DNA of 64,000 bases from Cystobasidiomycetes sp. EMM_F5 (Eukaryota). The DNA lies in the NCBI GenBank assembly GCA_051047955.1, contig JBPGPT010000001.1:806001-870000 (forward strand), in the 5' to 3' direction. How positions within the stretch are numbered: position 1 is the stretch's first letter; every line of letters begins with the position of its first letter. Shown here piece after piece: positions 1-64,000 of the stretch. The notes under the pieces were generated by a model, which was not told the origin of the DNA, did no database searches, and worked only from the letters and a program-made list of their open reading frames with translations. A program made the translations under genes and the position numbers.

Positions 1-1
1 C

Positions 2-109
2 CTCGGTCGAGACCGGCTGCGTGATGTAATGCAGACTTCCTTCGCAAGTTCTGACAGGTCGGCCCATCGCAACTCGAGCGGTCCGCAACAACGCTACAAC
101 GCACGATAA
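2..109 (+). CDS. Possible 3' end of a gene entering the window (unknown product)
   Basis: Open frame from the window edge (LGRDRLRDVMQTSF...RYNAR) ends at TAA 107-109, convergent with SF3B1. No recognisable motif. Confidence 0.25.
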   Translation, partial: LGRDRLRDVMQTSFASSDRSAHRNSSGPQQRYNAR

Positions 110-335
110 GTTGTTCAGCCAGAAGCTTACGTGTTACGCAAGCGGAATGGATCGAAATGATATTTTTGCTGCACCGATCACTTTCCGTTTTCGCGTTTAC
201 GCAACTAGCCTTACTACCCGCATTACAACTGCGTTGAATGGGATCACCCTATACTACAATCTGAGAGCTATCTCAAGTCAGGCAAGCATCGTAAAGGCCA
301 TTCTGTAGTCCGAGAGGCTTCTGTCAGTCGCAGAA

Positions 336-3300
336 TCAGATGAACTGCAGGAATAGGCCGAATCAGCACAGACATGGTGCCGAATTTAGCGGGCTGCTCA
401 CCATATACAGAGCATCGCGCTGGTACTGATTCTTGTCGTCGGATAAGTCGATCCAGTTTGGATAGTACGGCACCATAGCATCCTGTGCACCAAGGTAGCA
501 CGAGTTGTAGATTCGCCAGTATACCTCTCGGACCTTGCGCGCTGGGTGAGCTAGACCTTGTAGAATGTAGCTCATTAAAACACCGGGACCCAGCCCTACA
601 CGCATCGCTTCGATGGCGTCCATGACTTGTCCAATGACGTGTGGACTGGTTTCGAAGCAATTTGGCCAGACGAGGTTCATCAAATGCAGCAGTGCATCTT
701 CGTTGCCAAGACCTGCTGTGCCCAGAGCGAGATGCTTGACGATACCAGCAGAAGTTTGCCGGTGTACGGCATCTCGATCAGTTAACGCATCCTCGAGGCA
801 GGTCACCACGCTGTGTATGTAGTCTTTGCCCATTTCGCCAATGTACTCAAACAAGAAGGAAAGGGCTTTGAGACATCCATTTCGAACGTTGAGATCTGGC
901 GTTCGGTATTCATTGAGTATGGCCGGAATGCATGTGAATGGCCCGCAGGTCTCCGCAACGATAGCGATCGCCACTGTCGAGCACACACGGGACTGACGAT
1001 CTTGTACGCGAAGATTGGTAAGTAGAACGCTGAGTACATCCTGAGGACCGATGGCCTTGGCGATGTAACCAAATGAATTCACTGCCGCTCTCCGAATTGC
1101 TTTCTTGTGGGCCTTGAGTAGATCCAGCAGCTCGAAACAGATACGCATCCACTCTCGAGCGGACACGTACTCCGCACCACGATCTGCGATACGGCCAATC
1201 AAGTTGATACAGGCTTCTTGTACCTTTTCATGGCGATTCCGTAAGATCGGCGTTAGGCGAGGTACTATGATAGAGAAGGTTGATAAGCATGACGGTTCCA
1301 GCCAGACGATACTATTATGCACTCACAGAGGTCCTTGACAGGTGGGCTCATCTGAGTCATTCCGACCACGTTCGCGATTGCACCTTCTGCAGCAATAATG
1401 CTACCAAGAGTGTCAGGATATTCTTCACCGAATTGCTCGAATAGAATGACTCCTAGTGTGCCAAGTAAACGGTCTTCTCCACATTCCTTGATAACGACAG
1501 CCAATTTGCTGACTAAGTCCGCTGCCTGTTGACGGACCGCTGCACTCTTGTTTTGCAAGCGATACAAGACACAAGAGACAACTTCTTGCAAATCTTCCTT
1601 CACTCGAATACCTGTTCTATCGCGTCAGCGACCTTTCGTCCGACCAGTCAATGCTTTGCTCACCTAGTGCATTTACTACCGTGCCAAAGCCGTTGAGGAT
1701 AATGTCGTCTTCAGAAACTTGTGACTGGAAAGCGTGTATAACGCCGTCGAGTAGCTGCTTCATCAATCGCTCATCGATGTCGGCAGCACCCAGACTTGAT
1801 ATGACTTGCTGTATGGTCTCCATGACCATTTTGCGATACAGCTCGTTCTCGTCTTTCAGATCATTCACGATACGACCCACAATCTCAGACACGCCAGCCT
1901 TCTGCGCCAGCTCGACTGTCGTTTCCACGACCTGTTTGTAATTCCGTCTGTCTGCAGCCATACGCCTCACCCAGAAGTTTCTGAAAAAGTCGGGCAATAT
2001 CTCTTGTCGGATGTAGGCAGGCAGTACACCATCGGTACCAGCGCATTGCTTAACGACTTTGAGAACGATCTTCTTCATTTCTTCGTCGGGAGATTGGAAC
2101 TCGCGAATAAGAATGATCATGACTTCTCTTGTATAGTAATTCGCATATTCGGGGTCCATTAGCGGTATGATGTTACCGATGGCTTTCAAGAAGGCAGCTA
2201 AACCTTTACCGCGATGTTTGCGAATACCCGTCCATAGCGGCTTTAGTACGGAATCAAACGACTCGATGCCGTATGGTGCAGCGGCTTCTGCTAGTGCAGC
2301 AATGGCTAATGCAGTCTGCATGCGGACTTTCTGCTGATCGTCTTCGAGTCCGTGCGCTACCGCTTCGACAAGATTCTTAAGGTGTGGAAGGACGGCACAC
2401 CCCATCATGATTGCAATTTGTTGTACAATCTTTATACCAGTGTGCCGCGCTTGCCACGATTTTTTAGATCGACAAACAGCTTTCAAGAAAGGAAGAAGAG
2501 ACGGAATACCCAGAGCGGACGCCACGACAGAGAATGCACGCGCTGTAGTATTGCGCACGTACTCGTCTGCGTGGTCAATATCAGGTCGCATTGTGGAGAT
2601 CATGTGCGCAAGACCTGCCGCCTTGGACAGATTTGAAATGATTTCTCGTCCTTCGACACGAGCATAGTAGTCGGCATCGATAAGCAATGGCTCAATGACG
2701 ACTAGAATCTTGTGCACGTAAGGCCGGACCAGATCGTCGAGCTTGTACAGTATACGATCAATGACCTTGACCAACAAGTGTCGTTCTTGATCTTCCAGTG
2801 TCCGTTCCATGAGCAATGGTAGAATCTTGTCAAATAGCGGGCCTGCACCAAACTGCCTTGCATTATCGGTGATTTGCCGGAGTGCAGTCTTTCGCATTGG
2901 TGGTGTACCATTCTTAATTTTCAGCAAGAGACGCATAATCTTTCGCTCTTTCAGCTCTTCCACGCTGAGTTCAGACTCATCTTCACCACTTTTGAGGATT
3001 TTGGAGAAGTACTGTGCGTCTTCCGCTTTGAAGAATGCCAATTCGCCAACTCCGGCAATGTCTGTAGGAAGCTCAGGTGCTAAGCCCATAGCAGAGGCCG
3101 ACGAGGCATCGGTCTGCATCATGAAACCGAGTTCGCCGCCGCCGGCTGCTCCGGTTAGTTTTCGAGCTGGCGTTCTGATCGGCTCGTAGCCCGGCGGCGG
3201 AGTCACAATCTCAAAGCCCTCGGATGGCAAGATCTGGTCGAGCTCTTCGTCTGAGAGGTAGCGATTGCGCTTGTCGAGCTCGGTCATCATTCCCATACCC

Positions 3301-4239
3301 ATGCCCATTTGCATAGCATACGGGTCCGATTGCATAGGCAGCATTTGAGTAGTCGCAGCGCCTGCGCCGGCCACTGGTGTTTGGTCCCATCGAGACCTCC
3401 GTGGTGTCTCACCAGGTGCAGCAGCACCCGGTCCAGCTGGAGTCTCGTCCCACCGAGAACGCTTCTTTTTCACTTCGACGGGCTTGGTATCTTCATCCCA
3501 GCCGCGCCCTTCCAGATTTGTCATTGAAGCATCTCCATTTGTCGCTTGTGGCCCGCGGGGCGTTTCGTCGCCGGCTGAGACATCCCAACGCCGTTTGCGT
3601 GGTGTTGCGTCAGTCTTTACGGCCTCGCCCTTCTCGACCTTTGCCCTTTCCTCTTTCCGCTTATCTTCAATGGCACGATCTACTCGTTGCTCCTCTCTTT
3701 CGAGCTCGGCCAATTTCATTGCTTCCGCGTAGGAGGTCCCTTCGCCATTTGCATCTTGACCTTGGGCAAAAGCATCACGCCGAGTCTCTCCAATGTCACG
3801 ATCAAAGCGCCGAAGCTGGTAGTCAGACTCTCTCGAAGCTTTTTGTCGTTGATTAGCTGTCTCGGCGAATGGAGAAGTGCCTTCGTCGTCTTCGATATCG
3901 AGCAGATGTTTCGGTGCGGTGACTAGATGCGAGACGCAAGCAAGATCATTCAGCCTGATAGCCCTCGTAGAAGATCGTATATATAGTGAACTCACAGCTA
4001 TCGATGAGGCGGACTGGCCTGTCAGCTTCGTCGAGATCCTCGTCCATGCCATCTTGCGCAGAAGACCCGACAGCAATGCTAGTGTCGTACTTGTCTCCGC
4101 GACTGTTTCCACCGTAGATATCGCTGTCGTACGAAGCGCTCTTGACGCTCAGGCTGGCCTTGTCATTCTTTAGCTGGGCAGCCCGAGCCCGTCGAGCAAT
4201 CTGCTCTGCTGCGATTTGTGACTCTACCGAATCCGACAT
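336..4239 (-). CDS. SF3B1: U2 snRNP splicing factor SF3B subunit 1 (Hsh155/Prp10), multi-exon
   Basis: ORFs 1617-4112, 1265-1603 and 363-1322 contain RWDETP/RWDQTP ULM motifs, [24 protein letters not shown] repeats ([23 protein letters not shown]) and [18 protein letters not shown] at 4239. The last intron (401-345, GTGAGC...CTGCAG) leads to a 9-nt terminal exon TTC ATC TGA at 344-336. Confidence 0.97.
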
Positions 4240-4536
4240 TGACCATGCGCAGTTTGGCTGCAGACTCGGAGTAGCACAGTCTCGCTGGCAGAGTACAGAT
4301 GGCGCAAGTAGGTTAATTTGTGCAGTGAGTGAGAGTGCGAAAATGTCAAGCTGATTGATGCAACTGCAGACCATGTACGCCACAATTTCTAATTAGCTGT
4401 CGCGCGGTCACTGATTATCCTGATATATCAGCTAATCACTGCCCGGCTGAGTATCCGCCAGGCAGAATCCCTCGAATTATACCCATCAGGTCTCTAGGCA
4501 CCGGCAAAATCTCCACTTCGGCAGCCATATCCCAGC

Positions 4537-5936
4537 ATGATTGAGCTTCTGGACCTACCAAGCGAAGTGCTGTACAATATTGGACTGTTTTGCCTCTCCA
4601 AAGACATGTGCAATCAGTCCGAAGTATGTATACCTCGCCTCCGCGACCGATTACGGCTGCCGGGCAATCCGAGACGCCTCCTTACTCTGCGAGCGCTTTC
4701 ATGCTGCTCATCCCGTCTTCTGGAGCTAGTCACACCCCTCCTCTACAATCAACTTGACATTTCCGGCGCTAAAGGACTCGATTTCCATGAGACGCTAGGT
4801 CTGCCTCAGCCGCTGTCTCTCCGACAAGGCTCAATCAAACACCTGGTCATTCGTGACTCGCAAGCCTGTCGTGATTCATGCAGATTTTCTTCGCGCAGCA
4901 CTTTACTTTCTCATGTGACTGCCGTAACCCTATGGCATTACACGCACATTGCACAGTGTCTGTGGGACGAACTACGGCGGAGTGCAACAAACATCAAGGT
5001 CTTGTCTGTCCTATTCGATGATTATTTCAACGATGTCAGCGAATCGCCTCACTGGCTGGATCTTTTGAAGAGGCTGCAGGAGTTATCCCGCTTGGTCATT
5101 TACTCCGGCGATGAATTTGCTACTGTCGAAGAAGAAGCTTTGGCATTATCCACGATAGCAAGCCACCTCGATGACGCCAAATTTAGCCAACTCGAAGTGG
5201 TAGATGCTCTCGCGCCATTTCCGTTCAGCTATCATGTGATAGCCCGACTGCAAACACTGGATATCACCGTCCGCCAAGTGGAGTATCTCATACCTTTCGT
5301 CGCGGAGCATACAAGCGTTCTGCACATGCTGCGGACCCTTCGCATACGAATCGGCCGGGACGAGTTGGATCACACCTATCGAGATGAATGCGATGTCTCG
5401 ACGGTACTTGCTCAATGCAAAAATCTCGTTATCGCCGACGTACCGTTCTGTGCATTGGATAATGAGACGTGCCTGTGCTCTCTGCCTGAAAGTCTCCAAG
5501 AAATACGCTTCTACGAAGTGGGTGACCGACGTACGAGCTTAATGCGATTGCGCTGTTTTCTCGGCAACGAGGATCACCTGCCCAATCTCCGGATCTTTGT
5601 ATTAGATATAGCCGCAAAGAATTTTCGCTTTCTTGCACAGGAATGGTGGGAGTTTGCGCAAGGATTTGATCTGTTCATGATTACTTCAAGAGCGAACATC
5701 TGCCATTCTGGACAAGCCCTATCTCCACAGATTCTGGGGATGTCTACGATCCGGCATTAGAAGAGGAGCTTGAAAGCATAGCTCGGGAATATGAGCTAGA
5801 GATGGACGACTTTTTGCAAGCACTTTGTGATAACCTGAGGGTGGTCCTGGACGGACGCCGTGTTCATTATCGAATCAGTCGAATAGAAGGCTGGAACGAG
5901 CAAGTCAAGCCGCTCTTGCGGCAGAGAAGACTGTGA
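4537..5936 (+). pseudogene. F-box/LRR-like protein paralog 1, frameshifted near the C-terminus
   Basis: F-box-like start LLDLPSEVLYNIG and LRR-like strands. The ORF stops at 5760, but the -1 frame continues EEELESIAREYELEMDDFLQALCDNLRVVLDGRRVHY...LLRQRRL* (TGA 5934-5936), which aligns with the C-terminus of the intact paralog at 9194. No credible intron restores the frame. Confidence 0.7.
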
Positions 5937-6603
5937 GTACAAGCCAAAAGCTTGTAGCGTTGTGCTGACTTACACGACGCAGCACCGACTATTGGCCTAA
6001 TGCAGGCATACCCAAGACCTACACTCCAATGCCTGCAAATTGGAGAAAACTTTTCTTCGAAGTATTCGGAATGTGCTGTCCACCCGGGTGCACACAGAAA
6101 GCAGTGTCATGCCGTTGCAGCAGAGGTAAAGCTGTACCAGCGAGGACTTTGTCAGTCGTCAAGTGTGTGACGATTCGGTTTGGCGCTGAACTTTGGCCTT
6201 CAGGCTCGATCTCTGGGCGAAGGAGTAAAGTAGCTCCAAGGAAGCATTCAAGCGATTGGGACTGACAGAATCCCGAGATATCCGGTGAGCACGGGAACCG
6301 GAAACCTTGGTTCTGAGCCTGTGCCAGTACTTGGGATGACAATGTATGTACAATTACGAGACGGCCTGCCCTTATGATGTCAGTCCAGATGCAGCTCGCA
6401 CACGTCAGCCGAGACGATTGCGGGGAAAAGTTTTTCTCCGAGTTTGGCTTTGACAATCGTTTCCAGTACAATTACAAATATGTAGCGGTCATAGTTGCTA
6501 CTTGTCGGTTTGTCGTGCTCAAAAGATGTGATTATTACGTGGGCCGCGCAGGTCCAACACGCCCAAGCAATGTTTGCCTTCTGGCGACTTGGCCTGCAAT
6601 AAA

Positions 6604-8176
6604 ATGATCAATCTGCTGGATCTTCCTGATGAGGTGCTATTTCACATAGCCCGACGTTGCTTGGATTTCGCCTGGGTGTCTGAGGTGCGGCTGGAACTGC
6701 CATTACATCCCCTCAAAAATGAACCCTTGTGGTCCCTCTCAACAACCTCGCGCCGGTTGCGCAAACTTCTGACGCATCTGCTCTCTGCTTTACGACTCTT
6801 TCGACTTGCGCGTGTCGAAACATCATGACGGAGAGTGTGCCAGCCATATGCAGCCGCTGCTGCAATTGCTACCAGCAGGGTCAATACGAGACGTACGGTT
6901 GGTAGAGCCAGACCCGTGCACAGGATGTCTTGATATACTGTGCGAAAGCGACATAACGTCAAACCTAAAACACTTGACGATATTAGACTGCAATCTCAAG
7001 CCATCGTGTCTACTTCCGAGCAAGAACATCGCAGCGAGGTTGAGGCAAATCAGGCTTCTACACTTGCGCTGCGACGAGGACTTCGAAGAAATTTCAGACA
7101 GTGACGATGAAGAGTCGTCAACAGTGTCCACTCGATGGCCGTCGGATCTTCGGCAAGTACGCCATATCACTGCGAGTCCTGATAGACCTTTCCTGTCCCC
7201 AGATGTCCGCTATGCCAGAGATATCGAAGAGCTACCCATTGATACGCTGGCGCTTCACATCATTGAGACACCGTTTCCCTTCAACGTCGACTTCGTTGCG
7301 CAGCTCCGCTCGTTGACCATTATGTCACAGCACATTGCCGATGTCGGCGAGATGGCAGACGCGAAGCAGGGGATTTTGGACAGATTACAACACCTGCACA
7401 TCATAGGTCCAATAAATTACGCCGAAGACGATGACATATCGCAAATGGTAGATCTCCTTGCAATGTGCCACAACTTGAAGTCTGTTGAGCTGCCTTACTA
7501 CGGGCGCCTGGTTTATGAAACCCTAAGCGCATTGCCTACTACAACGGAAGACCTACGATTGAGATGGGCACCTGACCGGTATGAGGATGCCGAGACCCCG
7601 GAGACTGGCGAAATTCGTACAATATTGGGCGAGCCAACGGAACTTCCGAAACTGCGGTTTTTCAGTCTCGAGATGAGCTGGATTAGATTTCGCGCCTCTC
7701 TGGGTACGGCTTGTAGTATTATGGACGACGAGAATCCCCTGCCGGACGCAAAGTTGGCTGCGGCCAAAGCCAGCGTGACTGTGGCGTCTTCACCAGTTGC
7801 TAGGTGGGAAGCCCGAAAATCCCTCTACGAAGTACAAGACGAGCGCGAATTTGCCCTAGATGACTGTGTTTTCGCGATGGAGCTTGACTGGAGGTTCATT
7901 CTCGATGCACGTGGCGTCGACTATATCATTTCGCCATTCAAACCAGAAAGGCAGCAGAGGCGGCGGGCAAAGGCGCAGATGGGCGTAAGGTATGTGCACG
8001 ACAAGCACGATATCGGTGACAGCCGAATGGGCAGACTGATCGCATACCGTCTGCCAGACATTCTGCTTTGCCATACGAATCCATTCGAAGTTCGGCTCAC
8101 AACAGATCAGTGGTGCGCAGGTTCCGACCTTTCTTCCGACAATTCTTCTGCGAGTCTCCATTTGACGAGTCACTAG
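6604..8176 (+). pseudogene. F-box/LRR-like protein paralog 2, frameshifted just after the F-box
   Basis: MINLLDLPDEVLFHIARRCL start. Removing 7 nt at about 6778-6784 gives LLTHLLYDSFDLRV, matching the paralogs' LVTPLLYNQLDI and LLTPLLYRKFDV, and joins ORF 6806-8176 (PFPF, LPKLRFF, LDARGVDY). The 3' end is uncertain because of a possible intron near 7985. Confidence 0.7.
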
Positions 8177-8328
8177 ACCGTTTGCTCGATGAAGAGGAAT
8201 AATCGATGAGAGGTATTTCAGCGAAAATTTACTGGATCGGCTACCTGCTCGGTCGCAGATAGTGCAGGGACCTTCCAAGTTGAGCCCTGCAGTAGCTTTA
8301 GAGAAGGCACAGCCTGTAATAGGCCCGC

Positions 8329-8797
8329 TTAAGTGGGCATATAGCTAGTCGAACCGGCGCCAGGTGCTAACCCGAAACTTTGCTCTTGTTGCTGGATGTC
8401 AGATGGCGAGTTGATTCGGCCAACCTGAACATTTCCTTGTTGTACTGTGATATCTTGCTCTCCATTGCCTCGTGTCATGATACGTCCGTATTCTTCCCAA
8501 AGTCGCGATACGCCGCCAAACTGGCTCCCGACTTCAACTGTCGATTCTATTTTGCGATTCAAGCTGTTGACGTCTATGCAAGTGCGTCAGGTCATCCCAT
8601 AGTCTATACTGGAAACAGCAGACTGGATCCAGCTCACTGCCGATGATTTTGCCCAGTCGCTCAGCAATGTCTTCGATAAGCCGCTCTCGCTCCAACTGAC
8701 GGGTAAGCGCATCAGTAGGTCCCCTTTGAAGTCATAGAAGATCGCATACTTCGAAATACGTTAGTTCTGATGGTCCTGCAGCGTTCTGACTATCCAT
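8329..8797 (-). CDS. DAD1: DASH/Dam1 kinetochore complex subunit Dad1 (3 exons)
   Basis: Spliced product MDSQNAAGPSELTYFE|LERERLIEDIAERLGKIIG|NVNSLNRKIESTVEVGSQFGGVSRLWEEY matches the Dad1 pattern (YFE..RE.LI..I...N.LNR..E....VG..F..V..LW). Two canonical introns. Confidence 0.85.
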
Positions 8798-9193
8798 GAT
8801 GAGCAGGCTTGCGGCAGTCAGGTCGACGGCAAGCTGAAAATCTACGACTGTCAACAATTGGCCTTTCATCAGAGATTTACATCATCCGACAACAGGGCAC
8901 CTCCACCTTATCTTTCAGCAGCGCTACTTTACCTTACTGTGACTACGCACGCTGGCAACGCTTGACCGTTGTCTGTCCCGAGGAGAGGCCGTACTTGTTT
9001 GCCGCGTAACAGGCACAGGCGATACCTACCAGGCAGCAATACCCAAACCCCATCGAACCGTATTGACGTCGCGGCTCTTCCGTCTCAGTACCTGCCAGCC
9101 GATTCACTCAGGTCCTTCGCGTAATCTCTCTACCTTGACGATTTTTTCAGTAATTATCGCCATAAACCTTCCCCGCATGACCGCCTTGGAAAC

Positions 9194-10585
9194 ATGACGG
9201 AACTACTTTCTCTGCCCAACGAAATTATACTTCGAATTGGCCTTTGGTGTCTCCTAGGTGATCCTGTCACTAGCTGCGAGAATGTGCACCCTCGTGACCA
9301 GCCGCGTCTGCGAATCGCGGGCAGGCCTCGCAAGATCTACGCCCTAAGACATTTGTCGTCATGCTCCGTTCGACTACATGCACTACTTACGCCTCTACTG
9401 TACCGCAAATTTGACGTCTTTTTCCGCATAGAGCCATCATCTAGGTGCGGGGGCGCCAACTTCCCATGTCCTCTCCCCTTCTCGTACGGGGTTGTCAAAC
9501 ACCTTCGCGTCTATCAATATGAGGGATGCTACGGCGGTTGCAATTACCTGAAGCATACCACGTTGTTTTCTCGAGTCGATGAGCTATCGATCTGGGACGT
9601 TACCTATTTATGGTACGATTGCATTCGTCACCATCTAAGAGCTATCAAGGCGAATGTGAAAAGCCTGCTCCTTACAGTCACCGGCGACTCTATCGATTCA
9701 GGATCGGATGATTGGGAGGAATTTATGACAGGCTTCGAAAGCCTGTCGCGCCTCACAATATATTCTGGCTATGAGTTTGCGAATCGTCATGATGAATCCG
9801 TAGCTCTGAACCGAGTGGCAGCCCACTTGGTAAATCTCCGCCTCTCGGAACTACACATCATGGACTCAACAAAACCATTTCCGTTCAGCCATCCGCTCGT
9901 GAGCGGACTGCGAGCACTGTCCATCAGCGTTGAGCAAGTCGATGGCCTAGTGGGATTCGTTGAGCAGAATGAAGGCATACTACATAAGCTCGAGCGGATG
10001 GTGGTGCGTTTCGGTGTAGGGGAGAATTACACACTGTGCAGAATCCCAGCTCTGTTACGTACGTGCACAAGTGCTACGTTCATAGAGACCCCTGTTCTCC
10101 CATGGGAGGCAAATAGCGAGGACTTCTTGAACTCACTGCCGAACACTGTACAGCACTTGGTGCTCGCGGGAACTTACATCGCCCTGAACGGGATACCGCA
10201 ATTAAGGTGTTTTTTGTCAGACACGGCAAACCTGCCAAATCTCCGCTTCTTGTCGGTTCACACCGACTGGCTCGACTTTCGCTGTTCATTGCATGAACAT
10301 CTTTTGTACGAATGGCCGAATCGCGAACACATATCAGCCGTGAATGAGATTACAGCGCTAGAGATGGACCTCGAGACGACGACTTCCGCAGTTGATGAAA
10401 CACTGCTGAATGACCGCCTCAACGCTGCGAACGAAGAGTATGACAGAGAGTTCGAAGATCTCGTTCAGTCGGTCAAGATGGATCTGCAGAACGTACTCGA
10501 ATCGCGCAGCGTTGACTACTATCTACCGCCGCTACCGAGAGAATTACCAAAAGTCGAGTCGTGCTTAAGGCAGACACAACTGTAA
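9194..10585 (+). CDS. F-box/LRR-like protein paralog 3 (intact, 463 aa, intronless)
   Basis: LLSLPNEIILRIG F-box-like motif. Shares PRLR..G.PR, LRxLSxCSxRL, IYSG(D/Y)EFA, PFPFS and LPNLRF motifs with paralog 1. Confidence 0.8.
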   Translation: MTELLSLPNEIILRIGLWCLLGDPVTSCENVHPRDQPRLRIAGRPRKIYALRHLSSCSVRLHALLTPLLYRKFDVFFRIEPSSRCGGANFPCPLPFSYGVVKHLRVYQYEGCYGGCNYLKHTTLFSRVDELSIWDVTYLWYDCIRHHLRAIKANVKSLLLTVTGDSIDSGSDDWEEFMTGFESLSRLTIYSGYEFANRHDESVALNRVAAHLVNLRLSELHIMDSTKPFPFSHPLVSGLRALSISVEQVDGLVGFVEQNEGILHKLERMVVRFGVGENYTLCRIPALLRTCTSATFIETPVLPWEANSEDFLNSLPNTVQHLVLAGTYIALNGIPQLRCFLSDTANLPNLRFLSVHTDWLDFRCSLHEHLLYEWPNREHISAVNEITALEMDLETTTSAVDETLLNDRLNAANEEYDREFEDLVQSVKMDLQNVLESRSVDYYLPPLPRELPKVESCLRQTQL

Positions 10586-11389
10586 GGCAAGCTTGGGGTA
10601 TGTTCGGCATAAGCTAAAGCAAAACACGCGCTTCCCACAGAGATGAATTTTGGTGGGGCGGAAAACCTCAGAAATGTTCGATTACCAAGTCTCAGATGTG
10701 GACTGTATTTTGTCGCGATGTATACGAAGCGCCAACGGAAATCGCGGAACTGGACCTCACACAGATGGAGCTGTCAGTGTCTGCATCGGCGCACAAGTCG
10801 GGAATCACAGCTAACACTCATTTCTGTCTCAGTACGGACTTTTGGTCTTTACAACCAGAATCTTAGCATCAGACTTGGCCGCAATGTCGACAATATTTCT
10901 GAGCGGATTTCTACGCTTACAATACCCCTATTACAGACAGCCTCACACCAATGCCTCGTCGCCAAAGGCATTGTCGAAATCGACGGTCTCGCGCATACGA
11001 TGCTGAGGGTGCATCGTAGGATTGTTCCTTGACGCGCGTGACTCGCGGATTGTTGGAGGTAAAGCTGCTGCACACCTCGATTACAATGTATTCACGTCAT
11101 TGAGCCTTGCGATAGTTGCAGTAAATAAGCGGTCGAGCGGGCCCGAATATACACCAGCTGATTATCACGCATTGGATAGAACCAGCACTAGACCTTCTAG
11201 AATCGAGTTCGGCAGGGGGTTTTGTAGGTGTAGACGCATAGTTGTGGTCACATATCGTGTCAGAGACCGACTGGGCCATACCGCGACACTTGCACTCTTT
11301 GGTTCTGGAAAATTGTCATTTCGTGACGACGGCTTGTTTGGGTTATAATAACCTTGCCTCTAGTGACCTTCAGGCTGCCTGCCTCGACG

Positions 11390-12581
11390 ATGCATACGAC
11401 TGCAGCAGCCGTCTGTACTTGCCTTCGAAATGCCATCAGCGCGTCAGTCAAGGGAAAAGGTCGGGCGGATATTCGGCTGCGAGCTCTTCATACGACATCG
11501 AGAACCACCCAGCAAGCGAGCACCACGACAATAGAAGCATCAGACAGAGACCTTCTTATATCTCAAAATGCGCATACGACAGCTGTGGGCAGCTCTGAAA
11601 CTGCAGCTGAGGACAGGACAAGCTCTTCATCCAATCAGGCAGAATTTCAAGACGATGTGACTGTCCTCGAACGTCGAAGGCGGATGCTTCTGAGTAGGTC
11701 CCTACCAGCTTCCTTCCGGCATCAGCTGACATGAACTGGCGACCATAGTGAGCGAACTCGAGTCTGTCGGATCTACCCAAACGAGATCTACAGCCTGGCA
11801 GCCGCACCATAGCATGAGCCGGCCGCCGAAACCTTCAGAGTTGACTCTGTCGCATTTACTGGCTTCTACGGCTCATCTAGGCCACTCCTCGTCACATTCG
11901 TCACCCTTTTCTTTCGCGTATACGTATGGCACGAGACACGGCATCAACATCATTGACGTGCGAGAAACTTTGACAGCACTCCGTCGAGCGGCCAACCTTG
12001 TCCGCTCCACAGTGGAAAACGATGGCATCGTCCTTTTCTTGGGTGGAGCGAGTGTCAAAGGCAGCGACAAAGTACTGCAACGGAATGCCGCCAAACTTGG
12101 CTCCAGCGGCTACTCTGCTACCAAATGGCTGCCGGGCACATTGACAAATGCCAGCCGCACCCTGAGTGGAAGCGTCAACATGATTAGGTTGTCGCAATCA
12201 GATGAAGAAGGAGCTAAACCAATGCGACCTTCTCCGACTAGCTATATGCCGTCGCTCATAATCCTCTTCGCTCCCCTTAACAGCCCCAACGCATTACGCG
12301 AGGCGAACGCGCTCAATATCCCTACCATCGCTCTGTGTGATACGAATGTGGATCCGCGTCATTTTACGTACCCCATCCCGTGCAACGACGATTCTCTGCG
12401 AGTCGTAGAGCTCATCAGCGGTGTTCTAGCAGAGGCAGGAAAAGAGGGCTTGAAGCGTAAAGAGGCGACCATTAAGCAGGCGGAAGAGTACAATCGTCGC
12501 TTTGGATTGCAGTTGGAGTACGAAGATCAACAACAGCAGGATGACCAGTCCAAGCAACCCAGATGGCGCAAAAGAGCGTGA
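11390..12581 (+). CDS. MRP4: Mitochondrial ribosomal protein uS2m (Mrp4)
   Basis: S2 motifs LLASTAHLGH, YGTRHGINIID, KWLPGTLTN, ALREA..LNIPTIALCDTN, YPIPCNDDS. The first exon is an Arg/Ala/Thr-rich presequence. One intron at about 11694-11748. Confidence 0.92.
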
Positions 12582-12899
12582 TAAGTTGCAGAGCATGGAA
12601 GTCGGGAATTGCTCACCAGCCGCATCGGTGTAGACAATCACGCTATTGTATTGGCGAGCGTTGCAATTGTCAAATGATCTATGTTGACTTCCGCTGCACC
12701 TTCTATATTTTCCGGAGTTCCCCGCGTTCATCCGCCGCGGACCTGCCTTGTGGCGGATTGTACGATCTCCAGCCAGCTATCTGCGGGCGCTTCAGCTCTT
12801 GCAACGCTTCATCGCGCTTCAACGTTACATGATCCTGTTCATATATTCATCGTTCCTGTCTGGTCCAAATTCTTGAATACCTTCTGCCGAATCTGAGAC

Positions 12900-14300
12900 A
12901 TGGCGAACGTCACTCATGACTTGCACTGTCTGGACATGGGAGACCTCGAGGAACTGGCTCGAGAACGTATGGATCTTCAAACACGAAACTACTACAACGA
13001 GGTTGGCATACAAAAGCATGCTCCGTTTGGCGAAGCTAGTGCTGATGCAACTCGCCACAGGGCGCAGACAATGGAAGTACGCTGGCGGAGAACATTACCG
13101 CATATCAAAAGTATCGGATCAGACCGAGAGTCCTGCGCGACATGTCGCAAATAGATACCTCTGCCGAATTATTCGGATACAAATGCAGCGTACCAATAGG
13201 TAAGTGACATTCCGCTAACTGGTTGGCGGACGGTATCTGATGTATCTGAACTGTGTTAGGCGTCGCTCCCACTGCCATGCAGTGTCTCGCACATGCTGAT
13301 GGAGAACTGGCGACTGCAAGAGCATGTAAAAAGGCCGGAGTGGTTATGGGGTTGTCTTCGTTCGCGACAACAAGCCTGGAAGATGTTGCGGAGCAGCTTG
13401 GTGATCATCCACACGTATTACAACTGTATCTGTTCGAGGAGCGCGCACACAGCGAGAGAATGATCAGAAAAGCCAAAGCGGCCGGCTACAAGGCTGTCTT
13501 TTTGACGGTAGATACGCCAATGCTCGGTCGACGAAACAACGAGATTCGCACGCAATTCAAGCTGCCTAGCCATTTGAAGATTGCAAACTTTACAGAAGAC
13601 CACACCAGTCAAGATTTGACAGCCGTAATGACTGGGAGCCAGGACAATGCAAAGTCCGCCCAGCCAAGTACGGCAAGCGTTGCTGGATATACTGAGGATG
13701 GCAAAAGACATCCGCCGACAGGTCGCATTACGTTTCACTCGCATGCAGCAAATCCCACGCTCAACTGGGAACGTGACATAGCTTGGCTAAAGAAAGAGTG
13801 CGGGGATATGCAGGTCTGGATAAAAGGCGTTGCAACGGGAGAAGATGCCTTGTTAGCCCTGCATTACGGCGTCGACGGCTTAGTCGTATCGAATCATGGA
13901 GGAAGGCAACTCAATGGCGCTCTGGCGACCTTAGACGCTCTCCCAGAAGTTGTTGCTGCAGTCAAGGGCAAGATTCCCATCCATGTCGACGGCGGCCTTC
14001 GTCACGGAACAGACGTGTTCAAGGCCTTAGCTCTTGGGGCCGACTTCGTCTGGATCGGTCGGCCGGTTTTATGTAGGTTGTGTTTCAGGAAAACGTCTGT
14101 ATTGTCGCTGATACAAAGGAAACGCAGGGGGTTTGGCATATAAGGGACAAGAGGGTGTTGAGCTATGTCTCCGGCTGTTAGCAGATGAATTCAAGCTATG
14201 CATGGGGCTAGCAGGGACAGTAAAAGTCTCCGATATCAACTCTGACTTTCTAGTACGAATGGGCAACGATGGTCAAGTGCATAGGATAGCCAAGCTGTAG
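12900..14300 (+). CDS. FMN-dependent alpha-hydroxyacid oxidase (glycolate oxidase/HAO family), peroxisomal
   Basis: APTAMQ, LQLY, LTVDTP.LGRR, WIKGV, VVSNHGGRQL, VDGG.RHGTDVFKALALGA. Three introns. The spliced C-terminus is ...VHRIAKL* (PTS1-type AKL). No cytochrome b2 domain. Confidence 0.93.
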
Positions 14301-14386
14301 GGCAAGGAGGCATTGACGACATGAGCATTCAAGTCTTCGCCAAAGGCTTTTGTACATAGTGCAAGCATTGCAATGGGTTTTGTAAA

Positions 14387-16408
14387 CTACATGACTACCT
14401 CTAAATTCTCCTTATCCTGATCCGATGCGGTGCTTGCATCACCAGCCACAATACGCTCTCCGCCCTGGCCAGCGCCTGTAAACTTCTTCATCCGTGCCGA
14501 CATTTTAGACTCATCCGCTGCCTCTCCGTTTGTCTCGCTGCTACTGGCAACCGCAGCGGGTGCTGCAGCGGTAGAACCATTCGTACCAAACGTTGCACTG
14601 CGGTTAGTGACTTTAGGCTGCGCGAAGCTGGAATAAGATGAAGGTTGCCGCCGTCCGGGCGGGTGTTGAAAATGGCAATCGGCTGGTGCATTAAAGTGTC
14701 GAGGAAGTCAGTCAAAAGACGCACTGTAACATCTGGGCATGACAATAAAACTCACGACGCGTACAAGCCAGACCGAAGCGGCAAGGTGTTATAGCATGAT
14801 TAGGAGGGTGAGCGAAGAAGCAGCCTGGCCTCGTACATCCAGCTCCGTACATGCACGGCTTTGCGCCAGGATTCGGCGCTGCGATTGCAGCAGCGGCTGT
14901 TGGCACTGCAGCTGGCGGTGCGTTCGCCGCTGCCGCCTTTTGCTTGTATTGGGCGACATTCAAGCCTTGCGGATCCGTCTTTTGGGCTGGCGAGACATGA
15001 CTCTTTGGACAGTCTTTATCTGTGCAATCTACGCCGCCTTGTCCTTTATCGCAAACGTCCTTTGACAGCACCAGCCCGCTTTCCTTTGTCGCCGAAGGTG
15101 AGGGATGAGAATATTTGCAGATTGCATTCTTGCAGTCGACACCGTATTTGCAAAGTTCCTCGCTAGTCGGTCTGACAGGCAACACGACTGATTTTGACGG
15201 TTTTCGTACAGACGGTTGATCCACAGCCATCTGCGAAGGATCTTGTACGCCAGCTCCAGGAAACGGCACGGCATGCGGACTCAACATTGACGGCGACATG
15301 TTGATCTGAGGACCAGCACCGGCATACATTTGCTGAGCTGCAGCTGCAGCAATGAGCTGGTGTTGGAAGATTTGCTGCTGGATAGCCTGTTGCTGAGCTG
15401 GCGGAAGAGAGTTGAAATTGTCGGGAATGTGTAATTGCGGCAATCCTGGTATCTGAGGCATACCACCAAAGGGACCGGCTTGCATGGGCGGCTGACTCTG
15501 CGGATTCATACGACCGCGATTGTTGCGCTACCATGGGTGAGCACAGAAGATTAGCGTACTGGGTAATTACATATAGCAATCTCCATTCCGACAGTACTTA
15601 CATTATCGAAACTGCCGTTTTGCGAGTTGTACGGTGCCGCTGTTCCAGGACGTACGCCTGCCCGATCAAAGATACTGCGCCCTTTGGGTCTGTCGTCCTG
15701 CGACATGTCGACGTCGCCACCGTGGTCTGACATTCTTTGCCGACGATTTGGGCGGTCGACATGATCTCCTCCTCGCTTGATCCCTGCCATTGCATTGCCA
15801 AAGACAGCCGCACCACCTTGACCTCTGGGAGGACCACCACTACCACCACCTCCGTGTGGCCGATTTGGAAGACCCGACACTCCTCGCTGCCCGTTGCGCC
15901 CTCCATGGGATCTCTCTCTCGAGTCTTGCACTGTCTGAATGGAAGATGTCGAGGCAGGGCCAGTAGCAGTCGGAGCCGGCCTAGCTCGCTCATCCGTTTG
16001 CATTGGCGACGACGGGCTTGTCGGTGTCTGGGCGTTTGTAGACGTGGACGTAGACGCCGCCGATGTCGGTGGTTCAGTGCGAGCGCTGACGGGCGGGGAT
16101 GCAGGCTTGCTGTAGTATTCAGGTATAGCCTGCGAGAATATCCATTCCGTAAAGGCCGAGTCGTAATCTGACCCAATGAGTTCCGACAACTCGCCGGTGA
16201 TCTGGTCTGCAGTCTTCTTGTTTGCGAGCATAACTGTCACATATTCAGCCATTACGGGGTCGTCTCCCTCGCTGTAGCCATAATCGGCGAGCTTCTTTTG
16301 GATTGCAGACTGTCAAATATCCCACGACTCTCAGTTCTCCAAAAGCAGCCCCAGATAGCTCGTACTTACCTGCAACGGCGCAGCCTGCGTAATGTCTATG
16401 ACTACCAT
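14387..16408 (-). CDS. NAB2: Nuclear poly(A)-binding CCCH zinc-finger protein (Nab2/ZC3H14-like)
   Basis: N-terminal PWI-like segment DDPVMAEYVTVMLANKKTADQITGELSELIG, RGG/Q-rich middle, and tandem CCCH fingers (CKYGVDCKNAICKYSH, CMYGAGCTRPGCFFAH, CRFGLACTR.DCHFQH). Confidence 0.85.
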
Positions 16409-16749
16409 GGCTTTCGGAGCAGGTTTACCTGGTTTCAGTGGTCGGTGTCCGGTAGACCTGCTGAGGATTTGAGATGCAGGTTGGCTTTTGACGTTTTCCA
16501 AGAGGATTGCTAAATGGATGAATGAGCAACCTCTAGTACTCCAGGACAGCCAATGGATGCGTATGCTGCGTCAGTTTGCTCCAGCAACGACCAGTCCTGA
16601 ATCTCCAATATTCTGCCTTGAAAAGCCAACTTCGACACGGATTCAACAACATCAATGATAAGCTTATACTGCTGCTGCTCCTGGCTGTTGACCAGCTTTA
16701 CAAATACAGTCTGCGCACTGCCGTTGCATATCCATAACACAATTGGGCT

Positions 16750-19029
16750 TCATCGCAGCTTTGAATCGCCTGCTTCCACCTGTCCTATCCGTTTCGGCCC
16801 CGTCCCAACTCGCTTACCATCGCCCTTCTTCGGTCCTTTTTCGCCCTTCTTGAGCGAATCCACTACAGCCTGTACTTGTTCATTAGCGAGATCTTCCATC
16901 GCATCCTCATTCCCATCAGCATTAGAGCCGGGGTTGGGTCGCAGTTTCTTTGCTTTGCCGCCCGCTAGATTTGCAGGAACTTTGGGTAGACGTGGTGCTT
17001 CCTGCTGACCGTTATCAATGACTCGCGCCATGGCCGCCTCCCGTGCAGCCTGGCGCGCAGCCTCAGCTTCAAGATCCTCTTCTGACGGACCATCCAAGTC
17101 GTCGTCGGAAGCATCAGACGTCAAGCCCAGCGTAGCCATTTCTCGAGCTTCAGCCTCGTCTTGCGGGACTGGCGTGTCGTCCACAGGGACGGAAGGCGAA
17201 ACGGCTTCGTTTGCCACATGCGCTTTTGCTTTCGGCTTGTTGTCCAGCGTGACTTCGGTCCACGGTCGCGCCTTAACGGCAGGATCATCTCGTGTATCAT
17301 CCCACGTGAGCTGCTTGACCGGGCGGCCTTCATCCCGTTGTATCCTGTCCCATGTAGAGTCTGCGAGCACCCCTCTCCAAGTGGACCCAATACCACTCTG
17401 GATGTCAGAAGTAAGGTCTTTGGACTGTATGATGACTGATGGCTCCATGCTGAAGGCCACTAAATGAGTTGGATTGACTGGCCGATTCTTCCGCCTCTTT
17501 GACGGGTCTGGCGCTTGACGTGTGAAATACGGGATAAGAGTGTCGACTGGTGTTTGATACGCTCGCCAGGGATCGCTTGCAAGTTCCAATAGCCGCTTGG
17601 CACCCTTGGATGAGACTGCATAGCCATGTAAGCAGCGTGGTTCGCTAGCTGAGCGTAGTGAGGGATGAACATATTGTGCTCCTGCAAATCTTACGCCGTT
17701 AGATCAGCATTTGGGGTATTGTAGTATACACTCACTCGTCAATTCTCTTCCCCAGCAGTGTCCGAGGAAAACCACATCCCAATCAATCGGTAGTGCCCTT
17801 TCGACGTTTGGCCAGGTACGCCCAATATCAAATTCGAGATCGATGTCGTCCTCGAGAATGAGTGCCGACTTGTCACCACTTTGCACAATCTTTTTCCATA
17901 TCCGGGATTGCGAATACCACGTCGCTACAACGCCTTCGTTGACCTGTCGGCCCTCGACGTCCTCCACAGGATCGAACAGTAACTCTGTGATGTTCAGTGG
18001 TTCATCGGATGAAGCAGGCTTGAGTTGATCTACAGCTGGCGTATTATCGAGATACGTCACCCAATTGACAACGGCATCCCCGTCGCGCATGAAGGCTGGC
18101 GAAGTCGTCTCTACTCCGGATTGCGGAAAGTTTTGCTGAGACAGCAACCACCGGTCGTCCAGCTTGCGCATATCTGGAAACTTGATTCCTCTAGCACGGT
18201 CGTTACCCTTGAGCCATATCGAATTGACGCTCAATCCTCCAATTTCAGATTCAGGCTTGTCGAGAGCGGTTGCTAGTATTCGGCGCTTTCTGTCGCGCAC
18301 TTCTTTTACTCGCTCAGCTATCCACCCGATCAACGGCAGGTCCTTGTCTGTGCCATCGACATAGGTAAACGATAGACCCAGTGCGCGTGCAATCTTTGAC
18401 ATTCTCGTCCTGCGGTCGGTTCGTTTGGTGAGCGAGAGGACGTAGATGTGGTCAAAAGTGAGAGTAGGCGAGTGTTTCTGGAAGGTATGCGGAGAATGAC
18501 TCTGTTCGAGGTGCCGATGGTATGCTAGAGCATCTTCGTGTGGTCCATTACCGACAGCACGGTCTTTGCCAGAGTTGCCAGTCGAGAGCTTGAGCGGGTT
18601 GGTCTCGTCGTTGTTTTCGCCTACTCCAGCCCACTCCAAGCCCTGGCGGACACGCTCAGCTGCGTTGTTCTGGAGCCAGTCCCAAGTCCACTTTCCATTG
18701 CGACTAAAGCCGCCCGTGCTTCCGTCGACGTCAAAGTCGCCCTGCCCGTTCTTGAAGGCTCCAGCACCTCCCTTTCCGCGCCCGTACGCATTGTCAAACT
18801 CTGCCTTGCGGTCTCGCCCGACGTCTGGTCGCTGGGCAGTACCACCCTGACGATTTGTCCCTACGTTTGGCTTTCTGAGCGGAGTCGCAACCGTGAAGCC
18901 CGCTGAGGAATCTTGCAGCGCAGTACTTGCTCGTCTGCGATGCTGCACCAGCAATAATACTGTCGCCAGCAGGATGAGTGCCAGAACTCCGCCCCGTTTA
19001 GGCAGCCTGGGCATCATTATCGCAGCCAT
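16750..19029 (-). CDS. Type II membrane glycosyltransferase, family GT25-like
   Basis: N-terminal signal-anchor (VLALILLATVLLLV), HIYVLSLTKRTDRR, ALILEDDID, WDVVFLGHC, CLHGYAVSSKGAKRLL. One intron at about 17683-17736. Confidence 0.85.
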
Positions 19030-19603
19030 CGTTGAGCCTAGTGTACGCAGTTAAAAGCAGGAGGAGCGTCTGCTCGTCGTCGTCGTCGTCGTATGCGCTG
19101 CACAGGCTTCATCGATGGTCAGACGGGGAAAGCAGCTGCGCAGTCGCTAAAGAAAGCCGACAGGTTCAAATTGCCGCCACTAAATGTGTTTGCGGAATCA
19201 AATGTCAACTGCTGACCGGATCAGTTATGACAGAAAAACATGCACAACATGCAAGATTGGCAGACGAGAACACGCTATCATTGACTGCGTTGTCAGCCCG
19301 GAGGATTTGGCAAGAAGGCTCGCAATCTCGTTGATACGCGTAAAGTAAAGGGATTGACTGATGTTGGTAATAGTACACTGCATGGAAAGGGTAGAAGTAG
19401 CGACTTGTTGTCATCTTACTCTATGACTAGTGTCTCGAACAACTCGGAAGACCTAGAAACTGCACCAAAGTCCATACTTTGGGTAAAAGCAGAACATGGG
19501 CAATTTAATAGCCATTCGACCCAAAAAGCAGAAGCACTGCACGGTTGCAGTCTTCTCGAGAATTATGCGCACTCAACAAGGACAATGTCAGAGTGCCGAG
19601 CGA

Positions 19604-21295
19604 TTACTGGACAAGCGCAAACCACGTCAGAAAACGCAACTAGCAGCAATTGTAACACTAGACCCACCTGGTTCTTGCACTCTTGTGGGTTCTGTTGCGA
19701 GCCGGGAGTGACACCACTCGTCGGTGGTTCAGCAGCCTTGCGGGCACCCTTGATTGCACGTCCTCCAGTGACCTCTTCGTCATCATCATCGTCATCCAGA
19801 TCATCCGCATCATCGTCGTCGTCGAATTCGTCAGAGTCGAATGCATTCTCGTCCAGTTCGCTCTGTAACGCTTTGCCGGTAAAATAGTCGATGGCATGCG
19901 GGACAATCTGAAGGCGATGCTTTCGTCAACCCAGCTGCCCCTTCAACTTGGCACCGTAACAACTCACGCGATCCTTGATGTCCTCTCCGATCTGATAGTC
20001 GAATTCGAGCTTTTCATCGAGGTCGTCTTCAACAGCAGACTCGTCTTCGTCTTCGGCAGGAGGAGTTGGCGGCTTGAAGAAGGTAAAGAATGAGTCTGTA
20101 GGGACAACCTTCTTGACGGTACGTGTTTGATTGGTATCTGCTCGAGCGTACCCGTCAGCGACTGTAAATAATGGATAACGTGAAAAAAGGCAAGCCTACT
20201 CTTGTTTCGCTGTTTCTTGGTTTCTACCCGGACAGTGAGGTCCTTTCCAGTCTTCCACTTGATCTCGGTACCCTCTGCATGATCATACACAAAGTCGCCC
20301 AGGGAGCCAACCTCTTCTTGGTAGTAGTACGTCTTTGTGAGAATCTTGTCCTCGAAGAACTCCTTTCGGCCTTCGCCAAACTCGAAAAGCAATTTGAAGC
20401 CGGGTTTACCACTCTCGAGGTACTCGACGCGGACGTCGACCAGGTGCTTTAGTGCTTCTTCGTCACGCTCGGTAATGAGCTCGGAGATGCCGGCATGATT
20501 GGAGAGAGCAGTCAGCCAGAATTGAGGAATGCCCTTCTCGCCTCCCTCGGCTTCTGCGCCAGTAAGGATCGTTGGCTCTTCCTCATCTTCGTCCTCATCA
20601 TCCTCATCCGCGTCGACCTTGTAGCCCTTTTTGATTTCGTCTTCGGTAGGCTCAGTCGCACCCTCAATGATATTACGACGACGCTCGTATATCGGGCGGT
20701 ACTTTTCTGCAAAACGCTTCTCGAGTTCGAGAATCTCCTTTTGAAACTCTGCCTCAATCTTTGTATGCTCGAGCTGCAAACCCTTCAAACCTTCCACCCG
20801 CTGACGGACGATGGGGGAAAGAGATTCAATGTAGCCAGACGACTTTCCAATGAGCTTTGTCAGCTGTCCTTGGACCATTTGAGCGAGGAGCGGGTTCTGT
20901 AGGTCGAGCACATATCAGGTCTCGATCGCAATGGACATGTACATCCACCCGCTCACGTTAGCCAGAGCTCCACGAATATCATCACGAGCTTGATTGGACG
21001 AGATGGTGTCCTCTACTTCATCGTCGTCTTCGCCGATTGTAGTTGGGATATGCGGTCGACTGCGATACCGGCAGGATTCGTACAGGTCGCAGCGCAAACG
21101 AGGGAGCGAGAACACCGGTGACAGACGTAGAGTTCCGACAAGTCACCATGCGTATGTGCGATACTTTGCGCAGCATCAATGGGAAAAAACGTACCTGAGG
21201 CCGCCTGGGGTCGCCTGCAGTGGGGTGTTTTGCGGTGTAGGTGCAACGCCGTCGCCAAGCGCGTTTGCGATAGCCTGAGCTGTTGCTTTGCTCAT
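19604..21295 (-). CDS. NAP1: Nucleosome assembly protein Nap1
   Basis: LIGKSSGYIESL, KGIPQFWLTAL, ITERDEEALKHLVDV, LTKTYYY, KKQRNK, SFFTFF, VPHAIDYFTG, an acidic tail and C-terminal CKNQ. The stop TAA (19606-19604) lies alone in the last exon. Confidence 0.95.
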
Positions 21296-21665
21296 TGTTG
21301 GTGCTGCAGACTGTGCGTGAGATGGATCCGCAGAAATTGGTCGGACGCGAGTTTGGTGTCGACACGGAGGAGTGCGAGAAACCCTGCTGTCAGAAACCAG
21401 ATACCGTAATGCTGCCAACAGGCCCGTCATCTGACTCACCAAGCAGAAATATTCTCGCGTATAGTTCAAAGACCGGCTGGCTGGCTGGCTTACGGCTGTC
21501 CGCTGGTCAGACCAAAGCTGAAGGCGCAAAAACCTGCATGCTCCAGGTTGAATTTGGTGGCAAACACGACGAGCAAAGGGATGCGCGTCTCGAAGCGAAA
21601 AAGCTACATTGGCATGCTATGCTGCAGGGTAACGTTACACTGAGGGGCTAACAATGAGAAGTCGA

Positions 21666-22877
21666 CTACCGCATCGGCGGAGGCGGGGTTCCATCGGGCG
21701 GGCGGCCAGACCCGTCTCTTCCGTCAGCATTGACGCTGCTAGCTCGAGGCACGATGCTCCTAATGAGCCGCCCGCCCTGTTCGAGCAGCTTTTGCCCGAG
21801 AACCAAGCCCTCGCCGTTCACTGCCCGAGTATACAGCTCTTGCGCAATCCACTGCGGCTTGCCGTCTTCCAATATTTGTGGTGCCTTCATCAATGTATTC
21901 CATGTGGGGCTGTATATTCTGTAAAGGTGGTTCTCAAACCTCTGCAGAGTGTTTGCCAATGTCGCCTCGAATGGATACAGAGTCTCGATGCTAAAAATAC
22001 GAAGGCCATCGGTATCAGCAGGCTATACTTCGCGCAACCGTGTTAGATTCACCTTGTTGCGGTAGCTGCTGGAACAGTATTCCCTATAGCCCCTCTTGTA
22101 CCGAAAGATGTCCCATTCTCAACCGCTGTAGCGGCAGCCTTCGCAGCCTTGTCCTGTTGGAACAGGTCTAGCTTGTGTACGCTCTCAGGCGTCCAGGGTT
22201 CCATATGTCTCTTGACGCAGACTTGTCCCGAACCTTTATAGCTGAACAAGCTATGTTAATGTGTGTCTGACAGCACAAATGAGCGGTACCGACTAGTAGT
22301 GATTTTGTAATATAGGAAGACGGTATTTTGTTTCGGCAGCTGTGGATGTCGATGCTTCCGGGTGCACGGTACGCGGATCGCTCGTCTCGGTCGTTATAGG
22401 TTTCTTGACGCGAATGTAGCACTTGACACTGCATGCTGGAGCCTTCTGAACATCCTGATTTCTCCGAAATCTGCATACCCGGTTTAGCCAATAAACTGTT
22501 AGATGGAATAGGGTGTCCGCGAGCTTACGCTACAATGGAAGCGAGAGTGTCATCAGCATACGAATAGCTGATCCGGTCATTCCCATTGGCCGACACTCAC
22601 AATCCGACAGCATATAGCAATTGAACCAGCAGGTCTGATTAATCTTATCATTCTCCAAATGCCGAAACTGTCTCGCACTCCCGTTCTTGCGAGCAGCTGC
22701 GATGAATTCTGTCACACTCGCTTCCGCTTGCTGCCGTTCAGTCTTTGGCGCATTTTGCGTCGTCATCGCTTCCGAATTCGAAGCTGCCGTTTCAAAGCTG
22801 TTGCCCGATGTCGTTGGTGCACTGCTGCCAGGCGATGGCGGCGCACCCGGTCTCCCGAGTCCATCTTTGTGCAGCAT
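21666..22877 (-). CDS. Hypothetical protein with twin CX3C motif; model includes a 1-nt exon
   Basis: Exons 22877-22601, 22529, 22470-~22297, ~22250-22033 and ~21990-21666 join via canonical introns into one open frame containing CWFNC-x18-CSVKC. Confidence 0.7.
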
Positions 22878-23139
22878 ACTTGGGGAATATGTTGGCAGGT
22901 CTGTGCTGTCAAAAGACTAAGCCTTGTGCGCTGAAAAGGACGTGCGTTCAAGTGGTGTGGCAAACAGCAATGGAATCGCATACAGCTTGATGTGTTTATT
23001 TCGATAGGCGATACATGTTTGCAGCACTAGCTTAAAAGACAATACAGCAGTGACCGAGAGAATATAGACGATTTGATGACGATCTTAGCAGCTTGAAGAA
23101 GCGGTCTTGAAAAAGAGATTACGTTCGAAGCTTGGCCAT

Positions 23140-24510
23140 CTAGTCGAAGCGTTGCCTCTTCTGACCTTGATTAAACGACCCTCCTTGGAAGCCGCCTCTG
23201 CCGCCTCTTCCGCCGCCGCCCATGCCATTGCCCATCATGTTGCCCATGCCGGCCATTCCGCCCATCATGCCCATCATCGGGTTACCCATCATATTCATCA
23301 TGGGATTTCCTCCACCCATATTGGCATTGCCGCCGCCGTTGCCCATCATTCCACCTCCCCGGCCAAATCCTCCTCCTCCTCGACCGCTGAAGCCGCCACG
23401 GTCTCCACCCATATTGCCGCCGCCGCCTCTACCGCTAGGCCCGCTGCCCATGGCGCCCGTACGGATACCGCCGCTGCCAATTTGTCTTCCATCTGTCGAC
23501 GTTCAAAATTAGTAATGTGGACGGTTGACTGCAGCAGTATACCGACCCTTTTGCGACTTGTACGGGTTGAAGCTTCCAGATTGCTGATGGACGTTCATTC
23601 GCTTGCCTTGAAAGTCGCTGTCATACATAATGTGTTAGCCCTCGTGCAAGAAAACCCGCCAGGATGCTCTCACCTCGTTTCCAGGAACCTCTTGACCCTT
23701 GCTGCTTCTTCCTCGTTCTGGCACTCCACAAACGCCATGCTAAACGCATTCTTAGGGTCTCCCTGTGCCTAGTCCATTTCCAGCCACTCACCCTTTCGAC
23801 TTGCCATTGACTTTGTGTTCAGAAAAAGTCACATCGTTCAGGCTAATGTTGACTCCCATGGATGCGCACAGCCTTCGAAGGTCTTCGTCGCTGGTAAACT
23901 AGACATGTGCTTCAGCGCACGGGCAATCTTACCGTTCGTAGGTTGCCATGTATTGCCTACCCAGTGTAATTCGGTGATATTGAGAGCATTCATGCCGGTC
24001 CTTTGCATCTGGCCACCATTCATGTCGTCCATGCCGCCCATGTTACCCATGCCGCCCATGCCTCCCATTCCTCCCATGTTGCCCATGCTCATATTGCCCA
24101 TGCCATTCATACCCATCATGTTTTGTCCCATCATGCCCATTCCCATCATGTTTGGCATACCGCCCATCATGTTGCCGGCATTCATTGGAGACATGCCGCC
24201 CATGTTCATGCCACCCATCATGTTTTGGTTCTGATTTTGATTCTGATTCTGATTATCCGGAGGTGGGGACTGCTGGGATGCGGAAGGTCCATCCTGCTGC
24301 TATTGGCATACCATTCATTATACAGTCACACACTGGGCGGAATGGGATCTACCTTGTCTGGGGCAGACGTGCCCGTGGTCGAGTTTGACGGTTTCGACGA
24401 GTCGAGGTCTCCGTAGATCTGAGGCACAAGATCAGTCTACAAGTTTAAATTTGGCCGGATATTAATCGGCATACATCGCTTTCATCGCCGTAGATGTCGA
24501 TGTCTGCCAT
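23140..24510 (-). CDS. RRM protein, CFIm68/CPSF6-like cleavage factor subunit
   Basis: Starts [13 protein letters not shown] reads [19 protein letters not shown]...[18 protein letters not shown], resembling the CPSF6/7 RRM. Flanked by M/G/N-rich and RGG low-complexity tracts. Six introns. Confidence 0.8.
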
Positions 24511-24679
24511 GGCTGCAAGTGCCTGTTAGAGGGGTACTGTGTATGTATTCATCGTACAGGAAACCAAGGAAAATAGAGTAAGAAGTTTGTCAACAACAGC
24601 AGTTTGGCGCCTCTTGAGAAGCCTAGCGGGTACACCATGACCAGCCCCGACACAAAAGAGGACGTACATGGAAAAACAG

Positions 24680-24729
24680 CGAGGAGGATCTAAGGGGGAA
24701 TATCCGAGGAGGATCTAAGGGGGAATATC
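24680..24729. repeat. Perfect 25-bp tandem duplication in a divergent promoter
   Basis: CGAGGAGGATCTAAGGGGGAATATC at 24680-24704 and 24705-24729. Confidence 0.95.
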
Positions 24730-25100
24730 GACCACGGCGAGTCCGTACAAGGGTGTGCGGTGTCGAGCACTACGGTATGGCATGGTATACACGGGGCACA
24801 CAGCAGATATGCATCAGAAACATGAGAACTGCTCTGATTCCAGACCATCGCAGCCCAACGAGCAGCTGCCAGATCCGTTCGAAAAACAACGTACGCTCGG
24901 ATAACAGAACAGCGGTCAGGATATCTTTGTGTTTCAGGATGTCGTAGCAGTGTGTCGTACTCTGAGCGAGTTGTGAGGCTGGCAAGCTAGTCTGGCCAAT
25001 TTCGAGCCAAAGACAGACCGTGATCGAGTTCTCATTCGCAGGACATCGATATAAGTGACCGCAGCTGTTCATCCACAAACACTGGCACAACTGCGCAACC

Positions 25101-28100
25101 ATGTCTGCCTCGACGACTGCCTCGTCCGATGTGCGGCGCATCACGACTTATGGCAAACGCAGAGTCCAGATGGCGAGCACTCACCGCGACTGGATGCTCG
25201 CAATGGGGACTTTGACAAAGTCTGGCGCAAGTCTCGGCAGCTCGAGCAGTAGCATCCCTCTTGTACCCTCAGTCACTCCACTCGTGCCCGAATCACCTTC
25301 TCTGCCCTTTCCCACTTCATCCCCCGCCAGCTCGACCGTGGCCACTAATGTAAACAACAAGGAACGTCGCAGGCTGATTTCAATCGAATCAACCACTTCA
25401 AACGCATCCTCCGCGTCTAGCACATCCTCAAGCAACAGAGGCAGTCGTGCAGTGAAACAGCCAGCGCGACGTCGCATACTCGTCTCTGACTCTGATGACG
25501 ATTATGCCGAATCCCCGAAAAGAACGCAACCTCAACAAAAGGTAGACAATGCAAAAGTCGTCAGGAAAGGGCATCCACGCGTAGCGCTTCGACGCAAGGA
25601 CAGCAACCTGGAAAATGTGCACCCTAGCCCTTTGGATGGTAGAGCCGTTATCAAGAGCAATGCTCTACCATCACAGAGTATAATGACGAAGCACGTCTCT
25701 GTGTCGGGCATTGATGACGTATCAGATGACACTGCCGACAAGGAGAATTCTGCTGCGGTCGCAAGAGTCGATGCCGTACCGCTACAAGCCAGCTCCCCAG
25801 TCAAGATTGTGCGCCCGCCAAGCCAGGCTCACAGTAGACCGTTGGTCCACGCAACCCGCTTCCCGCTCGTATCTCACCGCCTTCCTGCAGTCGGAGTAAT
25901 CTCTCCACGTCCATTCCACGTACCTTCTACTCTTCGTAATCGCTACTCCTCCTCATCCTCCGCAACTACCGCTTCTGGATCATCAGGTTCCTCAACCACT
26001 AGATCGAGATTGCAAGTCGCGCCTCCTCAAGGACACGGTGTGGACGCAGCAGTCCAGTGGCGTCGTCCGCTAACCCCAAACGTACGACTAAGCTTGCCTG
26101 AACATCGCTCAGATGTACGAAAGCACACTCATCGACCCCAAATCATCAATCTCTCGAATAGCCCGAGCATGCAACGTGTCAGAAAGAGGCAGACTAGCTC
26201 TCAGGTCGACGATCTGAGGACAAGTCCGGCGGCTACCCCGTCTTTGGCTCAGTCCGATGTCCCTGTCGAGGAAAGCAAGAGTGTGGAGCAAATACCATCT
26301 CAAGACGCGCCCGACAATACAGACTTTGCCGATGCGTCCGAAAGTGCGCAGGCCGCGGGATTGATCGAAAGTAAACCCGCTTTGGTCAGCAGTGAACCGA
26401 GTATCGACAGCCTATCTACTGCACTCGACGATTTGAAGCTTCAATTGTACGGTACTATCAAAACGACAGGCTATTCTCAAGCATACCAACCTCTTGGAGC
26501 CACATGCAACGGAGATACTGCTGATCCGAACGTGTACGACTTCGGATCTCTGGTCTCGCAATTCCCTCTAGTGTCAGGTGCAACAAAGGGCCATCCAGTG
26601 ACGTGGACAAAGATTGGCGAAGCCACGTTTTCTGAAGTCTACTCCTGCACTAGCTCTGATCCTGAGAAATATGCCGCTGCTGATAGCGTCGTGGTCAAAG
26701 TGATACCCTTGCACGCCGATTCACCCGAGATTATAGACAATTATGTAGCAGATCTGGACGGAAGCGAGGATGATGCCCCCGGTCGAGAAGGGCAGCCATT
26801 CACGACAGCTTTGGCAGATGTAGAGCGGGAAATACTCATAACCCGGGCGCTGTCTGACAAGCAGGATAGTGTTGGCCCTACTGGATTTACAGAGCTCAAA
26901 GCGTACGTGTTCAGGCAACGGTCAGACCCGATGTGAGCTGAGACCTTGCCTCGACAGCGCATTTATTGCAAAGGGGTCTTATCCGCCTGAATTGTTGCAA
27001 GCTTGGGATGATTACAAGCTACGACAGCCGCGCTCTGCAGAAAATCCGCGACCGCATGGCCTTGGCTCAAAACGAATGTATGCACTCGTGTGTCTTGCTC
27101 ATGGCGGAGAAGACCTTGAGCGTGTAAAGCTCACTTCATGGACACAAGCCGCGAGCATCTTGTGGCAGACTACCAAAGCGTTGGCATATGCGGAAGACAA
27201 GCTCCAATTCGAGGTGCGTCGGCAGTCACCTGACAAAGCTAGAGATTCTGATCTACACGTATGCAGCATCGTGATCTACATTGGGGCAACATACTCGTCC
27301 AAGAGGCACCAGAGGAGACAGTAGTGGAACTTGATGATACCCCTGCATGCTTGTTAGGGTCCGCCAGGACAGTCAAGGCGACAATTATAGACTTCACTCT
27401 CGCTCGTGCTTCACTGCCAAACGGCCAAATTCTGTCTGGTGGTCTTGACGATGACTCGATGTTTGATGGGCAAGGTGCGTGATTCTATTCAAACAAGCTA
27501 AAGGGATCTACAGCTGAACCGTGCTGTAGGGGATCAACAATATGAGTGTTATAGACAGATGCGACGACTTGTGAACGGTTCTTGGGAGACGTTCTGCCCT
27601 ACAACTAATGTCGTTGTAGGTTCTCTGCTCAACTTCGGGACTACGTTAGAACTGACCAGTCTTGACTCCCATGGCAGTGGCTTCATTATTTGGTGAATAA
27701 GCTGTTGACCGGGAAGAAGTTGAAGAAGCCTACAGCAAAGAAGCGGGCGCGCTCAACCATCATACTTGCGTCCGGACATGGTACTCCTCGGAAGGCGCGG
27801 AATGGAAGGTCCGGGGCTATTGCTGTCTCTGCTCCGCTGCGTTCTGGGATCCAAGGCAGAGCAGGGAAACCATCCTCCGCTGCTGAACAGATTTCGACGC
27901 CGGAGCAAGTGGCTTACGACGCGCTATTACAGCTGGAAACTCGATTGAGCAACGCTGTGAAAGAACTGCTAGACGTTACAGACCGTGTAATTCCTGTCGA
28001 CAAGAAGAGAAACACGCGAGCTTCGGCTGCCAGTGCAGATTCTTCGGACGCCATTGCAGTTCTTCTACAAGCGCTGGGCATCACTTCCGCTGGCGATGTG

Positions 28101-28136
28101 GCTGCTTGGTGGCTGCAACAAACAGTGCCGCAATAA
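25101..28136 (+). CDS. Haspin-family atypical Ser/Thr kinase (Alk1/Hrk1-like)
   Basis: Long S/R-rich N-terminus starting ITTYGKRR, then KIGEATFSEVY, VVKVIPL, spliced FE|HRDLHWGNILV, IIDFTLAR, DQQYECYRQMR and TNVV|WLHYL. Four introns. Confidence 0.92.
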
Positions 28137-28338
28137 GTTGGCAGACAAGCTATGCATTCAGTATATGCAAGCTGTTATCTGTTGTTACGTCAAAATCAGA
28201 AGGTGGCTCGCTTTAGTCTTGACTATCATACACAACAAGAAGCGTATGCGATGCGGTGAATATGCATAAGCGATGCAATATGGTATAATCATGCTACAGT
28301 TGGTACGCGCAAGCAACATGGTCGCAAATCGAGCCCCG

Positions 28339-31300
28339 CTATTGAGGCCGAGCTGCTCGATCTTCTTCGCTGTCGTCGGACAGAAGGGCTGATCCGAGAT
28401 TTCGAACTGCATCTTCTCTTCTTCGCTTTAATAGATCCTGTGCTCCAACGAATGTGGCGGCTGCTACAGCATTGTCGAGAGCATCCGATCCGCGGCGTGC
28501 GGCTAACGTTGATGTCTCCTCGACCTCGCGAAGCGGATCGCTTAGCGATCGGACAATGCGATGTCCTTTCTCTCCAAGTCGCAGCGTGTCCACTTCATCT
28601 TGTAACACGCGTTGTACTGGACCCAACCTCTGGTGCTGATCGCTCGGGGACGGTCGACGTAGCTTAGCTTGAGTTAAGGCTGATCCCTCGCCAGAAGTGA
28701 CGGATGTAGGACCGGTGCTGCAGTTCGTCTCGGACGCGGACGAGGACAAAGGTGAAGATGACGAATGCAAGGCGCCCTGCTGCTGCAAGTCACTTCGCAG
28801 GCCCTTCGGTGGCACCGGTGATGATGTTCGCGATCCCCGTCTGCGTGGCACGAAAGATAACACGTCACCTTCACTCTCGCTGGCACTCTCTTGGCCAGGT
28901 GCTTGTATGGCTACCGGCAGGGAGTGCGATGGAATGGGTTCCTGGCGGATACTGACATCGTTTCTGGCGAAGGAGTAACTTGCCCAATCAGCGGTGAGTG
29001 CGAAAAAGCGCTCAACTTTGGGCAGCAGTGTCAACATTTGCATGAAACTAGATATCCGTAGGTCAGTGGCTGATTTCGACCGCTCCTTGCGCTGCTATTG
29101 GCTTACCCATGGGACCAGCCCTCGATGAAGCGGGTTGTTACCCAGTCTTCCTCCGTCTCTTCCAAGATAGGATCCTCTTTCGTTCTCGACGAACTACTCA
29201 TACGCAAGCCCTCCCCGAACTTGCTGCGCTTGTTCTGAGCTTCGGCCTTTCGGGCTAATTTGGCGTCCCGTAATCGCCCGGAAAAGATCAGGGTGTCATC
29301 GCTGAACGGGTCTCTCTCGCCGCATAATAGATAAACGGGCGGAAATTGAGCGAGAAGTTCGGAAGGTGTCAGTATAGGCGAAATATAGTAGTTTTTCGAC
29401 AGGTCCGGAGAATTGCGAGGTCCGACACTGCAAATTTCCCATTAGACTGACCTTCTTTGACAAAACGCGAGACTTACTAGCAGATTGCCATAGCGCGCAT
29501 CATGCTTGGCGATATGATTCTGTCGTTGAAGAATCCTGTACGACTTGTCATAGTCAGTCGAGTGCCAAGAGTTGATGCTCGTGACTTTTTGTTGTTGCGA
29601 GAATCCGTTATGTCATCGCCGAGCTCAGCATAATTGCGGTCCTGCGAGGTCTATTGTCAGGCTTGACGCCTTTCGCGCAACAGCGCCACTTACGGGGTTC
29701 CAATATTGAACACGTTCAGATAGAGCTTTCTGGGCTTCATCGCAAGTCTCGTCGCTCTCGCTATCTGCATCATCTCCCTTGTCAATGATAGCCTGTTGTG
29801 TATGGGATCCCGACATGCCGGCTATGCCGCTACCTTTCGGACTGCCATCTGCAGCGTGATGGAGCATCGGAGCAGTTGCTGGCAGGCGCTTGACTGGTGA
29901 CGAGGGAGTCGAGCCCGGAGACTTCAGGCTTTGGATTAGAGGAAGCTTGTTGAAGCTTTTAGTCCAGGATAATTTCCGTCGATGTTTAGGGCGATTGTCC
30001 TCCACCACTGCCAATGGCGAGTGATGCTTTAAATGATCTTTCTGCTCGGCAATACCTCTAACGGTCGAGCTTGATTCTTGACGGAGAATCTTGAGGTGTT
30101 CAGGCGGCATAAAGCTGAGGCGGCATCAGTATTCAGCTATACATGTGGAGCTGAAGTACTTACGATGTAAAATTGAAGTCGAGGGCGGGGTAAGCCCATA
30201 TTATGCTAAGAGGCAAAGGGAGTCGACTTGAACCAGGAACTTCCAAGACTTTGATCATTAATGCAGCGCCAAGATTGGCACCACTGAACAGATTGAGAGT
30301 GTCAGTGCGCGTTCATCATTCGCAGATGATTTATACCTACGCAGAATCTCCAGATAAGACTACACTGAGCTTGCCCTTGAGCATTCCTAACACCGAGCCT
30401 TTCGTTTCATGTAGTAGACGATAAACATCAAAGCATTCATGCATTGCGTAAGGATACGGGTACTCTATACGCAATATCAGCAACGTGAGATCGGGTACTT
30501 TTAAGGTCATAACGCACCTGGTGCTTTGCTGTACTTCAGCGACAGAACCGGCTTGGCAGTCTTCTTTGCCCAATAATGTATGCGCTCATCGTGATGCTCT
30601 GGACCCATGCACACGAATCCGCCGCCGGGGATATCGAGGATAAGCTCGTGGCAGTCGGCTAATTGCTGCTCCGTTCCTGCGTAGTATAGGATGGCTTGGA
30701 CTGGCTTACTGTCGATCAAAACAGCCTTTAGATCATGTTTCACCGTTGAGAGACCACACGAACTTATAAGGTGATCCTTTCGGACGTGGAAGCGTAATAC
30801 TACGCTTGATGGCTAGCCTCGGACGATTCAGTACAGTGGCGGCCCGCAATAATGGATTGGTGGTCTTCTCCCAAGTTGCCCTTAGCATTTCGACCGTACA
30901 GAAGGCACGGTATTTCCGTAACTGTCCGCGACATAAGCTCGTTAGAACTGACAAATGGGTGTGATGGCTGATACGAACCTTGTCATCAGCTTCATTGGCA
31001 AATAGCAGATAGTACCCGCTGAACAGCACCGAGACTATATGCCTCAGCCAATTTGGTCTTATATGCATAGCGGTCGCGAATCCCGTGTCTAGTGCCGTAA
31101 CTGTTTGTAAAGCATGTTAACATATGAATCGCCTGTAGGCGGCGTGTGACTGATGCTCACCCATCCATGTTGCACGGTAAAAGTCACTAGAGTACTGCAT
31201 TAGGTATCCGTGATCAATTGAAGGGTCCTCTGCGTTAAGACTTGCTTGACCTACCAGCCTGGCTAGCGGCTCCGGTGCTTGAAGGCCCAAAATTGCATCT

Positions 31301-31769
31301 GCATTCTTCACTGCATATCTGGAAAGCAATGACTGCATGAGTGTCTAGTCTCACAGCGCCTGATTTGCTGCTTGCTGCGCGTACAAGCACGACAATGTCG
31401 CCGCCAACACCTGCCATGGGGTGAGCTTGTCACCTGACGTCAAACGAAGCCTGGTCAACCAGAACTCCGCTCGCTGAGAGTAATTCTTACGCACGAACGC
31501 GTCTACTAAACCATCGCACTATTGGAGGTCCATTCTTGTTGCCTCGCACCAAAGCAACAGTCCAAAATAAAAGCACCTGCGCTCAAAGCGGCGATGAGAC
31601 CAAACAGCCTGGCGTAAACACCACAAAGAATTGCGCTCACAAAGATGACCTGCGTGTCCGGAGGGATATCAAACTATGTGAGACCCGTGTCGGAAACACA
31701 AACTCAGCTTGCACCAACCTGGCTCCGCTTCCACTCGTTTGAAGGCCGGCCCAAGAGATGGTCAATCAT
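28339..31769 (-). CDS. Hormone-sensitive-lipase-like alpha/beta hydrolase
   Basis: Starts MIDHLLGRPS. Oxyanion motif PGGGF, nucleophile elbow GDSA|GAN, acid residue in GERDPF, His in GWSHG|F. About 12 canonical introns. Confidence 0.88.
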
Positions 31770-32266
31770 GCTGCCGGTGATGCAGCACGAAGCGCGGAGG
31801 AGACGAGCAGCATAGGATTGCAGTGAAGGTCAGGTATCTTGGACAGAAGTCACAGCCACGACATCGTCAGAGCTCTGCTGCAGAGTCTAGCTCGTCGTGT
31901 TTCGGCTTTGCGCCAGGTTGCGGCTGAAATAGCCGTCCGAGATCGTCATGTGACGAAGCTGATTGCCGTAAAGAGGTTTTCACGATTCAAAATAAGCAAA
32001 CCCGCAAACAAAGCACAACCTTGCGACTACGCAGATCTTACTGCTCTGCCTTTGCAGAAATCACAACAGGTCCAATTGAAACTGAAACTCCCCTACAACA
32101 GCTGGCGTTGAATGACGGAAATGGCGTGCATGTACACTGATAGTACCCATGAGAAGACCTCAGATTGAGCGTATATAGAGCTTATGAGCTTGTAAAAGTA
32201 TGTCGTTATATCGTAGGCAGAATCGATCAATGTACCGTACCATGTCGAGGACGTTGATTTTGAAAA

Positions 32267-35122
32267 TCACGCAGATTGGCGAGCATTCGAAACGCCAGAG
32301 GCCGTTCCAGACGGTGGCGCACCTCCTGCCGCAGCCCTCTTCTGCTTCTTGAACTCGAGCGCTTCTTTGACCCAGCCAGCCATATCCACCTGCATCGTTG
32401 GCTCGTCGCGCAAGAAAGGATGGTCCTGCGTTTCCAAGCGTTAAGTAAATTTCGCACAGCACTGCTCCGCCAATGATGACTGCTTACCAGTAACTGCGCA
32501 TAGCTTGGGCGCTTGTTGGCGTCTTTGTGGAGACACCTTGCCACAAAGTCGTCGGCTTCGCGGCTGTACCCATCCGGTAACGATGGAGGATCTCCATGCA
32601 CGATAGCTTGCAGCTGAGCAAAGACATTGGAGTATGTTTCCGGAGGGTAGGGATAATGGCCACGCGCAAATTCGATAATTGACAATCCCAGCGACCAGAC
32701 ATCGGAACTGACGGTGTACGTTCCCAAGAAGTTTAATGATTCTCCCTTTATCCTTTCCGGCTGTCACAAGTTGTTTGTCAAATGAGTGTTCGAGTAATGA
32801 GAATGATGACAAACTCACAGCCATGTAACTCTGGCATCCGATATTAGTTTTCGCCAAGCTCCGCTCGAGCTGGCCCGATACTCCAAAGTCGCAAAGCTTG
32901 ATAGCTCCCGCCGAGTTGATCAGCACGTTTGTTGGCTTGACGTCTGTTATAGCGCAATTGAGTTCCAATGATAGCTCCGAGCATATCGAGAGAGCTTAGA
33001 CCTACCTCTGTGCATCGTTTGCAATTCGTCCTTGAGGAACTTCAGCCCGCGAACCATCGACGCCGTCACGCGCTTCAGTACTGGTTCCGGTACCGGATAG
33101 CCGGCCAGATTGTCCAGCGATCCTGCGTCCATGAACTCCATACTGCATATGAGTCAGTAGTGTCAGCACGACGTGTGATTTGCGTAGGATGCCGAGATCT
33201 CACCAATAATATACACAACTCTCTATAAAGAAAGCACCGTAAAACTCGACTATCTCTGGAGATATCGCTCTGTGTAAGATGTCGAGTTCTGTGATGATTG
33301 CCTTGAGTTTGCTATCGTCTAATTCTAGTCGGATTTCCTGCCATCCGTCCCGTCACTCAGTTTCGATATCCTATATGAGTGCAACAGCATCTAAGCTTAC
33401 CTTCATTGCCATCGTGACCTTCGTGACTTTGTGGAAAACCTTTTGTACAGTACCGTAGTTACCACTTCCCAACTCATCCTGCAGTTGCAATTCGTCCATG
33501 TTGATCTTGAAGCTGTTGCCATTGGAGAAATCGACTCCTTTGGCATGCAGCACCGCTTTATTCTGAAAGTTGAGTGACCCGCTGGGATCGACAATCTTGC
33601 TAAAGTTACTGAAAGGCGTTCCACCCATCTGATTTGTATTTGGGTCTGATCCAGGGCCGGAAGAGCCAGGTGGTAATCTCATCTGTGGTCTGTTTGCTCT
33701 TCCCATGGGTGGACCACCGTTCAATGCAGATAGCCCGTTTGCAAGTGGCGAATCTGTGCCTTTGCTACCCGGCCCGTTCATACCCATTTGAGCTAGAGAC
33801 AAGCCGGCACCAGGCCCTCTCCTCTTGCCAAGACCACTCGCGCCTCCCATCATTATTTGCGGTCCGGCTGACACGGCGTGTCCCGTCATGCCTATTCGCC
33901 CGGGTGCCCCCATAGCTGGTCGCGCCGACATACCGCCACCTAAAGTACCTGCCATGGCAGATGACTGCCGCAGCAAGGTGGCTGTCGGAATACGCTCACC
34001 GGCGCCAACTTGCCCACTTTGTGCCATTGACGCAGCTGTTGGATTATTGCTGCGCGCTGCCATCTGTCAAGGCAACTTTAGTAGTGCCAAGACCAGGACA
34101 GATTGACAACCTACCGCCGCTAGCTTTGCCTGGAGACTCGGTGGCATACGTGATGCAAGGCCAGCACCTGCAGAGCCTGGCTGACCGGGTTTGCGAATGG
34201 CCGTCGCACCTTGAGCTACAGTCACAGGCGGACGCGTCATGGAAGGTGTGGGAGGCTTTGAGGTTGAAGTCGAGGCTGTGCTCGTTGAAGGAGGGTTTGC
34301 GCTGCTGTTCTGAATATAGGGCGCAGATGTAGATGTTGCGCTTCCTTGGGCTTCCAAGGTCGCAAGTGTCTGAACAGCGGGAGCCGAAGCCATACCTTTT
34401 TGCCAGCCGGGTTGCGTGGGGGCGGCGCCCTTTGCTAACTCCTGCCCTGTTACAGTCGGAGCAGGCCTTTGCGGGGGCGGAGAACTAATGAAGTCTTTGG
34501 CCTTTATGGCATTGATTGTCTGGGACACTGTATCTGAAGGCGGCGGCGTTGATGGCGAGGCTGTCATAACGTCACTGGGTGCTGTCTCCATTGCGGGAGA
34601 TACTGAGTGAGAACTGTTGCGATGCGAGTCTTGCAATGTTGGTTTGCCGGTCGTTGCTGCGGTGGCGATATTCAACGAGGATGTCGCAGTGGCCGCGTGC
34701 GGAGACTGTCGGAGTGCAGCAGCTACAGTGCTGGTATTTGGCGTCAAAATGGAAGTGCTGCCGTCTGAAGCTTCCGGGCGCAGTATCTGTGCGACTGGCA
34801 TTGGACCGCTTTGAGGCATAGGCGGCATCGACGTGGAAGCTGACGACGGGAGTTCCGCGTCGTTGTAGCCAGCCAGGCCCTCAGACTGCACTTGGCTCGA
34901 CACATCAGACGAGCCAGTTGTGCTAGAATCCTTCAAAGCTGCTGGAGATGACCCAGATGACGCCGAGATCTGGATTTGAGCGAGCGTGGGCAGCAGTGAG
35001 TCGCTGGACGGGTGCTCGAGACCAGGTTGTCGAGGCGAAACAGCTGGCGTGCTGAATTCTGCGCTGCTGGCCGGGTCACTGCTCGTCGAGCTGTCGATAT
35101 CCTGGCTGATGGCTCCCGACAT
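32267..35122 (-). CDS. PBS2: MAP kinase kinase of the HOG pathway (Pbs2/Wis1)
   Basis: [87 protein letters not shown] and [19 protein letters not shown] are Pbs2-type signatures. Start ATG 35122 is inferred. Confidence 0.93.
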
Positions 35123-35675
35123 GATCTCGTGAACCGCAGTTCTTGCTGGACCGCTCTTATTTCTCCGTCTGACCAGCCAGTCTTGCGCGTCGATGCTTGT
35201 AAGCTTCCCGCAATGCAATGCTCAGTCAGCAGTGTGTTGCCTTGGTCAACAGGATGTGAGCTAGCAGAAGTCGAAATATCGCTCTCGAAATGGAGCTGGA
35301 TGAGTAAAATGGTCAAATGACGCAAACTGGTCATCTGCACAGCTCTCTAAGCGGAAGATAGAAAGAATGTGACTACGAGTCCGGCCTCATACAACAAACT
35401 CGCTCTCCCGCCCTTGTGACAGGAAAGGCACCGTGACCAACGTCATTCCCTCCTCGACCACCATGCTTATCAACTCGCTTGTCTTTCAGTCTCGTGCCCT
35501 AACTTCTTTCCACGGCTCCACGCCCAGCTTGTTCGGCATGCCATTGAATGACCCATCATCCTTGTGCCGGAAAGACGGTTCCTAATCTCCCGCCTGTACA
35601 CATTGTACTCGCACGCGCTTCCTGAGATCGTAACTCTGCGTGTATCGCTGTTTCACAAGCATTCGTGCGGGACAT

Positions 35676-37464
35676 TCATGCTGCTGTAGCTCCTCCGGCT
35701 GTGCAGTGAAGAGCGATTAAACAAATCAGACGAGCTGTCATACGTATGTCTGCAAACAAGCCCTTACCCGAAGTAAAGTTGAGTCCACTGATGCCGCCAC
35801 TGAAGGCGATTCTGCTCTTGCTGGCGAGTGCCGGAGCCCACCATGGGAAGCGAAGGTCTTCCGTTATGAACACGACGAGAAACAGAATCTGTATTCCGGT
35901 AAGGATCATGACAATGTACTGAGAATATATCCGCCTCAGCAGCATATAATGGGGAACATATGTTGACCACTCACGAGTTGCGAAAATCCTGACCCAAGAC
36001 TCGCTTGCAACGTAGAGTCCAGACCTCGGACGGCATTGGCTGCTTTGCTAAAGTTGAGACGGAGCGCCAACGTCGAAGTGAGCAGAGTTACGAGAGCTAC
36101 AATCAACAGCACTCCTCCGAGCGTCATAAATACTTGGTGTGCAGTATCCAGTGCGCGGTGGTTGTTCTGATTGTCAATCCAAATAACGCGAACCTAATCC
36201 CGATGAAACGAAGGTATGGCTTTCAGCTGGTAAAGGCGAACAGATTCCGTAAGCGAGACGCACTGGAGACAGTGACGCAGCAAATCTAGGGAATACTGAA
36301 TTAGACGCGCTTGAAACCAAATCTGTATGCACACTCACGCTAAGATGCCAATGATGAAGAAGACGGCCTGGCAACACAGATTTTCAGCAGCGTCCGGGAG
36401 GACCAGCTCAATGTACACTTACGGCAATCAACATTCCCATAGGATTACTCCCGGCACTGCTCGGCAGAACTGCTTGTACTTCCTTCGTAAGTCCACCTTG
36501 CTGGTACGATTCGCTGTATTGCGTCGAACTGCGATGATGTGTTCATTAGGTCTGCTTAAGTATCTAAGAGGAGGCACCCACAACGATGGCGATGTGCAGT
36601 TGAGAGCCCGAGCTCTGTTGCGGATCGGATCAGCTTATCAACATGAAAACAGAGGACGTCCACCATACCTGTGCTTTAGGCAAATTCCTTGCGCTCCAAT
36701 CCACATAGCAAAGACTCTCGTCCCGTCTTCGTCAGTCCCCGGACCACCAACTGACGGAGTGGCGAAAACAAGATGGCCAAGTTCGGTCGCAGTAGCATGC
36801 ACAGTGCTGGTCACCTTTTTCGTTGCCTTTGGCACGCGAGACGATGAGTGCAGTATCGGAGTTTCAGTGGCCTTGCCATGTTTCGACTTTGTTGTCTCAT
36901 CGCAAGTGTCGCAACCATACGAACGCTTCGAAAATTCTGTATCGTTGCTGCGGAAAGCGAGGCCGACTAGTCGAGGGATGCCTTCGGCCGTGAATGTTGA
37001 AGCAACACCCACGCTGGGTGTAGGAAACAGGTCTGACGTATGCCATCGCTTACGATTGTCGACAGTGGTAGTCGTTGGCGACGTGCCTGTAGAAGTACCT
37101 CCGTCATAAAGCTCGACGATGAGGAGAACACCACTTGTCGAAAAAATAGGTACGGGGCGAATGAGGGTGGTAATCTAGATCTACGATCTCAGCCAAAACA
37201 GTGAGGAGATGCCAAACGTGGTATTCACTGTGAGAATGGCATCGATGAAAGTAAGAATTAAGACCGCCGTCAAAGTGACCTAGATTTGAACCGGGTTACT
37301 TTAGCTCCTCGGACAGTTTTCAAAAGCCGGAGTCTCACTTTACGAGCTCTCGTGAGTCTGAATAAGTCGGCATCTGCCGTCCGGATCCGGACCTAGATTG
37401 TTCGCATTCGTTTTCAGTAATGCACCGTTACAATGCGACTGAAACAACCTACATCGTGCACCAT
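35676..37464 (-). CDS. SUR7/PalI-like four-TM membrane protein (paralog B), many short exons
   Basis: Spliced product has TM1 VTLTAVLILTFIDAILT|ITTLIRPVPIF, an S/T-rich ectodomain, MWIGAQGICLKHR|ARALNCTSPS and three more hydrophobic helices. Gene ends are inferred. Confidence 0.65.
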
Positions 37465-37758
37465 GATATCACAAAAGATGCGGGAGGTTCACCAGACTTC
37501 CTATGGATTTGTAAACACCAAGCTGTTACGTATGCGGGGCTCTGTTTCTGTGTGGAAGGTCGATATCCAATTCGCCAAGGAAGGTGGTGTGGTGGTGCGT
37601 CTTATTATATCGGCTGGTTGCTGAGGATGCATGCGTGGACGAATACCTGAGTAGTGAAGCGGACAAAGCAGGGAGACTGTCATGGCGGTGCTCTGGTTTT
37701 TCCGTCATATTGCACTTCTGACGTCCATCATACCGTGATACCGCGAAAATGGCCGACA

Positions 37759-39525
37759 TCAATGCCGCACGCGCACGACACTGGTGCATCTACCGACGTT
37801 CTCCAGAGCCTGGAGTTCGGGACCCGCCCATGCTTGATCCCTGCAAGCGTGCGATTGCTTCCTTATGCCGCATTTCCTTATCGCGTAGCTTTTCAGCAAC
37901 TGTGAAGGCGTGAGCAAGACGGTAGTTTGCGCAACTTGCAGCGATACTTACTCAGCTCCTGTTGAATAATGTTAGCGGGAATATAGCTTCGTACGAACAG
38001 CTTCCTTACGATACCGACTAGAACCAGAAGCGTAAGTAGCATTATGCCACTGATTATTGCAAGGCTGAACTTGAAGCACGCATTTTGATGTCAGCAGGCT
38101 TTAATAGGGTGAAAAGCAGGAGTACCGACGATTGTTGACATAACATTGCCTAGCTCAACCGTAAGATCGGGTCTGAGGGCGTTGAGCGTTGCATCAACGT
38201 TTGTATACTCTTTGCGGATGTTGAGAGCCGATGTTAGGTTCAGCACGAGTACAAAGGCAGCCATGACTGCGGCTCCATACACCGTCGTCTTTCGCAGAAT
38301 CAACCAATTCTCCCGACGGGCTTCCAAGAACAGAATGTAGATGAAGGTTTGCGGCTTGAGCGTAGCATAGTTGCTGCATTTCACATACGAAAGTCAGCAA
38401 GAGACAGCTCTGTTCCTAAAAATCGGAATCACAAAAGGCTGGCGATTGCGACAGATACCATCTTTGGACACTCATTGTCAGCCAAATCACGGCTTCAGAA
38501 CAGTACTCACGCCAAGCACTATAGCAGTTGCTGCGCCAGATGTACCCTTGGGAAGAGTCGCAATTTCTGCCTCGTTGAGCCTAGAAACAGCATATGTCCC
38601 ACTGAAGTCTGGAGATCTAGCGAATGGGAGTGTCAGTAGGGCGAGCAAAGTGAGACCAAAATCCTGACATTGACGAGCCCGAGCACAACAAGACTCCGGT
38701 ACTGTATATAGGTAATCAGAAGACGCAAGCCCATCGTGCAGGTGACCATAGCTCACGATCGTTGCAGACAAATGCCCATTACGCCATACCACAATGCGAC
38801 GAACTCATCTCCTTCACTCGCCGCGGGCTTCGACGGCCGCGATGACGCGACGGTGGTCACAGAAATGTGATTCGTTGTTCGAGTAGAGAATGCATCGCTG
38901 ATGAGATCGGACGGCGTCGATTGCGCCATCATGGTCTTCATGCTGTACATCGTCAGAACAGTTCGTTTCGCAAATCGGGCATCGTCGAGCTTTGTTGTCG
39001 TGTCATTCTTGACGCTGCTTCGGATCCAAGCTGTTTTTGTTGAATGCGACGGACTCAAGATGCGCCAAGTTGAAGAAGCTGTAGACTCGTGTGGCAGATT
39101 GCGCTCGCTAAGGTTGGGCCGAACTTCAAGACTGCCATAATCCAGTGAACGTCTCGAATACTGAGCCGACGATGCTGCCTGTATCGACATCAGGATATTC
39201 GTCTTCCCGAACAGCGGGACGGGATGCAGGATCGCCATCAGTCCGATGAATGACCAAATCAGGGCCAGTAGGATGTTGATCCAGAGGATCCACTATGGTA
39301 ATACCGTAAAATCAGCACCGCGGTCGCCAATAACGCATGAGTATCATATCTGACACTCACTTTCGAGTATCGCTTTAGAGGCGTCTCTCGATCTAGATCA
39401 TCTTGCGCATACATGTCCTGCTCTGCCTGCTGTAATTGTGCTAGCAGCAGCTGTTGCGACTGCTGTGGATATTGCATCATCGCTGGATCTGCCATATTGA
39501 ACTGGCCATTGAAAGCGGGGTCCAT
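37759..39525 (-). CDS. SUR7/PalI-like four-TM membrane protein (paralog A), many short exons
   Basis: TM1 WILWINILLALIWSFIGLMAILHPVPLF, an S/T-rich loop, LWYGVMGICLQRS|TGVLLCSGSS and three further TM segments. The 3' end is approximate. Confidence 0.65.
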
Positions 39526-40288
39526 TATCCCTGCGAGTCGCAACTTGGATGTTCTGTAGACGGCAGAGCTTTCCGAATTCGCACCACTTCACTGAGCAAT
39601 GAGATGCCTGTTATGCACACACTCAGCGTTCAAGGAAATGTTTGTAATTAGATGGCGAGGCTCGTCAGAAATGTCAGTAGTGGCGGAGTCGAGCATGTAT
39701 TTTGGAAATGGATAGTCGTCAGTCGTGTAGAGTGAGCACTCAGCACACCCTTATCCGCATGGCTCCACATAAGTTAGGTTGTAACGGTCCCGAAATTTCG
39801 AGGTCGTGGTTCCGACATTTGTCTGAACAGTACAGCTTGCCTCGTGGCATTATTCTGCACACCTCGGCAGCTGCTTCTGACGAGTGGTTCTCGCATCCAC
39901 GCCATGTCTCCACAACCTGCTGAACGCTGTCGTCGTGGTCGTGACTTTGCGGTCACCAAGGCCGCTTTTGTTGAAGCTAAAAGCCAGGCAACAAAGAAAA
40001 GCCGTCGCAGAATAAAAGCACAGTTGGCCGAGAATTACAGCACCACAAGATAGCCCTGCCAGCATGCCAGCCTCCTCTGCTTGGTTGATAGCCAATACCC
40101 ATAACTACCTGCAGGGGAACGGAATTACCATTGACGGAACCACCTCAGGGGCAACGACCTCGAAGACGACACAAAGCTACCCTGCCCACGCTGCAAGAGC
40201 AGTAATACTGATCAAACATCGAAGCTTAGCGCAGTTCGTCGACCTCCTCCCGTAATCGCTCTCCTCGCGCTGTTGTTCCTCCACAAAC

Positions 40289-41185
40289 ATGCCCATGAAA
40301 GCGGAGCTCATCGAAAGAATACGAGACTACCTGTTAGTGCTGTTCGGCTTCACCACTCAACTCATAGGATTCGGACTACTTATCCATGCGCTGATTGGTC
40401 CGACACCGAATTGGAGGATGGGATCGTCATTTCTGCGCCTGCAGAGCTTGAGTACGGAAGAAGTGCCCGTATCGAATCTCTACCTTGGGCCTATGGTGAG
40501 CGTTACATTCGCAGTGGACAGTCGTAGCACGTTTCTGATATGCAAGCAAACTGTCAGGGAGCATGCGTGACGCAGCCTACCGGAGTCTGGTGTCAAAAGC
40601 CGTCATTCACACCGGATATTACTGCACTCCTCGACATGGCCAATATACCCGAGGAACTTGTTCCGCATGTTACGTCGGAAACGGCCTGGGCGGTCGGATT
40701 CCCCCTTGAACAGCCCGATTTGCCTGGCGTTCTCCTCTTTACAATCATTGCAACGTTGCTCTCCGCAATTCTGGTGATACCGACGTCACTTTCGCGCACG
40801 CTGCCTCCATACTCTGCCGTCAGGGTACGCATGCAACAAATAGCGTACTGGCCTACAGCGGTAGGTGTGGGGTGGACAGTTTTAGTCCTGGTTTTCGCAA
40901 TCACTGGTGAGTCTGGACGCCTGTATCTGAAACCAATCTTTGCACAGTATACTGACTATCATAAACATAGTCGCGGCATGCTTTGAGCTGGAGATGAGTT
41001 ACGCGGCTCAGATCTTTGATGCCGCTGCAGCCCAAGGGGACTACCCATGGGTTGCCAGTACAGAGAACGGCTTGTGGTACCTGTGGGGCGCTGTCGGTCT
41101 CACCACGACGTCACTCCTCGCTCAACTGGGCCTGTACATGACATTACCGGACCCGCAATACAAGCTAAACAATTGGGGAGCGTGA
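40289..41185 (+). CDS. SUR7/PalI-like four-TM membrane protein (paralog C), 3 exons
   Basis: TM1 ...LLIHALIGPTP, LYLGPM|GACVTQPTGVWCQKPSFTPD, three more TM segments, and NGLWYLWGAVG near the end. Confidence 0.7.
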
Positions 41186-42188
41186 TTAGCAGATCATCTG
41201 TGCAAGTTGCAGAAGTAATGAGTGCGCCAGCGCAGTGTATCTAGAAATCAAGGGGCTACAGCAAAGTCTGTTGTAAGAGGGACGTTGGTGCAGAATTTTG
41301 TGACATTCGCGGCTGCTGTAACTACGTTTTGCCGTCGCTGGTCGGTGGGGACGATTGCAAGACGCGGGGGTATACACCCTGTCCACGGGCCTGAATCAGT
41401 GTACATGGTGGCGTTGCACGAGCTTCACTTGAAGACTCGAGCAAGCTGAAGCCAAGTGCGATATCAGCTTTCGTTGCGAGAGCACAGCACATATAGCGTG
41501 GTGTATACGTATTGCTTACTTTCTAGCGAGAAATCCCATCCACAGCCTTGTAAGCGCGCCAGTGCTGCCTGCCCAAGATGGAAGCAAACGGAGTTCCCGA
41601 AAGGGAAAGACAAGAGCCAACATGAACAATTTGCACCCGGATAAGGCAGTTACGGCTTGTTTCAAGCGATTGAAATGTCGTATCAACCCGCAAGAAGCTG
41701 GCGTCGCGACCCAGCAGAATTGGCAGCTGGACAAGCCTCCCTGCCCCCAAATTGGTCCATCTGGCCTGCAGAAAGCGACCGCATCCAGGGCAGCACACTA
41801 TAAGCGTCAAGAAGCGAGTTTAGACACACTTTGAGCGTCTAGGTCCAGTTCTGGGTGCATGAGCTTGATGCGCCTGGAAGCAAGTTGTCGTACCGTCAAC
41901 CCGAGGTGCACAGCTGAGCACACACCGTAAACGCTGGGACGATCTTTGACTTGCTGCTGCACTTCTGCTCTACATAGCAAATCTCGCTGGTACACCTCTT
42001 GCTTTCGCAAAACGTTTGTCGACTGGGTCACGCTGGGTCATATCTCCGACGACTGAAATAAAGTGGCGCCAGCTTTTGGCAAGGAAGACAAAATCTGGCA
42101 GCAGAGAGCTGAAAGCCTCTGGGCACTACAGAAAGACTACAACTTCTTTACGTCTTCCCTCCCCTCAAAGCTGCACATCTAGCCCAAC

Positions 42189-44356
42189 ATGGGTTTCCTC
42201 ACGCGTAAAAAGGCGACTGCGACAGTGCAGACGCCACCTACCAAGACGATCAAAGACATCAGCATCAGCGGACCGATGAACCTCGCATCCAGTAAAGAGA
42301 CACCAACGGCGGCCATGTCTGCGATGTCGATTCAATACGACTCAAATCAACAAAATCACATTTCGACGTATCAGCAACCTTCTCCAGGGTTGAAAGTCCC
42401 AGCGGCTTATCAAAACAGCAGCTACTCCAGTACACCTACTTCCAGTTCAGGGACTGCAGCTGGCTCGTACCATTCCCTGCGACCGAGTAAATCTGCCGAG
42501 CACTTTGACGTTCCGCACGTCTCCTTAAAAGAGCTTCGAGGTCTGCAAACAGCGGATGATGGATCGTTCAAGCGTCCGCATACCTCACAAAGTTACATGG
42601 ACAGAGAGAGGAAAAGTAGCGCTGGGACGGCGAGGCCGCATTCGTCCGGCCGCATTTCCGAATCGCGCGAAGGAACCCGTCCTTTTTACGATCACTCCAC
42701 TCCAGCCCAAACGTCGATCTTACCCGCTTCTATCAACAATCTCAGCACAGCTTCAACTTCCACATTCAGCCGCTCATCTCACCCACAAGCGAGCTCTTCT
42801 GCCCTACAAGCACAAACACACGTCGACTCACATCGTAGATCCGGATCAGTTTCCTCCGAGAGCAGCTATGCTGCAAGCGAGACGTCCGATGTCCTATACA
42901 ATGCAGAACGCAGCTCGAGCGGCGGCACTACTGCGACAACGCCCGGCGGCTCAGGCAGTGATCGCGATAGACTTTCCTTCAAGAAGAGCCGCACACCGTC
43001 AAATACGCAACCTCCACAGGAACACCACCAATACCAGTCTGCGTCAGTGCAGGCGCCATATTCGACCCCTCCATCCGCCGTCACTCCTACTAGACCCCAA
43101 TACGCAACAGTGGAGCGCATCCCAATACCGCAAGCGATGTCAGCGGCTGAGGCAAGGCCAAAGATGCCAAGACCGGTATCAGAGTTGTCCATCAGCACTG
43201 TATCAGATCGTTCGCGATTCGGTTCACCGGCACTTTCCCAAACATCCTCGATGATACGCAAGACCAGCTCGAGGTATACCTTAAGTGATTTCAACTTCAT
43301 TCGAACCCTTGGCACTGGCTCTTTCGGGCGTGTCCACCTCGTTCGCTCCTGCCATAATACCCGCTTTTATGCCGTCAAAGTACTCAACAAAGAGCGCGTC
43401 GTCAAAATGAAGCAGGTTGAGCACACAAACTCCGAAAGAGAAATGCTGGAACGCGTTCGGCACCCGTTTCTTGTGAATTTATGGGGGACATTCAAAGATT
43501 GCAAAAATCTGTACATGGTGATGGACTTTGTCAGCGGAGGCGAGCTCTTCAGTCTTCTTCGGAAGAGTCAGGTAAGCAGCCCAGCCACACGTCCTGCAAA
43601 GGTCGACCAAAACTGACGTCATATTGTCGCAGCGCTTCCCTGACCCTGTCGCAAAGTTCTTTGCTGCGGAAGTCGCATTGGCTCTGGATTACTTACATTC
43701 GCTGGATATTATTTACCGAGATTTGAAGCCAGAAAACATCTTGCTGGCCGCCGATGGGCATGTCAAGGTCACGGACTTTGGTTTTGCGAAATACGTGCCC
43801 GACATCACCTGGACGCTGTGTGGTACACCAGATTACCTAGCTCCAGAGGTCGTACAATCCAAAGGTTACAACAAGAGTGTCGACTGGTATGCGTTGGGCG
43901 TTCTCATTTTCGAAATGCTGGTACGGTCTTTTTCAGACTGTCCCCCTTAAAGCCATTGCTGACACGAGCTTCTGCAAATTCTAGGCCGGATATCCTCCGT
44001 TCTTCACGGAAGACTCCAATCCAATGCGATTGTACGAGAAAATCATTGCTGGCAAGATTAGGTATCCTTCGTACTTCACCACCGAGGCAAAAGATCTCCT
44101 AAGAAATCTGTTGACTGCGGACTTGACGAAACGATTCGGCAATTTGGCCAACGGCTCTCGAGACATCTTCGGACATGCCTACTTTGCCGAAGTCGACTGG
44201 AGTCGACTGTACCGCAAGGAAATTCCGGCGCCATACGTTCCACGCATAGAGGGCGATGGCGACTCGAGTAACTTTGACAGTTATGCTGAGATTGACATAA
44301 ACGAGTACGGCCAGGTTGGGCCGGACCCACATGGACACTTGTTCTCATGCTTCTGA
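42189..44356 (+). CDS. PKA1: cAMP-dependent protein kinase catalytic subunit
   Basis: [71 protein letters not shown] and a C-terminal FxxF. Long S-rich N-terminus. Two introns. Confidence 0.96.
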
Positions 44357-44782
44357 TAGGGTAACATAGTAGAGACGAATTCGCAAGCTGCGACAAGCCA
44401 AGTAAATAGAGTACATTGGTAATAAGAGTAGATAAGATTCGACATGTAACATACAGAACTTAGCCGCCGTTCCGTCGATTTCAGACCTCCACATTGTTGT
44501 TACAACGAACGCATCCCTACCACTTTGTTCATGCGAGATCCTCCAGGTGCTAAATATGCGAAGTGTTTCCACATGCGTTGTGCAATACTCCTCGTCGGAT
44601 GAATGCTTGGTAAGTTCGGATTAAAAAGTCTCCGTTCGGCACAATGGCGCATCATGCCTCTTTGCGGATTTCGACGCAATATCTTGCTTTTAGGACATCG
44701 AATGCTCTTGTCTCGTCACCAACACCTAAGTCTACTCGCTCGCTCTCTCTCACGAACCACTGTCCGCAGCATCACAGCCAAT

Positions 44783-46309
44783 ATGTCTACCGACGCGCAG
44801 CCTTCTTTCGACCCAAAAAACATGAAGGTCCGCAAACAGCTACCCGCTTACCTTTACTACAGTGGATTACACACTAACAGGCGTATGATCTTTAGTTCAA
44901 GCAGCTTGGACGCAATGGGATTAAAGCAAGTCACCGAAAGATCTCCTATGCTTGTGACGCCATTGCTGACTTGATTGGCCATGGCTGCAATTGACACACA
45001 GGTCAGCGCCTTCAGCTACGGAGGCTGGCTGACCCTAGTTGAGCACTCATTCCGGGGACGTCACAATGCTGTCTATAACTAATTCTTCATTCACATAATA
45101 GGTGGCACTCAAAAGGGTTCTATCGTGAAGGATCTCATTAAATGCGTACGCCTTTGTCAACAATAGAGCGTTGAAATGCTGACGTATTGCTACCAGGCTT
45201 ACGATCATGGTTGTAATACTTTTGATACGGCCGAGGTATACGCAATGGGACAATCTGAGATTGAAATGGGCCAAGCTTTCAAAGATCTAGGTCTCAAGCG
45301 AGAAGAACTCGTCATTACAACCAGTATGCATCCTGCCATAAATAATTCTGCCAATAGCTTATGAATTCTTAAAAAAATAAAACAGAGGTGTACTTTGGCA
45401 CTGGGCGAAAAGATCCTAACCAAAGAGGATTGAGCCGCAAGCACATCGTGGAGGGCACCAAAGCGAGCTTGCAAAGACTCGGACTGAGCTACGTTGACAT
45501 CATTTTGGCTCATCGACCCGATGCATCCGTTCCCATGGAAGAGATCGTTCGAGCTTTCAATTTCGTCATTGACCAAGGATGGGCATTTTACTGGGGCTTC
45601 AGCGAAGCCAGTGCAGCTGAGCTACAAGAAGCATGGGCAGTTGCTGACCGTCTCGGTCTCGTTGGACCTAGCGCCGAGTGAGTCTGGCCACAGGGCACCC
45701 ATAACAGGCATCTGTCAGTAGTACTGACATTGTTACATTTCAGGCAACCACAATACAACGCTTTCCATCGCCAGAAAGTCGACGGGGATTTCTTACCTCT
45801 TTTCAAGGACAGAGGAATGGGTACTACAATTTGGTCGCCTTTGGCAAGCGGTCTTCTAACCGGCAAGTACAACGATGGTATCCCTAAAGGATCCCGCTTC
45901 GACAATCACTCCGATTTTTTCAAGTCCACCGTCGAGAGTTTGCAGTCCGGAGAAGGCAAGGCCAAAATCGAAAAGGTCAAGAAGCTGACCACAATGTAGG
46001 CACGGGCATATACTCACTGTCCGAATTTACTAAGACGTTCATCGACAGTGCCGAAAAGTTGGGCACCTCCGTCGGAAACCTCTCGCTCGCATGGTGTGCG
46101 AAGAATGACAATGTCTCAACTGTCATTCTAGGAGCGACTTCCGTTCAGCAACTGGAAGAAAATTTCAAGGCTATCGACGTGATCGACAAGCTGACTCCAG
46201 AAGTCATGCAACAAAGTAAGTGAGCCAGTTGAGGAAGGGGGAATATAAAACTGATTCAAAAACGCCATCATTAGTCGAGGAGATTCTGCAGAACAAGCCC
46301 TCTGCGTGA
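44783..46309 (+). CDS. Aldo-keto reductase, Kv-beta/AKR6-like; one intron boundary is non-canonical
   Basis: [35 protein letters not shown]...[58 protein letters not shown]. An upstream in-frame ATG lies at 44702. Confidence 0.9.
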
Positions 46310-46359
46310 TGTTCCAGAGACACAACATGCAATCGTATACAGCACTAGAGCTACAGACT

Positions 46360-49300
46360 TCACGGCTGAAGGATGTCCACTGATATGCTCGATATTACTG
46401 TCAACTCAAACTGAGCCACAATGTATGGCGGAAAGGTTGATGGCACAATGTAATACGTAGTTGCTTCAGATATCACAATTTCAGGAGTCACGGATCCGCT
46501 GACGTATGACGCGTACGGGCCACTCGATCCAAGTGGATTGTTGGATCCGATGTCCGCCTTGGACTTGAAGATCGATACATTGGTCGGAACATCGTCCTTT
46601 GACGTGACGCGCAGGCGTACCCTATGCCTCTGCTCAGCTCTGCTTCCAGCTTGACAAATACGGCTCACTTGACGGTCATGCGCGTGGGTGCTTTAAAGGC
46701 GTATCGTGGGTTCTCATAACAGTTACCCCGTGTGAGATTTGCCCCATTCGTTGGTAAGAGCCTGCCGACCTTGTCAATAACCTAATTGGATCATCGCGGG
46801 CGTACTCGCACCATTGTCCAGACAAGACGCGAACAAAACGCCCTGCATCCTCAGCGGGAAGCGCTTGCACATTTAAGGGGAATGTACTCCGAAGCGAAAT
46901 GGAGAAGTTGGCACACTGCCCGGCTTCGAATGTGCTCGGAATCAGAATGTAAGAGCCGGCTTCGGCGAAGTAATCAGCAGCACAGTCCGTGAAGAGGCAT
47001 AGAATACTCACCTTTGAGATCCGCAGCGTTTAAACGAGCTTCTGAACGCGTATAGGCGCCATTATCAGAATCTGCAATACAGTTGGCAGTCTCAACGCTG
47101 TAAAGTCCCATCAGCCTGGCACCAAAAACGAGAACCACAACTTACTGTTGTATTCTATCGAGTGCGGAAGCCATCGATGTTTGGAACAGCTTTACATTGA
47201 TTGCTGCTGTCCCGTTGCTGCTCAGTTTTACTTGGAGATTCGCAAGCTTCTGGCCAACGGGAACATCGATCCTGTATTGAGGATTGGAGGTGAAACCATG
47301 AAGTGATTGGTTTCCTCCGCTAGATCTCCTTCCCCATTTCCCGCTTATCTGCTGCTGGATATCAGCTACGTTCCGCTCGCGGCCACATTGTCAACCAGCC
47401 TTTTGTGTAAAGTCGTACATGACGCTGGCGTCGGAAATATTCACTTCACAATCGCTCAAGACTGTCAGTGTATAACGGACTTCGGCCTTCTTGCCTTTGC
47501 GTGTCAAGAGAGCGTTCAGCTTGGCTTGTGGTTGCTCCGGCCGATACTTGACCTAGACTACTGTCAGCTCCTGAGTACGAGTCAAAATTAGGGTGAACTC
47601 GCTAGCAAGTGTGGTCCGTTGGTATATTCCGCCTGAGCGAAATGACTCAGGATCTGCACATTAAGGTAGAACCAGAAGGCTTACAGCTCGTTCGCTCAAA
47701 TATGGGTTTGTGACCGTTGACTTCAGTCTGCTTGGCAAATTCTCGGTAAGGTGTAGAGCCATGTATTCATCGCTGTCTAGATCGTCGAGGTGGCGACTAC
47801 ACAAAATCCATATCTCGTCGTGTTCAAGAGACGCAGATGGCGCGAGCTGTATGTCCAGCGCGACATTGTCGTCTGTGATAGTTGCATTTCCTTCAGCCAT
47901 TGCAAGTAATAGCTGCTCCTGCGGGTCGCTTACCAAGTAGACATCGACTAAATACACGTAGGGGGACAATACTCAGCAATTGATGTGCGCATGTTGCGGC
48001 CGCGACATGGAACCCAAATCACCTATGCACAGTCGTGCAGTGTCCAAATAAGGAGGGATTCCAATTGCAGTAGACCGAATGAAAATTTGAGCATATAAAA
48101 TCCCACGGCACGAGGCGCAAATGATCTGAGGCCCGGCTCGGCAGAAGATTCCCTGATGTACTGATCCTCCAGGGATCAGCAAGTAATAGTCCTTGTCCCT
48201 GCGCTGTATCTTGGACGCCTGTGATTGGCTGTCTCAGGAAGCGGCCCAATTCTGCAAGTATATGCAGGTACTACCTAGCACAGCGTAAGCATGCTCAGAC
48301 GCAAAGTGTACGCCTTCATAATCCACAGAATTTCTGCCAGACCCAACTGCCAGGAGGCAAGCCCCTGAGAATAGCGAATCTTGAACTGTGCTCGAATCGC
48401 TGAGCGTTGTGACATACCTGCATCAAAGGCGGCCGTGAGTCGTTCCCAATTCTGCTGAGATCGAAATTTTGGGCTGTTAGGAGGGGAGAGGCGTCAGTAG
48501 ATGGCGCAAGTACATCAGATCCGGTCCAGTACTCTTGCAGTACCAGTTGCTCAGGGATCCAACCAGTGAAAGCGCTTTGTGAAATTTAGCGAGAGATTTT
48601 ACTCTGCAGGTACGAAACGCACTGAGTGTCTATACTCGGATCACTGTAATGGTATCTCAGCCCATATCTTTGTGCCCAACGACTTTGGCCTTACGAGCCT
48701 AGAATGCCATAGCTGCCAAACAATCGCAGATACTGATATATGATCATCAGAGTGATGCATATAGCGCACGTCCTCTCCAACCCACTGCCTTTTCCATACA
48801 GGCTGGCCAAAAGCCGCTTGCATCAGACATGCTTGCGCACAGTAGTGCGCCGTCATCATCGACCGGCAATAAATCATCGATAACTAACGGGCAATGTCAA
48901 CATGCGGTGTTGAAGTATATTCCGAGACCCGCTGCTCACTAATCTGCTGAGATGTCAGTCAAGCCCGAACTGGTTCAATTATGCATTCGTACTTCGCGAA
49001 CAGCACCGTTACAGTTGAGTTTGACTCGATGCATGCCAGTTGTTGATGTAGTCGGCAACTGCATGGCATCTTGTGGAAATACGCGATCTATGCCCAGCTA
49101 TATTAGGAGTGACGTTCAGCGCAACAGTGCGGGTTCCCGAATTATCATCTGCATCCTACGCGTGACTGGAACCGAGTATGATGCTGAAGACATGACATCA
49201 AAGCAGTGATGACAGAGCAGTCTGCGATACAAGCTTGACGGATGCTGCTAGCTTGCGCATTTGGACCTATTAGCGTTGTCGCGCTATCAAGATCCGCTAT

Positions 49301-49891
49301 ACGTCGAAATGTCGCCAAGCGAGCTTTTTGGCTGTCAGCCAAGAGAATCGCATCTTCATCGTCTCTGCGAGTCGTATATGCGTCAGCTACAATACGAGAC
49401 AGACAATCAAATCGTCCGGCAAACAAACTTGTAAGGTCTGCCAGGGACACCTGCATGTTGTGGGGTGTTGTCTGACCACAGCCTGTACTTCCTGCCACGA
49501 ATCACGGACGACGATTCGAGCACAGCTTCTTGTTCCGCTTTAAGTTGGTTAGAGGAGCCTATTCAGCGCTTCTCTTTGAGGGTTGTACCAGGTATGACGC
49601 ACTTTTGGAAAGCCGCTGAATACGAGGCGGACGAGCATCACGTTTGATTTCCTTGATCTTTTCTGCCCTCAAGAGGATCTTTGTAGAAGCTGCTTTCAGT
49701 GTTTCCTTTGCGCGGACGTCGTCAGTGTTTCGGATGAGCCATAGGTAGGATTGTGCCGTCTGGATGTTTAATGAATATGCGCCGTCCAGGTCTCCGCGAT
49801 GTTCGCTTTGTAGAGCCTTGTCCGCCAAAGCTTGCGCAGACTTGAGTTTCTCATTCCAAGTAACAGCAGTGGACGCATGTTGCCCACTCAT
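46360..49891 (-). CDS. palB: Calpain-7-like cysteine protease PalB/Rim13
   Basis: N-terminal MIT-like helices, catalytic Cys in IRQACIADCSV, IIIDDLLP, FTGWIPE, His in EHAYAV, DPW, NWNP, and C2-like domains (GGN...NPQY, YILIPSTFEAG, YYIVPSTF). Many short introns. Confidence 0.9.
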
Positions 49892-49972
49892 GCTGCATCG
49901 TTGTGGTGGATGTCAAAGTTGCATCTCAGCTTGCACACAACAAATTATTACAACACGTCTCCAATTACTCGC

Positions 49973-50668
49973 ATGCGAATATGCCTGCCTAGCTGCACTG
50001 CCAACCGCTCGTCCTCCTCGTCCCGCTGGCTGCAGCGTAGCCGCAATGATCCATTCCGCAACTCGAAATCGCAATATGTAGCTCGAAGTGCTCACAAACT
50101 GCTGGAACTGGACGACAAGTACAAGCTACTGCGTGGAGGAAGTACGGTGCTCGAACTCGGTGCAGCTCCTGGAGGATGGACAGAAGTGTGCCTTGAGCGG
50201 ATGAGAGGACATGGCAAGATTGTCACGGTGGATCTACTGCCGCTGGATATACGCGTTTCGAATCACTCTTACGCGCAACCGTGTCTGCAGCACGTCATTG
50301 GCGACATTCGAGACGAAGACACCCTGCTAGCTGTTGAAGACGCTCTCGCAAGCTCGCCGGTCGAGGTCGTCTTGTCTGATATGCTCGCCAACACGTCTGG
50401 CAATGCGATCCGCGACAGGCAATCCAGCTTGGACCTGTGCGAGTGTGTATTCGCATTCGCTCGCCGGCTCTTTCAGGCGAGCAGTCTCGATACCACCACG
50501 CTCATCATGAAGATCCTCTATGGGCCTGAAGCCATTGCATTCGAGCGCGGTACTCTGCGCATGATGTTTGAGCATGTTCGTTGGGAGAAGCCGGCTGCTA
50601 GCGCCAAAGCGTCAAACGAGCGGTATATTGTTTGCAGAAGGTTTCGCCATGATCGAGGAGACATATGA
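49973..50668 (+). CDS. MRM2: FtsJ/RlmE-family rRNA 2'-O-methyltransferase, mitochondrial Mrm2-like
   Basis: SSSRWLQRSRNDPF, YVARSAHKLLE, ELGAAPGGW, VLSDM, LIMK and KPAAS...SNERY give the K-D-K-E tetrad. The start could be 49910 or 49973. Confidence 0.88.
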   Translation: MRICLPSCTANRSSSSSRWLQRSRNDPFRNSKSQYVARSAHKLLELDDKYKLLRGGSTVLELGAAPGGWTEVCLERMRGHGKIVTVDLLPLDIRVSNHSYAQPCLQHVIGDIRDEDTLLAVEDALASSPVEVVLSDMLANTSGNAIRDRQSSLDLCECVFAFARRLFQASSLDTTTLIMKILYGPEAIAFERGTLRMMFEHVRWEKPAASAKASNERYIVCRRFRHDRGDI

Positions 50669-50950
50669 AGGAGCGTGTCCGTACGCTCATGTACTCTCGA
50701 AGCCACCGCTGCAGCCGTACATTTCCCCGCTGTGTCCTCGATCACACTCGGTCTGTGCTGCGCTCTCCTTCACTTCTTTCCTTCTTTCCAGCTAGGACGT
50801 GTAAAGTAGAGATAGTCGTAGTTTACGAGCTTTGAGCGGGCCCAGCTCAGCTCTCAGATTAGATTACGGGACTCTGTCGCAACACAGTGTACGCCCTTCC
50901 AAGGGTCGACAGCCGTAGGTGGGATACTCAAGTCGCTGCTGGAGCACTGT

Positions 50951-53900
50951 ATGTTCCCGCCGGTCAAGCAGGGCGTAACGTACGGTCGCAGCCATCAGCT
51001 CACCGTGGACGATGCCGTCGACGCATCACCCACCATGACGAGGTCATCCTCTGCTGCGTCCAGTGGTCTGCCCGCCCAGTGGCCGTACCCGATATCTCGA
51101 TCGCCGTCAGGGTTGGCCTCGAGCAACCCATGCACAGAGCTGTCAAGTGCGACCACGGTTGACGCTACGCCGGCGTTGGCCAGCGCCGACTTGGCTGCGA
51201 CTCGAAACATGTCGAATGCTGCAGTGTCGGCCGGCCGGGAGGGGTCGATATCGACGACTCGACCACCTCAGAGTATCCTGCGAGAGAGCATGGGGAGCAC
51301 CCAGAGCGCACCAACCAAACCCGACACGACGTCCCGCAGCGTCCAGGAAGCCCAGGAGACTGCAATTCGAGACCCGTTCATAGGGCAGCACTGTTTTGAC
51401 CGCGGCTCCAAACGACCCTTCAAGCGATTCCATCGAACTACAGTGGCTCTGCGTCAGAGAAAGGACCCCAAGGAGGCTCTGGAGAGTAGAGATGCTAGCT
51501 CGTATGCGATACACCCCTCTGCGACTGCCGCCGGCCGCGACACGAGCGGGTCATCCTCCCATCTCGCAGTCTACTTTCCAGGCTTGCCCAAAGTCGACAC
51601 GGCTCACGACCCCAAGCAGCCAAAGTGCTTGGGTCTGTGCAACGGTACGCCGCATCCTCTGCGCGGACCCGTGTGCCGCTTCTGCAAGAATCGCATATCC
51701 AAACTGCGAAACGTCGACGATGTAGGTTCCCGCGAGTGTATGCGTTGTTGTGTCCGCATCTGAGTTTAGTAAACTGCCGGTAATAGGTCTTCAATCAAGA
51801 CAGAGCCATGGAACATCTCCAGCACGATTGCAGAGGTATCCCCGCAGAAGATCGTTCGCTATGGCTAGACGCATTCTGCGTTGCTGACCATCGAGAAATG
51901 GCAAAAACCCAGACGCAGCCTTTCGATCCTGCTCTCCAGGAACTCTTTTCTTCTTCGGTCAACAGTGGCTCTGCCACAGCCGCCCCTGCCAAAAGCATAC
52001 CGGCCAAGCGGAACCCCCTGCCTCAACCGCAATCGTCCCGTCCTGCAAACAACAAAGGGTCGCAAAGCGCATCCGTGTCGACGTCGACATATAAAAGCAA
52101 TACACCAGCTCCACGAGCCGAACAAGTCATGCGTGAAACAAGTAGTGCACAGCCGGACCCTCGGCAGGTCGTACAAACACAGCCCGACGAAATGTCTTTC
52201 GAGGCTGTAGATTCGAGCAGAGACTACTCCATGCACATGACTTCCCTCGAGGAGGAGATTGACGAGCTCGATTCGGTCAGCGATGAGGCTGAGGTCGTGA
52301 CGTCTGCGCCTGCCGATAGACCTGCCAAGCCTGCTCCAGTCATCACGCAAGAAGGCGACTTTCGTTTTGAACACGTCAGTGGTCCAGCGACGATCGCTTC
52401 ACTGCCTGCTCCTGCGCCGACACCCAATCAAGCGTTGCTCACACAGTCTAGCATCGTATCTAGCTCTTCCTCCAGTATGCCCTTGACTCAAAGCACTTCT
52501 ATTCCAACAAGTCATGAGAGTCAATACTCAACACCTCAATCTTTTGCATTACCACGGGTGCCGAAACAGCTGCGGACAACCAAGCCGGTCGCATTACAAC
52601 CAAGGCCGATACCTTACAGCGGTCCAATCGCGGACGTACACGCTGTACCCGGTCAGCAAAGTAAATTTCTATGGCCAGAGCAACCAGGCGCCCCCGTTCC
52701 TTACGTTAGCATTGAGGAGATTGCACGTTCTGTCGCCGCGGCCAAGCAAGCGGCAGCATCGGCTGATGTTCAGCCAGGTGTTGCTCCTCCTCCGCCAACG
52801 TCTGCTCAATCTGAATTGCCTGGCCCGCCTCTCATTGCACCTGCCACTACTGCCATGCCGGCAACGTCGACATCAGAGCCTGCTCATCGCGATGACATGA
52901 GAGTAACTGCCGTGCCTGTACAAGTAAGCAGCACTGGCAGTGTAGGAAGCACAGGAAGTTCTGCAGTCAGCGCGCCTCTTGCGCCCGTGCCGACCCTCGA
53001 AGCATCCTCATCCGAAGTAGACATGGCACAGCCTGCAGCTCTACCTGCAAAGGCGGGCAAAACGGAGATACCTATGGGCACGACCGTCGACTCCACAACG
53101 TCTGATGAGGAAGGCGAGATACACGAAATATCGACTAGTCCGACGCATTCCAGCCTTGTCGATGCTGTCCTTTCACTAATTGATGGCAGCGACGGGCAGG
53201 TCCAAACCATACCTCGCGACGCAATTCCGTTTGTGGACAGTGCGTCAGCGCGTCGCCAGAGCCCAGCACCTAGCGTGTCGTCGAAAGTCAAGACTCAAGC
53301 GACGAAACCATCTAAGTCTCAGACGAAGCAATCCTCACCAATGTCAACTGGCCGACTCGCTAATGACAGTATACACAGACGGCCTGCGAATAAAAGACCG
53401 CCGTCTTTACGGTCCAACAAAACCCCATCGATAATTAGCATCTCTGGATCAGAGGACTCGGATTCTGATGTTGATGACTTTGTGAAATCTAGGCGAACCG
53501 TCAAGCCATCCTCGCCGGTAGTAAGACCATTCCTGTCTCAGCGGAGATCAGCATCCCCAGCGAATCTAACTAAGGCTACTCGGAACATGCCTTCAATCGG
53601 CATAAAGCCTCTTTCTAAACAGGCGCCGAGTAGGGATGTATCGGATCACGATGACGATAGCATGAGCGGAAGCGGCAGTGACAGCACGCTGTGTGCCGAT
53701 CCCCGTTCCGATGATGATTCGGACGATTCAGACGTAGTCGTTGTGGCTTCCAAAGCAAAGCAACCGCAAGCGCCCCAGGCTAAACCCCCGGCCAAAAGTC
53801 GTGCACAGACATCCAACAATCGTAAATGGGGTCCAGCTAAAGTTCAGGAACGTCGCCACACTTCCCCTACACCTCCTAAAGAGCCTAAGAAGAGGATAAT

Positions 53901-54836
53901 AGCTGCGTCTCGGAAAGTTGAGACTGCTTCAAAGGCTTATGACGACATGAGCGAAGACTCTGATCAAGATGCTCGGCCAAAGACGGCGGCTACAACGGTC
54001 GGGCCAAAGAAGGGGGTACAGAGCGACTCTTCGAAGGGATCTTACACGGCCGTCAGGCAGGCGTCACTGTCCGCGAGAGGGGCCCATACCGTGCCGGACT
54101 CTTCGATGAAGGCATCACCGAGACCGCCGACCAAAATTGAGCGAGAGTATCTGGAAGCCACCGCTGACCCAGCGTCTTCTTCATTCAAGCGTTTCAACGT
54201 AGATGGAACAGTTTCATCGCCGATAGTCGCTGAGAAGTCAAAGTCTGCTCAAAACAAGCGGAAGCGCAAGACACGTGCCACCTCGGATGACGAGCCGAAG
54301 AAAGGCCGCCTCATCAGAGCCGGAGATTTGCGGCCTGACTCTCGTGAAATGAAGAGCAAGTCTCACCATTACCACAAGAGCGAAGGCTTCTCGAAGAAGA
54401 GCAAAAAACCGCGTGCAGAAGTCAGCTCCAACGAAACAGCACGCGAGACACTTAAAGCTGCCAAGTCATCACTCCCCAAGTCAAAACCTCTTTTCGCGCC
54501 AGAAACCGACACCAGCGGTGAAATGCAGCCCGACCTGCTCTTTCGTCTCGCTGAAGCTGTTGAACGGTATGAAGCGTTCCCCCTCGAGTTGGAACGTTTT
54601 AGAGGCGTCCTCGAGGAGGCCGGCGTCAAGAGTATGGTCGACTTGCGTAGAGACGTCAAGCCCCACGAAGCCAAAGAATTTGCGAAAGCAATCGCAGAGG
54701 TGCGTTGAATATAAGACTCCTTGTGCTAGCCAATACTGACATATACGCGCTCCAGAGTACCAAATTGCCAGATGTGAACACTATCAGCAAGCTATTCGCA
54801 TTTCAACGCGCCATTACTACCGCTCTTGAAGCATAA
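50951..54836 (+). CDS. Large low-complexity hypothetical protein with a putative Zn-binding module
   Basis: ORFs 50951-51763 and 51808-54708 are joined by an intron at about 51722-51787. Cys/His cluster CLGLC...CRFC...HLQHDC, then S/P/A/K-rich disordered sequence. The last exon ends at TAA 54834-54836 (inferred). Confidence 0.7.
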
Positions 54837-54991
54837 TATGACTGCTGCTTAGTACCATCAGCATGTAGCTTTAGTTTATGCTATGTGATATTCGGAATGT
54901 ATCATAACTATCATCGTTCGGCCTTTCAATTATCTGTTTCACCAAGGTTTCCAGTGGCACTACCAACTGACAAGAAACTATTGCGCACATT

Positions 54992-57900
54992 TCACGCTGC
55001 ATGACGGCCAGATTGCTGTAGCCTGGCTTTGTAGAATGCCGGGATGGGCCTGACATCTGGAACCTGAGACGCTCGGTATGCTCGAATTTCCGCGGCTTCC
55101 TGCGCTTCTCGTTCTAGCCTATCAAGCTCTGCAAGCTCCTCCAAGATCTGTGCGAAAGGTAAGACAGTGCTGCGAAGGTTGCAGAAATTGCTCACCTTTT
55201 CTTTCGCGCGTCGTCTGGCTTCCCATTCTTTCCGCTCCTGTGCTCGAGCGTCAGAGGCAAAGCGGAATTCGGTGACTCTTACCGGCTGATAGATGGACTT
55301 TCGCCCTTGCGGCTTACTGATGGTCGGGGCAGCCCTATTTTTCAGCGAGACATTCGCTAGGATTGGCTGCAGCGCTGTTCTGCCTTGCTTTGCAGCAGCT
55401 AGTTCACGTTCGTGCCATGCAGCTAAACGTTCTTGAAACGACGACTGCTCCTTGCCAGCCAGGAGGGGACCGGAGCCGTGCGATTGCTTTCTGAGAGCGG
55501 TTGGCGGTACCTTTGCCGCTGTAGTACCATTGTGCAACAAATCAATCTGAAAAATGGCTCGTTGCGCGCGCTGCGCCGTAGGGTGGAGACCCGTTGAGAC
55601 GGCAGGTTCCGCAGCTCGAAGCTGTTTGTTATCTGATGGTGGCTCTTTATGACAGCGGATGCGCTTAGCTGGGCCTTGGTCACCCTTCCGTGGCAGCGAT
55701 GCCGGCTGTTGCGCGGTCTGAGAAAGAGCATTATCCCTGCTAGCTCGAAGGTCAGCGCCCAGCAAAGCTTTCTTACATGTCCAACGCACCCTTCGTTCCG
55801 TGCAGCGCACATCTCATCGAGGAAGCGACGCAGTGTGGCCGAACGAGCCGAAACCTCACGTGGGTCTTGAGCTCGATGTGACATGTCGTCCGCGTTGAGC
55901 TTATTCTGCACTTTCAGAGCCTGCTCTGTGAGAGGCATTACTGCAGCAGATTCTCCGTCCATTGTAAGTTCTTGGCGAAGTTGTACCAGTTCATCAGAGT
56001 CTGTACGTGGAGCTATGGCTTGTGCAACGGAGGGGAACGCAAGAGACATCCGGTCAGTGTCATAGACCACGGCATCTGGGGACTTGCGTTTTCTCGAATT
56101 GAAGGTGAAAGAACGAGGTACGGTAATGGCGGAATTGCGCGGCGGCATAGGAACCGGTCCTGCTTCTGTTGTACGTGCCTGACCTTGGCCAGCTGCGGCG
56201 AACGTGGCTGAAGCTCCTAACGTCTGTCGGCTGCGACCGCTCACGTTTGAGACGATGTCAGCAGGACGATCACCAGATTGGTCCCTCTGTCTTCGCGAGA
56301 ACATGTCATCTTGTCGGTCGACATCACCGGTTGAAACTTGGAAAGGACCCGCTTTTAGAGAGCTAGATCTGAGCGGCACCGATATGCTATCGTGTTGCTG
56401 TTTCCCGGCTTGTCCGACCAAACCATGTGCAATTCTGCGCCGAGGATCGCTGACGGCCTGGTCATACGCCATGCGCGAGGTTGTGGGCCTCATATACGAC
56501 GGCAAAGAGTCACGAGGGTGCTCTTTGGTGCCAGCGGGATGTGCTGCCTGAATCTTCCCTCTCTGACGCTCAAGATAGATACGCTGAGACCGCCGAGAAC
56601 GAGAAACTCTGGCTGGCTGCTTGCCATCGTTGGCGAAAAGCCGCATCGATGTGGCTCCTTGACGCGTTTGGTCGTCAGGGTCCGGGCGTGATCCTGCGAT
56701 TGATGGCAGCGTTGACATCTGAGCGGGCAAGCTATCAAGAGGACTCGGCAATCTTTCGCGTCGAGCTGACAATTCAGCTAGGTAAGGGAGAGGTTCAAGA
56801 GGTTTCGCACTCATGCGATCAAGTGTGGAGAGTTGCGAGCGCGAGGGGAAACTAGGGTCATCCATCATATCAGCAACTGGATTCATTGCAGATACTTGCA
56901 AGGGCGGTGATCTCGTTGAAGGGCTGGAAGTTTCCTGCATAGCTCGAGTATATTCACCGTGCGATGACTGACGGTCCGTGGCATCGCTTCTTGCCGTCTC
57001 CTGTTCAGGCGGGAGAGTCCTTACGCGATTGTCTTCGATCGCAGCATGACTTGACGTATGCGTAACTTCCACATCCTCCCGAACTGGAGACAGGTAGGTA
57101 GGAGTGTCACTTACTACGCTACGCTTGGCTTTTACGGTAGTTCGAGACAAACGGCGGGATCGCCTACGCCCCGACCGATCCGACACAGAGGGCGAGGCTA
57201 GCTGAGCCTGATGCTCGACGCGTAGTATGGGACTGGCGAGGACATTTTCGTGCAGACGCCCGTGAACAACAGGCTGTTCAACGTCTCCAGCATCTTGGCG
57301 ATCGTCCCACTGCTCTATCGCGACGTTGTGAGAGCTGCTTATAGCCTGATGTGACTCGCGGAGTCGTTGATGAGCGTTACGATCTGGGTCGCTATGGTTT
57401 GTATGTTGTTCCTGTAACGTACTGATGCGACTAGTATGGTCTGCGGCCAGCAAACGGATCGCCGGGAATTTGTTAAGCCCTTCGAGGCTTCGGCCATTGC
57501 TGATAGACAGTGGGTGATTTGGCATGGCATACGCATCGTCATCCGATTCGATGGGCCCAGATCCTCTGGTTACACTTCTAGCGGTCTCCATGAGACTCGC
57601 AGTGCCTGCTTCCGCAACATCTGTGACAGGTTCTTCAGGTTGAACTCGTATCAACGAAAGTGGCTGATTCACTGTTGAAATATGGTTGCGTCGGGGGCCT
57701 ATGCAGTGTTTGGGGTTAGATTCAATATAAACTATTGTCACAGTAGCATATTCGCGTACCGAGGCGTTTTAGTCCGCTGCTTCTCCTTTCTAGACGCACA
57801 GACGTGCTTCTCGGTGGAAATATTGGCTGTCTTATCGAATGTCTTGCTGGTCCTTCCAGTTCCGACTCTTCATTGCCTGGGAGCGTTGCTAAAGGAATTT

Positions 57901-58699
57901 CTGTATGCGGGTGTAATTGACTATGGTGATCCGGATAAGCTGAGGCAAGGTCGTCACCGAATCGAACGTCTGTCTCAAAGTCGATAAAGGTCTCTCCGCC
58001 TGCGCCGACTGTGTGGTGCTGATTCTTCCGCGCACTCAAAGGTGGCTTGCTCGCGCTGACAATTTTTGGGTCCGACGTACGTCGCGGTTGGGTGTTGACG
58101 CTGCCAAGCTCAATACGGTCCAGGATGGCTTGCGTCCTGGCTGGTGTGCCGCCTCGGCTCTCTGATGTGACTTGGTGAACTTGATTTGGCTGGCTTTGCA
58201 TAAGCATCTCGAAGACCTTCTCTCCCAGGCCTGCGGACGCGTTCCTGTTTGCTGTCCCTAATGCGAGACGTTGTAATGTCATTGTATCATCGGCAGGTTG
58301 AGCTGCTCCCAAGTTCACAGGCCGGCGTACGCTGAAATCGAACGGAGGGGAGAGACCATAATCGAAGCCTCTGCTATTACTTGCTACAGGCTCTTCAGGC
58401 TCAAAGACCATGCCCATGAGACGTGTCTCGTCATCCTCGTCGCGTAGTCGGTTATCGTGACCAGCAAGTTGGCTGCTGTTGTGACCACCGAATATCAACA
58501 GGTTGGACGCATCGTATTCGTGCAGCGACTCTAACGGTGCTAAGAGCACATGCGACGGAGTCGGTGCCGGCGCTGGAGCACTATAGAGGCGAGCACCCAG
58601 TGGGGTCGAGGTTGCAATGGCTGATTCGCCAGCCTGCGGTTTTGACGATGCACGTCGGGGCAGACGATGTATAGGTACTGGCAGTCTGTCTCGAGCCAT
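54992..58699 (-). CDS. Disordered protein with C-terminal TPX2-like microtubule-binding domain
   Basis: Three ORFs linked by canonical introns. C-terminus PVRVTEFRFASDARAQERKEWEARRRAKEK...EAAEIRAYRASQVPDVRPIP fits the TPX2 C-terminal pattern; also TVPRSFTF and LPSYMRPT motifs. Confidence 0.72.
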
Positions 58700-58866
58700 C
58701 AGTCTGTCAGCAGTGCATGTGGCAGCAGTGAGCGTTAGCTGCTAAAGCGTCAGCAGAGCGTCTCTCAAGATGCTAAATTAGTCACGTGCACGAAAATATG
58801 ATCGAATGTTTTCTGGTTGCGCATCGGAGAACGCGTAAGTTACAGCGTGGTTTTGAGCGTAAGCCG

Positions 58867-62578
<3,712 letters not shown>

Positions 62579-62744
62579 GGGTGGACTCTCATAAAAGCTG
62601 AAGGGGCAGTCTGCATAATCACAACCGAGACATATTTTGTTGTCAATCCTTTGCTTTCGGCAACGCTAATAACAGTTCTAATACCCACACTGGCCATTAC
62701 AAGCATTGGCACGCACGCAGAGTACTTGTTGTGCGTCTACGGCC

Positions 62745-63789
62745 ATGCGCATAGCAGTCACCGGTTCGTCCGGCAACGTCGGTGCGGCCACCGTACACTA
62801 CATACTCGAGCACGGCGGAGAGGCAGTCTCTATCCTTGGATTGGACATAACAGCGCCCACGCAGATCCTACCCGACAGTCTCAAACCTCGCTTCGAGTTC
62901 AAACGCCTCGATTCTACCGTCTATGACGATGTCCACCAAGCGTTTCGAGGCTGCGACGCCATCATACATTGCGCTGCTTTGCCCACAGTTGGCAAGTTTC
63001 CCGCGCCGCTTATACACAACACGTACGTCGGCCAGTGTTGTGTGCTGTCGGATTTATTCGGATTGATTGACCATGCCTACAGCAATGTCGTTTCCTCTTA
63101 CAATGCTCTGCACGCCGCTGCATCCTTGGGCATCACCCGCGTCGTCCAGCTGTCCAGCATAAACGCCATCGGAGCATGCTACACGCCATATCTACTCGAT
63201 TTCCACTACCTTCCCCTCGACGAAAGCCACCCCTTCATCGGGGCTGACCCCTACGCCCTATCCAAGCAGGTCTGCGAGCTGCAGGCCGACCAGATCGCTC
63301 GTGCTTTCCCAAATACCCGTATCGCCTCGATTCGGCCGCACGCTTGTCTGGAACAACCCCCGTCAATACCAGAGTCGCCAGAGTCGCTCGCGAAATACGG
63401 TAGGACTTATTCCTGGGACAGTCAAATCAATGTAAACGACGTATTTGGATGGGTGGTACGTTTGCCATATGCGAGCAACGACAGGCCAGTCCATTCTAAA
63501 AGGTCTTGCCGTACAGCTCATGACGGAAGTTGCGAGAGCGTGCTGGTTAGGCATCGTATCGGAAGGTTGGGCAGGAGCCGAAGCATTCTACATTGTGGCA
63601 CCGACCAACAACGTGTACGAGAAGCTGGGGCCGGACGCTCCAGGGAGTCTCAGTCTGGCGCAAAAGTATCATTCCGGCGCCAAGCTGCGAGATGGGTGGT
63701 TTGACGATAAAGACGAAGGGAGACGCGGTCGGGGCTTCTTTGATTGCTCAAAAGCCGAGAGATTGTTGGGGTGGAAGCACACCGTCTAA
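62745..63789 (+). CDS. NAD-dependent epimerase/dehydratase (extended SDR)
   Basis: MRIAVTGSSGNVG Rossmann motif, DAIIHCAA, QLSSINA, YALSK catalytic YxxxK, FDCSKAERLLGW. Two introns. Confidence 0.9.
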
Positions 63790-63810
63790 TGTGCTGTCTG
63801 TTGTATAGAA

Positions 63811-64000
63811 TCATTCCCAGATTGGCTTTCTCGGACGTACTTTGCCCAATACGAGGCCAGACGACCCTTCGGCCATGCTGATAAGATCTGCAAACGCATC
63901 GAAAGCGTACAGTTTCTGCAAGCTGCCCTGTTGTCGCGCGGCCTTTGCGTTGAGCATGGAGGGCCTCGACATGAACAAGGCCTCCGGAAGAAGCTTTGCG
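63811..64000 (-). CDS. 3' end of a gene extending beyond the window (unknown product)
   Basis: Open frame AKLLPEALFMSRPSML...KLYAFDAFADLISMAEG...KPIWE* ending at TGA 63813-63811. Confidence 0.4.
   Translation of the reverse strand, partial: AKLLPEALFMSRPSMLNAKAARQQGSLQKLYAFDAFADLISMAEGSSGLVLGKVRPRKPIWE

Follow-up and report, generated by a model that had tools for sequence, protein, structure and literature searches.

A putative one-nucleotide exon in a candidate, unannotated small gene of a cystobasidiomycete

Two stretches resembling ordinary introns lie on the minus strand of the Cystobasidiomycetes sp. EMM_F5 DNA analysed here (a stretch of 64,000 nucleotides, hereafter the window), separated by a single C. 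In the sequence TTGTAG-C-GTAAGC (22535-22523) a canonical AG and a canonical GT stand exactly one base apart, which raises the question of whether this C is an exon in its own right. The original prediction was that it is, and that a Ser codon split across three exons takes its second base from it. Reading directly off the sequence, we found all of the predicted elements at their minus-strand coordinates (Table 1). Frame checks of the joined sequence agreed that T+C+A keeps the downstream frame open, that skipping the C leads to a stop after 25 codons, and that retention of intron 2 produces TCG TAA at the junction. The competing model offered alongside the one-base exon, a single 105-nt intron ending at 22496, also proved to be in frame and to add nine residues.

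We consider a one-base exon in an unannotated small gene to be plausible but unverified, and put its probability at roughly 0.45. We favored this reading because two complete short introns, with only the C between them, are flanked on either side by coding-looking frames. The predicted anatomy, the fit of both introns to a strict splice pattern, their locally ordinary sizes, the coding-like flanks and the relative weakness of the 105-nt rival all held up, whereas our searches found no RNA run, ortholog or public protein for the locus. Each intron is complete on its own, with a donor, a branch motif, an acceptor and a size in the local range. The branch motif of intron 1, GCTGAT (22557-22552), places the branch A 23 nt from the intron end; that of intron 2, CTAAC (22502-22498), places it 28 nt from the end, and a second near-consensus motif in intron 2, GCTAAAC (22488-22482), lies 12-13 nt from the end. 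One C-x3-C motif is located close to the 3' end of exon 1, and the second such motif of the candidate gene is in exon 2. The exon 2 frame is devoid of Met codons, so that an upstream exon is needed.

Table 1. Features of the candidate locus, numbered by position in the window
Feature	Positions	Strand	Description
Candidate gene	22877 (ATG) to 22293 (stop)	minus	about 151 residues; unannotated, predicted from the sequence
Exon 1	22601-22877	minus	ATG at 22877-22875; 92 codons plus T 22601 (first base of the split Ser codon)
Intron 1	22530-22600	minus	71 nt; donor GTGAGT (22600-22595), acceptor TTGTAG
Lone C, proposed one-base exon	22529-22529	minus	middle base of TCA (Ser 93)
Intron 2	22471-22528	minus	58 nt; donor GTAAGC (22528-22523), acceptor ATGCAG
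Exon 2	22293-22470	minus	A 22470 (third base of Ser codon), 58 codons; stop TAG at 22295-22293
Acceptor CAG of the rival 105-nt intron	22496-22498	minus	directly abuts CTAAC; the intron would span 22600-22496

If the one-base exon is real, a small minus-strand gene would have its coding sequence split by two ordinary spliceosomal introns one base apart. Because a donor, a branch motif and an acceptor are present in each of these, each could be recognised across itself, by intron definition, as is usual in fungi whose introns are short. Removal would then be successive, in either order, and C 22529 would be left in the mRNA within the Ser codon T+C+A, which would put exon 2 and its C-x3-C motif in frame. 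We infer transcription, splicing, the order of splicing and production of the protein alike from the sequence.

We enumerated 100 single-intron models with an uninterrupted frame of 25 codons or more beyond their junction. Only five of these had a donor no earlier than Leu 90 and led into the exon 2 frame, and among the five only the 105-nt and 165-nt introns used the strong GTGAGT donor. The best-placed splice sites reconcile the phases of the flanking exons only if the C is included; the 105-nt intron and a few alternatives with weak donors also join the exons in frame, but are disfavored by codon usage and by where their branch sites would lie. The one-base-exon model is the best fit among the splice models enumerated.

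As a local reference we used 22 seed introns supported by coding continuity within the window, which were picked with the same motif rules and hence are no independent standard. Their median length was 59.5 nt, with 18 of the 22 between 45 and 80 nt and four at least 100 nt long, and the claim that both candidate introns (71 and 58 nt) are of typical local size agreed with this. The branch-to-acceptor distance was at most 23 nt in 21 of the seeds and at least 28 nt in one, which makes the 28 nt of intron 2 long by the standard of the window. The same build as in the candidate introns was seen in the neighboring NAP1 gene, about 2 kb away, where a homology check identified a 62-nt intron (20199-20138) with CTGAC 17 nt from its end and a bypassed upstream CAG. 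A second intron set, drawn from coding continuity alone, proved to be contaminated (a median of 126 nt over 35 pairs, with GAG acceptors in 11) and was left unused.

We scored codon usage with a model trained on only 8,092 codons, all from the window, for which the in-frame training mean was 0.148 per codon. The exon 2 frame scored 0.156 per codon, the best of its six frames (P = 0.009 relative to simulated open frames), and 6 of 120 real open chunks outside the long ORFs scored as high. The exon 1 frame was also the best of six, at 0.083 per codon (P = 0.051 by the same comparison). Its positive score stems from a low-complexity first half; the last 40 codons, which include the first C-x3-C motif, scored -0.014 and were neutral rather than coding-like. 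Reading through intron 1 gave -0.16 over 23 codons and ended at the TAG of the acceptor itself, and the segment 22529-22470 scored -0.06. Because all plus-strand ORFs over the locus had negative codon scores, we discarded the possibility of an opposite-strand gene.

How readily such an arrangement arises by chance hinges on the strictness of the pattern used to define it. A loose pattern (GTRNGY, with yTRAy 8-36 nt before YAG and an intron of 45-120 nt) showed no enrichment in the window, where 141 loose donors were counted versus 141.4 +/- 14.1 in 100 simulations and 139.9 +/- 12.7 in 300, and loose intron pairs one base apart occurred 0.18-0.21 times per simulated 64-kb window, or about once in five windows. 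A strict pattern (GT[AG]AG[TC] and CT[AG]A[CT], intron of 45-90 nt) is matched by both candidate introns. Strict donors were enriched in the real window (30 versus 14.0 +/- 3.9 simulated), and a strict pair separated by one base was found in 1 of 300 simulated windows and, in the real window, at the candidate locus only. As strict chance introns amounted to only about 14 per 128 kb (both strands), we calculated from this density that a second intron would follow a real one after a single base by chance at a rate of approximately 1e-4 per intron.

Searches for relatives of the predicted protein returned nothing that resembled a homolog. With each exon product submitted alone and E values up to 10, Pfam gave no family, the only match being a sub-threshold one between exon 1 and Coleoptericin (E = 0.094), and three neighboring ORFs in the downstream region likewise gave no Pfam family. 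A word-based search with exon 1 found no homolog among proteins of 50-161 aa. An exhaustive phmmer search with exon 1 of 1.84 billion representatives returned only two low-complexity matches, to proteins of 567 and 1617 aa, and no ortholog. Exon 2 together with the nine disputed residues found no homolog among proteins of 119-2000 aa. No paralog or repeat of the locus was present within the window, scans of metagenome DNA with exon 1 and with the NAP1 protein yielded no related DNA, and a search of public sequencing runs with 22250-22950 listed no RNA run. In structural resources, PDB sequence searches gave chance-level matches only (E of 0.42-1.6), and in the ESM Atlas the end of exon 1 scored at best 0.85, against unrelated bacterial families, with no usable match for exon 2.

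Two known families with cysteine motifs were considered. Small Tim proteins carry two C-x3-C motifs 11-16 residues apart; in the candidate the spacing would be 18 residues with the one-base exon and 27 with the 105-nt intron, and neither exon product matched zf-Tim10_DDP in Pfam at E values up to 10. The RanBP2-type zinc finger has four zinc-binding Cys (W-x-C-x2-C ... C-x2-C), of which only two were aligned in a PDB match to YAF2 (E = 0.42), and Pfam gave no match to it.

The public annotation considered here belongs to a cystobasidiomycete yeast whose NAP1 is 100% identical to that of the window. No protein containing exon 1 was found in its public proteome. That annotation was made ab initio without RNA and has a BUSCO completeness of 86.4%, its genome paper being based on DNA sequencing only, and it mis-splices NAP1, misplacing an acceptor in a conserved gene. 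According to the same genome paper the yeast lineage is without a sequenced sister taxon, so homologs of an orphan small gene would be expected to be absent.

These observations bear unequally on the alternatives. It is unlikely that the locus holds no functional gene, such that the 935-nt stretch 23140-22204 would be intergenic or UTR sequence and its frames and intron-like stretches coincidences or relics of a decayed gene. This stretch extends from the stop of an upstream Gly/Met-rich gene (23140) to the ATG of a downstream small gene (22204). Neither homolog, family nor paralog was found, no public protein set contains the locus, loose splice patterns are as frequent in random sequence as in the window, comparable open frames are common (293 non-overlapping open chunks of 92 codons in the six frames of the window), and the C-x3-C end of exon 1 is neutral in codon usage, all of which would suit this explanation. 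It sits less well with the rarity of the strict two-intron arrangement in simulated windows (1/300), with its position exactly between two frames that are each the best of six by codon score, and with the P values of those frames (0.009 and 0.051) relative to random open frames; the missing homologs are in any case what an orphan small gene without a sequenced sister taxon would show. We regard as hardly credible a real gene with the single 105-nt intron, which would encode 159 residues, with FYWLNRVCR added between the C-x3-C motifs. The intron is in frame, uses the strong GTGAGT donor and requires no unusual splicing, and the disputed stretch aligns YW..VC.FR with the RanBP2-type finger of YAF2, at the chance level of E = 0.42 and with just two of the four zinc-binding Cys in a protein to which Pfam assigned no zinc-finger family. 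However, the eight whole codons that it would add (22493-22470) have a non-coding look, at -0.44 per codon or about -3.5 bits in total. CTAAC is unusable as its branch site because it directly abuts the acceptor, and the only other branch motif, GCTGAT, is 57 nt upstream. As the first AG after a branch point is as a rule the one used, the well-placed TAG (22530) and AAG (22524) would have to be skipped. Its length falls in the tail of the local range (4 of 22 seeds are at least 100 nt long), and the acceptor-C-donor junction, the second branch motif and the frame-compatible acceptor would all have to be coincidence.

A further alternative, which we judge improbable, is a real gene whose main mRNA lacks an in-frame one-base exon, either because intron 1 alone is removed (93 residues) or because a 130-nt intron is spliced out (117 residues). 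In the former version translation would stop at TCG TAA and the remainder would be 3' UTR; in the latter, GTGAGT would be joined to the acceptor at 22471 and the tail frameshifted. Fungi often retain introns or use alternative sites, both versions use strong sites only, and a protein that ends one codon past an intron would be unremarkable. Nevertheless, the coding-like usage of exon 2 (0.156, P = 0.009) would be left unexplained, the tail in its shifted frame has a codon score near -0.18 (-0.183 and -0.190 in two calculations), and a second intron one base further on would have to be an accident expected only about 1e-4 times per intron. There is also a slim chance that both introns are real in a transcript other than that of the 151-residue gene, namely a non-coding leader of the downstream gene, against which the coding-like scores of exons 1 and 2 speak, or a five-exon gene. 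Joined to the downstream gene, the frame stays open for 322 codons (22877 to 21666), and the downstream exons are coding-like (0.221 and 0.122). The additional intron (52 nt, 22293-22242) has a typical length and TTAAC 14 nt before TTCAG, and its weak donor, GTCGGT (22293-22288), overlaps the stop codon. That donor has C at position 3, unlike all of the NAP1 introns and all of the seed introns, for which a purine at this position was a selection criterion. The score of the 12 linker codons (22240-22205) is -0.19, and the downstream gene begins with an ATG of its own (22204).

The original prediction also held that splicing would have to be ordered and could act as an NMD-coupled switch. Both ideas are speculative, and the analysis found no support for the NMD switch; retention leads to a premature stop for most introns. 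It is very improbable that the one-base exon is a splicing checkpoint, which would also make it the first one-base exon reported in Pucciniomycotina. Under such a scheme the spatial overlap between the intron 1 acceptor and the intron 2 donor would force the introns to leave one after the other. Any failure, be it an intron left in place or a join that spans the pair, would give an early stop, so that splicing efficiency and mRNA decay would set the level of an orphan protein with twin C-x3-C motifs, possibly a substrate of the disulfide relay in the mitochondrial intermembrane space. Among the matches listed in our literature search, no report of a one-base exon or micro-exon concerned Pucciniomycotina.

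The one-base exon, as we propose it, can be set beside other arrangements that involve stepwise removal. At a recursive splice site no base lies between AG and GT and nothing is left in the mRNA, and in a stwintron a splice signal of one intron (its donor, branch or acceptor) is broken up by another intron. The candidate resembles both in that removal would be stepwise, with a donor directly after the new junction once the first intron is gone; unlike at recursive sites, one base would stay in the mRNA. A stwintron was ruled out, as all six splice signals are intact in the genomic sequence.

One-base exons as such are already known in fungi and plants. If the candidate is real, it would add one more, from a barely sampled yeast lineage, to a short and growing list, and would be a further instance of ab initio pipelines losing entire genes that contain a one-base exon. 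The current understanding of splicing would stay as it is, since such exons have already been demonstrated experimentally in plants and by reads in Fusarium and Coprinopsis. The description of them as very rare is overstated for basidiomycetes, given that a long-read annotation of Coprinopsis cinerea counts 13 one-base exons, spread over 13 genes, along with 57 two-base and 27 three-base exons (PMC12230235). Of 89 gene models in that account that carry an exon of at most 3 nt, 63 acquire an alternative stop when it is omitted (PMC12230235). The candidate is similar in that it comes from a basidiomycete, has short introns and would suffer a frameshift and an early stop upon omission of the base, and differs in being known from sequence alone, whereas the Coprinopsis exons come from full-length transcripts (PMC12230235).

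A close parallel is CYP621A of Fusarium, in which a single base likewise sits between acceptor AG and donor GT, and the exons on either side are of incompatible phase (PMC12940212). The combined interruption is 139 nt there and 130 nt in the candidate, about twice the usual intron, and the authors took such a double-size interruption as a hint of a hidden micro-exon (PMC12940212). The Fusarium base is a G (AGGGT), which fits both splice consensuses, versus C in the candidate; moreover, the Fusarium arrangement is conserved in 20 orthologs, lies within a conserved PKG motif, was checked against an intronless relative and has the support of 18 reads, whereas the candidate is an orphan (PMC12940212). 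In the plant genes APC11 and VPS55, one base likewise lies between two ordinary introns, and the exons, which are constitutive, were missed by annotation and by read aligners (PMC4674806, PMC8831610). Unlike the candidate, they occur throughout land plants in conserved proteins and were validated by RT-PCR and GFP fusion (PMC4674806, PMC8831610). An alternative product arises in some plants when a flanking intron is retained (PMC4674806, PMC8831610). The donor after the one-base exon of VPS55, a strong and conserved GTRAGT, resembles the GTAAGC of the candidate (PMC8831610).

The minus-strand reading of the locus agreed in every detail with the sequence description in the original prediction, which placed a single C between two introns as an exon of its own (features are listed in the table below). 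Enumeration of all GT..AG introns of 40-260 nt likewise bore out its claims about reading frames: skipping of the C leads to a stop 25 codons on, retention of intron 2 gives TCG TAA, and a single 105-nt intron with its end at 22496 preserves the frame and lengthens the protein by nine residues. The exon 2 frame is also reached by a 165-nt intron running from the same GTGAGT donor to 22436, and by three more single-intron models with weak donors at or after Leu 90.

Features of the candidate gene, its single-intron alternatives with weak donors, and adjoining genes
Feature	Position	Strand	Remarks
Exon 1 (translation P0002)	ATG 22877-22875 to T 22601	minus	92 codons plus T; GTGAGT next
Intron 1 (71 nt)	22600-22530	minus	GTGAGT; GCTGAT 22557-22552, branch A 23 nt from end; TTGTAG
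Lone C	22529	minus	sits between the two introns
Intron 2 (58 nt)	22528-22471	minus	GTAAGC; CTAAC 22502-22498, A 28 nt from end; ATGCAG
Exon 2 (translation P0003)	A 22470, 58 codons, TAG 22295-22293	minus	open frame
Weak-donor model, GTCGGA	22608 to 22471	minus	enters exon 2 frame
Weak-donor model, GTGTCG	22596 to 22471	minus	enters exon 2 frame
Weak-donor model, GTAGCG	22533 to 22471	minus	enters exon 2 frame
Downstream small gene	ATG 22204; intron 22052-21991 (62 nt); stop 21668-21666	minus	two exons
NAP1 gene	21295-19604	minus	neighboring histone chaperone gene

Codon usage was scored as log-odds with a small model for which 19 long window ORFs (8,092 codons, with the locus left out) served as training data and under which 58-codon chunks of the training ORFs averaged 0.148 +/- 0.087 per codon in frame and -0.353 off frame. 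Exon 2 scored 0.156 and exon 1 scored 0.083 per codon, each frame being the top of the six over its own span; relative to stop-free frames in simulated sequence, these values corresponded to P = 0.009 and P = 0.051, respectively. Of 120 real open chunks of 58 codons lying outside long ORFs, 6 reached the exon 2 score, a comparison that is conservative because this set contains genuine small exons. Read-through of intron 1 scored -0.16 and the stretch 22529-22470 scored -0.06, and the plus-strand ORFs across the locus all had negative scores. As the exon 2 frame lacks a Met, it could be expressed solely as a downstream exon. The final 40 codons of exon 1 scored -0.014, indicating that the positive score of this exon stems from its low-complexity first half.

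Neither exon product matched a Pfam family, and homolog searches were negative both for exon 1 (against proteins of 50-161 aa) and for exon 2 (against proteins of 119-2000 aa). An exhaustive phmmer search with exon 1 against 1.84 billion representatives returned just two matches, of low complexity and in long proteins; as it yielded no ortholog, the public proteome that contains P0007 (the public NAP1 protein) has no protein with exon 1. A search for RNA runs covering the locus listed none, two metagenome scans for related DNA gave no match, and the window contains no paralog or repeat of the locus. The empty RNA and comparative searches are explained by the genome announcement of EMM_F5, which mentions no RNA evidence and gives the organism no sequenced sister taxon (PMC12697161).

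As a local reference for splicing we used 22 acceptor-distinct introns of the window that join coding-like frames and follow our motif rules, a set that, having been chosen by those same rules, serves for orientation and does not constitute an independent standard. These introns have a median length of 59.5 nt (45-80 nt in 18 of the 22), and the branch A lies a median of 16 nt from the 3' end (at most 23 nt in 21 of the 22). A single intron, the 62-nt one of NAP1 described below, could be checked against homologs. Against this set and the NAP1 intron, both intron 1 and intron 2 are of typical size, the branch distance of intron 1 (23 nt) is usable, and that of the CTAAC in intron 2 (28 nt) is long; intron 2 also contains a near-consensus GCTAAAC 12-13 nt before its acceptor. 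Judged by its sequence, the 105-nt intron, which the original prediction had named as the competing model, is a poorer fit than the two-intron model. It is long for the window (at least 100 nt in 4 of the 22 introns), and its acceptor directly adjoins the CTAAC, so that this motif cannot serve it. The sole remaining branch motif is 57 nt away on the upstream side, and both a well-placed TAG and an AAG intervene; the first AG after a branch point is normally used. For the eight whole codons that this intron would add, the score is -0.44 per codon and about -3.5 bits in sum. The one point in its favor is a chance-level PDB match (E = 0.42, two of four Cys aligned) between the disputed stretch and the YAF2 RanBP2-type finger, for which Pfam gave no support.

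Whether the arrangement exceeds chance depends on the strictness with which an intron is defined. With first-order Markov simulated windows as the baseline, donors of a loose pattern (GTRNGY, yTRAy 8-36 nt before YAG, total length 45-120 nt) were not commoner in the window than expected (141 real vs 141.4 +/- 14.1 simulated), pairs with a one-base gap occurred 0.18-0.21 times per simulated 64-kb window, and at this level the arrangement is unremarkable. Donors of a strict pattern (GT[AG]AG[TC], CT[AG]A[CT], length 45-90 nt), to which the locus conforms, were enriched (30 in the window vs 14.0 +/- 3.9 simulated); 1 of 300 simulated windows contained a strict pair with a one-base gap, and in the real window the locus is the sole such pair.

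Overall, the original prediction is confirmed as an observation and partly supported as an interpretation. By our own rough arithmetic, we tentatively assign a probability of about 0.45 to a predicted one-base exon within a genuine coding gene. This interpretation gains from the anatomy, from the rarity of the strict pattern, from the coding-like flanks, and from the position of the strict arrangement exactly where the two coding-like frames require one extra base; it is weakened by the orphan status of the locus, by the neutral score at the end of exon 1, and by local models that are small and partly circular. That there is no functional gene at the locus is unlikely, and a real gene spliced in one of the other ways, taken jointly, is somewhat less likely again. 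A real intron followed by a second arising by chance has an expectation of roughly 1e-4 per intron, and it would not account for the codon usage of exon 2. Real introns belonging to a different transcript, such as a five-exon model, are improbable. At the TAG that closes exon 2 there is an overlapping weak donor, GTCGGT (22293-22288), from which a candidate 52-nt intron (22293-22242) would fuse exon 2 in frame with the downstream small gene, itself without a Pfam or PDB match, and the five-exon join gives one open frame of 322 codons. Because this donor is weak and the 12 linker codons score negatively (-0.19), separate genes are more likely than a fused one.

If the one-base exon is real, it would most likely arise by the successive removal of two ordinary short introns, each recognized across the intron, with the C retained and supplying the second position of a Ser codon. 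Removal of intron 1 first would place the new junction directly before GTAAGC, removal of intron 2 first would leave the TAG acceptor followed by the C and exon 2, and both orders would yield an identical mRNA. The obligatory removal order and NMD switch of the original prediction are possible and found no support here; an early stop upon retention is usual for most introns. The product predicted from the one-base-exon model would have about 151 residues, with a low-complexity N-terminal half and two C-x3-C motifs 18 residues apart. These motifs are reminiscent of small Tim proteins, in which the twin C-x3-C spacing is 11-16, but we did not assign the product to them because neither exon product, searched separately, matched that Pfam family.

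One-base exons are already known. Arabidopsis APC11 contains one (PMC4674806), and those of plant APC11 and VPS55 are conserved and absent from every reference annotation, with a strong GTRAGT donor following that of VPS55 (PMC8831610). The exon of Fusarium CYP621A (20 orthologs, 18 supporting reads) was claimed as the first in fungi (PMC12940212), and in the basidiomycete Coprinopsis cinerea a long-read annotation includes 13 single-nucleotide exons, spread over 13 genes (PMC12230235), or roughly one per thousand genes in that one basidiomycete. No paper on one-base exons in Pucciniomycotina appeared by title among the literature matches listed. The locus, if real, would be a further case of this documented phenomenon.

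The genome of EMM_F5, a basidiomycete yeast of the Pucciniomycotina, is an 18.6-Mb Illumina assembly (86.4% BUSCO completeness) in which funannotate placed 6,580 genes, with RNA evidence not mentioned (PMC12697161). By sequence comparison, this public ab initio annotation very likely misplaces an acceptor in the neighboring NAP1 gene. The minus-strand ORF 19967-20914 encodes a NAP-family histone chaperone (Pfam NAP, E = 1.8e-66). Its translation matches P0007, "histone chaperone [Cystobasidiomycetes sp. EMM_F5]", with 100% identity across 74% of the query, and the rest of the ORF lies outside the region to which P0007 maps exactly when spliced; the next-best matches are unnamed proteins (86% and 85%), and named relatives reach about 64% at most. 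The P0007 model has a 38-nt intron (20199-20162) and an eight-residue insertion present in none of nine homologs (alignment A1). With the acceptor at 20138 instead, the intron is 62 nt long (20199-20138) and the protein regains exactly the consensus residues; a CTGAC stands 17 nt before the 3' end of this intron, and a CAG located 5' of the branch motif is passed over. When P0007 is mapped exactly in spliced form, its last residue, a Gln, is followed by a 61-nt GTGGGT...TCCAG intron (19667-19607, minus strand), and the coding content of the last exon (to 19604) is the stop TAA alone in this ab initio model without RNA support.

In the region 23140-24299 (minus strand), the upstream gene closes with a long low-complexity tail rich in Gly, Met and Asn. 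Its ORF pieces 23140-23502 and 23838-24299 had no Pfam match and carry RGG-like and MMGN-like repeats, and a candidate 174-nt intron is located at 23791-23618 (minus strand).
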